From assembly GCA_023129715.1 (NCBI GenBank), contig JAGMBO010000049.1, forward strand, positions 53,600 through 117,599: a DNA stretch of 64,000 nucleotides, in the 5' to 3' direction. This DNA is from Candidatus Eiseniibacteriota bacterium (GTDB lineage: Bacteria > Eisenbacteria > RBG-16-71-46 > CAIMUX01 > WJJG01). Of this stretch, positions 1 to 64,000 are shown one piece after another. A model generated the notes under the pieces. That model did no database searches and had not been told where the DNA came from. It saw only the letters and a program-made list of their open reading frames with translations. Position 1 is the first letter of the stretch. Each line of letters opens with the position of its first letter. The translations under genes and the position numbers were made by a program.

Positions 1-56
1 CAGGTCAGATCAGGGTAGATCAGATCAGATCAGGGCAGATCAGAGCACATCGGAGC
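1..56. repeat. Short tandem repeat array (cagatcag / gatcagggNagatcag units) at the window edge, possibly partial
   Basis: Direct reading: caggtcagatcagggtagatcagatcagatcagggcagatcagagcacatcggagc. It lies immediately upstream of the first gene. Confidence 0.5.
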
Positions 57-65
57 AAAGGAGGA

Positions 66-854
66 ATGGAGATGACGAGCAGGAGCATCCTCAGGAGAGG
101 AAGGGAATCCAGGCGCTGGTTGCCGGTCGCATTCTTGGCGCTGCTGGTGGTTGGAGTCGGGATCCCGGCCGATGCGCAAGGCCCGGGCCATGGGCGTGGC
201 CATGGGCGTGGCACGGGCATGCAGGTCGACGAGCAGGTTTCGGTGGTGCCGGAGGCCACGGCTGGCCGCTGCGACCGGCTCTGCGAGCGGCTCGATGTAA
301 CCGACGAGCAGAGGGAAGAGATCGAGAAGATCCGCACCGAGGCGCAGGAGCAGCGCCTTGCGATGCACAAGGAGTTGAGGCGGGCGCGCCACGCTCTAAA
401 AGGGGAGCTACTCGAGGACGAACCCTCAATGAGCACCGTGCGCAATTTGGCTCGCAAGGTGGGTGAGATCGAAACCCAGCGCGACATCGCCCGCCTCGAA
501 CAGCGCATGGCGATCCGCAAGATCCTTACTCCAGAGCAGCGTGATCGTCTACTCTTCATGGGGCAGCGTGGGGGTCACCATCGCGGCGGCCCGAGCCGCG
601 GGCCGTGCGCGCCCCATGGTGGTGCTCACCTGTGGCACGGCCCACGGCCTTGCCACCCGGGGGCGCCGGGAGCTCCCTGTGCACCGGGTGCGCCGCAGGC
701 GCCGGGATACGGCCATGACCCCCATGGCATGGGTCGCGGGTTCCATGGCGAGTGGTTCATGCCCGATCAGATGGTGCCCGGCCCCGACGATGCGCCGGCC
801 GAGGAGATGCTCGACTACGGTCTCCTCTTGGAAGACGCGCTGTTGGACGAGTAG
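66..854 (+). CDS. Periplasmic LTXXQ-motif protein (CpxP/Spy/ZraP-like) with a His/Gly/Pro-rich C-terminal tail
   Basis: Signal-peptide-like N-terminus (LPVAFLALLVVGVGIPADA). LTXXQ-type motifs VTDEQREEIEKI and LTPEQRDRL. C-terminus rich in H/G/P, suggesting metal binding. Good GC3 bias. Confidence 0.6.
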   Translation: MEMTSRSILRRGRESRRWLPVAFLALLVVGVGIPADAQGPGHGRGHGRGTGMQVDEQVSVVPEATAGRCDRLCERLDVTDEQREEIEKIRTEAQEQRLAMHKELRRARHALKGELLEDEPSMSTVRNLARKVGEIETQRDIARLEQRMAIRKILTPEQRDRLLFMGQRGGHHRGGPSRGPCAPHGGAHLWHGPRPCHPGAPGAPCAPGAPQAPGYGHDPHGMGRGFHGEWFMPDQMVPGPDDAPAEEMLDYGLLLEDALLDE

Positions 855-946
855 GGCCGTGACGAACTTGGAACAGCCGGGGTACCCGCGGGAGCGTCCG
901 GCCCCCGCGGGTCCTCTGCTGCAATGCGAAGAGACGATCGCCAGAC

Positions 947-1492
947 GTGAACGACGACGACCTGATGAGGCGCGTGGCGCAGGGCGACGAGGAGTCGTTC
1001 CGGATCCTCGTGGAACGCTGGGAACGGCCTGTCTTCGCGTTTCTGGAACGGATGACCGGTTCCACCGAAGAGGCGCTCGACCTCAGTCAGGAAGTCTTCG
1101 TCCGGGTCTTTCGAAAGGCCCGGCGCTACACGCCCAACGGGCGTTTCCGTTCCTGGATCTTCCGCATCGCGGGCAATCTCGCTCGCAGTCTGTTGCGCCG
1201 CCGGAAGATCCTGCGCTGGGTGCGCTTCGATTCACGCCGCCACGAGCGGCCGGCAACCGGAGAGGGACCGGAGGCGCAGTATGAGCAGAAGATGCTGCGC
1301 AAGGCGGTCCGCGAGGCAATCGCCCGGCTGCCTGAGCGGCAACGCCGGGCGCTCCTGATGCGGCGTTACGAGGGAATGAGCTACCAGGAGATCGCGCTCA
1401 GTCTCGGCACGACGGTGCCGGCGGTCGAGTCGCTTCTGCAGCGCGCGTTGCGTGTCCTGCGCGAGGAACTCGGCCGCGAGGGGAAGAGATGA
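947..1492 (+). CDS. ECF-type RNA polymerase sigma factor (sigma-70 regions 2 and 4)
   Basis: N-terminal region-2-like block (DLSQEVFVRVFRKARRY) and C-terminal region-4 helix-turn-helix (MSYQEIALSLGTTVPAVESLLQRA). Size 181 aa. Confidence 0.8.
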   Translation: MNDDDLMRRVAQGDEESFRILVERWERPVFAFLERMTGSTEEALDLSQEVFVRVFRKARRYTPNGRFRSWIFRIAGNLARSLLRRRKILRWVRFDSRRHERPATGEGPEAQYEQKMLRKAVREAIARLPERQRRALLMRRYEGMSYQEIALSLGTTVPAVESLLQRALRVLREELGREGKR

Positions 1493-1929
1493 TGGGACCT
1501 CACATCGATGATCGCCTCGAGGCGTTCGTCGCCGGCGAAGTAACGGCCGAAGAAGCGGGGCGGATCCGGGCCCACTGTACCGACTGCCCGCGCTGCCGCC
1601 GCGCACTGGCCGAGACGCAGGCCGCCTGGGACGCGCTCGACAATGATGCCTCCCCTGAACTTCCGCGCCCCCTCTGGCCGCTTCTGCGCGCGCGGATCGA
1701 GAAGCCGAGTTCACCCCGGGCAAGACTCGCGCTGACCGTCAGCGCATCGGCTGCCGCGGTTGCCGGGCTGGTTCTAGGGATCTATCTCGGATCTCAGTTC
1801 ATGGGCGCTCCCAGCGCGTGGCAGCAGGAGACCTGGACGCAGGTCGGCTCGTTGCTCGCTGATGGTGGGCAGGGCACGCTCGATCAGGTCTACGTCTCGG
1901 GCTTCGACGAGGGAGGTGATGAGCAGTGA
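1489..1929 (+). CDS. Zinc-finger (ZAS-type) anti-sigma factor with one transmembrane segment
   Basis: ATGA start/stop overlap with the sigma-factor gene. HCTDCPRC matches an HxxxCxxC zinc motif. One hydrophobic span (LALTVSASAAAVAGLVLGIYLG). Confidence 0.65.
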   Translation: MMGPHIDDRLEAFVAGEVTAEEAGRIRAHCTDCPRCRRALAETQAAWDALDNDASPELPRPLWPLLRARIEKPSSPRARLALTVSASAAAVAGLVLGIYLGSQFMGAPSAWQQETWTQVGSLLADGGQGTLDQVYVSGFDEGGDEQ

Positions 1930-2492
1930 GACGGGGTTGGTTCGTGCTGCTGGCACTTTCGCTGGGGCTGAACGCCGGCCTGTTCTATACGACTCTGGCG
2001 ACGCGTTCATCCGATGATCTGGCGCCGGCGCCGCCGCCTATGGTCGGCCCCCCCGTGGCGGTCCCCGGTCACCCGGGGCCGGGAATGGATCCACCCGGAG
2101 CGCCGGCCGTCGAGCAGATGATCCGGGGTCGCCACGAGCGGATGTGCCGTTTCCTCGTCCTCGGCGACGACCAGCGCAGGCAGACTCGGACGATCCTCGA
2201 TGCGGCGTTGCCCCGGATCGTCGCCCTGCGTGAGGATGTACACGAGATTCGTCGCCTGATCCATGACGCCTACCGTCAGCCTGAAATCGATGCGCCCCAC
2301 ATCCGCGGACTCGTCGAGCGGCTGACCGCGGCGCAGGCCCGGCTCGACTCCCTCGCCGCCGAGACGATGTTGCAGGAAGTCGCTCTCCTGACGCCCGAGC
2401 AGCGGGTCGCCTATTGGCGCGCGATGCCGTTTGGTCTGCCCCCACAGCCCGCCGGATGTGGCCGGCACGGTCTCCGGCACCACAAGCCCTGA
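1926..2492 (+). CDS. Second periplasmic LTXXQ/Spy-like protein
   Basis: GTG start overlaps the anti-sigma stop. N-terminal signal/TM segment. LTPEQRVAYWRAM motif. Pro-rich linker. Confidence 0.5.
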   Translation: MRRGWFVLLALSLGLNAGLFYTTLATRSSDDLAPAPPPMVGPPVAVPGHPGPGMDPPGAPAVEQMIRGRHERMCRFLVLGDDQRRQTRTILDAALPRIVALREDVHEIRRLIHDAYRQPEIDAPHIRGLVERLTAAQARLDSLAAETMLQEVALLTPEQRVAYWRAMPFGLPPQPAGCGRHGLRHHKP

Positions 2493-2820
2493 CAGCCCGT
2501 ACAGAGCCGGCGCAAGAGACCCGTTTTCAACGTGGTCTGACTTCTGCCACGGGCTCCCAAATCACCCCCCGCGATGCGCCACGGTCCAGTGGGGCGAGAT
2601 TCGCGCGCAGCCATTTGCCCTCCCCGGATTCCCGGGACGCGGCCGCGACGCGCAGGGCCACCCGCCCAGGGGCACCCGCCCGTGGCGCGGGCGTTTCGAC
2701 CGGGACCTTGATGGCCGCCCAGTGTGTGGTTGCAGTGGGGTTCTCTGCTAGACTCCCCATCTGGCCGAACCACCTGATCACCGGTTCGACCGGCCGGAAC
2801 TGCAGCGAGGGGGGGGGACG

Positions 2821-3660
2821 ATGCGACGCACGCTCCATGTTTCGTTTCTTGCGCTTAGCGTGGCATGGCTTGCTTTCTTCCCGGGCGCCGGGGAGGTGGG
2901 GTGCCAGGACTGCGCCGACTGCCCGCCGGGCGAGGGCGCTCCCGCGGACACCTTGCCGTTCACCGTCACGGCCGAGGCTCTGGATCTCACCTGCTATCCG
3001 GCCCGGATCGCTTCCGATGAAGGGCATTGGAGCTTCCTGCTTCGCGGCCGCGCGACGCTCGATCTCGTCGATGCGCACCTGCACACGTCGGTGGGCGACT
3101 TCGCGGCCGCCGGGATCCGCTATCCGACGCCGAACGGTGCCGTCGTCGACATCGAGTATCCCGAGTTGGTGGATACAATGGTCGACTTGGTGCTCGAAGG
3201 CCCGGATGCGGAACTGGCGCGCTTACCGATTCACGTTTTCGGTCCTGTCGATATTCCCGACGAAGATCGCCAGTCCGGCATCGTGCGACTGCAGCTCGAG
3301 GAGGGAACAATCCTCTATCCCCTCCATGTCGGACCCGGGAGCAGTTTGGTCGAGTATCGCACGCTCGCCGAGGTCACCGGAGATGAGGGCTTTTTGGGCG
3401 CACTGCGCGACCTGGGCATCGACCGGCTGCGCAAGGTGATGTCACGCTTCGCCGAGGGAGATACGGTGCAGTGGGATCCGAAGAACTACCGGGAGCTGCA
3501 CTACGGGGCCAAGCACCTGCGGATGTACCTGGTCTACCTCGATCCTTCGCAGTCCGAGGAGGCCTACCGCCAGGTCTTGCGCGGTTTTCCGCACGTCGAA
3601 GCAGCCTTCCTGAACGAGGTCCGCGCCGCCGCCATCCGCCGCAAGACCGGCGGCCGCTAG
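2821..3660 (+). CDS. Hypothetical secreted protein
   Basis: Signal peptide (LHVSFLALSVAWLAFFPGAG). Good codon bias. No recognisable family. Confidence 0.45.
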   Translation: MRRTLHVSFLALSVAWLAFFPGAGEVGCQDCADCPPGEGAPADTLPFTVTAEALDLTCYPARIASDEGHWSFLLRGRATLDLVDAHLHTSVGDFAAAGIRYPTPNGAVVDIEYPELVDTMVDLVLEGPDAELARLPIHVFGPVDIPDEDRQSGIVRLQLEEGTILYPLHVGPGSSLVEYRTLAEVTGDEGFLGALRDLGIDRLRKVMSRFAEGDTVQWDPKNYRELHYGAKHLRMYLVYLDPSQSEEAYRQVLRGFPHVEAAFLNEVRAAAIRRKTGGR

Positions 3661-3971
3661 ACGTGCTTGTCGATCATCTCGACGATTCTGTCGCGGTTCT
3701 GCAGGCCGATGAAGTGATCGACCTTCTCGCCGCCCTTCATGAAGACGACCGTCGGCACGCTCATGATGCCGAAACGCTTGGCCAGTCCCGGGGCCTTGGC
3801 GACATCGCAGTGGGCGATCACTGCCCGGCCCTGGTAAACGCCTTCCAGCTCTTTCAGGATCGGATCGAGCTTCTTACACGGTGGGCACCAGTCCGCCCCG
3901 AAATCCAGGACGATCAGGCCGTTGCTGTTCTCAACGTGCTGCGCGTAATTTCCGTCATCGATATCGAGCAT
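3657..3971 (-). CDS. trxA: Thioredoxin with variant WCPPC active site
   Basis: 104 aa. Active-site motif VLDFGADWCPPCKKLDPIL and conserved cis-Pro region MSVPTVVFMKGG. Convergent 4-bp overlap with the upstream gene. Confidence 0.85.
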   Translation of the reverse strand: MLDIDDGNYAQHVENSNGLIVLDFGADWCPPCKKLDPILKELEGVYQGRAVIAHCDVAKAPGLAKRFGIMSVPTVVFMKGGEKVDHFIGLQNRDRIVEMIDKHV

Positions 3972-4167
3972 CGAAACGACTCCTCCATTGTGGATGTGAC
4001 GGAGAACCTCACCCTATGGCCGCCGGGAAGTTCCCAACATCGGCCGCCGCCTGTCAAGGAGGAGCAGTCTGCCCCTTTCGCCGGTCGATCGCAAGCCTCG
4101 TGGCTCCACGCGCCTCCCTTCTGCGCCTCGCCTCGATCTGCTATCGTCGCGTCCGGCGCCCCGCGGA

Positions 4168-6642
4168 GTGTGCCGCGCGGTGCGCGGGATGGAAGGAGGG
4201 GTCGTTTTGCGGACCAAAGCTCGCTGCTTCTCACCCAGGGCTGCGGGATGGACGAGCGCGCTGCTGCCGCTGCTGATCGCATTCGTCGCGGCTGCGGTCT
4301 GCGCCACTCCGGCGGGAGCGATTCTCCAGGCAGGATTCGAGGCCACCGCACCGCCATCGACCGAGCGGGGCCCGAGCGAGATCCAGCCCTCGGTTTCCCA
4401 GCGCTCTTCGTTGATCGGTGAGCCGGCCCCCCCCTTCGCACTGCCCACGGTTACGGATGAGCAGATCGTCTATAGCGATACGCTCTTGGAGTCTGCGGCC
4501 GTGACTCTGCTGACCTTCTGGACGACCCACTGCGCTGAATGCATCCGGCGCCTGGAGATCTGCCAGGAACTCGATCGCTGGGGGCGGGAGGATGGGGTGC
4601 GCGCCTTCGGGGTCAATTTCGATGAGACCCCCAGCGCGCGCATCCAGCTCATGGTGCGCCAGGCGACTCCGCAGGTGACCCATGTCTTCGATGCCGGCGG
4701 CCAGACGGCAGCCCGCTATGGGGCAGGCGCCCACAGCTTCAGCGTCTTTCTCATCGATGCCGCCCGGATCGTTCGCGATGCCTTCTTCGAGATCCCCGCC
4801 GACTCCCTGGCCGGATTGCGGCCCCGGCTGAGCCGCTTGATCGAGGAGGCCTATGGTGGGGGCGAAGAGGGGCTGACCGGCACAGAGATGGTCACGACGA
4901 CGGTCTCGGCCGCCGCACCGGCAACGGCCCCGCCCCAGGACGCGGAGGAGGCAAAGCCCTTGGCTCTGGCCCAGGATGCGGCACCGGCAACGACTCCGGC
5001 TCCGGCCCAGGGCGCGGCGCAGGCAACGACTCCGGCTCCGGCCCAGGATGCGGAGCCGGAACCGGCGCGTTCCGGGCTGCTCGAGGAGTTCGGGCTGCTC
5101 AAGCGCCAGCGCCTCGAGGTCCATGGCGTCGGGCGCGTGCGCTGGATGCACATCAAGGGGAGCGGGGAAGACCCCACCGGGTCCTACGGCGAGCGCATCG
5201 ACCCGGGCGCCTCCCTGCGCCATCGCCTGGAACTCCAGATGATCTATGCCGTTAGCGCCAAACTTCGCGTCGGCGGCCTGCTCTGGTTGAGCAATGAGGG
5301 TGAGGCGGTGCTGCGCAGCGGCCCCGACTACCTCACCAGCGCGTGGGGCAGCGCGTTCATTCGCTACGACACCTCGGCCCGCTTGGGCTGCCTCGGGCGC
5401 CTGCGGGCCGCGTTGCGCGCCGGCTACTACGATCTGCACTTCACGCCGCTGACCCTGATGCGCTGGGACAAAGACGATTCCCCGATCAGCGGCGGCCAAC
5501 GCGTTCAGGGATGCGCCGTCTGCGGCGGTGAGGCGGGCCTGGCGGGATTCATCCGCTCGGAGAGCGTCGAGAAGCTCGGTCCCGACTACACCTTCGAGGG
5601 CGCGCGCGCCGATCTTTCACTCGGCGGGAGCCTTGATCTGACAGCGATCTACGCGCGGCCCCGCGAGTCCTGGCCGGAGCATCGCGGCGAGATCAGCCCG
5701 GAGACACGCACCGAATTGACCTACCGCCAGGAGATCTACGGTGGACGGCTGACCGGGTTGATTCCCCTCGCCTGGACCTCGCAGCCGGCGACCCTCTCCT
5801 CGACCCTGCTCTTGATCACCGACGACACCGAGGACTGGCCCTGGGGCGAGACCTACGGGATCTGGCCCGAGTACGCGCCGGGCACGGTCCGCTTGCTGGG
5901 GGGGGATGTCGTCCTGCCGCTGCCCTCGCGGATGGAACTGCGTGCCGAGCTGCTCCAGAGCCGCTGGGACGAGGAGACCCGGGAGGTGGGCGAGCCGAGC
6001 CCGGACCATGCCAATGCCTTCCGGGGCGAATGGATCCTCGATCTGCGGTCCGGCGGGGCGGAGCCGCTCGACTGGCTGCTCGGTCTGCTGGCTCCCGATA
6101 TGACCGCCAAGATCAACCTTGCCTACCAGCGCAGTGGGGCGGGGTTCTTCTCGCCATACGGGGCGCTCTCCTATGATGTTAACCTGCGTCCCTCACCCCA
6201 GGTGATCCAGCCGGGACTCGAGGGGCCGCGCGCCTGGATGCGAGTCGATTGGCGGATCTTCGGCGGGGGTGTGTTCGGCAAATGGCTCGATCCGGTCGAC
6301 CCGCACGCCACCGCCGAGACGGGCGGCGCTTCCGGGGTGCCCGGGGGGAAGTGGCGGATGACGAGCCTGTGGGCCGATGCCGCGCTCTGGCCCGGGGGCG
6401 TGTTGACCGCCGGCTGGGTGCGGGATGAGCGTGATCCGCTCGCGGTCCAGACCGAGACTCTGCGCGAGGAGCGCCGCACACTGGTGGTCGGCCTCGAGCA
6501 GGAGCTGGCGCCCCGCTGCGTGCTGCTCCTCGAAGGGCAGTTCCTCGACGGCGTGCGCGAACCGGTCGATGACGCCGCGGGCTTGATCGAGGAGGACTAC
6601 TCGACCCGCACGCTGCGCGTGATGCTCGACGTCGAGTTCTAG
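4168..6642 (+). CDS. Fusion protein: signal peptide, TlpA/ResA-like thiol:disulfide oxidoreductase domain (CxxC = HCAEC), Ala/Pro-rich repeat linker, then a ~520-aa beta-rich C-terminal domain ending in Phe (possible outer-membrane beta-barrel)
   Basis: LLTFWTTHCAECIRRLEICQELDRW is a thioredoxin-fold CxxC block. Linker repeats APATTPAPAQGAAQATTPAPAQDA. C-terminal alternating hydrophobic pattern, with terminal ...RVMLDVEF. True start probably lies downstream of 4168 at the signal peptide LLPLLIAFVAAAVCATPAGA. Confidence 0.55.
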   Translation: MCRAVRGMEGGVVLRTKARCFSPRAAGWTSALLPLLIAFVAAAVCATPAGAILQAGFEATAPPSTERGPSEIQPSVSQRSSLIGEPAPPFALPTVTDEQIVYSDTLLESAAVTLLTFWTTHCAECIRRLEICQELDRWGREDGVRAFGVNFDETPSARIQLMVRQATPQVTHVFDAGGQTAARYGAGAHSFSVFLIDAARIVRDAFFEIPADSLAGLRPRLSRLIEEAYGGGEEGLTGTEMVTTTVSAAAPATAPPQDAEEAKPLALAQDAAPATTPAPAQGAAQATTPAPAQDAEPEPARSGLLEEFGLLKRQRLEVHGVGRVRWMHIKGSGEDPTGSYGERIDPGASLRHRLELQMIYAVSAKLRVGGLLWLSNEGEAVLRSGPDYLTSAWGSAFIRYDTSARLGCLGRLRAALRAGYYDLHFTPLTLMRWDKDDSPISGGQRVQGCAVCGGEAGLAGFIRSESVEKLGPDYTFEGARADLSLGGSLDLTAIYARPRESWPEHRGEISPETRTELTYRQEIYGGRLTGLIPLAWTSQPATLSSTLLLITDDTEDWPWGETYGIWPEYAPGTVRLLGGDVVLPLPSRMELRAELLQSRWDEETREVGEPSPDHANAFRGEWILDLRSGGAEPLDWLLGLLAPDMTAKINLAYQRSGAGFFSPYGALSYDVNLRPSPQVIQPGLEGPRAWMRVDWRIFGGGVFGKWLDPVDPHATAETGGASGVPGGKWRMTSLWADAALWPGGVLTAGWVRDERDPLAVQTETLREERRTLVVGLEQELAPRCVLLLEGQFLDGVREPVDDAAGLIEEDYSTRTLRVMLDVEF

Positions 6643-6747
6643 TCCGCCGAGCCCCGCGTCCTTGCCCAGTTGCTCCACGGCGATCAATCGTGACCGAGGC
6701 GCCCGCGTTGCTCGGGCGGCGCGAGGCGTCAGTAGGCAGCTTGCGCT

Positions 6748-7956
6748 TTGCGGGTGCCGGGGGCTAGACTGGCGTTTCTGGCGGCGCCGCCCCCCGGCGG
6801 GCGACTGAGGAGGAACCGGGTAGCGAGGGAGGAGACGGTGGATCCACGCATCGCGTGCTTGGCAGACTTGTTGGTGAACTATTCCTGTGGCGTCAAGCGC
6901 GGCGAGAAGCTCCTGGTCGAGGTCAATGGCTTCGCCCCGCTCCCGCTGGTCGATGAGATCATCAGGATCGCGACCCGCAAGGGCGCCTTCGTCTTCTACG
7001 AATTCCGCCACGACCGGCTGCTACGCACCTTCTTGCAGCATGCCAGTGAGCAGCAGATCAAGGCCCAGGCGAAGGTCCCCCTCTACCAGATGCGCGACAT
7101 GGATTGCTACATCGGCGTCAGGGGATCGGACAATGTCGCCGAGCTCGCCGATGTCCCCTCCCGCCAGAACCAGCTCTATGCCCGGCACTACCGTCGTCCG
7201 GTGCACCTGAGGGAGCGGCTCTCCAACACGCGCTGGGTCGTGCTGCGCTATCCCAACCCGTCGATGGCCCAGGCGGCGCGCCAGCCGCTTGCCCGCTTCG
7301 AGTCGTTCTACTTCGATGTCTGCACCATGGATTACCCCAAGATGTCGCGGGCGATGAACCCGCTGAAGCGATTGATGGACCGCACCGACGAGGTGGTCAT
7401 CAAGGCACCCGGCACCGATCTGCGCTTCTCGATCAAGGGCCTGCCCGGGATCAAGTGTGCCGGCGAGATGAACATTCCCGACGGGGAGTGTTTCACGGCG
7501 CCGGTGCGTACAAGTATCGAGGGCACGGTGCGCTTCAACGCCGGTTCGCTGCAGGAGGGGACCGTCTTTGGGGACATCAACCTGACCTTCCGTAAGGGCA
7601 AGGTCGTCGCCGCGGAGGCGGGAGCGCAGACGAAGAAGCTCAACGAAGTCCTCGATCGCGACACCGGGGCGCGCTACGTCGGTGAGTTCGCCCTCGGCTT
7701 CAATCCCTACATCACCGAAACGATGCTCGACATTCTCTTCGACGAGAAGATTGCCGGCTCCTTTCACATGGCGCTCGGCAACGCCTACGACGAGTGTGAC
7801 AATGGGAACAAGTCGTCGCTGCACTGGGACCTGATCCAGATCCAGACGCCGAAACGAGGCGGCGGGGAGATCTGGTTCGACGGGACGTTGATCCGCAAGA
7901 ACGGAAGCTTCGTGCCCAAGTCGCTCCAGGGCCTCAATCCGGAGAACCTGAAGTAG
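6748..7956 (+). CDS. Aminopeptidase, M29 family (AmpS/PepS-like). True start probably ~6838
   Basis: N-terminus DPRIACLADLLVNYSCGVKRGEKLLV resembles the AmpS start (DPRIEKLAELLVNYS...). Length ~370 aa. Its frame excludes the antisense ORF 7021-8091. Confidence 0.7.
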   Translation: MRVPGARLAFLAAPPPGGRLRRNRVAREETVDPRIACLADLLVNYSCGVKRGEKLLVEVNGFAPLPLVDEIIRIATRKGAFVFYEFRHDRLLRTFLQHASEQQIKAQAKVPLYQMRDMDCYIGVRGSDNVAELADVPSRQNQLYARHYRRPVHLRERLSNTRWVVLRYPNPSMAQAARQPLARFESFYFDVCTMDYPKMSRAMNPLKRLMDRTDEVVIKAPGTDLRFSIKGLPGIKCAGEMNIPDGECFTAPVRTSIEGTVRFNAGSLQEGTVFGDINLTFRKGKVVAAEAGAQTKKLNEVLDRDTGARYVGEFALGFNPYITETMLDILFDEKIAGSFHMALGNAYDECDNGNKSSLHWDLIQIQTPKRGGGEIWFDGTLIRKNGSFVPKSLQGLNPENLK

Positions 7957-8076
7957 CACGCGTTCACCGCGCCGCGGTTGCGGCACGGTGGGGACGGACC
8001 GCCTACCGTTCCGGCTGCCGGGGCGGGCCGGCGGGATCGAGTGCCGGAGCATGGATGAACGAAGGGGAGGCGTGGC

Positions 8077-9402
8077 GTGATGCCAGGACAACGATCGAGG
8101 AACGCCGGTGTGCCGGGCAGCCGACGGGGCTCTCTTCCGGGCGATCCGGGCTGGGGGACGCTACTCTGGCGGCCGTTGCGGCTGGTGGCGCTCGTCTATC
8201 TCGCACTGCTCGGAACCGGTGGTCTTGCCGGCGTTTGGGTGCCGGCGGCGGCCCAGGATGCCGCCGCGCCGGTGGCATCAGAGGTGTTCTCCCCCGCTCC
8301 CGAGGGACACATCCCTCCGCCGGAACTGCCCCTCGACTTCTCCGTCGTCGATACGCCTTCCGATGACGGATCATCGCTGACGCTGCGATGGGATCCCGAT
8401 CAGGTCATGCAGACGCTGGGGGTGGCCACGATCGCCGCCCTAACGTTCGCGCGGCGCGCGGTCGAAGAGACCGAATTCCTGCCGGTGGGTAGAGCCCGTG
8501 TCCGCGATGGGGAGTTCCGTGACGCGGGCCTGGAGTCGGGAGTCGCGTACATTTACCGCATCGGTTTGGAAGATGAAGACGGACTCCTGCGCAACACGGC
8601 GGCCTCGGCCCCGCTCGTCCCGCAGGCCAACTTCTTCCGCACCCACCGGACCAACGCGCTGATTCTCGTGCTCCTGATGTTCGGCCTGGTCGTCGGCTTC
8701 ATTCTCGCCGCGCGCAAGGGCATCGATCTCTTCATCCGCCGGATCGCCGGCCTGGATGCCATCGCCGAGGCAGTCGGTCGCGCTACCGAAATGGGGCGCA
8801 AGATCCTTTATATCCCCGGGATCATCAGCGTCAACGAGCCACAGACATTGGCCAGTCTGGGCATCCTTGGCTATGTCGCCAAGCTGACCGCCCGCTACGG
8901 AACCAAGCTCGAGGTGCCCAACATCGATCCGCTGACGATGGCCGCGGCGCGCGAGATCGTCAAGCAATCCTACCTCGAGGAAGGCACACCCGAGGCGTTC
9001 AACGAAGACATGATCCACTACATCACCCAAGACCAGTTCGCCTACGCGGCGGCGGTCAACGGCATCATGGTGCGCGATCGCCCGGCGGCCATCTTCCTGC
9101 TCGGCTGGTTTGCCGCCGAGTCGCTGCTGCTCTCGGAGACGGGGCAGAGCGTGGGGGCGATCCAGATCGCCGGCACCGCCCAGGTCACCCAGCTGCCCTT
9201 CTTCGTCGCCGCCTGCGACTACACCATGCTGGGTGAGGAGCTCTTTGCCGCCAGCGCCTATCTCTCCAAAGATCCCCTGATCCTCGGATCGATCAAGGGA
9301 CAGGACATGGTCAAGGCGGTGATCCTGGTTGCGATCGTCGTCGGGGTGATCATGGTCTCGGCCGGTGTGCCCGGCTTCGCAGACTTGTTCTCCGCGCTCT
9401 AG
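8077..9402 (+). CDS. Membrane protein A: signal peptide, periplasmic Ig/FN3-like region, TM, conserved ~230-aa domain, C-terminal TM
   Basis: Strong GC3 bias. Hydrophobic segments LILVLLMFGLVVGFILAA and VILVAIVVGVIMVSAG. The internal domain shares motifs with the 10169-11023 product (GTAQVTQLP vs GTTAVSAPK; LGSIKGQD vs GVIGGMKGASE). Confidence 0.6.
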   Translation: MMPGQRSRNAGVPGSRRGSLPGDPGWGTLLWRPLRLVALVYLALLGTGGLAGVWVPAAAQDAAAPVASEVFSPAPEGHIPPPELPLDFSVVDTPSDDGSSLTLRWDPDQVMQTLGVATIAALTFARRAVEETEFLPVGRARVRDGEFRDAGLESGVAYIYRIGLEDEDGLLRNTAASAPLVPQANFFRTHRTNALILVLLMFGLVVGFILAARKGIDLFIRRIAGLDAIAEAVGRATEMGRKILYIPGIISVNEPQTLASLGILGYVAKLTARYGTKLEVPNIDPLTMAAAREIVKQSYLEEGTPEAFNEDMIHYITQDQFAYAAAVNGIMVRDRPAAIFLLGWFAAESLLLSETGQSVGAIQIAGTAQVTQLPFFVAACDYTMLGEELFAASAYLSKDPLILGSIKGQDMVKAVILVAIVVGVIMVSAGVPGFADLFSAL

Positions 9403-9465
9403 AGCAGCGCAAAGGCAGCGGCGGGGTGATCGCACCGCGCCTGGTACGGATCAGAAGGAAGGGTC

Positions 9466-10104
9466 ATGAAGAGACAAATCCCGATCATGCTGGCGATCAT
9501 CGCAAGCGTCTGTCCGGTGATCGCGTTCTTCTTCCCCGACCGGTGGATCAATGAGTGGTTCAACCAGAGGCTCGACGCGTGGATGGTGATCATCGCCAGC
9601 TTCGCCCTGTTGCTGGGGATCGTCAGCATGATCCAGGTCAACATCCACAAGATCCGCCGCCGGGCGAGGGGTTGGGGCTTCAGCATTATCATTCTCGTGA
9701 CCTTCACGCTGATGGCGGCCTTTGGCCTCTTCGGTGGCCAGGGGGAGCGAGCCGACGGCAGTCTCTATCCCTTCACCTGGATGTTCCAGTTCGTCTTCTC
9801 GCCGTTGCAGGCGACGATGTTCTCGCTGCTGGCCTTCTATGTCGCCTCCGCTTCCTACCGGGCCTTCCGCGTGCGCAACGTGGAGGCGACCCTGCTGCTG
9901 ATCGGGGCGTTGATCATCATGGTGGGCCGGATTCCGCTGGGGACCCTGATTCATCCGTTGGTTCCCGACATTGCGGAGTGGGTGATGAAGTTCCCCAATA
10001 CGGCCGCACAGCGCGGGATCATCATCGGCGCCGCGCTCGGGGCGGCGTCGATGTCGGTGCGCGTGATGGTGGGGATCGAGCGGCCCTACATGGGGAAGAG
10101 CTAG
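9466..10104 (+). CDS. Polytopic membrane protein B (212 aa), paralogue of 11023-11673
   Basis: Five to six hydrophobic helices. Matches the gene-4 product: YVASASYRAFRVRNVEATLLLIGAL vs FGASFGYTVMGRISLLIGRL. Confidence 0.6.
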   Translation: MKRQIPIMLAIIASVCPVIAFFFPDRWINEWFNQRLDAWMVIIASFALLLGIVSMIQVNIHKIRRRARGWGFSIIILVTFTLMAAFGLFGGQGERADGSLYPFTWMFQFVFSPLQATMFSLLAFYVASASYRAFRVRNVEATLLLIGALIIMVGRIPLGTLIHPLVPDIAEWVMKFPNTAAQRGIIIGAALGAASMSVRVMVGIERPYMGKS

Positions 10105-10168
10105 GCATGCGCGCGATCCAAGCCGGAGACCGGTGTCGGCTGGTTAATAAGCGATGTGAGGTGGATGC

Positions 10169-11023
10169 ATGAGCTGGGCAGACAGACTGCTATTCGTGGA
10201 CCGGAGGATCATCTTCCTCTTCGTCTTCGTCGGGGCACTCGTGCCGATCATCGCACCGATCGGCCTCGGCGTGACCGTCTCCCCCCCGGTGCAACAAGTC
10301 TTCGATCGGATCGAGGAGATGCAGCCCGGGGATGCGGTGATGATCGCATTCGATTATGGTCCCTCGGACGGCCCCGAGCTCGACCCGATGGCCAACTCGA
10401 TCCTGCGTCATTGCCACTTCCGCGGGGTCAAGGTAGTCGGCCTCTCGCTCTTTCCGCTGGGGGGCGTCGACATGGCGATTGCGCGCATGCGCCAGCTCGC
10501 CGATGAGCTCGGAGCCGCCGACGGCGTCGGCTGGGTCAACCTGGGCTACAAGGATGGAGCCCAGGCCCCGATGAAGGCGATGGGCGAGAATATCGCCAGC
10601 GTCTTCCCTACCGATGCCAACGGCGTGCCCTATGAAGAGATCGCCATGCTCGAGGGCCTCCGCAACTACAACAACTTCGAGATGGCCATCTCCCTCGCCA
10701 CCAGCATCCTCGGCGAGTGGTGGATCAACCTGGTCAACGCGCAGTTCGGCATCGACGTCGCCATCGGCACTACCGCCGTCTCCGCGCCGAAATATTACGC
10801 CTACATGGAGGCTAAGCAGACTCTGGGCGTGATCGGCGGCATGAAGGGCGCCTCGGAGTACGAAGAACTCGTTGAGCGCCACTATCCGCAGGCCAAGGGG
10901 CTTTCCCGAACGGCGACGATGGGGATGGACGTGCAGTCGATTGTCCATCTGGTCATCATCTTCTTCATCCTCTTCGGAAATCTGATGTTCATCGTGACGC
11001 GCGGGAAGAAGGAGGCGAAGTAA
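10169..11023 (+). CDS. Membrane protein C: N-terminal TM, soluble domain homologous to the A domain, C-terminal TM
   Basis: N-terminal helix IIFLFVFVGALVPIIAPIGL. C-terminal helix IVHLVIIFFILFGNLMFIV. GC3 bias favours the + frame over antisense ORF 10190-10948. Confidence 0.6.
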   Translation: MSWADRLLFVDRRIIFLFVFVGALVPIIAPIGLGVTVSPPVQQVFDRIEEMQPGDAVMIAFDYGPSDGPELDPMANSILRHCHFRGVKVVGLSLFPLGGVDMAIARMRQLADELGAADGVGWVNLGYKDGAQAPMKAMGENIASVFPTDANGVPYEEIAMLEGLRNYNNFEMAISLATSILGEWWINLVNAQFGIDVAIGTTAVSAPKYYAYMEAKQTLGVIGGMKGASEYEELVERHYPQAKGLSRTATMGMDVQSIVHLVIIFFILFGNLMFIVTRGKKEAK

Positions 11024-11673
11024 TGGAGCTGCAACTGCCTGGGTTCGGTCAGTGGATCGCAGCGTTCTTCACGCTCTTTGTCTTCAGCTTCCTCTACAAG
11101 GATAACATCCTCTATCGCTTTGCCGAGAGTGTCTTTGCCGGCGTATCATTCGGGTACTATATCGGACTGGCGTATATCAATACGCTGGAACCTAACCTGT
11201 TCAGCCCCCTCTTCGGGGATTTCTCGTCAAACTGGTCCTTGTTGATTCCCTTCGCATTTGGGGTGCTCCTCTACCTCCGGTACGTTCCGAAACTCGCCTG
11301 GATCTCGCAGTGGTCGCTGGCGGTCTATATCGGGTACTACATCGGCGTCAACTTGCTCCAGCGACTGCACGGAGAAATCCTGCCGCAGACGAAGGGAACG
11401 ATGCTGCCGCTGAACGTCGAGTTCGGCCAGCTGATCGGCAACTTGGTGGTGATCGTCGGTGTGATCACAGTGTTGATCTACTTCTTCTTCTCGAGTCCGC
11501 ATCGGGGACCGCTGAAGCCCGCCGCGCGCACGGGGATCTATTTCCTGATGATCTCCTTCGGCGCGAGCTTTGGCTATACGGTGATGGGCCGTATCTCCCT
11601 GCTGATCGGCCGGTTGACCTTCCTCGTCGACGAGTGGGCGCGGCCGCTGGTCGCGACGGTCTTCGGCGGCTAG
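11023..11673 (+). CDS. Polytopic membrane protein B' (216 aa), paralogue of 9466-10104
   Basis: Start overlaps the stop of the previous gene (translational coupling). Multi-TM. Similar to B as noted above. Confidence 0.6.
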   Translation: MELQLPGFGQWIAAFFTLFVFSFLYKDNILYRFAESVFAGVSFGYYIGLAYINTLEPNLFSPLFGDFSSNWSLLIPFAFGVLLYLRYVPKLAWISQWSLAVYIGYYIGVNLLQRLHGEILPQTKGTMLPLNVEFGQLIGNLVVIVGVITVLIYFFFSSPHRGPLKPAARTGIYFLMISFGASFGYTVMGRISLLIGRLTFLVDEWARPLVATVFGG

Positions 11674-11704
11674 CGGGGCACGGGCCTTCAAGGAACGGCG
11701 TGCG

Positions 11705-12469
11705 ATGCCCGGTTCAGTCCGCAAAGCTCAGATCCGCCAGCGAGTCTGGGAGCGCCTCACCCGCGAGGGGGTGGCGCTCTTCCCGGGTGCCTATGGGCGC
11801 ACGCCCCGTTTTCGCGGCCAGGACCGAGGCATCGCGCTGCTGCGGGATCTCCCCGTCTGGCATGCGGCGCGGCGCATCCTCGTCCAACCCGACCTGGGGC
11901 TCGAGCAAGTCCGGCGCCAAGTGCTCGCCGACGGCAGGACGTTGATCGTTCCCGATCTCTCGCGCACGGAGCCGGGGTGGATCCTCGAGGTTGCCCCCGG
12001 TGAACCCCTCCCGGCATTCGGCCTCGGGGTCCCCGGCCGGGCCGCCAAGGAGACGGCGGCGCAGCACTACCTGCGGGGGTCCGCGACGGCGCCGGTCGAT
12101 CTGTTGATCGTCGGAGCGGTGGCGGTCGACCGCCGGGGCACGCGCATCGGCCGGGGCTTGGGCAGCGCCGATCTCGTCTATGCCCTGGGGCGTGACCGGG
12201 GCTTTGTACGCCCCGAGACGCCGGTGGTCGTGCTCGTTCACCCGCTGCAATTCTTTGACGAGCATACGGATAGAGAGCCGACCGACCTTCCGATCGATAT
12301 CGTGGTGACCCCCGCTGAGGTCGTCGCGGTGCAGGCCGTGGTGATGCGGCCCAAGGGACTCCACCCGCGCATGATCACACCCGAGCGCCTCGGCCGCTTC
12401 CCCGGACTGCGCCGCATCCTTGAGCGTGAGGGGATCGACCTGCCGCCGGGCGTGGTTCCTCAGGGCTGA
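11705..12469 (+). CDS. 5-formyltetrahydrofolate cyclo-ligase family protein
   Basis: N-terminus IRQRVWERL. Block VDLLIVGAVAVDRRGTRIGRGLGSADLVY matches the D..G.RlG.G.GyYD signature. At 254 aa it is longer than typical. Confidence 0.55.
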   Translation: MPGSVRKAQIRQRVWERLTREGVALFPGAYGRTPRFRGQDRGIALLRDLPVWHAARRILVQPDLGLEQVRRQVLADGRTLIVPDLSRTEPGWILEVAPGEPLPAFGLGVPGRAAKETAAQHYLRGSATAPVDLLIVGAVAVDRRGTRIGRGLGSADLVYALGRDRGFVRPETPVVVLVHPLQFFDEHTDREPTDLPIDIVVTPAEVVAVQAVVMRPKGLHPRMITPERLGRFPGLRRILEREGIDLPPGVVPQG

Positions 12470-12703
12470 GAGCCTCTCCCGCTGGTCTCGCCCCCCCCGC
12501 CCCACACACGCCGGTTCTTGCTAGTCCTCAGCAGCCTCTCCGCGCATATCCCGGATCTCCGCCGTTCATGGAGAAGCCCCCCGAGCGGGTCGATCTATCA
12601 GTTGCGGGCCGTCTGCCGCGGGCGATAGGCTCGGTGTTCGGGTTTGAGCGGCCCCGCCCGTGTGCATCGGGTGGAAGAGGACAGCGCAGGAAGGAGCAGG
12701 ACG

Positions 12704-13666
12704 ATGGGGATCTTCGACGGGTTGTTCGGCAAGAAGAAGATGGCGGCTCCGACGCCCGTCGCGCGGCGGCCGTTGATGGCCCCCGGGGGAATGGGCAAGC
12801 GCCCCGATCCGCTCTACGACGAGATGAACAACTACATCATCGTGATCCTCGATAGTTGCCGCTACGATTCCTTCCTGGCGGCCGAGCCGAAGGTGATCAC
12901 CAAGCTCGGGCCGGTCGAGCGCCGCTGGAGCTACGCTTCCTGGACGGCTCCCTCGCATTACAACCTGCTGATGGGCCTGCTGCCCCACACCAGCCCACCG
13001 CACGTCTATGCTTCCGACTATTACAAGGAGGACTTCATTCGCTTCAACGAGCGCTTCGGGGCCAAGGATATCGAGTTCGCCAGCTTTGTGCCCCACCTCT
13101 TCATGCCGACCTACTTGCGCAAGACGCTCGGCTACTTCACACACGCCAAGGTCTCATTGCCGGTTCTCAATCCCAAGACACCGATCAACCGCGACTTCGA
13201 TACCTTCAAGCTGATGGAGAAGCACAACGACATGAACGCGATGCTCGACGAGATGACCTTCTCGAGCGAGCGGCCCTCCTTCTATCTCTTCAACGTTGGT
13301 GAGACGCACTATCCCTACGCCCGTCCGACGGAGCCGAAGAACCTCTGGCCCCGCCTGAGTGGCGTCCATGGCGTCTTCAAACATCTCGACGACCATGTTA
13401 CCGAAGGCAAGTTGAAGGATGGAGGCAAGACAGAGCCCTTCTTCGACCAGGAGAAGCTCGATATCCTGCGTGGCCGCCAGATCGATACGATCCAATATCT
13501 CGAGGAGGTCTTCACACGCCTCTACGACATGGTGCCGAAGAATACCTACATCACCGTGACCTCCGACCATGGCGAGCTTTTCGGCGAGGAGGGCTACTTC
13601 GGCCACGGACCCATCCAGCACGACAAGGTTTACGAGGTGCCTTTCCTCGAGGGCAAGATCCGCTAG
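12704..13666 (+). CDS. Alkaline-phosphatase/sulfatase superfamily protein (metal-dependent hydrolase or transferase)
   Basis: Start MGIFDG with AGGAG ribosome-binding site. VILDSCRYDSF has a Cys/Ser nucleophile-like context. Metal-binding TSDHGE block near the C-terminus. Confidence 0.45.
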   Translation: MGIFDGLFGKKKMAAPTPVARRPLMAPGGMGKRPDPLYDEMNNYIIVILDSCRYDSFLAAEPKVITKLGPVERRWSYASWTAPSHYNLLMGLLPHTSPPHVYASDYYKEDFIRFNERFGAKDIEFASFVPHLFMPTYLRKTLGYFTHAKVSLPVLNPKTPINRDFDTFKLMEKHNDMNAMLDEMTFSSERPSFYLFNVGETHYPYARPTEPKNLWPRLSGVHGVFKHLDDHVTEGKLKDGGKTEPFFDQEKLDILRGRQIDTIQYLEEVFTRLYDMVPKNTYITVTSDHGELFGEEGYFGHGPIQHDKVYEVPFLEGKIR

Positions 13667-14021
13667 TTCCGGGGGATCGATCTGGGCATGGGCAGGCGCG
13701 GGAATGCATAGGCATTTGTATCCTCCCTCTCTGGCTACCAATCCCCGAAACCGACCTCGATGCCCATTCACGGCGCCCGCCGAGGCGGCCGAACGCCCGT
13801 GATAACCACCAATCCCCGGTCGCGACACCCCTGCCTCCGTCAACTGCCGGCCGCGGGCTGCCAGCCGAGCTTCCACGCTCAGACGGCACCGGTTTCCGGA
13901 CAGACCTCGCCCGTCACCGCCGATAAGCGGGGCTGAACTGGACTACACTTGTGCGCTCATGTGATCTCTCTCTCAACACACCCGGTGAGCCGGTGGAGCC
14001 CGGCACCTCTCAGGATGCCCC

Positions 14022-14606
14022 CTACGCGATCTTCTCCACCGGGCCGGCAGCTTCCGCCGGTGGTCCGCGCCGCTCGAACGGGTCTCGTCCTCCTGTGCGC
14101 GTGATGCTTTTCAGGATCTTGTCGACTACCTCGGGCTCTGTGATCACCGAAACCACCTTCATTCCCGACCCGCATTTGGGGCACAAAAGCGGGTCGATCT
14201 CGAAGATCCCGTGGAGCAGCCGCGCCCAGCTTGGCTGCGGGCGACGATACGCCTCCTCGCCTTCCGGAAGTCCTGCAGGTGGGCCACACGCCGCCGCCCC
14301 CGACGCTGCCGGATCCTCGGCCTCCTTCCCCGCGTTCTGGATCGCATTGCGTTTCCGATTCGCGTAGGCGCCATGGTAGCGAACCTGATGGGAGTAGGGA
14401 AACGAGACCAGGGCGGCCAGTCGTCGGAGAAAGTCGAGCGGTTCGAGGAGCAGATGGGTGGCCCATTGTTCATTCGGCCAAGGACGGCGCATGCGGTAGA
14501 CAATCTTCCCGTCCGGACGCCGGGAGAGGCGCTCCGCGGAGAATGGAGCACGAAGTCCGGTGTCACCAATGGTCGCATACGGACCAAGAAAGACACAGTA
14601 GATCAC
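14022..14606 (-). pseudogene. IS91-family (Y2) transposase, C-terminal fragment only; N-terminal half missing
   Basis: LDFLRRLAALVSFPYSHQVRYHGAYANRKR matches the IS91 block (FirRl..HvlPkgfhkiRYyG...r). Terminal CPKCGSGMKVV zinc ribbon. At ~195 aa against ~400 for intact IS91 TnpA. The missing 5' part would overlap pepF. Confidence 0.7.
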
Positions 14607-14698
14607 CGAACAATGGCAGTCACCGTTTCAGCCCCTGGCCAATCGGGATGCGACCTGCTACGATCCTCTGACTCCGTCATTCATCAAGGAGGGAAGGC

Positions 14699-16510
14699 AT
14701 GCCGCAGATGACCGAGAAGCTGCCGCGCTGGGACATGAGCAACGTCTATCCCGGCCTCGAATCGGATGAACTGGAGCGGGATCTGAGCCGGCTCCGGGAA
14801 GACCTGGAGACCCTCGACGGCTTCGTGCAGGCCAAGGGGATCGGGCGGCTGGAGCAGCCGCCCATGGATCTCGCGGCGGCCGCGGAGACGCTCGATGCGT
14901 TCATCGGTCGCTACAACGATATCGCCCGGGTGATGCAGACCGTGATCGCCTACACCTACGGTTTCCTGACAACCGATTCCTACAACAAGGTTGCCGCCCG
15001 CAGAATGAGCGAACTCGAGCAACTCGAGATCCGTCTGCAGAAATGCCGCGTGCGCCTGCAGGGCTGGATCGGCTCGCTCGGCTCGGTTCTGCCCCAGATC
15101 TGCGAACAGGCCCCGGTAGCCCGAGAGCACCGCGCAGTGCTCGACTTGCTCCAGGAACAGAGCCGCTATCTGATGCGTGCTGATCTGGAAGATCTGGCGG
15201 CCGAACTGCAGCTTTCCGGCGGTGGCGCCGTCTGGAAACTACAGGGCACCGTCACCAGCCAGCTGAAAGTTCCCTTCGAGCAGGATGGGAAAGAGACCGA
15301 ACTGCCGATCACCAAGATCCGCAATCTGGCCTACGACCCCGACGAGAGCGTGCGGCGGCGTGCCTACGAGGCCGAACTGAAGGCCTGGGAATCGGTTCGC
15401 GAGCCGGTCGCCTTCGCGATGAATAGCGTCAAGGGCTCGGCGGTCACGCTTTCCAGGTGGCGTGGCCGCGACGATGTCCTCCACGAGGCACTCGATCGCA
15501 ATCGGATCGATCGCGACACCCTCGAGGCTCTGCTGGCGGCGATGCGGGATTCCTTCCCCGATTTCCGGCGCTACTTCCTGAGCAAGGCGCACAAGCTCGG
15601 CAAGCAGCGGCTGCCCTGGTGGGACCTCTTTGCTCCGGTCGGAAAAGCGAACCTGAGCTACACTTGGGAAGAAGCGCGTGACTACATCGTCACCCAATTC
15701 GGGCGTTTCGACGACGAGCTGGCCGAGTTCGCCCGCCGAGCCTTCGCCGGAAACTGGATCGATGCCGAGCCACGCGACGGCAAGCGCGGCGGGGCTTTCT
15801 GCATGGGGCTGCCCGCGGTCGAGGAATCGCGGGTGCTCGCCAATTTCGACGGCAGCTTTGATCAGGTGGTTACCCTGGCCCACGAATTGGGGCATGGGTT
15901 TCACAACCACTGCCAGCGCGGCCTGCCGATGATGCGGCGCGGGGCCCCGATGACGCTGGCCGAGACCGCCTCGATCTTCTGCGAGACGATCGTCTTCAAT
16001 GCGGCCCTCGCCGATGCCCCCGAGGAGGCTCGGCTCTTCATCTTGGAGAACCAGTTGATCGGATCGAGCCAGGTCGTGGTCGATATCTACGCGCGCTTCC
16101 GCTTCGAGTCCGAAGTGCTCAAACGGCGCGCACAGTCCGAGCTGAGTGCGGATGAGTTCAACGAGTTGATCCTTGCCGCCCAGAAGGAAGCCTATGGCGA
16201 GGTCCTGGACGAGGAACATCTCCATCCCTATATGTGGCTGCTCAAGCCCCACTACTACGACGAGCGGCACTTCTACAACTACCCGTATGCCTTCGGGCTG
16301 CTCTTCGGACTGGGCATGTATGCCCGGTATCGGCAGGAAGGCCCGGCCTTCATTCCGCGCTACAAGGAGCTGTTGCGCGGCACGGCCGAGGGCAAGGTCG
16401 CCGAGCTCGCCGGGCGGTTTGATATCGATGTTCGCGAGAAGGGGTTCTGGGCCGACAGCCTGGCGATCATTCGCGAGCAAATCGACCGCTACTGCGAGCT
16501 GGCGCCGTAG
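14699..16510 (+). CDS. pepF: Oligoendopeptidase F, M3B family
   Basis: 603 aa. HEXXH zinc motif HELGHGFH. M3B-typical length and architecture. Confidence 0.85.
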   Translation: MPQMTEKLPRWDMSNVYPGLESDELERDLSRLREDLETLDGFVQAKGIGRLEQPPMDLAAAAETLDAFIGRYNDIARVMQTVIAYTYGFLTTDSYNKVAARRMSELEQLEIRLQKCRVRLQGWIGSLGSVLPQICEQAPVAREHRAVLDLLQEQSRYLMRADLEDLAAELQLSGGGAVWKLQGTVTSQLKVPFEQDGKETELPITKIRNLAYDPDESVRRRAYEAELKAWESVREPVAFAMNSVKGSAVTLSRWRGRDDVLHEALDRNRIDRDTLEALLAAMRDSFPDFRRYFLSKAHKLGKQRLPWWDLFAPVGKANLSYTWEEARDYIVTQFGRFDDELAEFARRAFAGNWIDAEPRDGKRGGAFCMGLPAVEESRVLANFDGSFDQVVTLAHELGHGFHNHCQRGLPMMRRGAPMTLAETASIFCETIVFNAALADAPEEARLFILENQLIGSSQVVVDIYARFRFESEVLKRRAQSELSADEFNELILAAQKEAYGEVLDEEHLHPYMWLLKPHYYDERHFYNYPYAFGLLFGLGMYARYRQEGPAFIPRYKELLRGTAEGKVAELAGRFDIDVREKGFWADSLAIIREQIDRYCELAP

Positions 16511-16531
16511 GCATGTCGAGCGCAGCGCGAC

Positions 16532-17641
16532 CTACCTGACGGGCACGGGGCGGAAGCGCGCCTTGATCCCACCCCAGGTGGATGTCTGCACAGGAGCAGG
16601 CAAGCAGTTCACCCCCCAGGCGCCCAGCAGATCGCAGGCCGCATTGGGTGCGACAAAGGGGGCGCAGACGGAGGTCTCCTGGAGACCGAAGTCCCCGGCC
16701 AGCGGATTACAGAACAAGGGATGCTCGCTGATATTTCCCTGGCTTAGATAGAAGCTGCCGATGGGCCAGGCCCAATCGCCGCCCTCGTTGCCGTAGAAGT
16801 CACAACAGTGGCAGTGGAGGATGCTGCCCGTATCAACATCGAGAGCCTTGCCACCGCTGCCGAAGGCGACGATCGACCGCTCGATCGTGACCGTGGAGGT
16901 CTCGATCCCGATACCGGACGCGCAGGGGCCGCTGTTGAAGGCCAGCGTGCAGTTCTCGATGACGCCCTCCATGTCCCGCACGTAGATCGCGCCGCCGCAG
17001 CCGTCGGCCCTGTTGTCGTAGAAGGTGCAGCCTTGGATCTTGTTGAAGGCTCCGCCCAGAGCGCCGCCGTGCGTTGCGGAGTTGCCGTAGAACCGGCAGC
17101 CGATCACCGTGGCCAGACCGAAGGAATAGACTGCTCCACCGCTGCTGCCCCAATCCCAGCCGTCGATTGCGCGATTATCGATGAAGATACATCGTAGGAT
17201 CGTAAGCGCTGCGGGCTCGCAACGGATCGCGCCGCCGTGGTTCCAGATCCAGTCATCTGCGCAGCAGTTCGTCAAGGTCACTTCCTGCAATACCGTGGAC
17301 GGGAATTCACCACTGTGCAGGTAGAACCCCCGGTGTCTCCCCCCGCCGTCGATGATGCAGGTCTCGGCGTGTCCGCCGGCCGAGCGGATCGTGATTGCCT
17401 TGCCCAGATAGTCGAGATCCCAATTGCCCGGTCCGGTGAAGGTGCCTGAGTTCAACTCGATAATGTCGCCATGGCTGGCGGCGTCGATCGCCGCCTGGAT
17501 CGTCGGGAAGTCTCCGCTGCCGTCCGGACAGACGAGACAGAGGTCGGCCCAGACGTTCTGCGGCATCCCACCAGCTATACCGAACAGGGCGATGAGGATG
17601 AGTGTGACTGCGGGTGGGGCGGAACAGCGGCTCCAGGTCAT
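16532..17641 (-). CDS. Secreted right-handed parallel beta-helix (pectate-lyase-fold) protein
   Basis: Signal peptide LILIALFGIAGG. Repeated Gly/Asn-rich beta-helix coils (GGAIY, GGAL, CGGAI). No C-terminal sorting domain. Confidence 0.55.
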   Translation of the reverse strand: MTWSRCSAPPAVTLILIALFGIAGGMPQNVWADLCLVCPDGSGDFPTIQAAIDAASHGDIIELNSGTFTGPGNWDLDYLGKAITIRSAGGHAETCIIDGGGRHRGFYLHSGEFPSTVLQEVTLTNCCADDWIWNHGGAIRCEPAALTILRCIFIDNRAIDGWDWGSSGGAVYSFGLATVIGCRFYGNSATHGGALGGAFNKIQGCTFYDNRADGCGGAIYVRDMEGVIENCTLAFNSGPCASGIGIETSTVTIERSIVAFGSGGKALDVDTGSILHCHCCDFYGNEGGDWAWPIGSFYLSQGNISEHPLFCNPLAGDFGLQETSVCAPFVAPNAACDLLGAWGVNCLPAPVQTSTWGGIKARFRPVPVR

Positions 17642-17919
17642 GACCGGACCTCCCGTGTGGCGCGGCGACAGTCGTGGGACAACAATCCCGGATAGGTCCG
17701 CGCAGGCTGCTCACCAACGAGGCTCGTTCATAGTATAGGGACCTGAGCGAGTGTGCGGCACAAACCGCCGAAGTGTCACTCCGGGAGCAGGTTGCACATT
17801 GGAAGGGCTTGGTGCGTCCTCTGAATCATATCGCACGATTTCGCAGAGCCACGCGCGTGGCCACAGCCTTCGCTGAGAGGTGGCGTGAGGCAGCATTGTC
17901 GGCAATCACGCGAAGCGAT

Positions 17920-19731
17920 TTAGAGCGGCCAGAAGATCGGGATCACCAGAGTCGCCGTGATCCAGAGGACGATGGTCAGCGGCAGCCCGACGCGCAGGTA
18001 ATCGCTGAAGGTATATCCCCCAGGGCCCATGACGATCATATTGGTCTGATAGCCGATGGGGGTGGCGAAGCTCGCGCTGGCGCCGAAGGCGACCGCGATC
18101 ATCAGAGGATGGGGATCGATGCCCAGGTCTGCCGCGAGGCGGAAGGCGATCGGCGTTAGCAGCACCGCGGCGGCATGGTTCGAGAGAAACGCGGTCAGGA
18201 CCGCGGTCATCAGATAGAGGGTTGAGATCAGCATCCAAGGGTGCGAGGGGTCGATCCAGTGCAGCAAGACTGAGACGATCTGCTCGGCAAGGCCCGTCTT
18301 GAGCATGGCGACACCGAGCGGAATCGTTCCTGCCAGGAGCATCAGCGTCGTCAGATCCAGGGATTGCAGCGCCTCGTCGAGCCGCAGGCAGCGAGTCCCG
18401 AGCATCAGGCCTACCCCGACGAGAGCCGAGATGACCAACGGGAGGCCGAAGACGCTCGCCGAGATGACCACGGCGGCCATGATGGCGACGGCGATCGGCA
18501 TACGCTGACGACGATGAACAGTCTGTTCGACTCCCTCGACGACCAGCACGGCGCCCGTCTCGCGTAGGGCCGCGAATCCATTGTCGTCGGATTGGAGCAA
18601 GAGCACATCACCCGGCTGCAGGCGCATCGCACGGATCTGATAACGGTGCGCGCGGCCGCGGCGCTGAACGGCCATCACCTTGACGCCGTAGAGACGGTTG
18701 AGGCCCAAATCACGCACCGCCCGCCCGATGAAGCGGGAGTCGGGGAGCACGACGGCCTCGACGAGGCGCAACTGCAGCGTCTTCATCGGCACGCGCTGCT
18801 CGTCCTCGACGACCGAGGCGAGTTCAATGCCGGAGAAGGAAGCCAGGAAACGGGCGATCTCCTGCGGGCTTCCCTCGACGATCAGCGCATCGTCGGACTC
18901 CAAGGTCAAGTTCTCGGCGCGGGTTGCCATGAAGAGCTCTTCATTGCGGATCAACTCGCGCAGTTGCACAGAGCCGCCGCCGGAGAAGACCTCCCCGACG
19001 TTCCGTCCGATCAGGGGGCTGTCGGGCTGCAGAACGACCTCGGTGACGAAGGTCGCGTCGCGCTGTTGGGTGAGAAAGACCGAGAGAGAGGCGCGCTCGG
19101 GCAGCAATCGGGGCGCGAGCAAGATGACCACAGCCGCGCCGACGACCAAGTAGACCAGGCCGACGGAGGTGAAGTCGAAGACGTTGAAGCCGGGGCCGCC
19201 GGCTCTGCGAAAGAGGTCGTCGATCAGGAGATTGGTTCCGGTACCGATCAGCGTGCAGGTACCGCCAAGAATCGAGAAGTAGCTGACCGGTATCAACAAC
19301 TTGCTCGCCTGGAGTCGTGTTCTCCGGCAAGCGGTCATGATTACCGGGATCATGATCACGACGACGGGGGTGTTGTTCATGAATGCGCTTGAGAGAGCGA
19401 CGACCAGGGCGAAGGCGAGCAGCAGTCGCGGCAGGCCGAGCTCGCAGTAGTTGGATAGACTGCGGCGCAGGAATTCCAGCGCGCCGGTGCGCATCAGGCC
19501 GGCGCTCAAGATGAGCATCGCCGCGACGGTGATCGTGGCGGTGCTCGAGAAGCCCTGCAGCGCCTCGTGGGGTTCCAGGATCCCGGTCAGCGCGAGGGCG
19601 GCGATAATGAAGATCGAGGTCAGTGCGATCGGCAGTAGCCGCGTGATGAAGAGGACCAGGGTGATCAGGATAATGCCTGTCAGCAGAACCGGTTCCATCG
19701 GCATCAACCGCGCCCGCCGGCCGGCGCGCAC
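17920..19731 (-). CDS. SLC13/DASS-type permease with two central TrkA-C domains
   Basis: Two membrane halves flank two ~80-aa TrkA-C-like soluble domains (...VVLPDSRFIGRAVRDLGL..., ...PDSPLIGRNVGEVF...). Confidence 0.6.
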   Translation of the reverse strand: MRAGRRARLMPMEPVLLTGIILITLVLFITRLLPIALTSIFIIAALALTGILEPHEALQGFSSTATITVAAMLILSAGLMRTGALEFLRRSLSNYCELGLPRLLLAFALVVALSSAFMNNTPVVVIMIPVIMTACRRTRLQASKLLIPVSYFSILGGTCTLIGTGTNLLIDDLFRRAGGPGFNVFDFTSVGLVYLVVGAAVVILLAPRLLPERASLSVFLTQQRDATFVTEVVLQPDSPLIGRNVGEVFSGGGSVQLRELIRNEELFMATRAENLTLESDDALIVEGSPQEIARFLASFSGIELASVVEDEQRVPMKTLQLRLVEAVVLPDSRFIGRAVRDLGLNRLYGVKVMAVQRRGRAHRYQIRAMRLQPGDVLLLQSDDNGFAALRETGAVLVVEGVEQTVHRRQRMPIAVAIMAAVVISASVFGLPLVISALVGVGLMLGTRCLRLDEALQSLDLTTLMLLAGTIPLGVAMLKTGLAEQIVSVLLHWIDPSHPWMLISTLYLMTAVLTAFLSNHAAAVLLTPIAFRLAADLGIDPHPLMIAVAFGASASFATPIGYQTNMIVMGPGGYTFSDYLRVGLPLTIVLWITATLVIPIFWPL

Positions 19732-19884
19732 GGCGCGGCCGGCGGCGAGACAGGCCCCGCGAGCCTGGAAGCCAATGGAGTCCGTCGAGAGAGCATCATC
19801 CAGTTCCCCTCTGCAGTAGGTCGGCCGCGGAGTGGGCGAGCTTTCGATCCCGCCTCTAAGCCTACGGGTGCGCCGGTGCGGGGG

Positions 19885-20793
19885 TCAAGCCGGGGGATGG
19901 GCCGGCTGGGGGCGGTCCCCCTCCCGACGGGCGGGGCGCCTGCCGATCAATGGCCGGCCGCCCGTTTCTCGCTCGAGTCGCCGACGGGCGATGGCAATCG
20001 CCTGGGGCGAACAGTCGCAGGCGCACCAACGCCGGCCATGGCGCGCGGCAACGACGACGCTTGTCCCGCTGCCGCAGAAGGGGTCGACGACCAGATCGCC
20101 GGGCCGACTCAGAGCCAGGACGATCCGCTCCAAGAGGAGTTCGGGTTTTTGTGTCGGGTAGCCGCAACGTTCCGGCGAGAGGGGGTTGATGATCGGCAAG
20201 TCCCAGACGTCGTCGAGTGGTGTTCCCGCCGGATGGGGCGAGTAGTGCTTGCCGGAACGGGCGGTAATGCCCCCGCGGGCGAAACCGCTTGTGGCCTTGT
20301 AGGGCACGCGCACGGCATCGATATTGAAAGTCCAGGAATCCCCGCGCGCATACCAGAGCAGCGTATCGTGTTTGCGGGAGAAGTAGCGTCTGGCGCGTCC
20401 GCCGCCGGTGTAGTGCCAGATGATCTCGTTGACGAACCGGTCGGGACCGAAGACCTCATCCAGCTCTAGTCTGACGGCGTGGACGACACGCCAGTCGAGA
20501 TGGATCACCAGGGATCCCTTGGGCCGCAGCAGCCGGCGTATGGCCTCGAGGCGCGGCCGCATGAACGCGAGGTAGTCGGCAAGGGTCTTCCACTGATCGT
20601 CGAAGCCGGGGGTGGAGTGGGCGGCGTCGGCGCCGGCCGGGCGCGGGGATATGATTCTCCGGCGGCCGGTGAAGAAGGGCGGGTCGGTGACGATGAGATC
20701 GACGATCCCGGCAGGCAGGGCGCTCATGAAGGCTAGATTATCGCCCTCGACCAGGAGCCGATCGTGATCGTCTGTCTCCATGGCCGGCCTCAT
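19885..20793 (-). CDS. DNA methyltransferase (N6-adenine or N4-cytosine; beta-class, motif IV before motif I)
   Basis: IVDLIVTDPPF (motif IV) near the N-terminus. LVVDPFCGSGTSVVVA (motif I, FxGxG) near the C-terminus. Confidence 0.8.
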   Translation of the reverse strand: MRPAMETDDHDRLLVEGDNLAFMSALPAGIVDLIVTDPPFFTGRRRIISPRPAGADAAHSTPGFDDQWKTLADYLAFMRPRLEAIRRLLRPKGSLVIHLDWRVVHAVRLELDEVFGPDRFVNEIIWHYTGGGRARRYFSRKHDTLLWYARGDSWTFNIDAVRVPYKATSGFARGGITARSGKHYSPHPAGTPLDDVWDLPIINPLSPERCGYPTQKPELLLERIVLALSRPGDLVVDPFCGSGTSVVVAARHGRRWCACDCSPQAIAIARRRLERETGGRPLIGRRPARREGDRPQPAHPPA

Positions 20794-20824
20794 CGGTCAC
20801 CCCCTTACACTTCCCGCGCCGAGA

Positions 20825-21691
20825 TCAGATCTTTTCGATCACCAAGCGCGGTTCCCCATAGGTGCCGCCCACATTGAGGTATTCCACGCCCTCGAGCGTC
20901 CGTCTGGCGACTGTCTTGTGTGTGTGTCCCGAGACCGACAATACCTGTGCCCCGCGTGCGACCGCCTGGCGAATCAGTGCCTCGAGACGCGACGTTCCAC
21001 TGAAGGCATTGAGAAAACGGCTCACTGGGTCATGGCTTTCTCGATGACCATTCAATTCCATCCGGGGGACACCGTGCGAGACGAAGACGATCTTGCGATG
21101 CTGGTCGAGAGCGGCGTGCAAGCGTTGCTCCCCGCCGGTGCAGATCTCCGCGCAGGCCTCCGCATCGCCCCATGGCCAATGGATCTTCTGGCCATCCATC
21201 CAGACCGGCTGGTGATGCCCCGGTGGCGTTTGGCGCCGGTAGTGATCCCCGGTGACGCGTTTACCGGCGATGGATAGCTCGGGTGTGCGCAGCGAGAAGT
21301 CGAAGTGCCCATAGCACCCGACGAGGGCAACGTCGCCGAGGGTGAGGTTTTCCTGATCGAGATAGACAGTCTCGGTGGCGGCGGCGACTTCACCCAGGAC
21401 TGCCCGATAGACCTCCCAGGAATCGCTCTGCGGATCGCTGCACCAGATGTCGTGATTGCCCGCGCAGAAGGCGACCGGACAGCCCGCCGCTGCGCGTAAT
21501 GTGCCGAGGAGCTCGCGATGGTAAACGCCGAGTTGCGCTCCGGCTAGGCTATCCATCTCGGCGACGTCGCCGGCGACGACGAGCACATCGAGGGCGGCCG
21601 GTTGGATAGTCTGCTCGACGAAGCGCTCGACCCGCCGATCGACCCAGTGGCCGATGCCGTAGTGAAGGTCTGCAGTGAGGCCGATGCGCAC
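20825..21691 (-). CDS. Calcineurin-like metallophosphoesterase
   Basis: Signature blocks DLHYG, VAGDVAE, GNHD and GHTHK. Confidence 0.75.
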   Translation of the reverse strand: MRIGLTADLHYGIGHWVDRRVERFVEQTIQPAALDVLVVAGDVAEMDSLAGAQLGVYHRELLGTLRAAAGCPVAFCAGNHDIWCSDPQSDSWEVYRAVLGEVAAATETVYLDQENLTLGDVALVGCYGHFDFSLRTPELSIAGKRVTGDHYRRQTPPGHHQPVWMDGQKIHWPWGDAEACAEICTGGEQRLHAALDQHRKIVFVSHGVPRMELNGHRESHDPVSRFLNAFSGTSRLEALIRQAVARGAQVLSVSGHTHKTVARRTLEGVEYLNVGGTYGEPRLVIEKI

Positions 21692-21710
21692 GGGGGAATG
21701 CTCCTGAATG

Positions 21711-22952
21711 TCAGGGTTCGTCGAGGGGCGGCACGGGAACCCCGCGCCGCGCCGCCTCGCGCCGCAGGACGGCCGCCAATCCGGTGGCCAGGTCGGGGTG
21801 CAAGGAGGGGGCGGCCTGCCTGCTCACCGGCCGGGGCAACGGCTCCGGTGCCGCCGCTCCTCCCGGTGCGAGCGCCCGGGCCGCGTGCAGCTCGGCGACC
21901 TGGTGATGGTCTTGCCCGGCTCTGGCGATCGAGAAGCCTCCCTGGCGATCGATGCCGGCGAAGGCGATCAGATCGGCGCCGGCGCAGGCCGCCTGGAAGG
22001 CGGCCGCGGTTCCGGCCGGGTGCAGCCCATGCCGGGTTGCCAAGATCGGCAGCTCTAGTGCCGTTCCGGCTTCATAGAGCCGGCGCCACTGCTCGCGTGC
22101 CTCCTGCCGGTATGGTCCAAGGTCTCGCAGCGGAACACCCCAGAGGAGCGGCGCACCCCGGCGCGCGAGCTGATGGACGGCCAGCGCCGCAAGACCTGTC
22201 GCGATCGCGGCCACACTTGCGTCGCCGGCAGTCCGTTCTTCAGAAGGCGCGGGCAAGACGATCGCAACCGGGATGCCCCCGCGGGCGGCATCGATCAGCA
22301 CCCGGCAGGCGGTGCGATTCCAGATCAGCGGCTCGTCGGCTGCTGCCTCGAGGATCAGCAGCGGCTTGGCCTCGGCCGCGGCGCGCTTGCGTCGGACGAC
22401 TTGAAGTAGATTGCGGATGCAGTCGAGCGACTCTGCCTCGGCGAGGCGGGCGATCTGCGGTTTCTGTGAGAGGCGCAGGCCGGCGTAGAAGCGGTAGATC
22501 TCCGCGATCTCCGGGGCGGCATCGGTTGGCGCCGGCGCCTGGCCGATGAGGTCGAGACCGGTGAGCTGGTCGAGTGCTGTGATCGCGGCCGCCAAGGAGG
22601 GCGCCGTATCGCCGCCGCGAGATGCCGGCGCCTCCGGCGGCACAGCCGCGGCGGAGGCAGGGTTCTCCGAGACCGCCGATGCGCAGAGGGGGCGGCGGTG
22701 CGGCCCGAAGCCTCCGGCGACCGTGCCTACCTTGCGCCCCGCACGATTGAAGAGGGCGAAGGCGGTGGGTAGTGCCGACAGGGCCGCGCGGATGCACCGG
22801 GGGCGCAGTGTCGGGGGATCGGATTTCGCTTGCAGGGCATCGGCACTGACCAAGAGATCCCGCGCCTCCGCGTCGGCGAAGTGAGCGCCCCGCTGGGCGA
22901 GCAGATCAATGGCTTCATCGAGATGCGCCGATGTTCCATCTCGCGTCTTCAC
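21711..22952 (-). CDS. MttB-superfamily protein (trimethylamine/glycine-betaine:corrinoid methyltransferase-like TIM barrel)
   Basis: ARGGIPVAIVLPAPSEERTAGDASVAAIATGLAALAVHQLARRGAPLLWG aligns with the MttB core (ARAGIPVIIAS.PMAGATAPVTLAGTLVQQNAEVLAG...NPGAPVIYG). N-terminal HLDEAIDLLAQRGAHFADAEARDLL resembles the MttB N-terminal helix pair. The track ORF is extended 5' by Arg-rich junk. The GTG start at ~22952 is a guess. Confidence 0.5.
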   Translation of the reverse strand: MKTRDGTSAHLDEAIDLLAQRGAHFADAEARDLLVSADALQAKSDPPTLRPRCIRAALSALPTAFALFNRAGRKVGTVAGGFGPHRRPLCASAVSENPASAAAVPPEAPASRGGDTAPSLAAAITALDQLTGLDLIGQAPAPTDAAPEIAEIYRFYAGLRLSQKPQIARLAEAESLDCIRNLLQVVRRKRAAAEAKPLLILEAAADEPLIWNRTACRVLIDAARGGIPVAIVLPAPSEERTAGDASVAAIATGLAALAVHQLARRGAPLLWGVPLRDLGPYRQEAREQWRRLYEAGTALELPILATRHGLHPAGTAAAFQAACAGADLIAFAGIDRQGGFSIARAGQDHHQVAELHAARALAPGGAAAPEPLPRPVSRQAAPSLHPDLATGLAAVLRREAARRGVPVPPLDEP

Positions 22953-23335
22953 CCCAGCCCTCCAATGGCAGCTGTCCCGCTTCGGGAACACTGCCTGCGT
23001 CGCCCGCGCTTGTGTTCGGTGGCTTCCCCTCACCCGCCGCGCCCGCGCTTGTGTTGAGTGGTGTCCCACCTCCACCCGTGCCCGTGCTCGTATTCGGGGG
23101 CTTCCAGTCCCCACCCGGTTCTCTCGCCGCGCGGCCTTCTTCCCGGGGAACCTGCAATTACCGCTACCACAGCCCACTGGGAGGCGCAATCGGCCAGCTG
23201 GGGGCGAGGAGGTGAGGAATGGATGAGTTCGGCCAGTGGCGCCCAAGATCGAGCCCCCGCCCGCCGATCGGTTAGCGTGAGGCCAAACCTCGCTCCGGGG
23301 AGCGTCGATCCCCGCAACGACTCACGGAGGAAGCG

Positions 23336-24280
23336 ATGCCAGCCGAGGAGAAGGGCGCCGAACGCCCGCCCCGCGAGGCGGGTCCAGATCAGAAGGCTGC
23401 CTCGCAGCAAGTGTCCGAGTCGCCGGCCGGGTCGACCCGGTCGGCCGCGCCCGCCGGGCAGAGGCGCCTGCGCATGCCGCTCAATCCACTCGCCTTCGGT
23501 GCGATCGCGATTGCTCTCGTTGCCTCGGCCGTCTCTCTCGGGGTAGTGCTCAAGGCGGCCCGTCTGCAGCCGGAGTGGGACCGGATGCGGCGGGCGGCCG
23601 TCGATCCCGCCGACTTGGGCCACTATGCCTGGGCCAACGCCAGGTTGCTAGGCGGCGAGACCTACCGTCCCGGCGAAGTGACGATCGTTTTCGGCAGCGC
23701 ATACGGGGCCGCCTGGGAGATGCTCCCGGCCCTGCAAGGAAAGAGGGTTCACAACCGCTCCCTGCCGGGACAGAATACGACGCGGTTGCTCCTGCGCATA
23801 GAGCAGGATGTCCTGGCGCTGCGCCCGCGGGCGATGGTCTTTCTGCCTCCCCTGGAGGGTGCGCGGAATCCGGAGCGGACGCTGTTGCACACCCGTCTGA
23901 TCGGGCAGCTGGCCGAGGGGCATGGCATCCGAACGGCACTGGCGACGATTCCCCCGATTCCCGCAGAGGCCGACACGGTTCCCGGTGGCTACCTGGGAGG
24001 GCTGCGCGTGGTCAACCGCGGCCTTGAGGAGCTGGCGCGAGAGATGAACTGGCCCTTGCTCGACTTTTATGGGTGTCTGGTTGGCGATGACTTCTACTTG
24101 GCCCCGGAGTACGCCGGCACCGGGATGTGGCCCAATGTCCAGGGCTACCGCCAGGCGACCGACATGCTCGCCGCCCTGCTCGATCGGTGGGAGATGGGCG
24201 ATCCGGGTAGGATCACGCCCGAGGGGTCATTCGGACTCGCCGAGGCACCCGGCAGACGCGCGCGCGATTCCGCCTATTGA
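23336..24280 (+). CDS. Hypothetical membrane-anchored protein, possibly SGNH-hydrolase-like
   Basis: N-terminal TM (LAFGAIAIALVASAVSLGVVL). Weak SGNH-like blocks (IVFGSAYG, GQNTT). Confidence 0.35.
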   Translation: MPAEEKGAERPPREAGPDQKAASQQVSESPAGSTRSAAPAGQRRLRMPLNPLAFGAIAIALVASAVSLGVVLKAARLQPEWDRMRRAAVDPADLGHYAWANARLLGGETYRPGEVTIVFGSAYGAAWEMLPALQGKRVHNRSLPGQNTTRLLLRIEQDVLALRPRAMVFLPPLEGARNPERTLLHTRLIGQLAEGHGIRTALATIPPIPAEADTVPGGYLGGLRVVNRGLEELAREMNWPLLDFYGCLVGDDFYLAPEYAGTGMWPNVQGYRQATDMLAALLDRWEMGDPGRITPEGSFGLAEAPGRRARDSAY

Positions 24281-24362
24281 GCGCGTGTGTTCGGGCATCT
24301 ACGGTAGGTCTCGCCTCCGAGCAGCCTGGCGTTGGCCCAGGCATAGGTGCTGGGGCCGTCGC

Positions 24363-25637
24363 TCAGCGCTCAACGGCCGCGCCGAATGCCCCCATCCGGT
24401 CACACCCGGGCGTGGCCCCCGCAAGGCAGGGCGAATCCCCGGCCAGATGGAAGTCCTCTCCATCGTCATCGATGAAGCGCGGATCGGCCGCGATGTTTCC
24501 ATCCGTTCCGGTGGGATCGGGGCAGCCGGTGTAGGCGCGTGTAGACCAGCAGTCGTTGCACTGGAAGGTGACCGCGGCGCCCTGGCCGCAGAGCACACCG
24601 TCGGGGTGGCCGGCGAGGATGTTGCGTTCGATGTGTGCACTGCCTCCCAAAAGGCGCAGGACCTGGATGATCAGATCACAGCGCGTCTCCGGGATCCCGT
24701 AGAGCGTTGTTCCGCGCAGCACGACGTCGCACTCCCGGGCGGTCAGGCCGCACCAGATCAATGCGCAGTCCTCGATCTCGACTTGCGATGAGTCGGCCTC
24801 GATCCCCGTCCCACAGGCAATCTGCGGTTGCGTGACCCGCACGTTGCGCAAGGTGAGGCCTCCATTGTGCACGCGAATCACCGGCTCGCTCTCCTCTGGT
24901 GAGTCGCCGTATCGGATCTGCGTCTCCTGCGGCCCGGCGCCGATCAGGACGACGGAGAGATCCTCGATCGACAGCGGCTCGACATAGGTACCCGCAACGA
25001 TCGCGATCGTGTCCCCGTCCGCTGCGGCGTCGAGCGCCGCGCCGATCGTGACGAAGTCTCCACCGCCCGCCGGATCGACGACCCAGTTCCCCCGCTCCGT
25101 TGTGTCGGCCGCCACATTCGAGATCGGTGCAGGGTTGTGGGTCTCGTCATACGTCAGCAGGGCGAAGAAATAGGGGGTCGCCGGAGCCAGATCGTGGAGG
25201 GTCATGCGCTCCGTCGTTCCCGCAGTTTGTGGCGTGGGCTCGTCGGCGACCTGGATCAGGGAGTCCCAGGCGGCAGCGGTGAAGGGGGTTGTGCGGTAGC
25301 GCAAGTCATAGGTCGTCGCGCGGCCCTCGTCGCCATCGTCCCCCGGTGCCGTCCAGGCGAGGGTCATCCAGGACGTTCCGGCCGCCTCGACCTGGAGGTC
25401 GCTCACCGCGGCGGGTGCGACGAGGTCGGGTCGCATCTGATCATCATTGTCACTGTCGCAGCCCAACCCGATCAATCCCGCGGAGAGGATCGACAACGTA
25501 ATCGCCACGAGCTGCCGGAACGGGCGCTGCCGGGCGACCGCCTGGGCGCCGGTCCGGCGCTCGCACCGCTCCTTCCGCCGAGCGGCGCTCCGGGGTCGAA
25601 TGCCCGGGGGCGGCCTGGAATGCGTGTGGTTTCTCAT
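24363..25637 (-). CDS. Lipoprotein with FN3-like and parallel beta-helix domains
   Basis: Lipobox LIGLGC. FN3-like segment (TLAWTAPGDDGDEGRATTYDLRY). Beta-helix repeats. Start trimmed to the internal Met. Confidence 0.5.
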   Translation of the reverse strand: MRNHTHSRPPPGIRPRSAARRKERCERRTGAQAVARQRPFRQLVAITLSILSAGLIGLGCDSDNDDQMRPDLVAPAAVSDLQVEAAGTSWMTLAWTAPGDDGDEGRATTYDLRYRTTPFTAAAWDSLIQVADEPTPQTAGTTERMTLHDLAPATPYFFALLTYDETHNPAPISNVAADTTERGNWVVDPAGGGDFVTIGAALDAAADGDTIAIVAGTYVEPLSIEDLSVVLIGAGPQETQIRYGDSPEESEPVIRVHNGGLTLRNVRVTQPQIACGTGIEADSSQVEIEDCALIWCGLTARECDVVLRGTTLYGIPETRCDLIIQVLRLLGGSAHIERNILAGHPDGVLCGQGAAVTFQCNDCWSTRAYTGCPDPTGTDGNIAADPRFIDDDGEDFHLAGDSPCLAGATPGCDRMGAFGAAVER

Positions 25638-25714
25638 TTGTGAGGTGGTCCTGCTCTGCTGAGATCTCCCCGGGCTCTGCCATGCCGCGGCGTCTGCGAA
25701 TCGTGCGAGGCGAT

Positions 25715-26821
25715 CTAGCGCAACCAGACGAACCGGGAGGTGATCCTTCTCTGATCCGTCTGCAGGCGGATGAAATAGACCCCTGTGCGCGCCGGTTCGC
25801 CCTGGTCTGTCAGTCCATCCCACATCCAGGCAGCCGATCCCGCTCGAAGATGCCCCCGGTGGAGCAGGCGCACGATGCGTCCCGCCGGATCATGGATCGC
25901 CACCGTGCCCATGACGGGTGAGGCTGTATCGAAGAGAACCGCCACGCTCCGGAGCGCGGGGTTGGGCGAACAACGAAGACCCGTGCCATTGGCCCGGCCC
26001 GGCAGGATGTCACCCACACCGGAGGGCGGACATCCGGTGGAATCGGGCGGCGGCGGGCCATTGATTCCCGCATGCCCGATGACCGGGAAGTACATCCTGC
26101 GGCCTGGGGGCGTCTTGGCCCACGAGAGTTCGTATGCGGGGCTATTCCCGCTCTGCAGTCGGATCCAGGCAGGAGCGTCATCGAGCGGGGCGAACCAAAG
26201 TTCCCCGATGAAGTGGGCACTGTCATCCAGTGGCACACGGAATGCTCCGACCCCGGCGATCTCCAGATCGCCCACGTGGGACCAGCTAATGAGATCCAGA
26301 TTGGAACTCAGTTTGCAGTCCCAGCAGTATGACGTGAGACTGTCGCAGCCCTCCAAAACCACCATCGCAACATACTCGCTGTCGGGCGGCAAAACGATTG
26401 TATCCAGGTCGTGCGCCGGGTCATCGAAATCGAAGGACAGACGGATGGTTCCTTGGCACCCGTCGGGCAAGAGATCGCAGGGCTCGCAGCCGGGAACAGG
26501 CAGGTCCCAGGAATTCGCGAACGTGACGAAGTCCCACAGGTCGACGGACTCATCTCGGTTGTAGTCGGCACTCAGGCCGGGGCCGGTGGCCGTCCACTCC
26601 AAAGCGAAAAGCGAGAAGTCAATCAGGTCGACCCAGCAATCGTGGTTCATCTCAGTCCGGCCGGTCACGAAGTAAGCGTCCTGGCCGCACCACTCGCACT
26701 CATCCCAGATGAAATCCCCACACGCACGATCCATCGCTCCCGCGGCGGGCGCTATGATTGCCGCAAGCAGAACCGGAAGCGTGTATCCCATGAGGATACG
26801 GGCATGACTCGGCAGCTTCAT
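25715..26821 (-). CDS. Secreted protein with dockerin-like repeats and a T9SS-type/FlgD-Ig-like C-terminal domain
   Basis: Signal peptide. Ca-binding-like repeats (DYNRDESVDLWDF, DLIDFSLFA). C-terminus ...SPNPALRSVAVLF...GRIVRLL...WDG...GVYFIRL. Confidence 0.5.
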   Translation of the reverse strand: MKLPSHARILMGYTLPVLLAAIIAPAAGAMDRACGDFIWDECEWCGQDAYFVTGRTEMNHDCWVDLIDFSLFALEWTATGPGLSADYNRDESVDLWDFVTFANSWDLPVPGCEPCDLLPDGCQGTIRLSFDFDDPAHDLDTIVLPPDSEYVAMVVLEGCDSLTSYCWDCKLSSNLDLISWSHVGDLEIAGVGAFRVPLDDSAHFIGELWFAPLDDAPAWIRLQSGNSPAYELSWAKTPPGRRMYFPVIGHAGINGPPPPDSTGCPPSGVGDILPGRANGTGLRCSPNPALRSVAVLFDTASPVMGTVAIHDPAGRIVRLLHRGHLRAGSAAWMWDGLTDQGEPARTGVYFIRLQTDQRRITSRFVWLR

Positions 26822-27221
26822 GATCCACCTCCTGGCAAACACGTGAAACTCGGGGCAACAGGAGCGCGGTCATTGATGAATCCCGCGAGAAAGTCTACTC
26901 CTCAAGAGGAAAGAGTTCAACGGCGTGGGGCTAAGGCATGGGGCTAAGCCGAGCAGGATCGCACGTGGCGACTCGATCTGGTCGCCGATCTGCTTGCCCA
27001 CGAAGCGCCTCTCGCGGCGGCGGGGGGCCAACCCGAGATGACGGAAGGCCAGGGCCGGCAGCCGTGTATCTTTCGAGCAGACCCGTGGCAGCCCTCCCGA
27101 GTGGGGCGCGCCGCCCCTCCTTGTGTGCTTGTCGCACCCAGGCCTCCACCGCTATCATGAGTGGGAGAGGGCTCTCGGGCGAAGGAAGGGACTCGTCTGG
27201 TTACAGGCGGTAGGAGGGGTC

Positions 27222-28484
27222 ATGTCAGTCACGAAGGGCGCGATCGAAGTGCTGCTCGTTCTGGGGCTGCTCAGTTCACTCGCCGCTTCGGGGGTGGCCG
27301 GGAACAGGGTGACGATCGAGGAGACGGAGGCCTACATCGGGCAGACGATCACGGTCAACATCTTCTGCCACAACGAGGATGATCTCTTCGAGTACTTCAA
27401 CCTGGTCGTTTTCGACGATTCCAAGCTGGAGTTCGTGGCCATCGCCGCCGATCGCGGCGATCTGTGGTACGGCCTCTATCCGACCCATGTGTCTCATGAC
27501 AGTGTCTTCGTGCATGGCGTCGCCGGCGGTTTCGGGGACTGCATCGATCCGGACTGGAGTGATCCGGGAAGTCCGCTCTTCCATCTCACCTTCCGGGTCA
27601 GGTCCGGGGCGGCGGACTTCGCCGCGGTTCAGTTCGCCACCGAGGGGATATGGGACGGGCATTGGAATAACTGCAGCGGCTATCAGATCAGTCCCACTCC
27701 CGACTACTACGCTGGTGGGGTGAGCATCCTGGGTCACGCCGGCCACATCACCATTGGCAGCGGTGCCGCCGAACCGGGTCGACAGGTTGTCATCGAGATA
27801 TGCATGCGCAATGGCCTGGATGTCTTCGAGTACTTCAACCAGATCCTCTTCGAGCACACGGTGGCGCAGGTCGACTCGATTGTGCCGGCACGGGGCGTTC
27901 TGCACTACGGCTACTACCCGACCCATGTCTCCGGCGATACGATCTTCGTCCATGGTTGGGCAGGTAGCGGCAGCTGTTTCCATGCCGATCTGTCCTACCC
28001 CGGTGCGCCCCTCTACCTGATCCATCTCAGCCTTCACGACTGGGCACCGCCCGGCTACACCATGCCGCTGGCATTCCTGGAGGAGTCATCGCTCTGGAAT
28101 CACTGGGTCGGCTGTGACCTCTACACGACCGATTCGTTCACGGGAACGGATGGCTCGCTCCACGTGGAGGAGGCGTCAGCTGCCGAGGACGAACCTCCGG
28201 CGCCACGCGTGGCCCTGCTCGGGCCAACCTTCCCCAATCCCGGCACCGCGGGAGCGAGCGTCCGCTACTGCCTGGCTAGCCCGGGCCGGGTCAAGCTCGA
28301 CATCGTCGATAGCGCCGGTCGGAGACTGAGGACGCTGCTCGACCAGAACCAGCGAGCGGGCTGGCATGGGATGTTCTGGGATGGCACCGATGACTCCGGC
28401 CTGCGGGTGCCTCGTGGGGTGTACCTCTTTCGTCTCCACACGGCTTCCAGAACCGAGAGCCGAAAGCTCGTCCTGGTTGACTGA
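27222..28484 (+). CDS. Secreted protein with two tandem ~150-aa homologous domains (cohesin-like?) and a T9SS-type/FlgD-Ig-like C-terminal domain
   Basis: Internal duplication (DLFEYFNLVVFDD...YPTHVSHDSVFVHG vs DVFEYFNQILFEH...YPTHVSGDTIFVHG). C-terminal ...FPNPGTAGASVRY...GRRLRTL...WDG...GVYLFRL. Confidence 0.55.
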   Translation: MSVTKGAIEVLLVLGLLSSLAASGVAGNRVTIEETEAYIGQTITVNIFCHNEDDLFEYFNLVVFDDSKLEFVAIAADRGDLWYGLYPTHVSHDSVFVHGVAGGFGDCIDPDWSDPGSPLFHLTFRVRSGAADFAAVQFATEGIWDGHWNNCSGYQISPTPDYYAGGVSILGHAGHITIGSGAAEPGRQVVIEICMRNGLDVFEYFNQILFEHTVAQVDSIVPARGVLHYGYYPTHVSGDTIFVHGWAGSGSCFHADLSYPGAPLYLIHLSLHDWAPPGYTMPLAFLEESSLWNHWVGCDLYTTDSFTGTDGSLHVEEASAAEDEPPAPRVALLGPTFPNPGTAGASVRYCLASPGRVKLDIVDSAGRRLRTLLDQNQRAGWHGMFWDGTDDSGLRVPRGVYLFRLHTASRTESRKLVLVD

Positions 28485-28561
28485 CTCGGCACCTTCGCGC
28501 GACTATTGCCGGCCGTCCCATCTTCTGTGCGCGATCAGCTGCACACCGCTCTTCTACGGAA

Positions 28562-29272
28562 GTGTCGAGCCTCTGTCGATGGAGGAGAGCTTGTGATGGA
28601 GGAACGCGCGTGATCGAGACCGGCAGCGGCATGGCGTTTCGCTATTGCCCGCTCTGTGCAACCCCGCTGCGGGGGGCGGGACAATCCCATTGCCCCGTTT
28701 GCGGTTACATCCACTACCGCAACCCTGTCTCGGTCGTGGCGGGCATTCTGCTCGCCGACGGACCGCGGCTACCGGCTCCCGGTAGGTTGGTGCCGCCGCC
28801 GGATGCCTCTCATGCGCTCTTCGTGCGGCGCACGGCGAAGTTCCCCGGCACGTGGTGTCTGCCCTGCGGCTACATCGAGTACGAGGAGGAGATCCACGCG
28901 GCCGCCTGCCGGGAGTTCCGGGAAGAGACCGGGCTTGAGGTCGAGACCGTCGGGGTCTATGCGGTGCAGTCGAACTTTCATGATCCGATCAATCACACCG
29001 TCGGTACCTGGTTTCTCGTGCGCTATCTCGCCGGCGCGCTGCAAGCCGGGGACGATGCCGATCGGGCGGAGTTCTTCCCGCTACCGACGCCCCCCGAGCC
29101 GCTCGCTTTCCCCACGGATCGCACGGTGATTGCCGCGCTGACGGCGCGCACCGAACTCCGGTCCGCTGCCGGTGTTGCCTTGGGAAAGGGCTGTCCGCTG
29201 CCGATCGTGAACCATGCCGAGGCCCGCGACCGCGCGCGGCTGTGGTGGAGCCGGATCAAGCGGCGCCGGTGA
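28562..29272 (+). CDS. NUDIX hydrolase with N-terminal C4 zinc ribbon (NudC-like core). Start probably ~28630
   Basis: CPLC...CPVCG zinc ribbon. Nudix box GYIEYEEEIHAAACREFREETGLEV (Gx5Ex7REUxEExGU). Confidence 0.8.
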   Translation: MSSLCRWRRACDGGTRVIETGSGMAFRYCPLCATPLRGAGQSHCPVCGYIHYRNPVSVVAGILLADGPRLPAPGRLVPPPDASHALFVRRTAKFPGTWCLPCGYIEYEEEIHAAACREFREETGLEVETVGVYAVQSNFHDPINHTVGTWFLVRYLAGALQAGDDADRAEFFPLPTPPEPLAFPTDRTVIAALTARTELRSAAGVALGKGCPLPIVNHAEARDRARLWWSRIKRRR

Positions 29273-29296
29273 GCCGTCGGGCGAGCGAGGAGCCCA

Positions 29297-29335
29297 CGAC
29301 GAGGAGTCCATGACGAGGAGTCCATGACGAGGAAA
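29297..29335. repeat. Tandem ~2.4x repeat of 14-bp unit acgaggagtccatg spanning the amidohydrolase start codon (coordinates approximate)
   Basis: Direct reading: cgacgaggagtccatgacgaggagtccatgacgaggaaaacc. Each copy carries an ATG, and the upstream copy is followed by an in-frame TGA. Confidence 0.5.
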
Positions 29336-30478
29336 ACCGCCACACGTCAAGCCGCCGACTTGATTGCTCTCCGCCGGGAGCTGCACCGACATCCGGAAGT
29401 CTCGGATCAGGAGGCACGGACGGCGCAGCGCATCCATGAGTTCCTGCAGGTCTTCGCGCCCGACGAGATCATCACCGGTCTGGGCGGCCATGGCCTGCTG
29501 GCGCTCTTTCGCGGCGAGCAGCCGGGTCCCGGGGTGCTGGTGCGTTGCGAACTGGACGCGCTCCCGATTCCCGAAGGGCGTGATGCACCGCATGCCTCCC
29601 AGCACGCGGGCGTCTCGCACAAGTGCGGCCACGACGGACACATGGCGATCGTCTCCGGTCTCGCGCCGCGTCTACGGCAACGCCCCGTGCGCCATGGCTT
29701 GGTCGCCCTGCTCTATCAGCCGGCCGAGGAGACCGGCCGGGGCGCGGCGCGGGTCGTGGGTGAACCTCGCCTGCGGGCACTCGATCTCGACTACGTCTTC
29801 GCGCTGCACAACATCCCGGGGTATCCGCTGGGAACGTTCCTCTACCGCGAGGGCGTCTTCGCGTCGGCCTCCCAAGGCATGACGATCGATCTCGAAGGGG
29901 CCACCGCGCACGCGGCCGAGCCGCAGAAGGGGCGCAGTCCCGCGCTGGCGGTTGCCGAGCTGATCCAGCTCTTGAGTGCCGCGCCGCAGCAGGCGGTCTC
30001 GATGCACGAGGCGGCCAAGGTCACGGTGATCCATGTGTGTGTCGGCGAGGTGGCCTTCGGCACCACCCCCGGCGTCGGCCGCCTGGCGGCCACGCTGCGG
30101 ACCTACAGCGACCACACCATGAAATGCCTCGCGGAGCATTGTGAGGGTTTGGCGCAGCGTGTGGCCTGCGTGCACGAGCTGGGGGTGTGCGTGAATTGGT
30201 GCGAGGAGTTTCCGGTGACCACGAGCGATCCCGAGGCGCTGCGGATCGTCACGGATGCGGCGGGCGAGTGTGGGCTCCGGCAGGAACGCCTGACCAATCC
30301 GTTTGCCTGGTCGGAGGATTTCGGTCATCTGACCCGGGCCTACCGGGGCGCGATGTTCGGTCTAGGCGCCGGAGAGAAGTCTCCATCGCTCCATCACCCA
30401 GACTATGAGTTCCCCGATGAATTGATCGAGAAGGGAACCGCGCTGTTCGAGACGATCATCCGCCGAATCACGGACTGA
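29324..30478 (+). CDS. M20D-family amidohydrolase (N-acyl-amino-acid / hippurate hydrolase-like)
   Basis: N-terminus LIALRRELHRHPEVSDQEARTAQRIHEFLQ is typical of M20D. Conserved HKCGHDGH metal-binding block. Confidence 0.8.
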   Translation: MTRKTATRQAADLIALRRELHRHPEVSDQEARTAQRIHEFLQVFAPDEIITGLGGHGLLALFRGEQPGPGVLVRCELDALPIPEGRDAPHASQHAGVSHKCGHDGHMAIVSGLAPRLRQRPVRHGLVALLYQPAEETGRGAARVVGEPRLRALDLDYVFALHNIPGYPLGTFLYREGVFASASQGMTIDLEGATAHAAEPQKGRSPALAVAELIQLLSAAPQQAVSMHEAAKVTVIHVCVGEVAFGTTPGVGRLAATLRTYSDHTMKCLAEHCEGLAQRVACVHELGVCVNWCEEFPVTTSDPEALRIVTDAAGECGLRQERLTNPFAWSEDFGHLTRAYRGAMFGLGAGEKSPSLHHPDYEFPDELIEKGTALFETIIRRITD

Positions 30479-30594
30479 TTCCGTCGGGGCAGGACCGCAG
30501 GGATGCTCCGGGAAGCGATGGAAGAAGAGCCGGAATCTGCTGGTGGGAGCGGTGTGGGGACCGAAACATCGTTTAGAGAGGAGCAGAGCCGAGC

Positions 30595-31761
30595 ATGCTG
30601 CATCCTTCGCGCATCGAGATCAGCCGCGGCGCGCTGAGGCGCAACTTCCGCTTCTTGAAGACCCAGGTCGGGGCGCAGACACGGATCTCATCGGTGATCA
30701 AGGGCAATGCCTATGGACACGGCATCGGGATCTTCGTGCCCTTGGCCGAGGAATGCGGCATCCGCCACTTCTCGGTTTTCAGTGCCGACGAAGCATTGCG
30801 TACTCACCAGAGCCGGCGCGCGGAGAGCGATATCGCGATCATGGGCTACATCGCCGATGAGGCGATCGAGTGGGCGATCTCCGAGGGCATCGAATTCTAC
30901 GTCTTCGATCTCGGACGCCTCGAGGCGGCCGGCCGCGTGGCCGCGCGGGTGGGGCAGCCGGCCCGGATTCATCTTGCCCTGGAGACGGGCATGAACCGTA
31001 CGGGCTTCGATGAACCGGAGCTCGAGCGGGCCGTCGAGTACATCCAGGCGCATCCGGACGCCTTCACCATTGAGGGACTCTGCACCCATTTCGCCGGGGC
31101 GGAGTCGGTGGCCAATCATGTCCGGGTGCGTGCGCAGTTCGATCGCTACAACGCGATGCATGCCTGGCTCGATGCCCAAGGCATTCGGGCTCGCTACCGG
31201 CATGTGGCTTGCTCGGCGGCGGCCCTGACGTATCCCGATACCCTGCTGGACATGGTGCGGCTGGGTATCGCCCAGTATGGTCTCTGGCCCAGCGCGGAGA
31301 CCCGGATGCGCCACTTCCAGCGAAATTCAGGGAACAGCGAACACAGGTTCGTCGATCCGCTGAGTCGGGTGATGCGTTGGTCGAGCCGCATCATGAGCAT
31401 CAAGCGGGTCAAGCCAGGTGACTTCGTCGGCTACGGAACATCCTATCTGGTGACTCGCAATCAGTGCCTGGCCGCGGTTCCGGTCGGTTACTACCATGGT
31501 TTCCCCCGCAGTCTGAGCAATCTAGGTCACGTGCTCGTCAACGGCCGCCGCGCGCCGGTGGTCGGAGTCGTCAACATGTCGGCGATCATGGTGGATATCA
31601 CCGACTGCGCCGACGTCCAGCGCGGAGACGAGGTGGTGATCATCGGGCGACAGAAGCGTGGGGTGATTACCGTCTCTTCCTTCGGTGACTTGACTCGCAA
31701 CGTAAACTACGAGGTGCTCACGCGCGTCCCCGCCGAGATCCCGCGGTGCGTTGTAGACTGA
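30595..31761 (+). CDS. alr: Alanine racemase
   Basis: PLP-lysine motif VIKGNAYGHGIG. ~388 aa with alanine-racemase architecture. Confidence 0.85.
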   Translation: MLHPSRIEISRGALRRNFRFLKTQVGAQTRISSVIKGNAYGHGIGIFVPLAEECGIRHFSVFSADEALRTHQSRRAESDIAIMGYIADEAIEWAISEGIEFYVFDLGRLEAAGRVAARVGQPARIHLALETGMNRTGFDEPELERAVEYIQAHPDAFTIEGLCTHFAGAESVANHVRVRAQFDRYNAMHAWLDAQGIRARYRHVACSAAALTYPDTLLDMVRLGIAQYGLWPSAETRMRHFQRNSGNSEHRFVDPLSRVMRWSSRIMSIKRVKPGDFVGYGTSYLVTRNQCLAAVPVGYYHGFPRSLSNLGHVLVNGRRAPVVGVVNMSAIMVDITDCADVQRGDEVVIIGRQKRGVITVSSFGDLTRNVNYEVLTRVPAEIPRCVVD

Positions 31762-31829
31762 GTGTGAGACGACAGGCTCGGCGCGGCAGCGTCATCCGCC
31801 GCCGGATGCACGGGATTGGAGTCTCCAGA

Positions 31830-33050
31830 TCACCGGTTGCGTGCTGTGCGCGGATGCCGATCCGGATCCGCTCCAGGCCCCTCTACCCCCCCCTTTTCCT
31901 CACCGGGGGGATCCACGACCGGGGCGAGTTGCACGGTCCCCGGCCCGGGGAGTGTCTGGCGAAAGCTCTTCAGGTCGGGTTCGACGACGCGATCGATGTA
32001 ACGGTTGCCCATCAAGCGCACCAGCGCGGCGTAATTGGGGCGGAACCGGATCGTGTCACCGATCGAGAGACCCCCGGGGCTGTCACCAATGTTGACCACG
32101 GTGATGTCGCTGCTGGCGCCTGAGATCTGGTGCGCCGAGTTCTCGGGCGTCAATCCGCCGATGTCGGTGTCGAGCTGGCCGACGCCCACCAAGGCTCGAT
32201 AGCCGCGCTGGCCGGGGGCGATCTCCTCATTCTCCTGCTCCATCGAGAAGGGGGCCACCGCTCCCGTCTCCGCCGTGGGAATGAGACTCTTGCGCTTGAT
32301 CTCGATGATCTCGGCCTCCAGGGAAACGGTGTCGTCGCGCAGCGCGGGTAGCGTGCCGCCGTTAACCAGGTCGGTCCCCAGGAAGACCGACTCGCCCACT
32401 CGGAAATGATTGATCTCGCGTGGCAGTTGACCGTCGAGGACCAAGGGCAACGTGGCGCTGGTTCCTGCGGAGATCAGCGGAAGCTTGTGTCCGAACTTCA
32501 GTTCGAGCAGTTCCCGGTAGAGAATCAGCTGCATGCATTGATCGATTGAAGGAATGACCCCGGCCAGGCAACCCAGGTTTGCCCCGATGCCGAGCACCTC
32601 GATGTTGGGCAAGTGAAAGACCTGGTCGTAGAAGTCGACCAGCGCCCCGGGCAAGATCCCCTCGCGCAGATCGCCGAGCTCGATCATCACCACCACGTGA
32701 TGAGTCTTGTTCTGTCGTTCAGCCTCTTCGTTGAGACCGCGGATGATCTCGCTCTCGCTATTGAGGCTTACGTTACAGTGACGAACGATGTCGGAGATCG
32801 AGGTGCGGCTCGGCACGCGCAGGTACCAGGTCTCCTGGTCGGGATCGATGTCCCGGAGCGACCGCAGATTGTCGAGGCGGGATTCCCCGACCGAGCGCAC
32901 ACCGAGGGCGTGCAAGGCGGCCAAGGTGTCGTGGTGTCCGCAGAGGACCTTGGTGACCAGAGTCCACCGGGCCCCATGCCGCGACATCCATCCGTCGACG
33001 GCCGTCAGATTGTGATGGAGAGCATCGAGGTTCACAATAACGCGGTTCAT
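31830..33050 (-). CDS. Alanine-racemase-fold (fold-type III PLP) enzyme, YhfX/ornithine-racemase-like
   Basis: N-terminal barrel with VTKVLCGH (putative PLP-Lys). C-terminal beta domain. 406 aa. Confidence 0.55.
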   Translation of the reverse strand: MNRVIVNLDALHHNLTAVDGWMSRHGARWTLVTKVLCGHHDTLAALHALGVRSVGESRLDNLRSLRDIDPDQETWYLRVPSRTSISDIVRHCNVSLNSESEIIRGLNEEAERQNKTHHVVVMIELGDLREGILPGALVDFYDQVFHLPNIEVLGIGANLGCLAGVIPSIDQCMQLILYRELLELKFGHKLPLISAGTSATLPLVLDGQLPREINHFRVGESVFLGTDLVNGGTLPALRDDTVSLEAEIIEIKRKSLIPTAETGAVAPFSMEQENEEIAPGQRGYRALVGVGQLDTDIGGLTPENSAHQISGASSDITVVNIGDSPGGLSIGDTIRFRPNYAALVRLMGNRYIDRVVEPDLKSFRQTLPGPGTVQLAPVVDPPGEEKGGVEGPGADPDRHPRTARNR

Positions 33051-33577
33051 TGCAGCGCTCCTTTGGCGAGGCGCATCTCGGCATACTTGTTGGTGAAGCC
33101 GAGGCGTTCATAGAGTCGCTTGGCGGGATTGTCGTACTCGACGTGCAGCTTGACCGCCCGGGGCGCGCGGGAGACGGCCTCGCGGATGATCCAGGCCCCG
33201 ATGTCCTGATTACGTCGCTTCGGCGAGACGGCGACGAAGACAAGGACCGTCTCGGGAATATAGCCCGCCATCCCGGTGTTGAGCATCACCACGACGCCCA
33301 CGAGTCCATCATCGTCCATGGCGAGGACGACGTAGCCGCCCTTTCCCTCGGCGGAAGAGAAGGCATAGTCGAGAGCGCGCTCGACGTCGCGGATCGCATC
33401 TTCGTAAGGCCTCATCGTCTCGTGGAGGAAGCGGGCCAGCTTCGCCCGGTCGAGAGAAGATGGGAGCTCCTCGATCGTTCGCACGATGTGAAGCGCAAAC
33501 GTCTTATCAGGAGGAGTGATCGCCTTGCGATCGGCAGATGTCACGGTCGACCTCCTGATTCTCCCTGCAATCCACAC
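33047..33577 (-). CDS. GNAT-family N-acetyltransferase
   Basis: Acetyl-CoA-binding-region motifs (VFVAVSPKRRNQDIGAWIIREAV, YERLGF). 4-bp overlap with the upstream gene. Confidence 0.7.
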   Translation of the reverse strand: MWIAGRIRRSTVTSADRKAITPPDKTFALHIVRTIEELPSSLDRAKLARFLHETMRPYEDAIRDVERALDYAFSSAEGKGGYVVLAMDDDGLVGVVVMLNTGMAGYIPETVLVFVAVSPKRRNQDIGAWIIREAVSRAPRAVKLHVEYDNPAKRLYERLGFTNKYAEMRLAKGALQ

Positions 33578-33831
33578 ACATCCGGCCCGAGGCGGGACTC
33601 GGGCGGGCCAGTCCTCTTTCGGGACGAGCGTCGATTCCAGCCGCGCCAGAGCCGGTGGAAACGCCGGTCAGTTCGGCAGAAAGCGTGCCGTAGGCGGGGT
33701 CTCACCCACAGTTGGACAACACAGAATCCGCGGGAATCTCTGCGCAGATGCAGGGGGATCAGCAAAACCTACAAACACAACAAATTGACCATCGCACATC
33801 TCGGGTCACAAGTCAAGGACTGGGCCGGTCA

Positions 33832-33863
33832 AGGACTGGGCCGGAATCCACTGTCTCGACATG
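33832..33863. repeat. Perfect tandem duplication (caaggactgggccggt x2) in a non-coding decay zone (approximate)
   Basis: Direct reading: gtcaaggactgggccggtcaaggactgggccgg. Confidence 0.5.
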
Positions 33864-34227
33864 AAGCTCGGAGAGGTCCGGGTCTGCGAGGATTGCGGAC
33901 TGGAACTGAAGGTCGTCGAGAAATGCAATGCGTATGGGCCTGCGCGGCAACTTGCGCGATGGGCAGGATCGTCTCGAGCGGCAAGCCCTCCGGGGACTGT
34001 GAGTGTCCGCCGTGCATCTTCTAGCGTCCGTCGCGCACCTTCTCCTGCTGCGGCAGGACGCTTGTGCTGAAGAAGGGGGGGGGCGACTCAGGCTTGAAAT
34101 GCTCGACCCCATCCGGCAGAGTCACGCTTGTTGGCTCGGGCGTCCTGACGAAGCGTGCGCAGAGCATTGCACGACAGGAAGGGGTGATGAGAACGATGAG
34201 GAGATCCGCCGATCAGCGGCTGATCTG

Positions 34228-34543
34228 AAGCGCTGGGCTTGCGGGGCTCGAGCGGGCCCTGGCGTGGATCGGCGAGCGCAGCCTGGAGGAGATCCGCGCC
34301 CGGCAGGTCGCCAGCGTCTCATTCAATATCGCCGGATGTACGCCTTCCGAGATCGGCCTACGGTTGGATGAAGAGTCGGATGTGCTCTGTCGCGTCGGTC
34401 TGCACTGCGCTCCGGCCGCTCACCGGACCATCGGCACCTTTCCCGGGGGAACGATACGTTTCTCACCCGGAGCATTCACGACCCGTGGCGAGATCGATAC
34501 CGCGGTGAAGGCGGTTGCGCGCCTCGCCCGGGAGATGAACTGA
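34228..34543 (+). pseudogene. Cysteine desulfurase (class-V aminotransferase) C-terminal ~100-aa fragment; N-terminal ~300 aa absent
   Basis: Manual translation after an in-frame TGA gives LERALAWIGERSLEEIRARQVASVSFNIAGCTPSEIGLRLDEESDVLCRVGLHCAPAAHRTIGTFPGGTIRFSPGAFTTRGEIDTAVKAVARLAREMN, typical of a SufS/IscS-like C-terminus (vSFxv.g...Ld..giavRsGhHCA.P). Its stop overlaps the DUF3343 ATG. Confidence 0.6.
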
Positions 34544-34803
34544 TGGTCAGGAACGGCGGTTCCCCAAGACGTGCTGCCGTAGGAGAGCCGCGGGCAGTCG
34601 TTCTCTTCCATACCAGCAGCCATGCGCTGCGCGCGGAGGCGTTGCTCGCCGCCCGGGGCGTCGCGGCGAAGTTGATCCCCGTTCCACGGCAGTTGAGTTC
34701 GGATTGCGGGGTCTGTCTGCGCATCGCGCGGGCCGATGGGGCCGTCGCCTGTGAGGTCATTGCCGGAGGCGGGGTCGAAATCGTCGGGATCCACGATGCC
34801 TGA
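34543..34803 (+). CDS. DUF3343-family small protein
   Basis: VVLFHTSSHALRAEALLAARGVAAKLIPVPRQLSSDCGVCL matches the DUF3343 signature. 86 aa. Confidence 0.55.
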   Translation: MVRNGGSPRRAAVGEPRAVVLFHTSSHALRAEALLAARGVAAKLIPVPRQLSSDCGVCLRIARADGAVACEVIAGGGVEIVGIHDA

Positions 34804-34849
34804 GGACCCGATCAAATCGCCCCGTTGACGGCTGGAGGATGAGAGCCGC

Positions 34850-35353
34850 TCAATACGGCGGCGTCTCCATGCCGAAGCGCGCCCACTCTTCCTTGGCGGG
34901 GCCGTAGATCCCGGGAACGGTGAGTCCCGCCTGGCGCATAAGAACCGTCAGCTGGCCCCGGTGATGGACTTCATGGTCGAGCAGGATCCGCAGCGTCAAC
35001 CCGCGGGTCCATTGCTCGCCGTACATGTCGTCCGTTTCGAGGAGCTGTGCATCGCTCCATTCTCGTTTCAGCGCCTCGCGCAATTCGGTGCTCGCCCGGC
35101 GGTAGGCATCGAGGATCTCCTTGCCAGTGGCCGGCGGCGGGGTCTCGTGGTCGAGGACTGGGAGTTCCAGTCCGGTGCGGCGCATCATTTCTGGAATCGT
35201 CGTGGCGATGTGCCAGGCGACCTGCCCCAGAGTCCGATGGCCTGGAGCAATTGCCTGTCCGAGGCTCTCGTCGGTGAGATTGTCGAGCAGCTTGATCGTT
35301 GCCTCGGAAGCTTGCTGATGGGAGGCGAAGAAGTCGTCGAGTTTGGTGAACAT
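34850..35353 (-). CDS. DinB/YfiT-like four-helix-bundle metal-dependent protein
   Basis: His triad context (VAWHIATT, HEVHHRGQL). 167 aa. Confidence 0.7.
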   Translation of the reverse strand: MFTKLDDFFASHQQASEATIKLLDNLTDESLGQAIAPGHRTLGQVAWHIATTIPEMMRRTGLELPVLDHETPPPATGKEILDAYRRASTELREALKREWSDAQLLETDDMYGEQWTRGLTLRILLDHEVHHRGQLTVLMRQAGLTVPGIYGPAKEEWARFGMETPPY

Positions 35354-35361
35354 TGGTCCTC

Positions 35362-37917
35362 CTAGGCTTTCTGGCGCTTGACGATGACGACCGTCACGTC
35401 GTCCGACTGCGGCACACCGGCGGCGAAGGCCTCGACCGCGGAGAGAATCGCATCCTTGATTTCAACAGCTGAGCCCGCGGCGGCCGCGCGAATCACCTCG
35501 ATCATCCGCTCCTCGCCGAACATTGGATTCTCGGGGTCTTCATCGGCAGGCTGGACGCCGAGGCCCGCGCCGGGGAGGCCCTCGGCCTCGCTGATCCCGT
35601 CGGTGAAGAGCACGAGCAGGTCGTCCGGAGCCAAGTGGATCGTCTCCTGCTCGTAGGTCTGCCCGGCGAACATGCCGAGCACCAGACCGCCGTTCTCCAG
35701 GCGCTCGAGCGAGCCGTCGGCGCGCAACAAGACGGGGGGATTGTGCCCGGCATTGGAGGAGGTGAACGTAGCCGCCCGGCAGTCGAGCACTCCATAGAAG
35801 AAGGTTGCAAACATCTGCGCATCGGTCGATCGTGCCAACAGATCGTTGACCCGGGCGACGACTTCGGCCACCGAGCTGGGATGAATGACCTGGCCCTGCA
35901 GGCTTGCCTGAAGATTGGACATCAGCAGCGCCGCCGGAATCCCCTTGCCGGAGACATCCCCGATTGCAATGCCGATGCGCCCATCGCCATGAGAGAGGAA
36001 ATCGAAGTAGTCGCCACCAACTTGCCGGCTAGGGATGCTGGTTCCGGTGATGTCGAAGCCGGGAACAACCGGAACCTCATCGGGCAGGAGACGCTGCTGA
36101 ATGCCGCGGGCGGTCTCGAGTTCGCGCTCGAGACGCTCGCGGGCCACGGCCTCTTCGCGCCCGCGCCGCACGGCGACGGTCATCACATTGAAGGAAGTTG
36201 CCAGATCACCCAGTTCGTCCTCATTCGGTACAGAGATCCGCGTGCCCAGATCCCCGCTTGCCAAGCGCACGGTGCCGCGATGCAGGGTCCGAACCGCCGC
36301 GAGAATGCCGGCGGTGATGCGCACGCCGAAGAAGAGGGCGAAGCCTTCGAGGATCAGGAAGAGCCCGGCGATGACGGCAAGGCCCCACAGAATGGCCTGG
36401 TTGAAGATCAGCTCCTGCCGGGTGAACTCCTGAGCCAGGCTGGCGAGCCGGATGTGCAGATGGTAGAAGACCGTGTCGCGCTCGAGGGCCCGTTGCGAGA
36501 GACGCAGTGTTTCGAGCATACCGCCGCCGAAGCCGAACCGGCGTTGCCAGAGCCCGGCGGTGCTGTCGGGCGCCCCGCCACCGCCTTGGCGCCCCTGGAT
36601 GCGGATCTCAGTGCGCGTCGTGTCACTGCGGGCTGCAATGCTCTCGGCACTTTCCGCGCCGCCGATCACCATGTTCTGCGTGCTGAGCAGGCCGATGTCA
36701 CAGCCGACGATCTGCGAGAGGTGATCGAGGGCGTGTTCACCGACCTTGAATCCGTCGATCTGGAGTTCCGGCGTGGCCACATGGTCGAGACGTATCAGCC
36801 AGACCTCATCACCGATGCGGAAGAACGCGGTTGTATCGGCGGGGGGCCAGCGTACACGGTCCAGAGCTTCCTCCAGACTGCTGACCGCCTCATCCTGCGG
36901 GCCGGGCAGAGAGATCGTCACGCCCGGCTCGCGATCCGGCGCTTCCGGGGCTGCCGGCAGCGCGGCAGTCGAGTCGGCCGGGATCGCCGCTGGCGCGTCC
37001 GCGCGGAGCAGGGTCACGAACCGATCGAGCCATTCAGGAGTTCCCTCCGGTAGGGCAGCGCCGGGCATGTTCGGCCGGATCGAGAAGCTCGTGCGGAAGG
37101 GGGTCGGGGTGAGCCGTTCACCCTGGGCGGTCAGGCGAGCCCAATCCATCAAGACCGCGCGCGTACGGGCCGCTCGGCTTCCGCCGAGAATGCCGAAGGT
37201 GAAGAAGATCCCGAAGACGACGAGCAGCACTAGCGGCACGAGCGCGATCAAGAGCGCACTCACCGCCAGCTTCGGTTTCAGGCGCATGAAGTGCAGCCGC
37301 ATGCGGAAAAAGATCTGCAGCAGCGAGAGGATCCAGAAGATGTAGACCGATGCGCTGGCCCAGCGGCCCAGATTGGCGCCCAGGCCGTGCAGCCAAGGCA
37401 GGTCGGCGACCTCGCGCGTACCGAAATCTCCGCCAAGAGTGAGCAAGACGAGGGAGAGAAAGCCGAGCATGAAGATTCGCGTGCGCCTCGAACCACTCAA
37501 GTGTCTATAGGGTTTATACTTGCGGATTAGGAGCAAGGCGCTGCTGCCGACGATGGCAAGGTAGCGGCCGATCGGGTTGGGGCCCAGGGTCAGGACAAGG
37601 AGGGTTGCCGCGCCCAGCCAGACGATCCAGAAGCGCCGCGCCGAGGTGTCGAGCAGCAGGAAGCGGATCGCCGAGAACCAGGCGATGCCGATCACGATCG
37701 CATAGAGCCAGCCGCCGATCGGGGATCCGATCCCGATCGCCTGATGCACGATTCCACCCGCCAGGCTTCCAGCCACGACCAGGAGCAGATAGCGCCATGC
37801 CGGAGCGTCGAGTGGATGGGCCGGCGTGGCGCCGAATCCGGCGAGTTCGTCTCCGATTCCCGCGTGGCGGGCGAGGGCCGGCGAAGCATTTTCCTGCTGG
37901 GACTTCCGCGGACTCAC
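35362..37917 (-). CDS. Membrane sensor PP2C (SpoIIE/RsbU-type) Ser/Thr phosphatase with multi-TM N-terminus, large extracytoplasmic domain and HAMP
   Basis: About 8 N-terminal TM helices. HAMP-like linker (GDLGTRISVPNEDELGDLATSFNVM). PP2C core (GTSIPSRQVGGDYFDF, TDGISEA). Confidence 0.8.
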   Translation of the reverse strand: MSPRKSQQENASPALARHAGIGDELAGFGATPAHPLDAPAWRYLLLVVAGSLAGGIVHQAIGIGSPIGGWLYAIVIGIAWFSAIRFLLLDTSARRFWIVWLGAATLLVLTLGPNPIGRYLAIVGSSALLLIRKYKPYRHLSGSRRTRIFMLGFLSLVLLTLGGDFGTREVADLPWLHGLGANLGRWASASVYIFWILSLLQIFFRMRLHFMRLKPKLAVSALLIALVPLVLLVVFGIFFTFGILGGSRAARTRAVLMDWARLTAQGERLTPTPFRTSFSIRPNMPGAALPEGTPEWLDRFVTLLRADAPAAIPADSTAALPAAPEAPDREPGVTISLPGPQDEAVSSLEEALDRVRWPPADTTAFFRIGDEVWLIRLDHVATPELQIDGFKVGEHALDHLSQIVGCDIGLLSTQNMVIGGAESAESIAARSDTTRTEIRIQGRQGGGGAPDSTAGLWQRRFGFGGGMLETLRLSQRALERDTVFYHLHIRLASLAQEFTRQELIFNQAILWGLAVIAGLFLILEGFALFFGVRITAGILAAVRTLHRGTVRLASGDLGTRISVPNEDELGDLATSFNVMTVAVRRGREEAVARERLERELETARGIQQRLLPDEVPVVPGFDITGTSIPSRQVGGDYFDFLSHGDGRIGIAIGDVSGKGIPAALLMSNLQASLQGQVIHPSSVAEVVARVNDLLARSTDAQMFATFFYGVLDCRAATFTSSNAGHNPPVLLRADGSLERLENGGLVLGMFAGQTYEQETIHLAPDDLLVLFTDGISEAEGLPGAGLGVQPADEDPENPMFGEERMIEVIRAAAAGSAVEIKDAILSAVEAFAAGVPQSDDVTVVIVKRQKA

Positions 37918-38059
37918 GCAAGGAACCTCCGCGCGGGATGATAGGGGCGCGCGGAGTTCTACGGAAGAGGCAATGCCGGACTATTCCGATAAGGGCATAT
38001 GTCCTCCCACTTTTCGTTGAGAGGGGTGGGACGGTCGGGCCTGGCCCCCTACGCGCCTG

Positions 38060-38165
38060 CTAGAGACCGAAGGGTTTGCCTGGGACTGAGCCCGCCTGCC
38101 TGGGGCTGAGTTGGCCCCCCTGGGGCCGAGCGGCCTGCCCGGGGCTGTGAGCGGCCTGCCAGGAG
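38060..38165. repeat. Five imperfect ~20-bp tandem repeats (gcctggggctgagcggcc-like) upstream of the lipoprotein gene (approximate)
   Basis: Direct reading: tgcctgggactgagcccgcc / tgcctggggctgagttggcccccc / tggggccgagcggcc / tgcccggggctgtgagcggcc / tgccaggagctgaacagacc. Confidence 0.5.
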
Positions 38166-38255
38166 CTGAACAGACCATCTGGAGAATCCCTGGACCGTCG
38201 TGAGATTGGAGCAGGTATGATTTCCCCATTGGTAGCCGACAACGCCGGAGGGGTA

Positions 38256-40442
38256 ATGCGCAAAGCTGGTTGGATCATCTTGGCTGTTATGGTCGCGGGC
38301 CTCGCCCACTGGGGATTGATCGGATGCGGTGGGGATGGAGGCACCGAGCCGGGTGGCGGTGACGGATCAGAGGTCTCCTGGAGCTACGGCGAATCCCGCA
38401 CCTTCGAGATCCCGGCCAGTACCTCTGTCACGGTGGTCGACTCGGCCTCGTCCGCGATGTTCCGCCTGCCCACCGGGGGCGGCCTGTTCACGGTCCGCGA
38501 TATCATTGATGGTCCTACGACCATCCCTGATGAAGGCGACTTCGAGATCGACTACACCGGCACGAGCACGGTGGAGCTGCTCATGCCCCATGATCCGGGG
38601 GACATTGTCTACGTGATGGGCTACGCGCCGTTGACCGGTGTGGTCCTGGAGGATGCTGAACCCGACACGTCGGGTTGGCTGCCGTTGAGCGCGAGCGAGA
38701 CACTCTCCGGTGCCACGGGCGACACACTCGTCTTCGAACTTCCGCTCACCGATAACGGTTGCACGCTCCTGCCGTTGTCCGGGAGTAGCGTGAAGAAGTA
38801 CAAGCGGCTCGTCTACAAGAAGGGCACTGCCCATGCAACGCTGGTGGCTCAGGTCGAGGCCAATATTCGGGATGCAATCAATAGTCTGATCTATGCGATT
38901 CCTCCCGCGCGCCGGCCGGAAGTGCGTACGAGGATCGACGTGGATATGCGTCCGATCTTTGTTGTCCCGCAGAATCGCACCGCCTACTTTTGGACTGCCA
39001 AACCGAAGTACATTCCCTATCTCGGCCTGCCCGGAATCCTGCCCATCTACAAGATCGTCATCCCGGACGATTGTCTCAGCAATGTGGCCCATGAGGTTTC
39101 GCACTACCTCCATCATGTCCTGATTCAGGGTGGGTTCGCGGCATTCGCGTGGAACAGCCGGCCCGGGCACAAAGTCGGAACGACCGGAGCATTCGGGCAA
39201 CTGATCGAGGACTTTGCCTATCTGGGCGAATACTACCTCAATGGCAATGTCAGTGATGCGAATCCCAGGTGGGGATCAACGCTCGCCGGCACGGATGAAT
39301 CCACCAAGAGTTCCAAGACAACCGATTTTCGTGATCTGGAAGGCATGGCGGTGGCGATCTTCGCGGCCCACACCCGCGACACCGATCGGATGAATGACTA
39401 CAAGGGGATTCGCCGAACCGTTCCCGTCATCTCGGGGGATGTGACCGAGAAGTTCCAGGACTGCTACGAGATCGTCGCCCAGGGCACGGACGACATGCTC
39501 GAGGTGGTTGAGAAGATGGAAGCCATCCTGGCAACGAAATACGACCAGGCGGATGCCCTGCCAGCCATGCTGGAACCGTTGGGCTGGAGCCATCATATCA
39601 AGTGCCGGTTCGTCGACGCCGAGGGGGAGCCGGTGGCGAATGTCGAGGCGCGATCGGTCTGCAAGACGGCGGGGCAAGAGTACTACCTGCCCCGGCGCGG
39701 CACGCCGAGCGGCAACGATGGGCGCTACACGCTCGATGAGTTCCATCCCGGCAAGAGCACTCTGCGAATCTATCAGGGCACCGATTCTACAGATGTCGCC
39801 GAGATCACGATTCCCTGGTCGCGAGCCACAAACCAGGAACAGGATCTCGGCGATATCTATATCGAGGGGGATTCGGATCTGCTGGAGAAGTTGCGCGGCT
39901 GCGGTGGGATGTACGGCAGCGCTACTGGAAACATGGCGATCTCCGGTGCCGATCCGGAATATGTCGGATTCGGGTTCATCATCTGCAGCCGCTATGGGCA
40001 GGACTGCGACTCGTTGAAGTGGAATGGGGCGGAGGGTCGGTACGGCTGTACGCGCACCTTCGAGGACACCTGGGAACGGGAAGTCGAGCGCGACAGCATC
40101 TATGTGCGAGCGGCGATCAATGGTCGCAGCCTTGAGATTCTCTATCTGAGAACCGAGAGAACCTCACTGACCTTCGCCGGCGGCTACGAAACGATCAGGA
40201 TCACCGAGATCGAGCTGGCGGACGTCCCCGTGCTCTACTACCCGGGGGACCAGTGGGGCAGTGACGACTTCATCTTCTCGCTCGAGAGCGAGGAGATGGC
40301 GAGTCATGTGAACCGGGCCTATTACAAGAACTGGTCGAGCGGCTTTGGCGGCGTCGAGTCGAGCACCTTCCTGAGTTCACCCTACGGCACAGGCATAACC
40401 TTCGAGCACTACACCGGTTGTAAGGCGATGGGCGGCGACTAG
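38256..40442 (+). CDS. Large lipoprotein with an HExxH motif (candidate zinc metallopeptidase)
   Basis: Lipobox WGLIGCGG after a signal peptide. Single VAHEVSHYLHH motif. ~730 aa with no other recognisable domain. Confidence 0.5.
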   Translation: MRKAGWIILAVMVAGLAHWGLIGCGGDGGTEPGGGDGSEVSWSYGESRTFEIPASTSVTVVDSASSAMFRLPTGGGLFTVRDIIDGPTTIPDEGDFEIDYTGTSTVELLMPHDPGDIVYVMGYAPLTGVVLEDAEPDTSGWLPLSASETLSGATGDTLVFELPLTDNGCTLLPLSGSSVKKYKRLVYKKGTAHATLVAQVEANIRDAINSLIYAIPPARRPEVRTRIDVDMRPIFVVPQNRTAYFWTAKPKYIPYLGLPGILPIYKIVIPDDCLSNVAHEVSHYLHHVLIQGGFAAFAWNSRPGHKVGTTGAFGQLIEDFAYLGEYYLNGNVSDANPRWGSTLAGTDESTKSSKTTDFRDLEGMAVAIFAAHTRDTDRMNDYKGIRRTVPVISGDVTEKFQDCYEIVAQGTDDMLEVVEKMEAILATKYDQADALPAMLEPLGWSHHIKCRFVDAEGEPVANVEARSVCKTAGQEYYLPRRGTPSGNDGRYTLDEFHPGKSTLRIYQGTDSTDVAEITIPWSRATNQEQDLGDIYIEGDSDLLEKLRGCGGMYGSATGNMAISGADPEYVGFGFIICSRYGQDCDSLKWNGAEGRYGCTRTFEDTWEREVERDSIYVRAAINGRSLEILYLRTERTSLTFAGGYETIRITEIELADVPVLYYPGDQWGSDDFIFSLESEEMASHVNRAYYKNWSSGFGGVESSTFLSSPYGTGITFEHYTGCKAMGGD

Positions 40443-40539
40443 GGCTCGCCGGTAGGGGGTTGTGCCGCGTCGCAACCGGCGGTTTCGCTCTCAAGAGCGC
40501 ACGCATTTGGGTCGGCGGACCGTGTCCGTCGATGTCCGA

Positions 40540-42546
40540 CTAGGGTTGGTCGATCAGCCGGATCGATCCGACCGCACAGAACCCGTCACCCCGCATGGGA
40601 AAGAACCCGAGCCTGTCGTACCCCTGCCGGATCGCCTGGGGGGGCACTTCGACACCCGCGCGGATCAAGGTCGGCGCATCGGGCATGCGGGGTGCGAGGG
40701 GCTGAACGGCAACAATGTCCTCGTCCTGGTAGTAGACGACCAAGTACTTGTCGTGGCCGTCGAGCCGGACCTGCAGTAGCGGTGCGTGAGTCGTTCCCGG
40801 CAGCGCTACGTGTAGGCCGTTGAAGGAGACGCGCAGCGCGCGGGCCGTCCGGCCAGCATCGTCCTCTTCGGGGCCGGCGGCGAGGTGGGCCAACGGGATC
40901 CGTACCGGCTCGGTGTAGCGGCGTGGATCGAAGGCATCCCGGTATGCGCCGGTGTTGAAACGCCAGATCTCGGCCAATCGCGCTCCACTCCACAGCGGGC
41001 CCCCGGTCACCAGAGCGAGTTTCTCGTGATAGGCGCCCAGCCGCTCATCCCGCATGTTGTTCCGGCCCGACATCAGCGTCTGCAGATAGCCTTGGGGAAT
41101 GGTGCGCAGGAAGTGGCCGATGCGCCAGTTGTTGTCATGGGGCTTGTGGACGGCGGCCGACGGGTCAAAGGTCAAGGCCGGCAAGCGGGCGAGCAGGGGA
41201 TCGGCGAGCCCGTAGTTGTCGACGATGTGCACATTGGGTCCGGCATGGAAGCCGAGGATTCCCACGGCGCCCTCGAGGACGACGCTCGCGCCTTGATCGC
41301 GCAAGGCGCGCCCCTGGTCCTCACCGAAGATCTTGGGCTTGCCAGGCACGCGCTTGGGTTTGAAGAGGGTGTAGCCCTCGGTGGCGTAATAGGCTTGCTC
41401 GTCAGCGATCCCGTCGGCGTGGATCAGTGTGCGCTGCGCCCGCTCGGCGGGCGATTGCAGTAGCGGGGCGAGACGCGGCGCCAGGCCCACGGCCAGAAGC
41501 ACGATGCCGGCCGGCACGAGATAGCCGATACGCGGCCGGGAGATCCTGACCAGCAGCACCACGGCAACGAAGAGGGGAGCGGTGAAGAAACGCCCCCCCA
41601 TGAAGTCGCCGCCGATTCTCAGGATGTAGAGCAAGTAGAGCAGAATCCCGGCAACGACCGGCCAGTGACGGCGCTGCCGGGTGATCAGCGGCGCCAGCAG
41701 ACCCCCCAGGATCAACAGCATGGTCACCGGATCGAAACGGATCGTGTGCCAGAAATAGTGCAGCCCCTGTGCCGCCAGCGCTCCGGCGGGGATTCCTGTG
41801 TTGAGCTTCGCGTAGGCGGTGTTGGGGAAGGGGAAGCCGTAATAGAAGAGCGAGAAGAGCTCCCAGAGGATGAGCGGCGCCATGCCCGCCGCCAGAGCGC
41901 CGAGAACCCGCAGGCGGGGCCGGGTATTGTGGCTGTGGAGATCCGTACCGTGGCTCGGGGACTGGCTCCGCACCGCCTCCACCAAGGCAACCAACAGCGG
42001 CGGAAGATAGAAGAGCAGGGTATCGAGGCGGGTAAGCGCGGCAAGCGCCGTCAACAAGCTGAGCGCGAAGAGATCCCGCGGCGTGCGGTTGCCCTCTCGG
42101 AAATAGCGCGCCAGGAAGATGACCAGCAGCAGGTGGGTCAGCGGGTTCTCGAGCCCTGCGGTTGAGTAGTCGCCGAAGGCCTTCGACAGCGCGAGGGCGC
42201 CGACCGCCAGCATCGCCATACCGAACGAACTGGCCGACTTCCGGCCCAGCCATACAACGGCCAGCACCGAGAGCGCCAATCCCAGTAGAATCGTCGTGTG
42301 GAATGCCTCGCCGGTGACGGCGTAGAACGGGATCATCAGGAAGAGCCACAGCGGATGGGTGTAGGCCTGGACACGCTCGGGTGGATTCCAGGTGAGGCCA
42401 TACCCGTGGACGAAATTGTCCACCGTGCGCAGCGAGATGTAGGCATCGTCGCAGACCCACGCCGCCCGCAGGGCGACGCCGGCGTATAGCAGAATCAGCA
42501 CCGCCAAGACGACTCGTGGGCTGATGCGTGTCTGCATGGGGGCCAT
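40540..42546 (-). CDS. Polytopic membrane glycosyltransferase-like protein (ArnT/PMT-fold, GT-C type) with a periplasmic C-terminal domain
   Basis: 10-12 N-terminal TM helices with conserved CDDAYISLRTVDNF loop. ~300-aa soluble C-terminus. Confidence 0.5.
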   Translation of the reverse strand: MAPMQTRISPRVVLAVLILLYAGVALRAAWVCDDAYISLRTVDNFVHGYGLTWNPPERVQAYTHPLWLFLMIPFYAVTGEAFHTTILLGLALSVLAVVWLGRKSASSFGMAMLAVGALALSKAFGDYSTAGLENPLTHLLLVIFLARYFREGNRTPRDLFALSLLTALAALTRLDTLLFYLPPLLVALVEAVRSQSPSHGTDLHSHNTRPRLRVLGALAAGMAPLILWELFSLFYYGFPFPNTAYAKLNTGIPAGALAAQGLHYFWHTIRFDPVTMLLILGGLLAPLITRQRRHWPVVAGILLYLLYILRIGGDFMGGRFFTAPLFVAVVLLVRISRPRIGYLVPAGIVLLAVGLAPRLAPLLQSPAERAQRTLIHADGIADEQAYYATEGYTLFKPKRVPGKPKIFGEDQGRALRDQGASVVLEGAVGILGFHAGPNVHIVDNYGLADPLLARLPALTFDPSAAVHKPHDNNWRIGHFLRTIPQGYLQTLMSGRNNMRDERLGAYHEKLALVTGGPLWSGARLAEIWRFNTGAYRDAFDPRRYTEPVRIPLAHLAAGPEEDDAGRTARALRVSFNGLHVALPGTTHAPLLQVRLDGHDKYLVVYYQDEDIVAVQPLAPRMPDAPTLIRAGVEVPPQAIRQGYDRLGFFPMRGDGFCAVGSIRLIDQP

Positions 42547-43490
42547 CAGGCGGCGAACTCGCGGATCTTCAGCTTGCTCAGATCGATCTCGCCTACGCCC
42601 AGTTCATAGGCGATGCGGATATGGGCGATCTCGCCTGGATCGCGCCAGAAGGTGCGGGTGGTGAACGCATCGATCGCTACCGGATCGATCCCCGCGATGA
42701 CCCGGCGTCCGTGCCGGACTTCGCCGGGGCCGCCGGGGCCGTTGGTCAGCAACACGTAGTTGGCATCCATGATCGTCAGATCGGCCCGCACCGTGGCGGC
42801 CAACTCGGCGATGCACTGATGGAGGTCGGTGCGATGATAGCGGATGCGATCCCAGTTGATGCCCATCAGGTTCTTCATCGCCAGCGTTACCTCGGAGCCG
42901 GCATGGTGCTTGGCAATCGGCAGGTTGATGAAGACATCCGCATCGAGCAGGTCGGTCGAGATCATCTCGCGGCGCAGGATCCGTCCGCGCGGAACGATGA
43001 CCTCGCGATAGTCGGCGGCACTCTCGATCGCCTTGACGGTTCCGCCATTCTCGGTGATCGCCTGATGCAGTCCGTTGGCGATGAAGGAGCGCATGCCGTC
43101 GTGGCTGACGGCGAGGACCTCCCGGGCGCCGACCGCCAGGCAGTCGGCCACCAGGGCGCCGACCAGTTCGGGGTGCGTGCTGATCGCATCCTCGGGGGGA
43201 TTGGCGCCGATGGGATTGGGCTTGAGGACCACGCGGTCTCCGGGGCGCACGAACCGGGCGAGTCCTCCGAGGGCCTCGATCGCCGCGCGGCAGTTCTTGG
43301 CCGGGGAGTCGCCGGTGACGGCGGCCAGATCGATGGCCGGTTCAGCGCTCGGACGGCCACCGGTCGTCAATCGCCCACAGCCGATTCCGGAACCGGCCAG
43401 AGCGATCTGGGCACCGAGCGCCGCCGATGCCGTCATGAATGCTCTGCGCGAGAAGCGTCTGTCCTGTTTCACCGTATGCTCCTTCTGCAA
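42546..43490 (-). CDS. DUF362-family protein with Tat signal peptide
   Basis: Twin-arginine motif FSRRAFMTASAALGA. VVLKPNPIGANPPEDAISTHPELVGALVADCLAVGAREV matches the DUF362 core. Stop overlaps the start of the downstream GT-C gene. Confidence 0.55.
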   Translation of the reverse strand: MQKEHTVKQDRRFSRRAFMTASAALGAQIALAGSGIGCGRLTTGGRPSAEPAIDLAAVTGDSPAKNCRAAIEALGGLARFVRPGDRVVLKPNPIGANPPEDAISTHPELVGALVADCLAVGAREVLAVSHDGMRSFIANGLHQAITENGGTVKAIESAADYREVIVPRGRILRREMISTDLLDADVFINLPIAKHHAGSEVTLAMKNLMGINWDRIRYHRTDLHQCIAELAATVRADLTIMDANYVLLTNGPGGPGEVRHGRRVIAGIDPVAIDAFTTRTFWRDPGEIAHIRIAYELGVGEIDLSKLKIREFAA

Positions 43491-43635
43491 CTAGACCTGC
43501 CGCGACAGGATCCCTTCCTCTGCCAGCCCCGCGAGGGCCTCCACCAGCCCCGCGAGGGCCTCCGCCGGCCCTGCGAGGGCCTCCGCCGGCCGCGGAAGGC
43601 CCCCCACGGCCCCGCGAATACAGCCACCAATCGGA

Positions 43636-45207
43636 CTAGGGTTCCTGGCCCAATTCCTCCAACGCCGCCCGCGCCTGGTCCGCCTGCGGGCCACTGGCAA
43701 CCAGCGTGACAAAGCGCCGGTAGGCCGCCACCGCCTTCTCCGGCGCGTCCAGCTGACGGTAGACCTCCCCCAGCATGAAGTAGGAGTTGGCGAAGCTGTC
43801 GTCCAACTCGACGGCGCGCTCGTATTCTCGCGCCGCATCCTCGAGCCGCCCGGCGCGGAGGTAGCCTTCCCCGAGACTGTCGTGAGCGTTCGGATCGTCG
43901 GGGGCGACTTCCGCGTACCGCTGGAAGTAGCCGATGGCCGCCTCGGTGTCCCCGCCGCCAAGGCAGGTGTACCCGATCATGTTGAGCACCTGCGTATTGT
44001 GCGGATCGTGCTCGAGGTAGGCGGTGAAGGCCTGCTGCGCCTCCTCCCCGCGCCCGGCGCCTTGGTAAGCGTAGCCGAGCCCGAGATGGACGTCGCCATC
44101 CTCGGGATCGAGCGATCGGGCACGCTCGAGGACCTCGATCGCCTTCTCGGATGCCCGGGCCTGTACGTATTGCATGCCCAGTGAGCTCAGGGCGGCGGCA
44201 TCGTCGGGATGCTCGCGCGCCCGGCGTTCGCCCTCGGCGATCATGCGATACTGCTGGGCAAGCCGCGTGCTGTTGGGGAACTGGGTAGGATCGGACAGCT
44301 CGTCGACGAAGCGCTCCAAGCGCTCGAGCCCCTGTGTGTAGTCTCCCCCGAGGCTCGTCTCCACATTGATCGTCCCATAGTCGGCGCACCGGCGAACCGC
44401 GGGATCCTCCGTCCCGTCCCGGGCCAGCCGATACTGTTCCAGGGCGCCGGCGAAATCCCGGCGCCTGACCGCCTCCCGGGCCTCGGCCAGGGCAAGATAG
44501 GGCTCCCAATCGATCGACTCGTGCTGGTCGAGCAACTCTCGCTTCGCAAGCGCATCCCGGGCGGAAGACATTCCCGGGTAGGTGCGGATCAGCTCCGCGT
44601 AGCGGGCGGCGGCCAGTTCGGGGTGTCCGCTGGTCTCGAGGCAATCAGCGAGCCGGTAGGTGATCGTCGCGGCCGACTCGGCGGGCAGCGGATTCTGCAG
44701 CACGGCCTCGTAAGTCTCGATGACCGCCCCATGCTCACCCGCCTGGTAGAAGCAGTCCGCCGTGGCGAGGGAGACCTCGTTGACCCACTCCGCGCCCGGA
44801 CCGTTCGGTTGGCGGCCCGCCAGCTCCAAGGCCACTCCGTAGGCCTGGCCGGCTTGCTGCCACGCTTCGCCGGCCTCGAGCAACTCTGCCTTGCGGCGGG
44901 CCGCTTCCGCCGCCCACTCACTCTGCGGGTAGTCGCGCACCAGGTGATCGTAGGCCGTGATCGCTGCCCCGTGATCGTCGAAGGCAAGCAGCTCGATGTT
45001 GGCCTGCGCCATCACGGCCAGCGGTGCCAGGCGGTGCTGCGGTTGATCGGCAGCAAAGGCCCGGTAGGCGTCGCGAGCCTGGGCGTACTCGCCATCCATC
45101 TCGAGGCGAGTGGCTTGCTCCAGCTGGGCGCCGGCCGCGGGGAGCATGGCGGTGGCGAGAATGGCGAGTCCCAACCAGCATCTCCTAATCCTCGGGCGTC
45201 GTCTCAT
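43636..45207 (-). CDS. Secreted TPR-repeat protein
   Basis: Signal peptide (WLGLAILATAMLPAAGA). More than 10 TPR-like units (YAQARDAY..., A..LG.AY...G...EA...). Confidence 0.65.
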   Translation of the reverse strand: MRRRPRIRRCWLGLAILATAMLPAAGAQLEQATRLEMDGEYAQARDAYRAFAADQPQHRLAPLAVMAQANIELLAFDDHGAAITAYDHLVRDYPQSEWAAEAARRKAELLEAGEAWQQAGQAYGVALELAGRQPNGPGAEWVNEVSLATADCFYQAGEHGAVIETYEAVLQNPLPAESAATITYRLADCLETSGHPELAAARYAELIRTYPGMSSARDALAKRELLDQHESIDWEPYLALAEAREAVRRRDFAGALEQYRLARDGTEDPAVRRCADYGTINVETSLGGDYTQGLERLERFVDELSDPTQFPNSTRLAQQYRMIAEGERRAREHPDDAAALSSLGMQYVQARASEKAIEVLERARSLDPEDGDVHLGLGYAYQGAGRGEEAQQAFTAYLEHDPHNTQVLNMIGYTCLGGGDTEAAIGYFQRYAEVAPDDPNAHDSLGEGYLRAGRLEDAAREYERAVELDDSFANSYFMLGEVYRQLDAPEKAVAAYRRFVTLVASGPQADQARAALEELGQEP

Positions 45208-45244
45208 CACGCGATCCTTTCCTTCGCGGCTACTCTTTCCTAAG

Positions 45245-45310
45245 ACAAGCTTGCCGCGGTCCACAGGGACGTCTGTGAGATCTACGCGGTCCACAGGCAC
45301 GGCTGTGAGA
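45245..45310. repeat. Tandem 30-bp direct repeat (gcggtccacagg[g/c]acg[t/g]ctgtgagatctac x2) in the leader of the TPR gene (approximate)
   Basis: Direct reading, two mismatches between copies. The track ORF 43636-45378 reads through it as VDLTAVPVDRVDLTDVPVDR, but the signal peptide starts downstream, so it is probably non-coding. Confidence 0.5.
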
Positions 45311-45410
45311 TCTACCAAGCGCGAGACAGGCAGTCGCGCCGCTACGATGAGCCTAGGGAAATTGGGGGCGATCGTCAATCGGCACCGTTGCGGCCGGCTG
45401 TGCGCCAGGA

Positions 45411-47105
45411 CTACTCCTCTTCCATGGATGGATAACGGAAGTCGGTCGGTGGAACGAATGCCTCCTTGATCGTCCGCGGTGTCACCCAGCGCAACAGGTT
45501 GAGCATCGAGCCCGACTTGTCGTTCGTGCCGCTCGCCCGGCTGCCGCCGAAGGGCTGCATTCCGGCCACGGCGCCCGTCGGCTTATCGTTGACGTAGAAG
45601 TTGCCGGCGGCATAGCGGAGCTGCCGGTGGGCGAGATGGATCGCGTAGCGGTGGCGCGCGAAGACGGATCCGGTCAGGGCGTAGGGAGAGGTGGTGTCGC
45701 AGAGCGCAAGCGTCTTCTCGTACTCGCCGCTCGGGTAGACATAGATCGTCAACACCGGCCCGAAGATCTCCTCTTCCATCAGTTTCGAACGGGGATTGGT
45801 GGTGACGACGACAGTCGGTTGGATGAAGTAGCCCTTCGACTTGTCGACGCCGCCACCGGTGATGATCTCCGCTTCCGGCGACTGCTCGGCGAGACTGATG
45901 TAGCCGGCGATCTTGTCGAAGGCACCCTCATCGATCACCGCCCCCATGAAGTTGCGGAAATCCCGGGGATCGCCGATCTGGATCTGTTTCGTCGCGGCGA
46001 GGAGCTGGTTCTTGACCTCGGGCCACAGGCTGTCGGGGACATAGGCCCGGCTGGCGGCCGAGCATTTCTGTCCCTGGTACTCGAAGGCCCCGCGCACCAT
46101 GGCACAGACGAGCGCGGGCACATCCGCGGTGGGATGGGCCAGGATGAAGCCCTTGCCGCCCGTCTCACCGACGATGCGGGGGTAGGACCGGTAGTGGCTG
46201 ATGTTTTCGCCGATCGTCTGCCAGAGATGACGGAAGGTCTCCGTGGATCCGGTGAAGTGGATACCGGCGAGCGCGGCGTGTGAGAGGAGTTCATTGCCGA
46301 TGATGTTGCCGGGCCCCGGGAGGAAGTTGATCACGCCATCGGGGAGCCCCGCCTCGCGCAGGAGCTTCATCACCAGGTAACCCGAGTAGACCGCGCTGGA
46401 AGCGGGTTTCCAGATCACCGTATTGCCCATCATCGCGGGCGCGGAAGGCAGGTTGCCGGCGATCGAGGTGAAGTTGAACGGCGAGACCGCGAGGACGAAC
46501 CCTTCCAGCGGCCGCCATTCGAGGCGATCCCAGATGCCCAGGGTCGAGTCAGGTTGGACGGAGTAGATGCGGTCGACGAAATGGGCATTGAGGCGCCAGA
46601 AGTCGATCAACTCGCACGCCGAGTCGATCTCGGCCTGATGGATCGTCTTGCTCTGACCGAGCATCGCGGCGGCGTTGAGGGTCGCGCGCCAGGGCCCGGC
46701 CAGCAATTCGGCCGCCTTGAGGAAGACCGAAACGCGCTCGGGCCAGGGCAGGCGGGGCCACTCACGCCAGGCTTCGTAGGCGGCGGCAACCGCCATGCGC
46801 ACTTCATCGGGCCCCGCCTGGTGATAGGTGGCCAGCACGTGGCCATGGGCGTGGGGCATCACACAGCAGCCCAGTCGGCCGGTGCGCACCTCCCTCCCGC
46901 CGATGATCAGCGGGATCTCGATCTCCTCGGCGGCGATCGCCTCGAGGCGTGACTTCAGGGTGCGCCGCTCGGGGGTGCCGGGCCGGTAGTCGAGCACCGG
47001 CTCGTTCTCGGGCAACGACAGGGTGAAGAGAGCCTCGTCCACGGTATGCCTCCTTCCCGGGAAGGGTTCTGCAGATGACGATCGTCGGCTCCGATCGGCG
47101 GTCAA
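45411..47105 (-). CDS. pruA: 1-pyrroline-5-carboxylate (glutamate-semialdehyde) dehydrogenase, ALDH4/RocA type
   Basis: EIDSACELIDFWRLNAHF matches ALDH4-type P5CDH (EIDaaaELIDFfRfNAky). ALDH catalytic Cys context FEYQGQKCSAASR. 564 aa. Confidence 0.85.
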   Translation of the reverse strand: MTADRSRRSSSAEPFPGRRHTVDEALFTLSLPENEPVLDYRPGTPERRTLKSRLEAIAAEEIEIPLIIGGREVRTGRLGCCVMPHAHGHVLATYHQAGPDEVRMAVAAAYEAWREWPRLPWPERVSVFLKAAELLAGPWRATLNAAAMLGQSKTIHQAEIDSACELIDFWRLNAHFVDRIYSVQPDSTLGIWDRLEWRPLEGFVLAVSPFNFTSIAGNLPSAPAMMGNTVIWKPASSAVYSGYLVMKLLREAGLPDGVINFLPGPGNIIGNELLSHAALAGIHFTGSTETFRHLWQTIGENISHYRSYPRIVGETGGKGFILAHPTADVPALVCAMVRGAFEYQGQKCSAASRAYVPDSLWPEVKNQLLAATKQIQIGDPRDFRNFMGAVIDEGAFDKIAGYISLAEQSPEAEIITGGGVDKSKGYFIQPTVVVTTNPRSKLMEEEIFGPVLTIYVYPSGEYEKTLALCDTTSPYALTGSVFARHRYAIHLAHRQLRYAAGNFYVNDKPTGAVAGMQPFGGSRASGTNDKSGSMLNLLRWVTPRTIKEAFVPPTDFRYPSMEEE

Positions 47106-47321
47106 CCATAGGACATCCCGCCCGCGGGTGCACGCCGAAGATCGGCACGGTGGGCGCGTTGGGTGGTGCCGGCACGGATCGGGGACTGCCTCGCGGTGCT
47201 GCCCGGCATCGAGGTGCCTCCCGGCGGCGCCGTGCTTCCCGCCGTGCTTCCCGGTTGCGAGACCCCGACACAGGGGCGTAGCCTTGGCCTACTAGGTGCC
47301 CAAGGGAAGAGGGGGAACACG

Positions 47322-47582
47322 ATGGCAGACGAAGCGAAGATCGGCCAGGTGACCCACTACTTCGGGAAGATCCAGGTGGCGGCCATCGAGCTGACCGATG
47401 GTGACTTGGCGGTGGGAGACACGGTACGCATCAAGGGCCACACCTCGGACTTCACCCAGACGATCGAGACGATGCAAATCGATCGCGCCGATGTCCCCAA
47501 GGCGGAGAAGGGCCAGGCGGTCGGGATTCACGTGGCCGAGCATGCCCGCGTCGGCGACGAGGTCTACAAGGTCGTCGACTAA
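47322..47582 (+). CDS. Small beta-barrel protein (EF-Tu domain-2-like), hypothetical
   Basis: ~87 aa from MADEAKIGQVTHYFGKIQVAAIEL. Good codon bias. Confidence 0.4.
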   Translation: MADEAKIGQVTHYFGKIQVAAIELTDGDLAVGDTVRIKGHTSDFTQTIETMQIDRADVPKAEKGQAVGIHVAEHARVGDEVYKVVD

Positions 47583-47589
47583 CCTGCCG

Positions 47590-47705
47590 CCCGGCGATGC
47601 GAGCTCCGGCCGAGCTCTGGCCAAGGTCCCAGCCAAGCTCCGGCCGAGCTCTGGCAAGTTCTGGCCAAGTTCCCAGCCAAGCTCCGGCCGGACAGCGGCC
47701 AGGCC
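47590..47705. repeat. About three tandem copies of a 34-44-bp GC-rich repeat (agctccggccgagctctggcca...) downstream of the small gene (approximate)
   Basis: Direct reading: agctccggccgagctctggccaaggtcccagcca / agctccggccgagctctggcaagttctggccaagttcccagcca / agctccggccgg. Confidence 0.5.
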
Positions 47706-47859
47706 GGGTGGGCTGATGCCCCTCCAGGCGGCCGCCGCGGCACGCGGGGTCGGCGTCCGCCGAAGAACGCCTGCCAAGGATCGGCTGCTCCCGACTCCAG
47801 GGACCGATGACGCTGTCCTCGAATACGTGATCGAATCGCCTCCTCATCTCCTCTTTTTC

Positions 47860-47936
47860 TGACTTAATTTTAGTGAGTTTGATATTGACTTTATTGATCA
47901 TTGATGCCATATTAGGGCTTAGAAACGGAGGCAGAC
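47860..47936 (+). promoter_or_regulatory. Sharply AT-rich island with sigma70-like promoter (TTGACT ... TATTAG) and TGATCA-containing palindrome, upstream of the DUF2089 gene
   Basis: ctttttctgacttaattttagtgagtttgatattgactttattgatcattgatgccatattagggcttagaaacggagg. AT content far above the local ~30%. GGAGG Shine-Dalgarno before the ATG. Confidence 0.5.
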
Positions 47937-48287
47937 ATGGACATTTCACGAGCCCGCTGCCCCGGCTGCGGCCAGTCGATGAAGATCACGCGGGCCTACT
48001 GCGATGCCTGCGAGGCGTCCTTGGAAGGCGAATTCGAGGTCTCGTCCCTGGGCCGGCTCTCCCTCGAGGACCAGCTCTTCGTCGTGGTCTTCCTGCGGCA
48101 GCATGGATCGATCAAGCAGATGGAGCGCCTCTTCGGCGTCAGCTACCCGACCGTCAAGAACCGGCTCAATGCGATCGTGCGGGAGCTGGATCGCGACTTC
48201 ACCGCGCCATCGCCCAGTGCGCGGGTTCTCGAGGAGCTAGCCCGGGGGGCGATCAGCGTCGAGGAAGCCCTGCGGAGGATGAGCTGA
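47937..48287 (+). CDS. DUF2089-family protein (zinc ribbon plus sigma-70-region-4-like HTH)
   Basis: CPGCGQSM...CDACEASLEGEF zinc ribbon, then LFGVSYPTVKNRLNAIVREL. Confidence 0.6.
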   Translation: MDISRARCPGCGQSMKITRAYCDACEASLEGEFEVSSLGRLSLEDQLFVVVFLRQHGSIKQMERLFGVSYPTVKNRLNAIVRELDRDFTAPSPSARVLEELARGAISVEEALRRMS

Positions 48288-48547
48288 TGTGGCCTGTCCT
48301 GCTCGTCGTCGGCGTCGGCAGGCAGCGCCGCTTCCCGCTTCCGCTGCCCTTCTTCCTCACCTGGCCCTTGGTCGGCCTGGGCTGGATCGTGGTCGGGCTC
48401 GGCAGTCTCGTCTCCCCGGGGTCCCCGCGGCGGCCGGGCGCCATCGGGATGCTCTACACCGCGCTCGCCTTGTTCAACCACCTCCGGGGCGCGCAGGTCG
48501 ACATCGATGATTCCAAGGGGGCGCATATCCATGTGCGCCTCTGGTGA
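48287..48547 (+). CDS. Small two-TM membrane protein
   Basis: Start overlaps the DUF2089 stop (ATGA). Hydrophobic segments VLLVVGVG and LVGLGWIVVGLGSLV. Confidence 0.35.
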   Translation: MWPVLLVVGVGRQRRFPLPLPFFLTWPLVGLGWIVVGLGSLVSPGSPRRPGAIGMLYTALALFNHLRGAQVDIDDSKGAHIHVRLW

Positions 48548-48590
48548 GAGAGGACGATCGCAAGACGATCGGAACCCATGGGAGGGTGTC

Positions 48591-49103
48591 ATGAGCACGG
48601 AACGACGCCAGGTCTTGGATCTGCTGGCGGAAGGCAAGGTGACCGCGGAGGAGGCCGAGCGTCTCCTCGAGCGGTTGGCTCAGGTGGGCGGTGGGGAGTC
48701 TTCCGGCGTCGCTGGTGGGGTCGCTGGTGGCATCGGTGATGGCGTCGGCGGTGGTGTCGGTGGTGCAGTCGGTAGTGGTGCCGGTGATCGGGCCCACGGT
48801 GACGACGCGGTCGCCGTGGCCGGGAAGAGCACCGGGGGCAAGTCGCCGAAGTTCCTGCGGGTCGTCGTCAACAGCGTCGACGGCGATCAGGTCAATGTGC
48901 GTGTGCCGATCGCCTTGGTGCGCACCGGAATCCAGCTCGGTGCGATGCTGCCCTCCGAGGCTCATGAGAAGCTTCGCGAGAAGGGGATCGATCTCTCCAA
49001 CCTAAGCGGTCTGGATAGCGAGGAGATGATCGAGGCGCTGCGGGAGCTGACCATCGACGTCGACTCGGCCAAGGGAGACGTCGTGCGCGTCTTCTGTGAG
49101 TAG
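48591..49103 (+). CDS. Protein with SHOCT-like N-terminal helix, Gly-rich linker and conserved C-terminal domain
   Basis: LLAEGKVTAEEAERLLERL N-terminus. Gly-rich (GGVAGGIGDGVGGGVGG) linker. C-terminal ~90-aa domain. Confidence 0.45.
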   Translation: MSTERRQVLDLLAEGKVTAEEAERLLERLAQVGGGESSGVAGGVAGGIGDGVGGGVGGAVGSGAGDRAHGDDAVAVAGKSTGGKSPKFLRVVVNSVDGDQVNVRVPIALVRTGIQLGAMLPSEAHEKLREKGIDLSNLSGLDSEEMIEALRELTIDVDSAKGDVVRVFCE

Positions 49104-49153
49104 CGCCTCTGCTGAATTGACCTTCGGTTCGGGGAGGGCTACCGTGCAAAGTC

Positions 49154-50041
49154 ATGCAAGAGACCTACGGCCCGCACTCGGATTGGCACGCGCACACCCA
49201 TCTCTCCGATGGCCGTGCGTCGCCTGCCGAGGCGGCGCGGGCGGCGCTCGATCTCGGACTGCGACACCTCGCCATCACCGATCACGATTGCATCGACGCT
49301 CATCTGGATGAACAACTCGGTGGACTGGTCGCCGGCACCGGGTTGGAGCTGATTGCCGGTGTCGAGATCGATTGCACGCTGGCGGATCTGTCGATCGAGA
49401 TTCTCGGCTACCGGTTCGACCCCCACGATCGCGTCCTGGGCAGACGGCTGCGGGAGATCCAGATCGCCCGCCGCGAGCGGGTGCGCTTCCTCGCCGAAGG
49501 CCTCGCGCGCAGTGGGGAGCCGGTTGATCCGGAGGCGCTCCTCGCCGGCGAGACGGTTGCGTTCCTGAAGGTCCATCTCTACAAGGTGCTCGAGGCCGCT
49601 GGACGTACCTTCGCCGGCGGCTATCGCGAGTTCAAGGACCGACTCGCGGAGCTCGGTTCGCCCCCCTCGGTACCGACGCCTACGGCTGAGGAGGCCGTGC
49701 GCCTGATCTGCGATGCGGGGGGCTATGCCCTACTCGCTCATCCGCTCTACTACCTCCAGCGGCGGGATCCGCGCTGGTTGCTGACCGGGATCCGCGCGGC
49801 CGGCTGCCTTGGTGTCGAGTTCGCCTACCCCTATGACTACGGGAGTGACGGCCTCGCACGCGATGAGGTCGCTGAGGCCTACGGCCGGCTGCAGGAAGCG
49901 CTGGTGGAGGTCTTTCCTTCCGGGGCCCTCCGCAGCCGGGGCAGCGACGTTCACGACCCTGCGGAGTGGCGGGGGCGGCTGGAACGCGTCGCGGAGTGGG
50001 AGCAGGCCCTGGCATCGGGAACCGGACGGCCCCCCGGTTGA
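49154..50041 (+). CDS. PHP-domain metal-dependent phosphoesterase
   Basis: N-terminus HSDWHAHTHLSDGRASP plus LAITDHD (PHP motifs I/II). Confidence 0.7.
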   Translation: MQETYGPHSDWHAHTHLSDGRASPAEAARAALDLGLRHLAITDHDCIDAHLDEQLGGLVAGTGLELIAGVEIDCTLADLSIEILGYRFDPHDRVLGRRLREIQIARRERVRFLAEGLARSGEPVDPEALLAGETVAFLKVHLYKVLEAAGRTFAGGYREFKDRLAELGSPPSVPTPTAEEAVRLICDAGGYALLAHPLYYLQRRDPRWLLTGIRAAGCLGVEFAYPYDYGSDGLARDEVAEAYGRLQEALVEVFPSGALRSRGSDVHDPAEWRGRLERVAEWEQALASGTGRPPG

Positions 50042-50141
50042 GACTCGCCTTCCCCGTGTGATAGCATCCCCGCTCGCCATTGGAGGATCGAGGTGTTCCC
50101 CGCATTCCAGCGGCATGCGTCCAGCGTGGAGGAGGCTCGGT

Positions 50142-51815
50142 ATGAGGAAGCTCGTCGAGTGCGTTCCCAATATCAGTGAGGGGCGGGATCGCCAGGTCAT
50201 CGATGCGATCGTGAGTCACGCGGCCGAGACCGAAGGCATTACGTTGCTCGATGTCGATCCCGGCGCCGACACTAATCGCACCGTGATCACCTTCGTCGGT
50301 GATCCCGACGCCGTCGTCGAGGGGGCCTTCCGCCTGATCAGCAAGGCGGCCGAGCTGATCGACATGACCACCCATAGTGGAGCGCATCCGCGGCAGGGCG
50401 CGACCGACGTCTGCCCCTTCGTGCCCGTCTCGGGGGTGACGATGGAGGAGTGCGTCGAGTTGGCCCATCGGCTCGGCAAGCGCGTCGGAAAGGAACTGGG
50501 CATCCCGGTGTTCCTCTACGAGCATGCCGCCACGCGGCCCGAGCGGAGGAGCCTCGCCGACATCCGCGTCGGCGAATACGAGGCATGGGCCGAGAAGCTC
50601 CAGAAGCCCGAATTCGAGCCTGACTACGGTCCCGCCAAGTTTCTGCCGCGTACCGGCGCCGCCGTCATCGGCGCGCGCGAGTTCCTGATTGCCTACAATG
50701 CGGACGTCAATACGCGCGAACGCAAGCTGGCACACCAGATCGCTCTCGACATCCGCGAGAAAGGGCGCTTCCAGCGGGACGCGAACGGCAAAATCGTGCG
50801 CGATGCCGAGGGCAACAAGGTCCGGACCCCGGGATTGCTCCAGGAGTGCCGTGCCGTCGGCTGGTACATCGGTGAGTATGGCAAGGCGCAGGTCTCGATC
50901 AATCTGACCAACTATCACACCACCCCGATGCACGTTGCCTTCGATACCTGCTGTGAGGTGGCGGGCAAGTATGGACTTCGGGTCACCGGCAGCGAGATCG
51001 TTGGTCTCGTGCCCTTGGAAGCGATGGTGCAGGCGGGACGCCACTATCTCGAGAAGCAGGGCCGCTGGTCGGGGGTGCCCGAGAAAGAACTCGTGCACAT
51101 CGCAATTCAGTCGCTCGGGCTCAATGACGTCTCGCCCTTCAAGCCCGAGGAGAAGATCATCGAGTATGCGGTCAAGAGGGAGGAGACCGGCTCGCTGGCC
51201 GCGATGAGCTGCCGCGCCTTTGCTGATGAGCTTTCCAGCGACTCCCCCGCCCCCGGCGGGGGCAGTGTCGCCGCCCTGTGCGGCTCGCTGGGCGCCAGCC
51301 TGGCGGGGATGGTCGCGGTCCTGACGCAGGGCAAGGAGGGCTACGAAGACCAACAGGCGCAACTCGCCGAGGTGGCGACGGCGGCGCAGGGTCTGAAGGA
51401 TGAGTTCCTTCTCGATGTCGATCGTGACACCGAGAGCTTCAATGTGCTGATGGCCGCGTTCCGGATGAAGAAGAAGACCGACGATGAAAAGGCTGCCCGC
51501 GCCGAGGCGATCCGCGAGGCGACCGAAGGCGCGACCCGGGTTCCCCTAGGTGTGCTCGAACGAAGCAGCAAGGTCCTCGAACTGGCAGAGATCGTCGCCG
51601 AGAAGGGACTGCAGAGCTCGCTCAGTGACGCCGGCGTCGGCGCGCTCACCGCCCGGGCGTGCGCCGAGGGGGCCTACTACAACGTGCTGATCAACCTCCA
51701 GGGACTCGAGGCTTCCGCGTTCACTGCGGAGACGCGCAAGCAGGCGGATGCCTTCGTGGCGCAGGCGCGCGAACTGGCGGATCGCGTGGCGCGGGCGGTC
51801 GAGGCGAAGCTGTAG
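50142..51815 (+). CDS. ftcD: Bifunctional glutamate formimidoyltransferase / formimidoyltetrahydrofolate cyclodeaminase
   Basis: N-terminus LVECVPNISEGRD (FTCD transferase signature). C-terminal cyclodeaminase block SPAPGGGSVAALCGSLGASLAGMV. GGAGG ribosome-binding site. The track ORF is extended upstream. Confidence 0.85.
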   Translation: MRKLVECVPNISEGRDRQVIDAIVSHAAETEGITLLDVDPGADTNRTVITFVGDPDAVVEGAFRLISKAAELIDMTTHSGAHPRQGATDVCPFVPVSGVTMEECVELAHRLGKRVGKELGIPVFLYEHAATRPERRSLADIRVGEYEAWAEKLQKPEFEPDYGPAKFLPRTGAAVIGAREFLIAYNADVNTRERKLAHQIALDIREKGRFQRDANGKIVRDAEGNKVRTPGLLQECRAVGWYIGEYGKAQVSINLTNYHTTPMHVAFDTCCEVAGKYGLRVTGSEIVGLVPLEAMVQAGRHYLEKQGRWSGVPEKELVHIAIQSLGLNDVSPFKPEEKIIEYAVKREETGSLAAMSCRAFADELSSDSPAPGGGSVAALCGSLGASLAGMVAVLTQGKEGYEDQQAQLAEVATAAQGLKDEFLLDVDRDTESFNVLMAAFRMKKKTDDEKAARAEAIREATEGATRVPLGVLERSSKVLELAEIVAEKGLQSSLSDAGVGALTARACAEGAYYNVLINLQGLEASAFTAETRKQADAFVAQARELADRVARAVEAKL

Positions 51816-52019
51816 TTCGAAAGCGCGCGAGACGATCTTGAGCCGACCCGTTCAGACCGGCGGCGCGGTCGTCTGCGCGGCCTCGATCTGCTCCGGCTAC
51901 TCCATCTTCGTCGCCGACGTCTCATCAACGAGCCGTCCGATCCAGAGTCTAGATCGAGAACGAATAGCTGATCTTCGCCAAGAAGCGATTCTCCACCTCA
52001 TTCTAGCACGGACGCTCCC

Positions 52020-53936
52020 TCAGTTGGCAACAAGCAGCTTGCGGGTCTGCACGAAGCGTCCTGCCTCCAGCCGGTAGAAGTAAACGCCTGTGTCGACCTG
52101 CTCCCCGGAGGCCGTGGCACCGGTCCACGGCATCGAGTAGCTTCCCGCCGCCAGCCGGTCTTCGACTAGCGTGATTACCACCCGACCTGCTGCATCGAAT
52201 ACCCGTAGCCTGACATCCACCTCGACCGGCAAGTCGAAGGAGAAGAACGTCCCCGCCCTCCCAGGATTGGGGCGGCACTGGTATAATGCAAAGCACCTAG
52301 TAGGCGGCTGCTCCGAGATTCCAGATGGTCCCGCTACCCCTGCCCCAGCTCCTTGATTGCCTGAGAAGTCTGTGGCGGTTACGTGATAGTAGGCGTAGCC
52401 GTAGCCTGCGATATCCATACTCGTATCGGATGTGTAGTCGACGACTTCCGCTGTCTCATCAAGGAATCCGATCGCTGAGCCGTAGACCGTGAAGTAGTTG
52501 AAGTCCTCATCCTCCGATTCATCCCAGACCAGCAGCGTCGGGGACTCAAAGCGCAGACTTCCGGGGGGAGACGGGGCGAGGTTGTCAACCGAGTATCCGC
52601 TGTCTGGCACGGTATCATAGTAAACCGTTGGGATCGCCGTGCCCGCCCTTACGAAAAACACGGACCAGCACTGCCCCGAGGCAATCGTTGAATCACACAG
52701 CGTCGGACAGATCGCACCGTAGCTCTCCTCCCCGTAGGCCGGCACCGTAAGGACGAAGTCCCACTCACCAGGCGGGAATCGTAGCTGGCTTAAGTGCGAT
52801 TCACTCCCGAGGGAACCGCCTCCCCGAGGCAGCTCCTCCACACGCCGCCACACGCTGTAGTGCGTGACCACGGTGTCAGCATCGGCCCGGTCATGGGTCT
52901 CATTGCTCCACCGCAGCCGCATCTGTCCGCCTTGATCGCCCGGCACATCCACAGCCGATTCGATCATAAACGAGCTACACCCGACTCCATGCGCTCCGAT
53001 CACCCCACAGACCGGATTGCTCACCGGACCACACGGAGAATCGTCTCGCAGGCGGAAATCCCCATTTGCCGCATCACAGAATATCGGATTCTCCGAGATG
53101 TTGCCGTCCGTGCCGAATTGACCCTCGATCCCACTTGTCCAGTCGCCGCCCGCATTGCCGTAGATATCGCAGCAAGCAAGAGTAGGAGTACCCGCCCCGC
53201 CTGTGAACACGGCTTCACCCTCGGAGCTGAACGCGATAATGACATTCTCAAAGACCGGGTTCGAACCCCACGTATGCACCCCGCCTCCATCGGGTGCACC
53301 GTTATCTGCAATCGTGCATTCCACGAACGAGGGCGAGGAATTCGATGTGATTTGGATGGCTCCACCGCTGGTGCCAGCCGAATTGCCAACGAACGTGCAA
53401 TTGCTGAAGCTCGGATCCGAGTACAGCATAGAGATGGCACCACCATGGAGACCGGCGGTATTGTTGGAGAATAGGCAGTTGTTGATTAGAGGGGACGATT
53501 GGGATTCAAGGAATATCGCGCCAGCAGGTTGGGCAAGGCCGTTGGTGATAGTGATACCTTCGAGGGTCGATGTAGCATCCTCTCCCCAGTGAAAGTAAAA
53601 GCCACGTCCAGCGCTTTCGCAATCAATGATACAGGCGGTGGGATCTCCATCATGTGAGCGTACCACCATGTTCTTTCCCAGGTAGTCGAGATCGCGATTC
53701 CCTACTCCCATGAACGTTCCGCTTGATAGCGAGACTGTGTCTCCTGCAACTGCGGCGTTGAGTGCATCCTGAATGGTTGGGAAGTCTCCGGTTCCATCAG
53801 GTGTGACCAAGTGAGTGGTTGCTGAAGCGGACGCGATGAACATGAGGCAGTACAGTGAAAGAATCGAAAGGCGATGCATGGCTGACCCCCTTCGAACGTG
53901 ACCCAAGAGAACCGCGGCAAGTCGGGGCGACGTCAC
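52020..53936 (-). CDS. Secreted parallel beta-helix protein with T9SS-type/FlgD-Ig-like C-terminal domain
   Basis: Signal peptide. Beta-helix coils (GGAIS, GGAIQ, GGGVH). C-terminal ...RPNPGRAGTFFSF...GRVVITL...WTG...GVYFYRL. Confidence 0.6.
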   Translation of the reverse strand: MTSPRLAAVLLGHVRRGSAMHRLSILSLYCLMFIASASATTHLVTPDGTGDFPTIQDALNAAVAGDTVSLSSGTFMGVGNRDLDYLGKNMVVRSHDGDPTACIIDCESAGRGFYFHWGEDATSTLEGITITNGLAQPAGAIFLESQSSPLINNCLFSNNTAGLHGGAISMLYSDPSFSNCTFVGNSAGTSGGAIQITSNSSPSFVECTIADNGAPDGGGVHTWGSNPVFENVIIAFSSEGEAVFTGGAGTPTLACCDIYGNAGGDWTSGIEGQFGTDGNISENPIFCDAANGDFRLRDDSPCGPVSNPVCGVIGAHGVGCSSFMIESAVDVPGDQGGQMRLRWSNETHDRADADTVVTHYSVWRRVEELPRGGGSLGSESHLSQLRFPPGEWDFVLTVPAYGEESYGAICPTLCDSTIASGQCWSVFFVRAGTAIPTVYYDTVPDSGYSVDNLAPSPPGSLRFESPTLLVWDESEDEDFNYFTVYGSAIGFLDETAEVVDYTSDTSMDIAGYGYAYYHVTATDFSGNQGAGAGVAGPSGISEQPPTRCFALYQCRPNPGRAGTFFSFDLPVEVDVRLRVFDAAGRVVITLVEDRLAAGSYSMPWTGATASGEQVDTGVYFYRLEAGRFVQTRKLLVAN

Positions 53937-54110
53937 TATGACATTTTAGGGGAACAGATGGAGATTGTTTATCGTAGAGAGGGAGTACCGCATTCCGGGT
54001 CGCAAACCGTCGGTCTCGCCGCGGCCCGAGACGGACGAGGCGGTGATAGCCCTGTGCCGCCGGCGGACAGGGAGCCAGGGGCCCGCGGGGCGACCGCGCA
54101 GCGTGCCATC

Positions 54111-54398
54111 TCAACGGGGGATGATCACTTGCTCGCAGCGATTCTCCCGTGCTGCCGTCTCGAGTCTCAGGAAGTAGATCCCCCGGCCGGCATCCCGCGG
54201 CAGAGGTACCGTGTGCGTCCCGCCGGCCAACCGCGCACCATCAAGCGGTACTGCAACCTGCCACTCACCCAGATCGTCGTGGACGGCGTCTGGATTCTGC
54301 AGGATCTCGGTGATCATGATATCTCCGGGCTGAGGCGCCACGAGGGCATAGTCATCGGGCATCCCGTTGACGTCCCGGTCCAGCGGTACGCTGAACAT
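54111..54398 (-). pseudogene. Orphan fragment encoding only a T9SS-type/FlgD-Ig-like C-terminal domain
   Basis: 95-aa ORF ending ...GGTHTVPLPRDAGRGIYFLRLETAAR...IIPR with no upstream passenger domain. Confidence 0.4.
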
Positions 54399-54790
54399 GT
54401 TGACCAGGCAATCGCCGCTTCCATCGCCCTTCCAGCCTCGTCAAGGGAGCCTTCGCTCTACTGCAGCGCCGCTTCTCACCCCGCGGCAACGTCGGATGAC
54501 CGGCTCGAGTGTTGAGGTTGCGGGTGCGGTTCATGGGGGGGTGTTCGATGATCTGCGCGTAATGTAGGGCCGCGCCACGCGGTCGGCTACTCGGCCGGCG
54601 CCGATGGCGGCTCCGAGAGGGTCCTCCCCCGAACGGGAGGCGGGTGCAGGACTCCGCTCCGCGGCCGGTTCTCGGTAGTATCCACGGCGCTGTCGATCGA
54701 CTAGCATGGAGCCTCGCGCGAGCCCCTGCAGGGCGCGCTGTCAGGTGATCAGGCGCCTTGCGCCCCGAAGGGCACGGTCAGGAGGTTGCG

Positions 54791-55657
54791 ATGTTTGCCC
54801 GGCCTCACCACGAAGCGATCTATGCCCAGGCTCGATACGTCGATATCGGGTTCGATGTTCGCGATCTGGACGCCGAGTGCGGTTTCCTTGAACACCTGAG
54901 CCGACACCTGGGGCGCGGGCCGCTGAATTCCTTCCTGGAGGCCTGTTGCGGGCCGGGCTACCACCTGCATCAGTTCGCCGTTCATGGGACGCGCGCCTAC
55001 GGTACGGAATCCAACCGCACGATGGTCGCCTATGCGGGGGAGAAGGCCCATCGGCTGGCGGAGTCGGCCGGGTTTGCCGCCTCGCCGAGCGGTGGCAACT
55101 TGGGAGAGAACGATCTGGCGACCCCGCCGCTGGGCAGGATCCTCGAGGCCGGTCCGCGGGAGATGACCCTGCCCGAGGCGGTCGATCTCGCCTTCATGCC
55201 ATGGCCCAAGCTGGGATACCTCCTCAAGGACGATGAGGTGATCGAGCACCTGGTCACCGTGGCGAAGAACGTTGGCCGCGGGGGACTCTACGTGGTCGAG
55301 CTCGATCATCCCGCGCCGATGTTCGGCTACACCGACCGGGGCAAGCATCAGTGGGTCAACAAGCAGGGGGAGACGCGCGTCGCGGTCCAGTGGGGCAGTG
55401 GCGAGGAGCTGATCGATCCGCTTACTCATACGGCCGATGTGGAAGTGACCCTCGAGGTCACCGAGAAGCGGGCGACCGAGACCTTCCGGGACAGTGCTCC
55501 GATGCGGCGCTTCACGCACCGCGAATTGCGCGCGCTGGTGCGCCTCTCGGGTGCCTTCGACTGGGTGGCCACCTTCGGGGATCTCATCCTGACCCAGCCG
55601 TTCGATCTCTCCGAGGGGGCGCGGCGCATGGTGCCGGTGCTGCGGTGCAGCATGTAG
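54791..55657 (+). CDS. Class-I SAM-dependent methyltransferase
   Basis: Motif I FLEACCGPGYHLHQFAVHGTRAYGTE. ~289 aa. Confidence 0.6.
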   Translation: MFARPHHEAIYAQARYVDIGFDVRDLDAECGFLEHLSRHLGRGPLNSFLEACCGPGYHLHQFAVHGTRAYGTESNRTMVAYAGEKAHRLAESAGFAASPSGGNLGENDLATPPLGRILEAGPREMTLPEAVDLAFMPWPKLGYLLKDDEVIEHLVTVAKNVGRGGLYVVELDHPAPMFGYTDRGKHQWVNKQGETRVAVQWGSGEELIDPLTHTADVEVTLEVTEKRATETFRDSAPMRRFTHRELRALVRLSGAFDWVATFGDLILTQPFDLSEGARRMVPVLRCSM

Positions 55658-56138
55658 GCGCCCGCCACCCGGAAGCCCGCATCTGACCACCTGACCATGA
55701 CCGGGGTGACCGGGTCGGATGCCGTACGCCGCAGGAACCTCCCGTGATCGTTCATGCGCCGGCAGGCGACGTCTCTCGAGCACAGGGTTCCTGGGGGAGT
55801 TGCCGCCTCCGAGAGATCCGCCCTGCGCCCACGGGCCCTCTTTGCAGAGTCCCGGTGCGGAACTTGCACTTCCCCGGATGGCCGGCGGGAATACCTCTCC
55901 GAACCCGCCATGTCGAGACACTCCAAGAGTGCGTCGGGCCGCAGCAGAGGTGGTGCGGAATGGGCCGGGAGCGGTGGGACCGGTTGATGGTGCGGGCCGG
56001 CTCCCTTCGCCCCGGTCTCCCGGCGCCCCGCCCGCCTCACGAAACGACGACCAGCTCCCGCGCACGAGAGCTGGCCGCCTGAAAATCGCCTCCCAGGTCG
56101 TCCAATCGTCTACTCGATCCTTGCTTGGTCCTTTCCGA

Positions 56139-58634
56139 TCAGCGGACGATCGTCACGCGCCGCGTCAGTTCCCCGCCGGGCGTCACCAGTTTCAGGAAGT
56201 AGGCGCCTGAGGCGAGCGGCTGCCGGCTGCGATCTTCCCGCCAGTGGATCGTGTGCACTCCCGCGGTCAGCTCGCCGTCGAGGAGACGGTCGATCCGGCG
56301 GCCGTCGACGCTGTAGAGGTCACAGACCACCCGGCCGGGTGCCGCCAGCGAGAAGGAGGCCTGCAGGCGTGAAATCGCCGGATTCGGCTCGACGCGGAAG
56401 GCGGGTCGGCTCTCCGGCAGCAACACGATATCCGCGGCGAGGTCGCCCGTACCGCCGGCCGCGGTATAACGCATGGCGAATTCCTGGTAGAAGCAGTTCG
56501 CCAACGCTGGGTCGTGGATGATGAAGACGTTCTCGTCGTTCTCGTCGACGGCGTTGTTACTCCAGTTCGCGCTTCCCGTGACCACCACGGGGTCCGAACC
56601 GCCGCGATTGACGTCGATGAGCATGTACTTGTGATGCAGAACGCCGGTCTCGGCATCGAATAGAACGTCGGCGGCGGGATCCCACGGATAGTCGCCCTCA
56701 CCATGCATCGGGAAGTACTGGCTATAGGTGTTGCCCGATTCCCCGCTGTCGAAGACGCCGCGGATCTCCATGCCGGGAATCGACATCCAGCGCTCTTCCA
56801 TCTCATTGGTCAGGTCGTAGCGCGTGAAGCTCATGATCGAGAAGTGCATCGAGTAGTCGGCCAGCTCGACTTCATGAATAATGCCCTGCAGCCAGGGGTC
56901 GGAGGGTGCAAAGAACACCTCCACCTCATGGCCTCCGACGTTGAACAGCTTCGGTGTGTTGTCTTCCTTGTTGTCCCCGAAGCGGGAGAAGGTCGTGTTG
57001 GGCACCGCGGTGCTCGAGCCCCACATCTCATCGAACTCGGCCGTGCAGACATTGGCCACGGCCTGATCCTGGATGAAGACAACGTTCTGCGCGTTGGTGT
57101 TCGTCCCCTGTGTGCTCAAGTTCCAGGAGCCGGTGACCACCCAGGGATCGGCCGGATCAGGGCTGAGCGCATCGAAGACCCACAGCTTGTGATGCATGAT
57201 CTCATCGCCGTCATTCGCCCCGAAGGCGTCATTGATGACGATGATGCCCTCGTTCATGATGCGCAGAACTTCCTGCTGGTAGGGAGAGCGGTTGTCGTAG
57301 ACGAAGCGGACCCGCACCCCGCGATCGAAGGCGGCGATGAGCGCATCAGCGACATTGTTCAGATCGAAGCTGTAGAGGGCGACATCGATGGAGTAGTCGG
57401 TGGCATCGATGCGGTCGGCGATCCAGCCATCGAGGCTCTGGCCACCGATCGCCGTCTCGTACGTGGCCAGGCTGTGATCGACGCTCTTGTTGAAGATTCC
57501 ACGGATGACGCCGGTGCAGCCCAGCGCGGAGGCCGAGCAGAAGAGCAGATCGGGCGTGGTCGACTGGCCCAGGAGGTCTTCGACCGTCACTCGATAGTGA
57601 TGGATCGTGGCGGCATCGAGCCCCGTCAGGACGATGTCGTGAACGGTGCTCGAGATGCCGTCGGTTACGGTCCCCAGCTCATAGCTGTCGGTCTCGCCGA
57701 AGTCGACTTGGGCAGTCGTCTCTCCCTCGGTCTCCAGGTGGATCGTAACCTGGTCGTGTTGCAGGTCGGTTTCCCGCGGACCATCAACGATCTGAGGCCC
57801 GGGCAGAAGAATGAAGTCGTCGGGGCTGCGAGGCAGCAGTTCGTAGTCGGTCGTATAGGGAGGGCTGTAGCCGGCGTATTGCTTGATGACGCCGATGACG
57901 TCGAAGGGCCCCGTCGGGGGCGTCATCTCCTGGATGCCCGTCGTTCCATCGATGTAAAGCACGCACGTTCCGGTGCCGTCGTGGAGGATGACTCCGCCAC
58001 TGAAGCTCGGCCACGTGCCGGTCCAGGTGACGCCATTGAGTCGCACCAGGCGGCCTTCGTTCGGCTCACTGTAGTCGGGCAGGAAGGCATTCTCGACATC
58101 GTCGCAGGTGACCACGAGGGGCGCGGGGGGGGCGACGCCGCTCTCGTGGACCGTGTATGTGCTCATCGCGACTTCGGTCATGCCGCGGTAGTGGGCGATC
58201 GTGCCGACGATGGTCACGCTATCGCCGATCTGGAACTCGTAGGGTGGCGTTCCCGCCTGATAGATCATCACGCCGCCGGTGGCGTCTTGCACGTAGATGT
58301 CGGTGTAGTCCCAGGTAAACGTGCCGACCGCCGTGGTGGCCACCCCCGCCACCGTCACCGGCGTGCCGACCGTGTAGGGCGCCGCCGGCGTTCCATCCGA
58401 ATTGTTCTGATGGAGGTCGATGATGTCGGTTTGGCCATAGGCCGCTCCGCAGAGCAGCGCCAAGGCGGCGAGCATCGCGATCAGGCCGGTGGCCAGGAGC
58501 AGGCTGTCCCGTCGCGGGAGCTCCGTGGCCTTGGCTCGACTCCGGCGTGGCTGTGATTGGGATGTCCCTACCATGCTGGTCTCCCCCAAGATGAGCGGTC
58601 CTCGGCTGTCCGTGTCTAAGGGCTGATGGACCAT
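56139..58634 (-). CDS. Large secreted phospholipase-D-superfamily (two HKD motifs) protein with T9SS-type/FlgD-Ig-like C-terminal domain
   Basis: Signal peptide. HKD motifs IMHHKLWVFD and LHHKYMLIDV. C-terminal ...EPNPAISRLQASF...GRRIDRLL...GAYFLKL. Confidence 0.65.
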   Translation of the reverse strand: MVHQPLDTDSRGPLILGETSMVGTSQSQPRRSRAKATELPRRDSLLLATGLIAMLAALALLCGAAYGQTDIIDLHQNNSDGTPAAPYTVGTPVTVAGVATTAVGTFTWDYTDIYVQDATGGVMIYQAGTPPYEFQIGDSVTIVGTIAHYRGMTEVAMSTYTVHESGVAPPAPLVVTCDDVENAFLPDYSEPNEGRLVRLNGVTWTGTWPSFSGGVILHDGTGTCVLYIDGTTGIQEMTPPTGPFDVIGVIKQYAGYSPPYTTDYELLPRSPDDFILLPGPQIVDGPRETDLQHDQVTIHLETEGETTAQVDFGETDSYELGTVTDGISSTVHDIVLTGLDAATIHHYRVTVEDLLGQSTTPDLLFCSASALGCTGVIRGIFNKSVDHSLATYETAIGGQSLDGWIADRIDATDYSIDVALYSFDLNNVADALIAAFDRGVRVRFVYDNRSPYQQEVLRIMNEGIIVINDAFGANDGDEIMHHKLWVFDALSPDPADPWVVTGSWNLSTQGTNTNAQNVVFIQDQAVANVCTAEFDEMWGSSTAVPNTTFSRFGDNKEDNTPKLFNVGGHEVEVFFAPSDPWLQGIIHEVELADYSMHFSIMSFTRYDLTNEMEERWMSIPGMEIRGVFDSGESGNTYSQYFPMHGEGDYPWDPAADVLFDAETGVLHHKYMLIDVNRGGSDPVVVTGSANWSNNAVDENDENVFIIHDPALANCFYQEFAMRYTAAGGTGDLAADIVLLPESRPAFRVEPNPAISRLQASFSLAAPGRVVCDLYSVDGRRIDRLLDGELTAGVHTIHWREDRSRQPLASGAYFLKLVTPGGELTRRVTIVR

Positions 58635-58753
58635 CCCCAGGGCAGGAGATGGCTATGCTCCGCATACCACCCTAAGCATACACGAAATGGAGGCGCTCCC
58701 GCTGTAGAAATCCCAGTTGCGGCCTGATAGGCTGGATTCCGCATCCTCGGGCA

Positions 58754-59854
58754 GTGCTGGAGGTTGGCGGGTACGGAGTACGCCCTGTGAACCTGCTTGC
58801 GATCGAGACATCCTGTGATGACACCTGCGCGGCCGTCTTGCACGACGGCCCCGACGGGGTAGCCTTGCTCAGCAACCAGATTTCCTCGCAGATGATCCAT
58901 GCCGAGTTCGAGGGCGTAGTCCCCGAGCTGGCCTCGCGGGAGCACATGCGCCTGCTGGGGCCCGTCGTCCGGCGCGCGCTTGCCGAGGCGGGCATCGCCC
59001 TCGGCGAGCTCAACGCCCTGGCGGTGACCAACGGCCCCGGCTTGATCGGATCGCTCCTCGTCGGCCTCTCGTTCGGCAAGGCTCTCGCCTACGCCCTGGA
59101 GCTCCCGGTGGTCGGCATCAACCACATCGAGGGCCATCTCGCCTCCGCGGCGCTCGATCTCGGGGAGGCGCTGGTGGTCCCCCCTTTCGTCGGTCTGGTG
59201 GCCTCGGGCGGCCACACCGAGATCGTCAGGGTGACGGCCTGGGGGCGCTGGGACTTGCTCGGCGCGACGCGGGACGACGCCGCCGGCGAGGCCTTCGACA
59301 AGGTGGGCAAACTCCTGCGCCTGGGATTCCCGGGCGGCCCGGCGCTCTCGCGCGCGGCGGCGAAGGGCCGAACCGATGCCTATGACTTCCCGCGCGCCCG
59401 GCTCGGCATCGAGCGCGGGGGCCTCGATCTCAGCTTCAGTGGGCTCAAGACCGCAGTGAAGCTCTTTCTCGACCGGGCCGGGTGGCCGCAGGAGCCGCGC
59501 GATCCCGGCGAGCGGGAGCACTTCGTCGCCGACGTGGCGGCGAGCTTCCAAGAGGCGGTTGTCGATGTGCTGACGGCCAAGTTGCTCAAGGCGGCGGAAG
59601 TCAGTGACACCCGGTGCCTCCTGATCGCCGGAGGGGTGGCGGCGAATGCGGCATTGCGGGCGCGGTTGCAGGGGGCGGCCCGAGAGCGGGGCCTGACGCT
59701 CTGGATCCCGGACACCCGCTTCTGCGGCGACAACGCGGCGATGATCGGGATGGCCGGACTCCACCACTTGCGCCGCGGGGAGCGCTCCCGCTATGACTTG
59801 GCGGCGATTCCCAATCTCGATGACTGGGAAGGCTTCTACGAGTCGGGCGTCTAA
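58754..59854 (+). CDS. tsaD: tRNA N6-adenosine threonylcarbamoyltransferase (Kae1/TsaD). Start probably ~58778-58787
   Basis: LAIETSCDDTCAAVL N-terminal signature. GGVAAN block. Confidence 0.85.
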   Translation: MLEVGGYGVRPVNLLAIETSCDDTCAAVLHDGPDGVALLSNQISSQMIHAEFEGVVPELASREHMRLLGPVVRRALAEAGIALGELNALAVTNGPGLIGSLLVGLSFGKALAYALELPVVGINHIEGHLASAALDLGEALVVPPFVGLVASGGHTEIVRVTAWGRWDLLGATRDDAAGEAFDKVGKLLRLGFPGGPALSRAAAKGRTDAYDFPRARLGIERGGLDLSFSGLKTAVKLFLDRAGWPQEPRDPGEREHFVADVAASFQEAVVDVLTAKLLKAAEVSDTRCLLIAGGVAANAALRARLQGAARERGLTLWIPDTRFCGDNAAMIGMAGLHHLRRGERSRYDLAAIPNLDDWEGFYESGV

Positions 59855-59894
59855 GGCGGCCGCGGCGGGGTACTCCCCGGCGCCTGGCGCCGAA

Positions 59895-59925
59895 CGGGCG
59901 GTCTGCCCGATCCTCCTGGCGGATC
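59895..59925 (+). terminator. Possible stem-loop terminator after tsaD (gcccgatcc...ggatcgggc), lacking a clear U-tract (approximate)
   Basis: 9-bp inverted repeat with 7-nt loop ~40 nt after the TAA. Confidence 0.3.
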
Positions 59926-60242
59926 GGGCATCCGACAATGCTCCCGGGCCTGGGCCGGGTCCCGCCTGTCGGCGCACACGCTCCACTTCCCCCAGGAATC
60001 CAAACGTTGCGCACACCGCTCCGAGACCGCACGCCCCGCGGCACTTCACTTGCATGGCGAGCAGTGACGGTGTGGTGGAGTCCAGGCCTGCATGTGCGGT
60101 GGTCGATTCCGCGCATCTGGCACGCGTTACCTGCACATTGCGGCAGGTCTCAGGCTGAACGGCGATAAACATGCCCACGGGTGCCGCCGATCCCTCAAAC
60201 AGGCGGTGATCAAGGGCCAAGGGCAACGAGAAAAGGTAGGAA

Positions 60243-61190
60243 GTGGTCATGTTAGAAACTCAGGTGAACATCCTTGTAGTAGAGGATGAGGTGACCCTGA
60301 GAACCGCACTCAAGGTGCAACTCACCGGGGCGGGGTACCGTGTCCGCACCGCGGTGGATGGCGAGGACGCGTTGCTCAAGATTGAGGAGGAACTTCCCTC
60401 GCTCGTTCTGCTCGACGTCGTCATGCCCAAGATGGACGGCTACGAGGTCTGCCGGCGAATCAAGGACGACATCCACACCGCCAGTGTGCCGGTGATCATG
60501 CTGACGGCGCGCAGCGATCATGAGGACAAGCTCAAGGGCCTGCGCGGCGGGGCCAATGACTATGTGACCAAGCCCTATGACTGGACCGAACTGCAGGAGC
60601 GTGTGCGCAACATGCTCCAATGGAGCCTGATGCAGCGCGAGGCGAATCCGCTGACCGGGCTGCCGGGTAACATCGCCATCGAGAAAGAAGTGCGCGGGCG
60701 GCTCGCCTCGGAGGTGCCGTTCGCCTTCATGTATCTCGACATCGACAACTTCAAGGCGTTCAACGACTACTACAGCTTCCGCAAAGGTGATGAGGCCATT
60801 CGGCTGACCGCATCGATCATCTCGGTAACTGCGAGCCTCGAGGGGGATGGCAGCGGCTTCGTCGGTCACGTCGGCGGGGATGACTTCGTGCTGATCGCCA
60901 GCCCCGAGAGTGCGCCCGCTATCGCCGATGCCATCGTGACGGAGTTCGATGAGAAGATTCCCAAGCTCTATCGCGATGAGGATCGGCAGCGGGGGTACAT
61001 CGAGACCAAGGATCGTCGGGGCGAAGTTCGGCGCTATCCCCTGATGACGATTACCATCGCCGCGATCACGAACAGTCACAGAAAGATCGACCACCTGGGC
61101 GAACTGAGCCGGATCGCCGCCGAATTGAAGGCGTTCGGCAAGGAGCAGTCCAAGAGCGTTGTGGTCTGGGATCGGCGCGAGGCAGCCTGA
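60243..61190 (+). CDS. Response regulator: receiver domain fused to a divergent GGDEF domain (GGDDF; RxGGDEF-context Arg replaced by His)
   Basis: REC: ILVVEDE...LLDVVMPKMDGYEV...ANDYVTKP. GGDEF-like: YLDIDNFKAFNDYYSFRKGDEAI...HVGGDDFVLI. Confidence 0.75.
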   Translation: MVMLETQVNILVVEDEVTLRTALKVQLTGAGYRVRTAVDGEDALLKIEEELPSLVLLDVVMPKMDGYEVCRRIKDDIHTASVPVIMLTARSDHEDKLKGLRGGANDYVTKPYDWTELQERVRNMLQWSLMQREANPLTGLPGNIAIEKEVRGRLASEVPFAFMYLDIDNFKAFNDYYSFRKGDEAIRLTASIISVTASLEGDGSGFVGHVGGDDFVLIASPESAPAIADAIVTEFDEKIPKLYRDEDRQRGYIETKDRRGEVRRYPLMTITIAAITNSHRKIDHLGELSRIAAELKAFGKEQSKSVVVWDRREAA

Positions 61191-61255
61191 AGTTGGCGGT
61201 CCAGCGGGCCACGGCATCCAGTCGTGCGACGCAACTCTGCAGGGAGGCATCTTCG

Positions 61256-61660
61256 GTGAGCCGCAAGCGCATTCTGGTCGTCGACGACGAAGTCTACATG
61301 CTTCACATTCTCGAGTTCAGCCTTCACATGGAGGGCATGGAAGTCATCAGCGCCGCCAGCGGACAGGAAGCGCTGCAGAAGATCGCCGAAGAACCTCCAG
61401 ATCTGATCATCCTCGATGTGCTCATGCCCGAGATGGACGGCTACGAGGTCTGCCGCCGGTTGAAGCAGGAGGAGAGCACGCGCTCGATTCCGATCGTCTT
61501 TCTCACCGCCAAGGATAGCCGCAAGGATCGCACCTTCGGTCTCGATCTCGGAGCCGACGCCTACATCACCAAGCCGTTCAGTCCCCAGACACTGGTCGAT
61601 ACGATCACCGAACTGCTCGAAGATGTCCACCATGACGGTTCCGAGGCGGTCGGCATGTAG
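61256..61660 (+). CDS. Single-domain (CheY-like) response regulator
   Basis: GTG start. ILVVDDE...ILDVLMPEMDGYEV...ADAYITKPFSP. Confidence 0.75.
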   Translation: MSRKRILVVDDEVYMLHILEFSLHMEGMEVISAASGQEALQKIAEEPPDLIILDVLMPEMDGYEVCRRLKQEESTRSIPIVFLTAKDSRKDRTFGLDLGADAYITKPFSPQTLVDTITELLEDVHHDGSEAVGM

Positions 61661-61936
61661 CCGCTTGCTCCCCGCGCCATGTCTGGCGCGGCGCCCCGCT
61701 CTCGCCCGCAACGCGCGCGGCGCCGCCTGCTCCTCGATCCCGGCATTGCGCCCACTCCCCCCCCTCCGTTCCGGGGATATCCTATTCCCCTGATCCGTCC
61801 TATACTGGGCTCCGCGCCACCGTGCCCCCACCTGCCCGCCCGTGCGACGCCTGGGCGAGGTGCGCAAGAATCCGGCCGGGGCGCGGCGTGCGATGCGAGC
61901 GCGGCGCCCCGTTGCCCGCGAGGCGAGGAGCAGAGC

Positions 61937-64000
61937 GTGCAGGCTTCACCGACATTGGCGCAGGTTGCGCTTCCCCTGGCGTTGCCCCATCCGCTGCTCT
62001 ATGAGATTCCGCCCTCCTTGCGGGGCCAGGTTCAGTGTGGCCACCGGGTCGCCGTGCCGCTGCGCGGCACGCGCGCCCATGGGATCGTCGTCGGGCTGAC
62101 GGGGGCGTCGGCCAAGTCGGCAGGGATGAGCCTACGCCCACTCGAGGGTCTTGATCCGGCCGATGTGCTCCTGGCTCCGGCGCTCTTGAGTCTGGTGCGG
62201 TGGGTGTCGCGCTACTACGCGGCACCGATCGGGATCGCCTGCGAGACCGCCGTGCCGCGGGTGGTCGCCCGCCCGCCACGGAGCGCCTCGACGGCGCAGT
62301 CCGGTGCGCGGGGAGATGGGCAGCCGATTGCGCAGGAAGATGCACAGTCCGGTGGGCGGAAAGCGGGTGGGCCCGATGCGCCGGAGGGCGGGGCGGATAC
62401 CCGCCCGCCGGGCACGCCGCTCTCGCTCAATCCCGCGCAGGCGGCCGCGCTGGCGCCGGTGGTCGCCGCGCTGGAGGCGGGCGTGAACCGGACCTTTCTT
62501 CTGCAGGGCGTAACCGGCAGCGGCAAGACCGAAGTCTATCTGCAGGCCGTCGCCACGGCACTCGAACGGGGACGCACCGCGCTCTTTCTGGTTCCGGAGA
62601 TTGCGCTCGGCACGCAGGTGATGGCGCGGGTGCGGGAGCGCTTCGGCGACCAAGTGGCCGAATACCACAGCCAATTGACCCCCGGGACGCGCCGGCGGGC
62701 CTGGTGGCAGGCGCATGCCGGCCGGGCGCGCGTGGTTGTCGGGGCGCGTTCGGCGGTCTTCGTTCCCCTGCGTGATCTCGGACTGATCGTGATCGACGAA
62801 GAGCACGAACCTTCCTATAAGCAGAGCGAGACCCCTCGCTACCATGGGCGCGACACGGCCCTGATGCGGGCCCGTCTCGAGGGGGCGGTCACCCTGATGG
62901 GTTCGGCCACGCCCTCGCTCGAGTCGCGCCGCAATGTGGAGCAAGAAAAGTACGTGCGCTTGCATCTCCCCGAGCGGATCGCCGCCCGGCCCACACCGCG
63001 GGTGACGCTCGTCGACTTGCGGAGCAAGCAGGAAGGCGCCGCCCCTTCGATCGGTGGCCTCGATGTCGTCGGCACCGGCGATGCCGATCGTGGAGAGCCG
63101 CTCTCGGCGTATCTGCGCGAGCGGTTGCAGGCGGTGATCGCCGCGGGGGATCAGGCGATCCTGTTCCTCAACCGGCGGGGATTCTCAACCGCAGTCCAGT
63201 GCCGTGACTGCGGCTATGTGTTCGAATGTCCACACTGCAGCGTCGTTCTGACCTTCCACCGCAAGCGGCGCCTCCTGCGGTGCCACTACTGCAATCATGA
63301 ATTGCGCGAGATCCGGGCCTGCCCGGAATGCGCGGGCCACGATTTCGCCTACACTGGGGTCGGAACGCAGCGTGTCGAGGCGGCTCTCGCTGAGCAGCTC
63401 CCGGAGGCGCGCGTGCTGCGGATGGATCTCGATTCGACCCGGCGGCGCGGCGCACTCGCTACGATGATCGCCGATTTCGAGCGCGGGGCGGCCGATGTGC
63501 TCCTGGGAACCCAGATGGTGGCCAAGGGCTTCGACTTCCCGCGCGTCACCCTGGTCGGGGTGATCAACGCCGACCGCGAGATGGGGTTACCCGATTTCCG
63601 GGCCCAGGAACGTGCCTTCCAGCTGCTCACGCAAGTGGCGGGGCGCGCGGGCCGCGGGAACAAGCCCGGGGAGGTGGTGTTTCAGACGTACCAACCCGAG
63701 CATCACGTCATCACCGCGGCGGGGCACCAGGATTACGAGGCGTTCTATCAGAGGGAACTCGCGGAGCGGCAGTCGCTGCGCTATGTTCCCTTCCGCCGGA
63801 TGGCGAATCTGCTCTTTGATGGACCCGATGAGGCCGAGGTCACTCGGGTGGCCGAGGCGGTGGCCCAGCGCCTGACCGGGCGCTCCGGCGTGGAGTTGCT
63901 CGGCCCGGCGCCGATGCCGCTTAGCCGCCTGAAGGGCCAGTACCGTTGGCACCTGACCCTGCTCGCGGGCCGCCCCGGCTTACTGACTGCGCTGCTGCAC
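61937..64000 (+). CDS. priA: Primosomal protein N' (PriA helicase), 5' part; continues beyond the window end
   Basis: Manual translation from GTG: Walker A GVTGSGKTEVYLQ. DEEH box VIDEEHEPSYKQ. Cys-rich zinc-binding region CRDCGYVFECPHC...CHYCNHELREIRACPEC. Not in the ORF track because no stop codon falls in the window. Confidence 0.8.
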   Translation, partial: MQASPTLAQVALPLALPHPLLYEIPPSLRGQVQCGHRVAVPLRGTRAHGIVVGLTGASAKSAGMSLRPLEGLDPADVLLAPALLSLVRWVSRYYAAPIGIACETAVPRVVARPPRSASTAQSGARGDGQPIAQEDAQSGGRKAGGPDAPEGGADTRPPGTPLSLNPAQAAALAPVVAALEAGVNRTFLLQGVTGSGKTEVYLQAVATALERGRTALFLVPEIALGTQVMARVRERFGDQVAEYHSQLTPGTRRRAWWQAHAGRARVVVGARSAVFVPLRDLGLIVIDEEHEPSYKQSETPRYHGRDTALMRARLEGAVTLMGSATPSLESRRNVEQEKYVRLHLPERIAARPTPRVTLVDLRSKQEGAAPSIGGLDVVGTGDADRGEPLSAYLRERLQAVIAAGDQAILFLNRRGFSTAVQCRDCGYVFECPHCSVVLTFHRKRRLLRCHYCNHELREIRACPECAGHDFAYTGVGTQRVEAALAEQLPEARVLRMDLDSTRRRGALATMIADFERGAADVLLGTQMVAKGFDFPRVTLVGVINADREMGLPDFRAQERAFQLLTQVAGRAGRGNKPGEVVFQTYQPEHHVITAAGHQDYEAFYQRELAERQSLRYVPFRRMANLLFDGPDEAEVTRVAEAVAQRLTGRSGVELLGPAPMPLSRLKGQYRWHLTLLAGRPGLLTALLH

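Follow-up and report, generated by a model that had tools for sequence, protein, structure and literature searches.

A redoxin fused to an outer-membrane barrel with a conserved cysteine loop in uncultured bacteria: a possible route for thiol-loving metals

Beyond the RND/Cus and Pco systems, little is established about how arsenite and Cu(I) cross the outer membrane on their way out of the periplasm. To our knowledge, ars systems have no dedicated outer-membrane component, and none was found in the literature searched. In copper efflux, PcoB provides an outer-membrane barrel that carries an N-terminal periplasmic metal-handling region (PMC12509749). In arsenic resistance, genes for CcdA and thioredoxin have been described in ars operons, where their presence is unexplained (Castillo and Saier, 2010, PMC2963123). 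Here, we describe a protein encoded in a 64,000-nucleotide stretch of Candidatus Eisenbacteria DNA (the window), in which a thioredoxin-fold redoxin is fused to an outer-membrane barrel. No description of this fusion was found in the literature searched.

For the way in which such a protein might work, PcoB and CopB would be the closest analogues. They too join an outer-membrane barrel to an N-terminal periplasmic extension, and their genes lie together with copper-resistance genes for periplasmic and inner-membrane proteins. However, they have no sequence relationship to the window barrel, which gives no PcoB/CopB match with Pfam or NCBIfam models and whose family profile finds 0 matches at E<=10 among PDB sequences. 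Their extension is a disordered His/Met region, while here it is a folded CxxC redoxin, and the ligands proposed here are the thiolates of loop cysteines.

Other described systems share one part or the other. The TlpA/ResA/CcmG (DsbE) class has the exported thioredoxin fold and the W-x3-C-x2-C active site, and solved DsbE, CcmG and ResA structures are the best matches of the redoxin domain. In WOR-3-type relatives, moreover, the gene for the analogous thioredoxin partner accompanies that for CcdA, from which this class classically receives its electrons. Proteins of the class are anchored at the inner membrane, whereas a covalent link holds this redoxin to an outer-membrane barrel; the domain also misses the equivalog cutoffs, has Phe or Leu in place of the cis-Pro, and has no cytochrome c maturation genes nearby. 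The 18-strand porins (Campylobacter MOMP, AlgE, OprD/Occ, chitoporin) are the best structural matches of the barrel and share its long external loops, short periplasmic turns and terminal aromatic residue. They differ from the modelled barrel, which has about 20 strands, a conserved pair of loop cysteines and an N-terminal enzyme domain, and show no detectable sequence similarity to it. OmpM/SlpA-type porins resemble it in fusing an N-terminal periplasmic module (SLH plus coiled coil) to a C-terminal porin barrel; that module is a peptidoglycan tether, whereas here it is a redox enzyme with no SLH domain. Last, the ars operons with CcdA and thioredoxin are mirrored in WOR-3-type loci, where ArsR, CcdA, thioredoxin, ArsP and ACR3 form a strand-consistent cluster. 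The published description of those operons lacks an outer-membrane component, whereas here a barrel with a cysteine loop lies between CcdA and thioredoxin, as a possible periplasmic or outer-membrane client of the two.

The first-pass annotation of the window described an open reading frame on the forward strand (4168-6642) with an HCAEC motif and a terminal LDVEF, and the frame is present exactly as claimed: it encodes 824 residues, with HCAEC at residues 121-125 and ...LDVEF at its end. Its codon composition is strongly coding throughout (GC3 of 0.84 over the whole frame). The true start is likely the TTG at 4207, since AAGGAGG precedes it and since an identical 811-residue protein stands in NCBI as "redoxin domain-containing protein, Candidatus Eisenbacteria"; position 4168 would then be the start of the longest frame only. 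Consensus scans for a promoter or terminator around the gene returned none, such consensus being uninformative for this phylum. The order of domains is a signal peptide, a CxxC redoxin, an Ala/Pro linker and a 524-residue C-terminal barrel domain (Table 1). In the AlphaFold2 model the signal peptide forms an isolated helix (residues 14-33 of the 811-residue form), and the cleavage site given in the table is a prediction read from the sequence.

Table 1. Features of the redoxin-barrel gene and its upstream neighbours, in window coordinates; residue numbers in the Feature column are those of the 824-residue frame
Feature	Position	Strand	Evidence
LTXXQ/Metal_resist-like exported protein, His/Gly-rich ends	66..854	+	Pfam LTXXQ, 7e-11
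ECF sigma (947-1492), zf-HC2 anti-sigma (1489-1929), periplasmic Metal_resist/LTXXQ protein (1926-2492)	947..2492	+	Pfam
Divergent 104-aa thioredoxin, WCPPC, no signal peptide	3657..3971	-	Pfam Thioredoxin, 9e-24
Probable true CDS of the fusion, 811 aa + stop	4207..6642	+	TTG at codon 14 behind AAGGAGG
Signal peptide: basic n-region, hydrophobic ALLPLLIAFVAAAV, then ...PAGA before ILQ (predicted cleavage)	4207..4320	+	Read from sequence
Thioredoxin-fold redoxin domain, residues 79-228	4402..4851	+	Pfam, PDB matches, redoxin HMM, AlphaFold2
Active-site CAEC, C122 and C125, within W-x3-C-x2-C	4531..4542	+	Invariant in fused homologues
Ala/Pro/Thr-rich disordered linker, 72 aa	4852..5067	+	AlphaFold2 pLDDT <50 at residues 227-289
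36-bp tandem repeat, 2.6 copies, within linker	4962..5053	+	Tandem Repeats Finder, score 149
Porin-like outer-membrane beta-barrel domain, ~20 strands, residues 301-824	5068..6639	+	AlphaFold2, Foldseek, topology, HMM
Long third external loop, L3-like, residues 424-473	5437..5586	+	Invariant and near-invariant columns; between strands 5 and 6
Vicinal Cys pair C449-A-V-C452 in the L3-like loop	5512..5523	+	Cys pair conserved family-wide
C-terminal strand ending in Phe, beta-signal-like, ...RVMLDVEF	6610..6639	+	Family terminal-residue count

The first folded domain belongs to the redoxin superfamily. Over residues 83-206, the sequence scores above the Pfam cutoffs for AhpC-TSA (PF00578, 36.1 bits, cutoff 26) and Redoxin (PF08534, 28.2 bits, cutoff 26.6); 46 of 62 family members match this superfamily, and a redoxin HMM built in this analysis matches the window protein at E 3e-60. 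Against PDB sequences, CAEC aligns on the CPxC of the DsbE/CcmG/ResA structures. The AlphaFold2 model has pLDDT >90 over residues ~65-220, with a beta-alpha-beta pattern in which CAEC starts a helix (110-129). An alignment of 47 fused homologues has W105, C109 and C112 (811-residue numbering) invariant.

The label "TlpA-like", given to this domain at first, holds at the level of the superfamily and fails at the level of the DsbE, ResA and TlpA equivalogs. Scores of the window protein lie far below cutoff for TIGR00385 (DsbE; 33 bits against 123), NF011941 (29 against 359) and ResA NF002854 (29 against 170), and among NCBIfam models no match to the TlpA equivalog was listed for it. The Pro of "GAPET" in 3kh7 aligns with the Phe of "HSFSV", and nearly all of the 47 homologues have F or L at this position. 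Because the usual cis-Pro is absent, the chemistry of the redoxin may be atypical. Peroxiredoxins have an active-site motif that includes a conserved Arg. Although AhpC-TSA is the top Pfam name, the W-x3-C-x2-C active site and a residue other than Arg at that position led us to reject a peroxiredoxin identity.

The linker that follows is rich in Ala and Pro and carries a tandem repeat (Table 1), as had been read from the letters. At 72 residues it is the longest among the 45 fused frames measured, where the median is 15. This short median would place the 15-kDa redoxin at the mouth of the barrel. A long linker as a general means for the redoxin to shuttle to the inner membrane was considered and rejected, the window protein being an outlier.

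The second domain models as a barrel. The first-pass annotation had proposed that these ~520 residues form an outer-membrane barrel whose terminal Phe serves as a beta-signal, an idea that a soluble fold would have contradicted. AlphaFold2 instead gives 20 long antiparallel strands (pLDDT 86.3, pTM 0.86). A Foldseek search of the PDB with this domain returned 277 matches at E<=1e-3, and the best 50 are all outer-membrane barrels; the top matches, which include MOMP, AlgE, OmpM1 and OprD/Occ, have probability 1.0, E values from 7.5e-11 to ~1e-7 and TM-scores of 0.43-0.60. The connections between strands alternate, with odd ones of 10-50 residues and even ones of 2-8 residues (one of 17), and the strand number is even. 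In the model, therefore, long external loops lie on one side, short periplasmic turns lie on the other, and both termini would be periplasmic, which supports an outer-membrane topology. The terminal residue is aromatic in 64 of 74 barrel frames (F in 50, W in 12, Y in 2), several of the other ten being contig-edge cases or fragments, and a terminal F is nearly invariant in two family alignments.

This barrel defines a family that has no Pfam model and can be recognized by the signature PLTLMRWD ... C-x0-2-C ... ESLEEL ... FEG. No named Pfam family matches the window domain at E<=0.1. Sub-threshold Pfam matches occur in a few members, and matches that pass threshold (Porin_4, SlpA_C, SLH) appear only in the most distant barrel relatives. 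Only 149 barrel relatives were found among 1.84 billion representative sequences, and the current database labels for family proteins are only "redoxin", "TlpA family" or "peroxiredoxin". A family HMM for the barrel matches the window protein at E 8e-179. All hosts are uncultured organisms represented by metagenome-assembled genomes.

The most conserved stretch of the family is a long loop between strands 5 and 6, with the pattern TPLTLMRWDxDDxP...GCxVCGG...ESxE...FEG. All 73 complete barrels have a cysteine pair here: CC in 3, CxC in 38 and CxxC in 32. Only this loop, with its cysteines, is modelled by AlphaFold2 at low confidence (pLDDT 33-38); by analogy with porins, it probably folds into the barrel lumen. 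Since the spacing of the cysteines varies, a pair of ligands fits better than a fixed structural disulfide. The CxC motif of ArsP is one precedent for such a pair. In ArsD, adjacent Cys pairs are established As(III) sites (PMC12607644).

The C-terminal ~524 residues form a separate conserved domain with 64 homologues, and the redoxin accompanies it in more than one way. The two are fused in 46 independent loci from several candidate phyla of the FCB group. Another ~20 loci encode the redoxin separately, immediately upstream of the barrel gene and often overlapping it by 4-13 bp. In six loci of the WOR-3/Stahlbacteria type, the barrel, CcdA and an anchored CKxC thioredoxin form one same-strand cluster, and in four of these (L055, L056, L062 and L072, the last at a contig edge) the barrel lies directly between the other two; the CcdA retains both of its Pro-flanked catalytic cysteines. 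The genomic coupling of the barrel to a thiol oxidoreductase is obligate and is seen in three independent gene layouts. That relatives keep both parts as separate, adjacent genes argues for a functional coupling, and this "Rosetta-stone" link of the barrel family to redoxins holds whatever the barrel does.

These layouts bear on two other explanations. Relatives with two separate genes do exist, and one might therefore suspect that a sequencing or assembly frameshift joined two genes in the window, or that the frame is spurious. There is virtually no chance of this: the fused frame is conserved in all 46 loci, across different assemblies and phyla, the identical NCBI protein and the coding GC3 point the same way, and the full-length AlphaFold2 model holds two confident domains. 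The artefact is accordingly refuted. The second explanation is that the barrel only positions an envelope thiol-repair enzyme, which would reduce or isomerise outer-membrane proteins and lipoproteins after misoxidation, for instance as DsbC and Scs do under copper stress. The redoxin is indeed a member of the right superfamily, with an invariant CxxC, and copper-related genes are among the neighbours of the family; copper-linked reductases of the Scs/TlpA type are known (PMC10907172). Nevertheless, the split-type redoxins carry their own lipobox or signal peptide and the WOR-3 thioredoxin its own hydrophobic anchor, and still the barrel gene is adjacent, so the barrel should be more than a mere anchor. 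Further, a barrel of ~520 residues with 20 invariant ones would be superfluous for anchoring, and what the family conserves most is the barrel loop with its Cys pair, not the redoxin. Repair as the sole function is therefore quite unlikely.

Genes of metal and metalloid resistance recur in the neighbourhoods of the family. Seven distinct split-type loci encode CopA-type P1B ATPases with CopZ-like N-termini (TIGR01511, 531-544 bits, cutoff 397). ArsR occurs in 23 family loci, ArsP in 5 of the WOR-3-type loci and ACR3 in 2 (TIGR00832, 360 bits, cutoff 283). In ~13 loci, a DUF1573 lipoprotein with conserved CxC and CxxC is translationally coupled downstream. A trio of ECF sigma factor, anti-sigma factor and Metal_resist protein accompanies 7 split-type loci. 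The associations vary from one lineage to another, and some of them may reflect phylogenetic synteny, as with GltX and MatE in Krumholzibacteriota. Some of the ArsR-family neighbours give BigR-like matches, and regulators of the ArsR family also sense persulfide or sulfite.

Within the window itself, no CopA, ACR3, ArsP or CcdA is encoded. The only local link to metals is an ECF/Metal_resist module 1.7 kb upstream of the redoxin-barrel gene, at 947-2492, whose sigma and anti-sigma factors are homologous to those of the split-type trio (8e-24 and 1e-8); it is a possible regulator module. The 104-residue thioredoxin of Table 1 is kept at the same position in locus L004 and ~10 other loci of the Eisenbacteria type, which could be mere conserved synteny with housekeeping genes (M29 peptidase, DUF6754). 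The 279-residue frame at 2821-3660 has no homology to the 277- and 278-residue genes beside split-type operons. These last two are homologous to each other.

Two further explanations must be weighed against the neighbourhoods. In the first, the barrel would take up copper or another thiophilic nutrient for cuproenzyme assembly, with the redoxin acting in TlpA fashion on acceptors of the Sco/CoxB type. A TlpA-like domain is of course present, and the nearby P1B ATPases could be assembly pumps of the CcoI/FixI type, which the model matches cannot separate from detoxification pumps; OprC offers a precedent for a copper uptake site that contains Cys (PMC8610252). We nonetheless regard uptake as very unlikely, since no Sco, PCuAC or oxidase genes are among the recurrent neighbours and since the other associated transporters (ACR3, ArsP, MatE) are exporters. 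In the second, the protein would be a DsbD-like thiol or electron relay across the outer membrane: the redoxin would give electrons to the Cys pair of the loop, which would hand them to substrates at or beyond the surface, for example metalloid oxyanions, disulfides or minerals. One CxxC domain paired with one further Cys pair does resemble the modular cascades of DsbD, CcdA is directly upstream in WOR-3, and two of 62 members have weak MtrB_PioB matches. These matches are sub-threshold (E ~0.01), however, and MtrB/PioB barrels have ~26-28 strands and decahaem cytochrome partners, while the model here has ~20 strands and neither cytochromes nor extracellular reductases recur nearby. A CC or CxC spacing that varies is also unusual for the disulfides of a redox relay. 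Such a relay is highly improbable.

Our preferred reading, which we hold tentatively and which falls somewhat short of an even chance, is that the barrel is a thiol-lined outer-membrane channel for soft metals and metalloids, kept reduced by a dedicated redoxin. Here, the Sec signal peptide would export a single polypeptide, and the flexible linker would tether the periplasmic redoxin to the periplasmic N-terminus of the barrel. The barrel would be a channel for Cu(I)/Ag(I) and As(III)-type species that inner-membrane exporters deliver to the periplasm, with the loop Cys pair serving both as dithiol ligand and as the site of selectivity. The tethered redoxin would keep this pair reduced and, in some lineages, would do the same for the Cys pairs of the accessory DUF1573 lipoprotein. 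Electrons would ultimately come from cytoplasmic thioredoxin via a membrane protein of the CcdA/DsbD type.

The same fold, with its long conserved L3-like loop, and the same obligate pairing might also serve a redox-gated porin. In such a porin, a disulfide formed by the loop cysteines on oxidation would close or open a general or nutrient pore and the tethered redoxin would reset it, so that permeability follows redox or metal stress. Stress regulators (ECF sigma and ArsR) among the neighbours would suit such a gate, and restricting influx beside metal-resistance genes would be sensible. A spacing that goes down to adjacent CC would, however, give a strained disulfide and a poor switch, and the co-transcribed lipoprotein with its Cys pairs and the exporter genes of the same operons would be left unexplained. 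We consider the gate unlikely.

The redoxin-tethered barrel with its cysteine loop, itself previously undescribed, may be a new route for toxic, thiol-loving metals across the outer membrane, because its relatives adjoin genes for copper and arsenic export. A more specific form of the metal-channel reading, possible but rather doubtful, is that, in several uncultured phyla of the FCB group, this family performs the outer-membrane step so far missing from Cu(I) and As(III) detoxification. Each member would form a duct resembling a porin, and the loop in its lumen would pass soft metals and metalloids by thiolate ligand exchange on its vicinal Cys pair, with the pair continuously re-reduced by a dedicated periplasmic reductase that is fused, adjacent, or supplied as CcdA plus thioredoxin. 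If true, this would also account for the presence of CcdA and thioredoxin genes in ars operons. It would, in turn, reveal a new design principle, in which a barrel carries its own reductase because it depends on reduced cysteines in an oxidising envelope. And it would give the CcdA and thioredoxin genes long noted in ars operons (PMC2963123) a concrete client.

The redoxin-barrel fusion ORF has the codon composition of a strongly coding gene (GC3 0.84). It holds HCAEC at residues 121-125 and ends in ...LDVEF, both as the first-pass annotation described. Judged from sequence, its most plausible true start is a TTG at codon 14 (nt 4207), directly behind AAGGAGG; this start gives an 811-aa protein that is in NCBI as 'redoxin domain-containing protein [Candidatus Eisenbacteria sp.]' (P0001). 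The N-terminus is basic, then hydrophobic (…ALLPLLIAFVAAAV…PAGA), and stands as a lone helix in the AlphaFold (AF2) model. Read in this way, it looks like a Sec signal peptide.

Residues 83-206 score above the Pfam thresholds for AhpC-TSA and Redoxin, are modelled with pLDDT >90, and align with solved DsbE/CcmG/ResA structures, where CAEC falls on their CPxC. The W-x3-C-x2-C motif and one Asp are invariant among 47 fused homologues. The earlier label "TlpA-like" stands, on sequence criteria, at the level of the TlpA/ResA/CcmG superfamily only: the domain falls far short of the cutoffs of the DsbE and ResA equivalog models, and almost all family redoxins have Phe or Leu at the canonical cis-Pro position. 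Behind this domain lies the Ala/Pro-rich repeat linker that had been noticed. It is the longest among 45 fused ORFs measured (72 aa, compared with a median of 15 aa across fused homologues). Because linkers in fused homologues are short, the normal place of the redoxin would be at the mouth of the C-terminal domain, on the periplasmic side.

That domain has no sequence match in Pfam, NCBIfam or the PDB, profile search of PDB sequences included. Its AF2 model, built with a 62-sequence alignment, has 20 long beta strands (pLDDT 86.3, pTM 0.86), and the full-length model gives the same. Outer-membrane barrels fill all of the top 50 places among the 277 PDB matches that Foldseek returns at E<=1e-3; they include Campylobacter MOMP, AlgE, OmpM1, chitoporin and OprD/Occ (probability 1.0, TM-scores 0.43-0.60); barrel closure and the exact strand count are derived from DSSP strings and these fold matches. 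In the model, the strands are joined on one side by connections of 10-50 aa and, in alternation, on the other by connections of 2-8 aa (one of 17), the classic outer-membrane topology. With this topology the N-terminus would lie in the periplasm, and so would the redoxin. An aromatic residue (F/W/Y) ends 64 of 74 family ORFs. The proposed outer-membrane barrel is supported, and sequence and model together show an exported two-domain protein predicted to join a periplasmic CxxC redoxin to a porin-like barrel.

By sequence search the barrel family is small and sharply bounded: of 1.84 billion proteins searched, 149 representatives match at E<=1e-3, and contact with Porin_4, SlpA_C and SLH proteins is confined to the most distant tail of the family. 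Its hosts are Eisenbacteria, Krumholzibacteriota, Latescibacterota, Poribacteria, WOR-3, Stahlbacteria, Calditrichaceae, Chitinivibrionia and UBP1. HMMs of both domains were run on six-frame ORFs of 67 species-level loci and the earlier loci. The barrel is fused to the redoxin in 46 loci, so the fusion is genuine rather than a frameshift, and an artefact is almost certainly not the explanation. In about 20 loci the redoxin has a gene of its own immediately upstream, and the two genes often overlap by a few bases. About six complete WOR-3/Stahlbacteria loci have no adjacent redoxin of this type (L027 and L072 end at a contig edge).

In six WOR-3/Stahlbacteria-type loci the barrel sits in a same-strand cluster. 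In locus L056, for example, the order is ArsR, CcdA, barrel, CarboxypepD_reg protein, anchored CKxC thioredoxin, ArsP-family permease, ACR3. WOR-3-type CcdA keeps both Pro-flanked catalytic cysteines. The CcdA homologue of L056 also matches the model for the arsenical permease ArsG, weakly and below threshold (36 bits, cutoff 200). CcdA-like genes found in ars contexts might thus act as transporters and not as electron carriers, although L056 retains both catalytic Cys motifs intact. The CarboxypepD_reg (transthyretin-like) protein directly follows the barrel in L056 and four other WOR-3-type loci, in the slot that a DUF1573 lipoprotein takes in split-type operons; by analogy, it may be an accessory beta-sandwich partner. 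The separate redoxin of Poribacteria-type loci consists of two redoxin domains in tandem; the second, without CxxC (…FWNSQLKKC…), appears degenerate and is possibly a scaffolding copy.

Thus, in three independent gene layouts the barrel is linked with an exported thiol oxidoreductase; in genomes it is obligately coupled to a periplasmic reducing protein. Split redoxins have their own lipoboxes or signal peptides. Partners that carry their own anchors make the barrel a functional partner, not a mere tether. They also speak against an outer-membrane-anchored thiol-repair enzyme, which is quite unlikely, as does the location of the family's most conserved element in a barrel loop.

This loop, the third long one, joins strands 5 and 6 over 50 aa and is in the model topologically equivalent to porin L3. 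It has the signature TPLTLMRWDxDDxP…GG…C(x0-2)C…ESLEEL…FEG. The Cys pair is universal in the aligned sequences, being present in 73/73 complete barrels of all lineages (CxC 38, CxxC 32, CC 3; C449-A-V-C452 in the window), and its segment is the sole low-confidence part of the AF2 model. Because spacing varies, adjacent cysteines included, the sequences favour a vicinal dithiol that serves as a ligand site over either a fixed structural disulfide or a canonical redox CxxC. ArsP has a CxC pair. For ArsD it is established that pairs of adjacent cysteines form As(III) sites (PMC12607644). A redox-gated porin is an unlikely reading of the protein, and a trans-outer-membrane thiol relay a very improbable one.

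Genes for resistance to soft metals and metalloids repeatedly accompany the barrel. ArsR/SmtB regulators are found in 23 loci. CopA-type P1B ATPases with CopZ-like N-termini occur in seven distinct split-type loci, and best fit the copper subfamily TIGR01511 (531-544 bits, cutoff 397). About 13 split-type loci have, immediately downstream of the barrel, a DUF1573 lipoprotein with its own conserved CxC (S/T-C-D/E-C-L) and CxxC (R-C-F-G-C). Seven split-type loci have an ECF sigma/zf-HC2 anti-sigma/Metal_resist trio, to which the window's sigma and anti-sigma are homologous (E 8e-24 and 1e-8).

Coordinates of features in the window and in loci of relatives
Feature	Position	Strand	Details
LTXXQ protein	66-854	+	
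ECF sigma and anti-sigma	947-1929		
Metal_resist protein	1926-2492	+	above threshold
Exported protein (cluster c16)	2821-3660	+	279 aa
Thioredoxin	3657-3971		divergent; 104 aa; cytoplasmic-type
Palindrome GGGAAGTTCCC	4025-4035		11 bp
Redoxin-barrel fusion ORF	4168..6642	+	824 aa
Linker	residues ~229-300		Ala/Pro/Thr-rich; disordered in AF2 model
Tandem repeat in linker	4962-5053		36 bp, 2.6 copies
DUF6754 block	8077-11673	+	membrane proteins 9466-10104, 10169-11023, 11023-11673
L056 CcdA homologue	7241-7870	+	
L056 CarboxypepD_reg protein	9362-10378	+	
L023 tandem redoxin	6851-7831		326 aa
L024 tandem redoxin	539-1519		326 aa
L051 small secreted protein (c2)	9599-9943	-	
L039 small secreted protein (c2)	9553-9903	-	

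Two LTXXQ/Metal_resist (CpxP/ZraP/CnrX-like) periplasmic proteins flank the window's sigma pair. Both ends of the LTXXQ protein have stretches rich in His and Gly (GPGHGRGHGRG...; ...HGGAHLWHGPRPCHPG...GYGHDPHGMGRGFHGEW), a composition that suggests metal binding. CcdA, CopA, ArsP and ACR3 are all absent from the 64-kb window. About 11 Eisenbacteria-type loci, with barrel identity as low as 38%, keep the thioredoxin beside the fusion; this is weaker evidence, because the whole region, including an M29 peptidase and DUF6754, is syntenic.

Other neighbours deserve record. The exported protein has an N-terminal Cys-rich motif (GCQDCADCPPG) and no match in Pfam or NCBIfam. About 11 Eisenbacteria-type loci have a homologue upstream of the pair of thioredoxin and fusion genes. 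The protein is unrelated to the 277/278-aa genes beside split-type operons. The palindrome, in the 235-bp divergent intergenic region between thioredoxin and fusion gene, could be an operator or chance. The DUF6754 gene and three unannotated membrane proteins keep their order in a distant relative (L004), and may encode an uncharacterised membrane complex. In Krumholzibacteriota-type loci (L051, L039 and about 20 others) a small (~115-aa) secreted protein lies convergent just downstream of the fusion gene; it has a conserved pattern (AE..Y…N…I…G…GL…GEW.EY…G.Y…), usually a single Cys near the C-terminus, and no Pfam match.

We infer function solely from anatomy and gene context. Our preferred reading, held tentatively and at somewhat under even confidence, is a channel for thiophilic species. 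CopA, ACR3 or ArsP would expel Cu(I)/Ag(I) and As(III)-type species into the periplasm, and the barrel would be their channel, with the loop dithiol as binding and selectivity site. The redoxin would hold this dithiol reduced, as well as the DUF1573 Cys pairs where present, drawing its reducing power from a CcdA/DsbD pathway. A copper-uptake channel is an improbable alternative.

PcoB serves Cu efflux, and its outer-membrane barrel carries a metal-handling region at the N-terminus, in the periplasm (PMC12509749). By analogy, the redoxin-barrel protein most plausibly works like PcoB, although it is no sequence member of that family. OmpM/SlpA-type porins also place an N-terminal periplasmic module before a C-terminal barrel; here, an enzyme replaces the module. 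CcdA and thioredoxin are known, unexplained, in ars operons (PMC2963123); the WOR-3 layout matches these and adds an outer-membrane member. Neither the fusion nor the barrel family was found described in the literature searched. The first-pass observation is confirmed and its interpretation supported: the barrels form a new family, marked by a loop with a Cys pair and by a dedicated reductase.

Follow-up and report, generated by a model that had tools for sequence, protein, structure and literature searches.

A 64,000-nucleotide stretch of DNA from Candidatus Eiseniibacteriota, which we refer to as the window, carries four genes that raise the question of what kind of membrane system they encode. 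The original prediction was a tandemly duplicated two-gene membrane module, A-B followed by C-B'. We found that all four open reading frames are real genes and that their coordinates hold. All are on the plus strand: gene A (8077..9402; 441 aa, with the public gene call beginning at the ATG at 8080), gene B (9466..10104; 212 aa), gene C (10169..11023; 284 aa), and gene B' (11023..11673; 216 aa). The C/B' junction is a TAATG overlap, by which B' is translationally coupled to C.

Gene order was compared in 22 genome loci drawn from Eisenbacteria, Marinimicrobia, Zixibacteria, Myxococcota, and Acidobacteriota. The A-B-C-B' order was kept in 19 of them; two exceptions are cut at a contig end (L001 and L017), and the third holds A alone (L003). 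It was also present in all nine further annotated neighborhoods with a full cassette (L023 to L027 and L029 to L033; of these, L023 and L024 belong to the window's own contig, and L029 samples the L005 contig a second time). Conservation of the neighborhood, which had been proposed as a check, was thus borne out. Homologues of A fall into at least 7,990 clusters (90% identity), all annotated as DUF6754. Those of B form at least 5,917 clusters, and those of B' form 2,036 at 50% identity. Two loci, L016 and L018, each contain two complete cassettes. The copied unit is therefore the whole four-gene set and not the two-gene half, and this is the pattern expected for paralogous transport systems. 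Natural C-B' fusion proteins also exist (P0451 and P0468), and together with the TAATG overlap they argue for a physical association of C with B'. The cassette thus consists of four integral membrane proteins, unrelated at the sequence level and each strongly conserved, that are inherited jointly across at least five phyla.

All four proteins had been thought to lack a family. For A this was incorrect, because its residues 183-436 match Pfam PF20539 (DUF6754) with 380.9 bits (E = 3.1e-114; cutoff, 27), covering profile positions 2-255 of 257, end to end. However, DUF6754 has no assigned function and covers A alone. Its obligatory partners B, C, and B' had no family match in Pfam, NCBIfam, PADLOC, PHROGs, or PDB sequences, and a relaxed Pfam threshold applied over all alignment members returned scattered hydrophobic noise. 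These three proteins are invisible to every annotation library tested. We found no publication on DUF6754/PF20539 or on Eisenbacteria membrane complexes in the literature. The cassette is conserved as a unit across several phyla and matches no characterized system. With no family beyond a DUF and no papers, the view of it as one membrane protein module outside characterized families, and as a good candidate for an undescribed system, stands.

A begins with a signal peptide (8077..8253, plus strand), followed by a periplasmic Fn3 domain, a transmembrane (TM) helix, the DUF6754 alpha/beta domain, and a C-terminal TM helix. The signal peptide spans approximately aa 1-59 with a hydrophobic core at 33-55 (helix 26-48 in the AlphaFold2 [AF2] model). 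Read from the sequence, it is of the cleavable type, with a probable cleavage site at ...VPAAA/QD, and not the N-terminal TM helix assigned earlier. Orthologues in L003 and L011 bear classical AxA signal peptides. The anticipated periplasmic Ig/FN3-like domain was found: residues ~85-175 (8329..8601, plus strand) are an Fn3 domain by beta-sandwich fold or sequence profile, and the domain is optional within the family. The DUF6754 region (8623..9384, plus strand) consists of a TM helix (189-213), the alpha/beta domain (224-397), and a second TM helix (400-428). K+R counts are 4.6 after the TM helix versus 1.4 before it, and the alpha/beta domain is therefore predicted to be cytoplasmic. Fifty residues of this domain are invariant across phyla, including E238, E348, E354, C380, D381, E387, and E388, and D284 is invariant in the alignment of closer homologues only. 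The most conserved stretch, residues 343-392, is only mildly hydrophobic and has a pLDDT of <50 in an AF2 model with a mean pLDDT of 74. Such conservation of the cytoplasmic domain exceeds what a transporter accessory domain normally shows and looks just as much like that of a catalytic site.

C has an N-in TM helix, a Rossmann-like alpha/beta domain (aa 39-238, nt 10283-10882, plus strand), a C-terminal TM helix, and a cytoplasmic K/R-rich tail. Its alpha/beta domain is predicted to be periplasmic, so the topology analysis places the soluble domains of A and C on opposite sides of the membrane. A fold search with C returned generic Rossmann-like matches only. Invariant residues of C and A are located in loops after beta strands, which are the usual ligand site of Rossmann-like folds. 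Additional invariant residues of C are in its C-terminal TM helix (M253, Q256, H260, G270, and N271). Q256 and H260 of C, like the invariant Q409 and K413 of A, are in the last TM helix of the protein.

B and B' each have ~6 TM helices, in line with the earlier description of both as multi-TM proteins. B is predicted to be N-in/C-in, with K+R counts of 10.4 inside versus 3.0 outside, and has an invariant cytoplasmic loop, YRAFRxRNxE. B' is predicted to be N-out. The C-B' fusions carry one extra TM helix in the linker, which places the B' N terminus outside, and some B' homologues contain periplasmic Ig-like TIG or beta-rich inserts. The topology of the four proteins was assigned from the K+R bias, the signal peptide and Fn3 domain of A, the fusion linker TM helix, and the periplasmic inserts of B'. 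A search for internal 3+3 repeats in B or B' gave nothing significant (the best comparison, the N-terminal half of B' with its C-terminal half, had 15% probability).

These proteins probably form one hetero-oligomeric inner membrane complex with ~16 TM helices (2+6+2+6). Its periplasmic face would present the Fn3 domain of A and the Rossmann-like domain of C, and its cytoplasmic face the very highly conserved DUF6754 alpha/beta domain of A. B and B' would contribute variable loops to the former and conserved charged loops to the latter. The best explanation, although we hold it only tentatively and at less than even confidence, is that the cassette encodes a complex for ATP-independent, ion gradient-driven translocation of a small polar substrate. 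In this mechanism, which is speculative, the tethered periplasmic domain of C might capture the substrate in a crevice of conserved beta-alpha loops. B and B' might form the membrane pathway, lined by C-terminal helix residues of A (K407, Q409, D410, and K413) and C (D254, Q256, H260, and N271), and the cytoplasmic domain of A might receive, gate, or modify the substrate. Genomic context is the only hint of what the substrate could be: peptides or amino acid-derived compounds, or cargo from TonB-dependent receptors. The invariant loop residues of C and A have the signature of a binding site, which we count in favor of translocation. We also count in its favor the conserved gene order, the association of C with B', the duplication of whole cassettes, the predicted topology, the lack of any output domain in the neighborhoods, and the peptidase and TonB context. 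However, the domain of A is too conserved for a typical accessory domain, and no component has a transporter family match at the sequence or profile level. Both count against a transporter.

How the cassette arose is a separate question, and the tandem duplication of a two-gene module did not survive alignment. The A/C and B/B' comparisons had been chosen beforehand to decide the matter, and neither gave significant similarity. B and B', described as clear paralogues, aligned with a BLASTP E value of 0.3 and an hhalign probability of 0.1-0.3% (22 to 170 sequences per profile; 141 and 170 in the largest run). A and C had been assigned a related soluble domain, but the values were a BLASTP E of 1 and an hhalign probability of 0.7-1% (up to ~100 sequences per family plus secondary structure), and only the order of elements matches. 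The opposed orientations of B (N-in) and B' (N-out), with equal size and TM count, do recall the pairs of EmrE/SMR, Fluc, short-chain CHR, and NqrD/NqrE proteins. However, the two partners in those pairs are recognizably homologous, whereas B and B' have no similarity to each other (0.3% by hhalign) and no matches to those Pfam families.

A modified form of the duplication idea is possible but fairly improbable. C+B' might be an ancient copy of A+B, inverted in the membrane and diverged in sequence, in which case the four proteins would form a pseudo-twofold antiparallel assembly with one alpha/beta domain per face. The two halves are similar in size (a DUF6754 region of ~255 aa plus 212 aa for B versus 284 aa for C plus 216 aa for B') and equal in TM count (2+6 in each). 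Residues 189-428 of A and 12-283 of C both run TM helix, helix, five beta-alpha units, helix, TM helix. Convergence is nevertheless plausible, since many proteins have a five-stranded Rossmann-like layout and many have six TM helices. The predicted orientations are mirror images (A out-in-out and B in-in versus C in-out-in and B' out-out), and A-B-C-B' is the gene order that a tandem duplication would leave. Against this, loop lengths and insertion hot spots fail to line up by index between B and B', and the sequence signal is absent from the alignments described above. The sole local hhalign match between A and C pairs Q409/K413 with Q256/H260, and it is not significant (P = 0.09). The idea bears on origin and architecture and leaves room for a transporter.

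It is unlikely, in our estimation, that the cassette represents a previously unrecognized class of inner membrane machine built from two such mirror-oriented modules, A+B and C+B', derived from an ancient inverted duplication and assembled as a 16-TM antiparallel pseudosymmetric complex. In such a machine, the two Rossmann-like domains, one per membrane face, could serve as gates or receptors that alternate, and the class would have a wide distribution in uncultivated FCB group phyla, Myxococcota, and Acidobacteriota.

The cassette could instead be a membrane-bound enzyme or envelope biogenesis complex in which the cytoplasmic DUF6754 domain of A is catalytic. A might act, for example, on a substrate that is lipid linked or nucleotide activated, with B and B' holding or flipping the lipid-linked intermediate and C acting on it in the periplasm. 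We consider this doubtful. The searches turned up no family or motif of a glycosyltransferase, phosphotransferase, or acyltransferase, and sugar or lipid pathway genes are not consistently linked to the cassette. C did have GT-B matches, but they were weak (TM-score, ~0.3; E, ~1e-4) and engineered GPCR fusions match likewise, so the matches reflect the generic fold. In addition, no Ser, His, or Cys of C beyond the TM helix is invariant in the phylum-wide alignment.

A redox-driven or ion-translocating complex like Rnf/Nqr is very improbable. It would place an opposed, ~200-aa, six-TM pair between membrane-anchored cytoplasmic Rossmann-type and periplasmic subunits. However, neither B nor B' matched PF02508 even at E values up to 1, and they have no invariant cysteines for an Fe-S center. 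C lacks both a GxGxxG and a flavinylation (SGAT) motif, its domain is predicted to be periplasmic, and other electron transfer subunits are not linked to the cassette.

Several known systems were rejected. GldF/GldG-type systems, which occur in FCB group lineages, combine a ~220-aa six-TM ABC-2 permease with an ABC_transp_aux protein (N-terminal TM helix, periplasmic alpha/beta domain, and C-terminal TM helix). C shares the build of the auxiliary protein, and the cassette also occurs in FCB group lineages. However, there is no ABC ATPase in ~30 neighborhoods and C has no ABC_transp_aux match. ABC2_membrane_3 was sub-threshold in 2 of 22 B proteins (best E, 0.001), and an ABC transporter was rejected. 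So was an RCK-KTN identity of C, as in Trk/Ktr potassium uptake: identity is 6-13%, and C has no TrkA_N Pfam match or GxGxxG glycine-rich loop. Its domain has a membrane anchor at either end and a predicted periplasmic location, unlike the cytoplasmic RCK domains, and the cassette has no TrkH/KtrB-like subunit. An anti-phage defense or phage system (no PADLOC or PHROGs match) and a viral or mobile origin were dismissed, with no relatives in IMG/VR.

Whichever class it belongs to, strong conservation of a four-subunit membrane complex makes it very likely that the cassette has a central role in physiology; nutrient uptake, ion homeostasis, and envelope maintenance are examples. Its large families span several phyla that occur abundantly in sediments, in soils, and in the ocean interior but have few or no cultured members. 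Defining the cassette would give an annotation to thousands of genes now called "hypothetical" and could reveal a new architecture of transporter or membrane machine. If the mirror image arrangement is real, it would be a rare case of inverted-topology evolution at the level of a multigene module.

The surroundings of the cassette differ between lineages. No neighbor gene common to the lineages is conserved beside it, nor is any ATPase, and no kinase or other output domain was seen in any neighborhood. A GlmL family ATPase and a 376-aa gene adjoin A in L015, L016, and L018 only, being absent from the window and the other loci, and we treated them as lineage specific. The 376-aa protein matched no family and no PDB entry. 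Promoter and terminator scans were at chance level, and no riboswitch or regulator tying the cassette to a ligand was found. An M29 aminopeptidase is directly upstream of the cassette in the window's clade, and TldD/PmbA is directly downstream in L033. Peptidases make up 16 of 135 neighboring genes, a raw count over nonindependent loci that carries no phylum background rate. A TonB-dependent receptor is in the gene array of the cassette in L011 and L026. This peptidase and TonB context is lineage limited. The riboswitch and RNA search of the window plus 24 loci yielded a single hit, a cobalamin riboswitch in L011, which we considered too little evidence for a corrinoid transporter. It lies 5.4 kb upstream of the cassette and directly 5' of the TonB receptor gene, and most simply it controls that adjacent receptor.

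The window holds four adjacent genes on the forward strand: A (8077-9402; 441 amino acids [aa]), B (9466-10104; 212 aa), C (10169-11023; 284 aa), and B' (11023-11673; 216 aa). These clearly are genuine genes, and the original prediction had placed all four co-directional open reading frames (ORFs) exactly. All four have a purine-rich ribosome-binding site ahead of the start codon. A and B are separated by 63 nt and B and C by 64 nt, and C and B' share a one-base stop/start overlap (TAATG). The same four genes are called in the public record that contains the window, a 122-kb ENA metagenome scaffold. Using each protein as a tblastn query, we found orthologues at 22 loci among GTDB species representatives (E values of 1e-40 to 1e-146).

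Neighborhood conservation had been suggested as a check, and it came out in favor of a single system. The order A-B-C-B' is kept at 19 of the 22 loci, across several phyla. The exceptions are two loci that end at a contig edge (L001 and L017) and one with A only (L003). Nine further annotated neighborhoods have the same order (among the neighborhoods compared, L023 and L024 come from the contig of the window itself, and L029 resamples the contig of L005). The lineages include Eisenbacteria, Marinimicrobia, Zixibacteria, Myxococcota, Acidobacteriota, and unclassified groups. All-against-all comparison of the flanking ORFs revealed no further gene family common to different lineages. Translation of B' is coupled to that of C, and in some cases the two form a single fused protein. 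A also stands alone, with none of the other three genes close by, at L003 (5944-7077) and L028 (10001-11122); the genome with the latter also holds a full cassette on a different contig (L030). The Fn3 domain of A is optional, being missing from a protein of only 258 aa at L026.

A is listed only under a DUF (DUF6754, Pfam PF20539), and B, C, and B' matched none of the libraries searched. The families are large: at least 7,990 clusters at 90% identity for A (all DUF6754), at least 5,917 clusters for B, 786 clusters for C (counted among word-sharing candidates), and 2,036 representatives at the 50% identity level for B'. Source names throughout are "hypothetical protein," "DUF6754 domain-containing protein," or "fibronectin type III domain-containing protein." A literature search found nothing published on the cassette, and it has none of the defining features of the known systems considered. 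Therefore, the proposal of a candidate undescribed membrane system stands. We rate the cassette as outside known kinds, although a distant relationship to a known transporter superfamily may yet emerge from the folds of B and B'.

The proposal that the cassette is a tandemly duplicated two-gene module (A-B/C-B') was not supported, and B and B' are not the clear paralogues described. A lack of significant A/C and B/B' similarity had been named in advance as refuting it, and this was the outcome of our alignments. BLASTP gave E values of 1 for A versus C and 0.3 for B versus B'. Profile-profile comparison of phylum-wide alignments gave probabilities of 0.7% and 0.1 to 0.2%, respectively. With profiles of approximately 100 sequences and AF2 secondary structure, the A domain versus C still reached only 1%, and profiles of 141 B and 170 B' sequences (150 of the latter being representatives at the 50% identity clustering level) gave 0.3%. 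We found no significant internal repeat in B or in B'. At the 22 loci, the B query never matched at the B' position, nor the C query at the A position. Where duplication has occurred naturally, it copied the whole set: L016 (5824-13207) and L018 (5854-13162) each have a tandem pair of complete A-B-C-B' cassettes, and each copy is approximately 32 to 43% identical to the window's proteins.

What A+B and C+B' do share is architecture (element order in A and C, sizes, and transmembrane [TM] counts), not sequence similarity. The AF2 model of C (mean pLDDT, 84.8) has a TM segment (residues 12 to 28), a helix, a Rossmann-like three-layer domain made of five beta-alpha units, another helix, and a long C-terminal TM helix (residues 248 to 283). 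The modeled DUF6754 region of A has the identical element order. We predicted sidedness from positive-inside K+R counts averaged over each family. For A, the count is 4.6 right after the TM segment versus 1.4 before it; together with the preceding signal peptide and Fn3 domain, this suggests that its alpha/beta domain is cytoplasmic. For C, the termini have higher counts (4.0 at the N terminus and 4.8 at the C terminus) than the domain side (1.2 and 2.0), suggesting that its alpha/beta domain is periplasmic. Therefore, these domains are predicted to lie on opposite sides of the membrane. B is strongly predicted to be N-in/C-in (10.4 inside versus 3.0 outside).

The orientation of B' is ambiguous from charge alone. 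Variants in its family include C-B' fusions, loop inserts, and N-terminal extensions (P0451, P0468, P0366, P0407, P0441, and P0436). In both natural C-B' fusions (P0451 and P0468), the linker carries a single additional hydrophobic helix, and this places the B' N terminus in the periplasm. This agrees with an IPT/TIG insert in loop 4-5 of one member and with N-terminal signal-anchor and beta-rich extensions in others. The remaining loop 4-5 inserts, like that one, fall in a range of 170 to 380 aa and match no known family. B genes of Marinimicrobia (L012 to L014 and L019) and Myxococcota (L015) have inserts of 90 to 290 aa in the TM3-TM4 loop, also predicted to be periplasmic. Large lineage-specific inserts are always in loops predicted to be periplasmic.

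By predicted sidedness, A+B and C+B' would be modules matched in size and TM count (2+6) with mirror-image orientations. This could reflect a very old inverted duplication or coincidence. The shared architecture fits such a duplication, a reading of origin and architecture that would be compatible with transport, but the lack of sequence similarity leaves it rather unlikely. The cassette appears to encode a membrane complex that is large, widely spread across phyla, entirely unannotated, and unusual in this mirror-image layout.

Support for any mechanism is far weaker than for the existence of the four-subunit complex and for its topology. With 50 invariant positions, A is more conserved than the other subunits. 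Conservation in A peaks at residues 343 to 392, a stretch that is only mildly hydrophobic and where AF2 confidence collapses; this pattern suggests a putative intersubunit or ligand site. Invariant residues of A and of C (in C, P65, E70, P73, G126, G130, D149, W185, G224, and E232) are mostly in loops after beta strands, the classical ligand crevice. The last TM helix also has invariant polar residues (Q409, D410, and K413 in A; Q256, H260, and N271 in C). Foldseek matched the C model to OtsA (E value of approximately 1e-4; TM-score of approximately 0.3) and to engineered GPCRs with a Rossmann domain set between two TM helices, so the match reflects a generic fold. No ATPase, kinase, or other output domain was beside the cassette in any neighborhood examined. 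Our tentative proposal, which we hold as possible rather than probable, is a translocation complex that runs on an ion gradient and does not depend on ATP. In this scheme, C would serve as a periplasmic receptor on a membrane tether, B and B' would make up the membrane pathway, and the cytoplasmic domain of A would be an acceptor, gate, or modifier. A membrane-bound enzyme or envelope biogenesis complex is doubtful and somewhat less likely than an inverted duplication. An Rnf/Nqr-like redox or ion machine is very improbable; the cassette has no cofactor motif.

Neighboring genes gave weak hints, none of them general. Peptidases account for 16 of 135 annotated neighbors; an M29 peptidase gene adjoins the cassette upstream in the window's clade, and a TldD/PmbA gene adjoins it downstream in L033. 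Genes for TonB-dependent receptors or ExbB homologues are near the cassette at L008, L011, L016, L018, and L026. At L026 (9217-15312), the cassette and, after it, a DUF1028 gene and a TonB-dependent receptor gene are separated by gaps of 3 to 6 nt and look like one operon. At L011, a cobalamin riboswitch (305-515; 88.8 bits) directly before a receptor gene heads a same-strand array with the cassette at its end, 5.4 kb downstream. An Rfam search of the window and 24 loci found no cis-regulatory RNA adjoining the cassette. Two genes adjoin A at L015 (2614-5710), L016 (1589-5378), and L018 (1553-5339). One encodes a GlmL-family actin-fold ATPase, an accessory protein for B12-dependent mutases, and the other a conserved protein of 376 aa that matched no family and no PDB entry. 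The pair is divergent from A at L016 and L018, and at L015 the end of the 376-aa gene (5710) overlaps the start of A (5707).

Marinimicrobia loci always have two small family-less ORFs (approximately 150 and 105 aa) 5' of A and a UPF0047 gene after B'. In the window, a 5-formyltetrahydrofolate cyclo-ligase family gene (11705-12469, forward strand) starts 31 nt after B' and is followed by a sulfatase/alkaline phosphatase superfamily gene (12644-13666, forward strand) with a weak STM4013-family match. Conservation of these two genes is limited to close relatives (L002 and L005), so they do not belong to the core cassette. Upstream, a forward-strand gene (4168-6642) kept in close relatives L002 and L029 encodes a protein of 824 aa whose N-terminal AhpC/TSA-redoxin domain (residues 83 to 206) is fused to a family-less C-terminal part of approximately 500 aa. 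Downstream, a reverse-strand ORF (14022-14606; 194 aa) with a CPKCG zinc ribbon-like motif at its end resembles a transposase C-terminal fragment and may be a mobile-element remnant.
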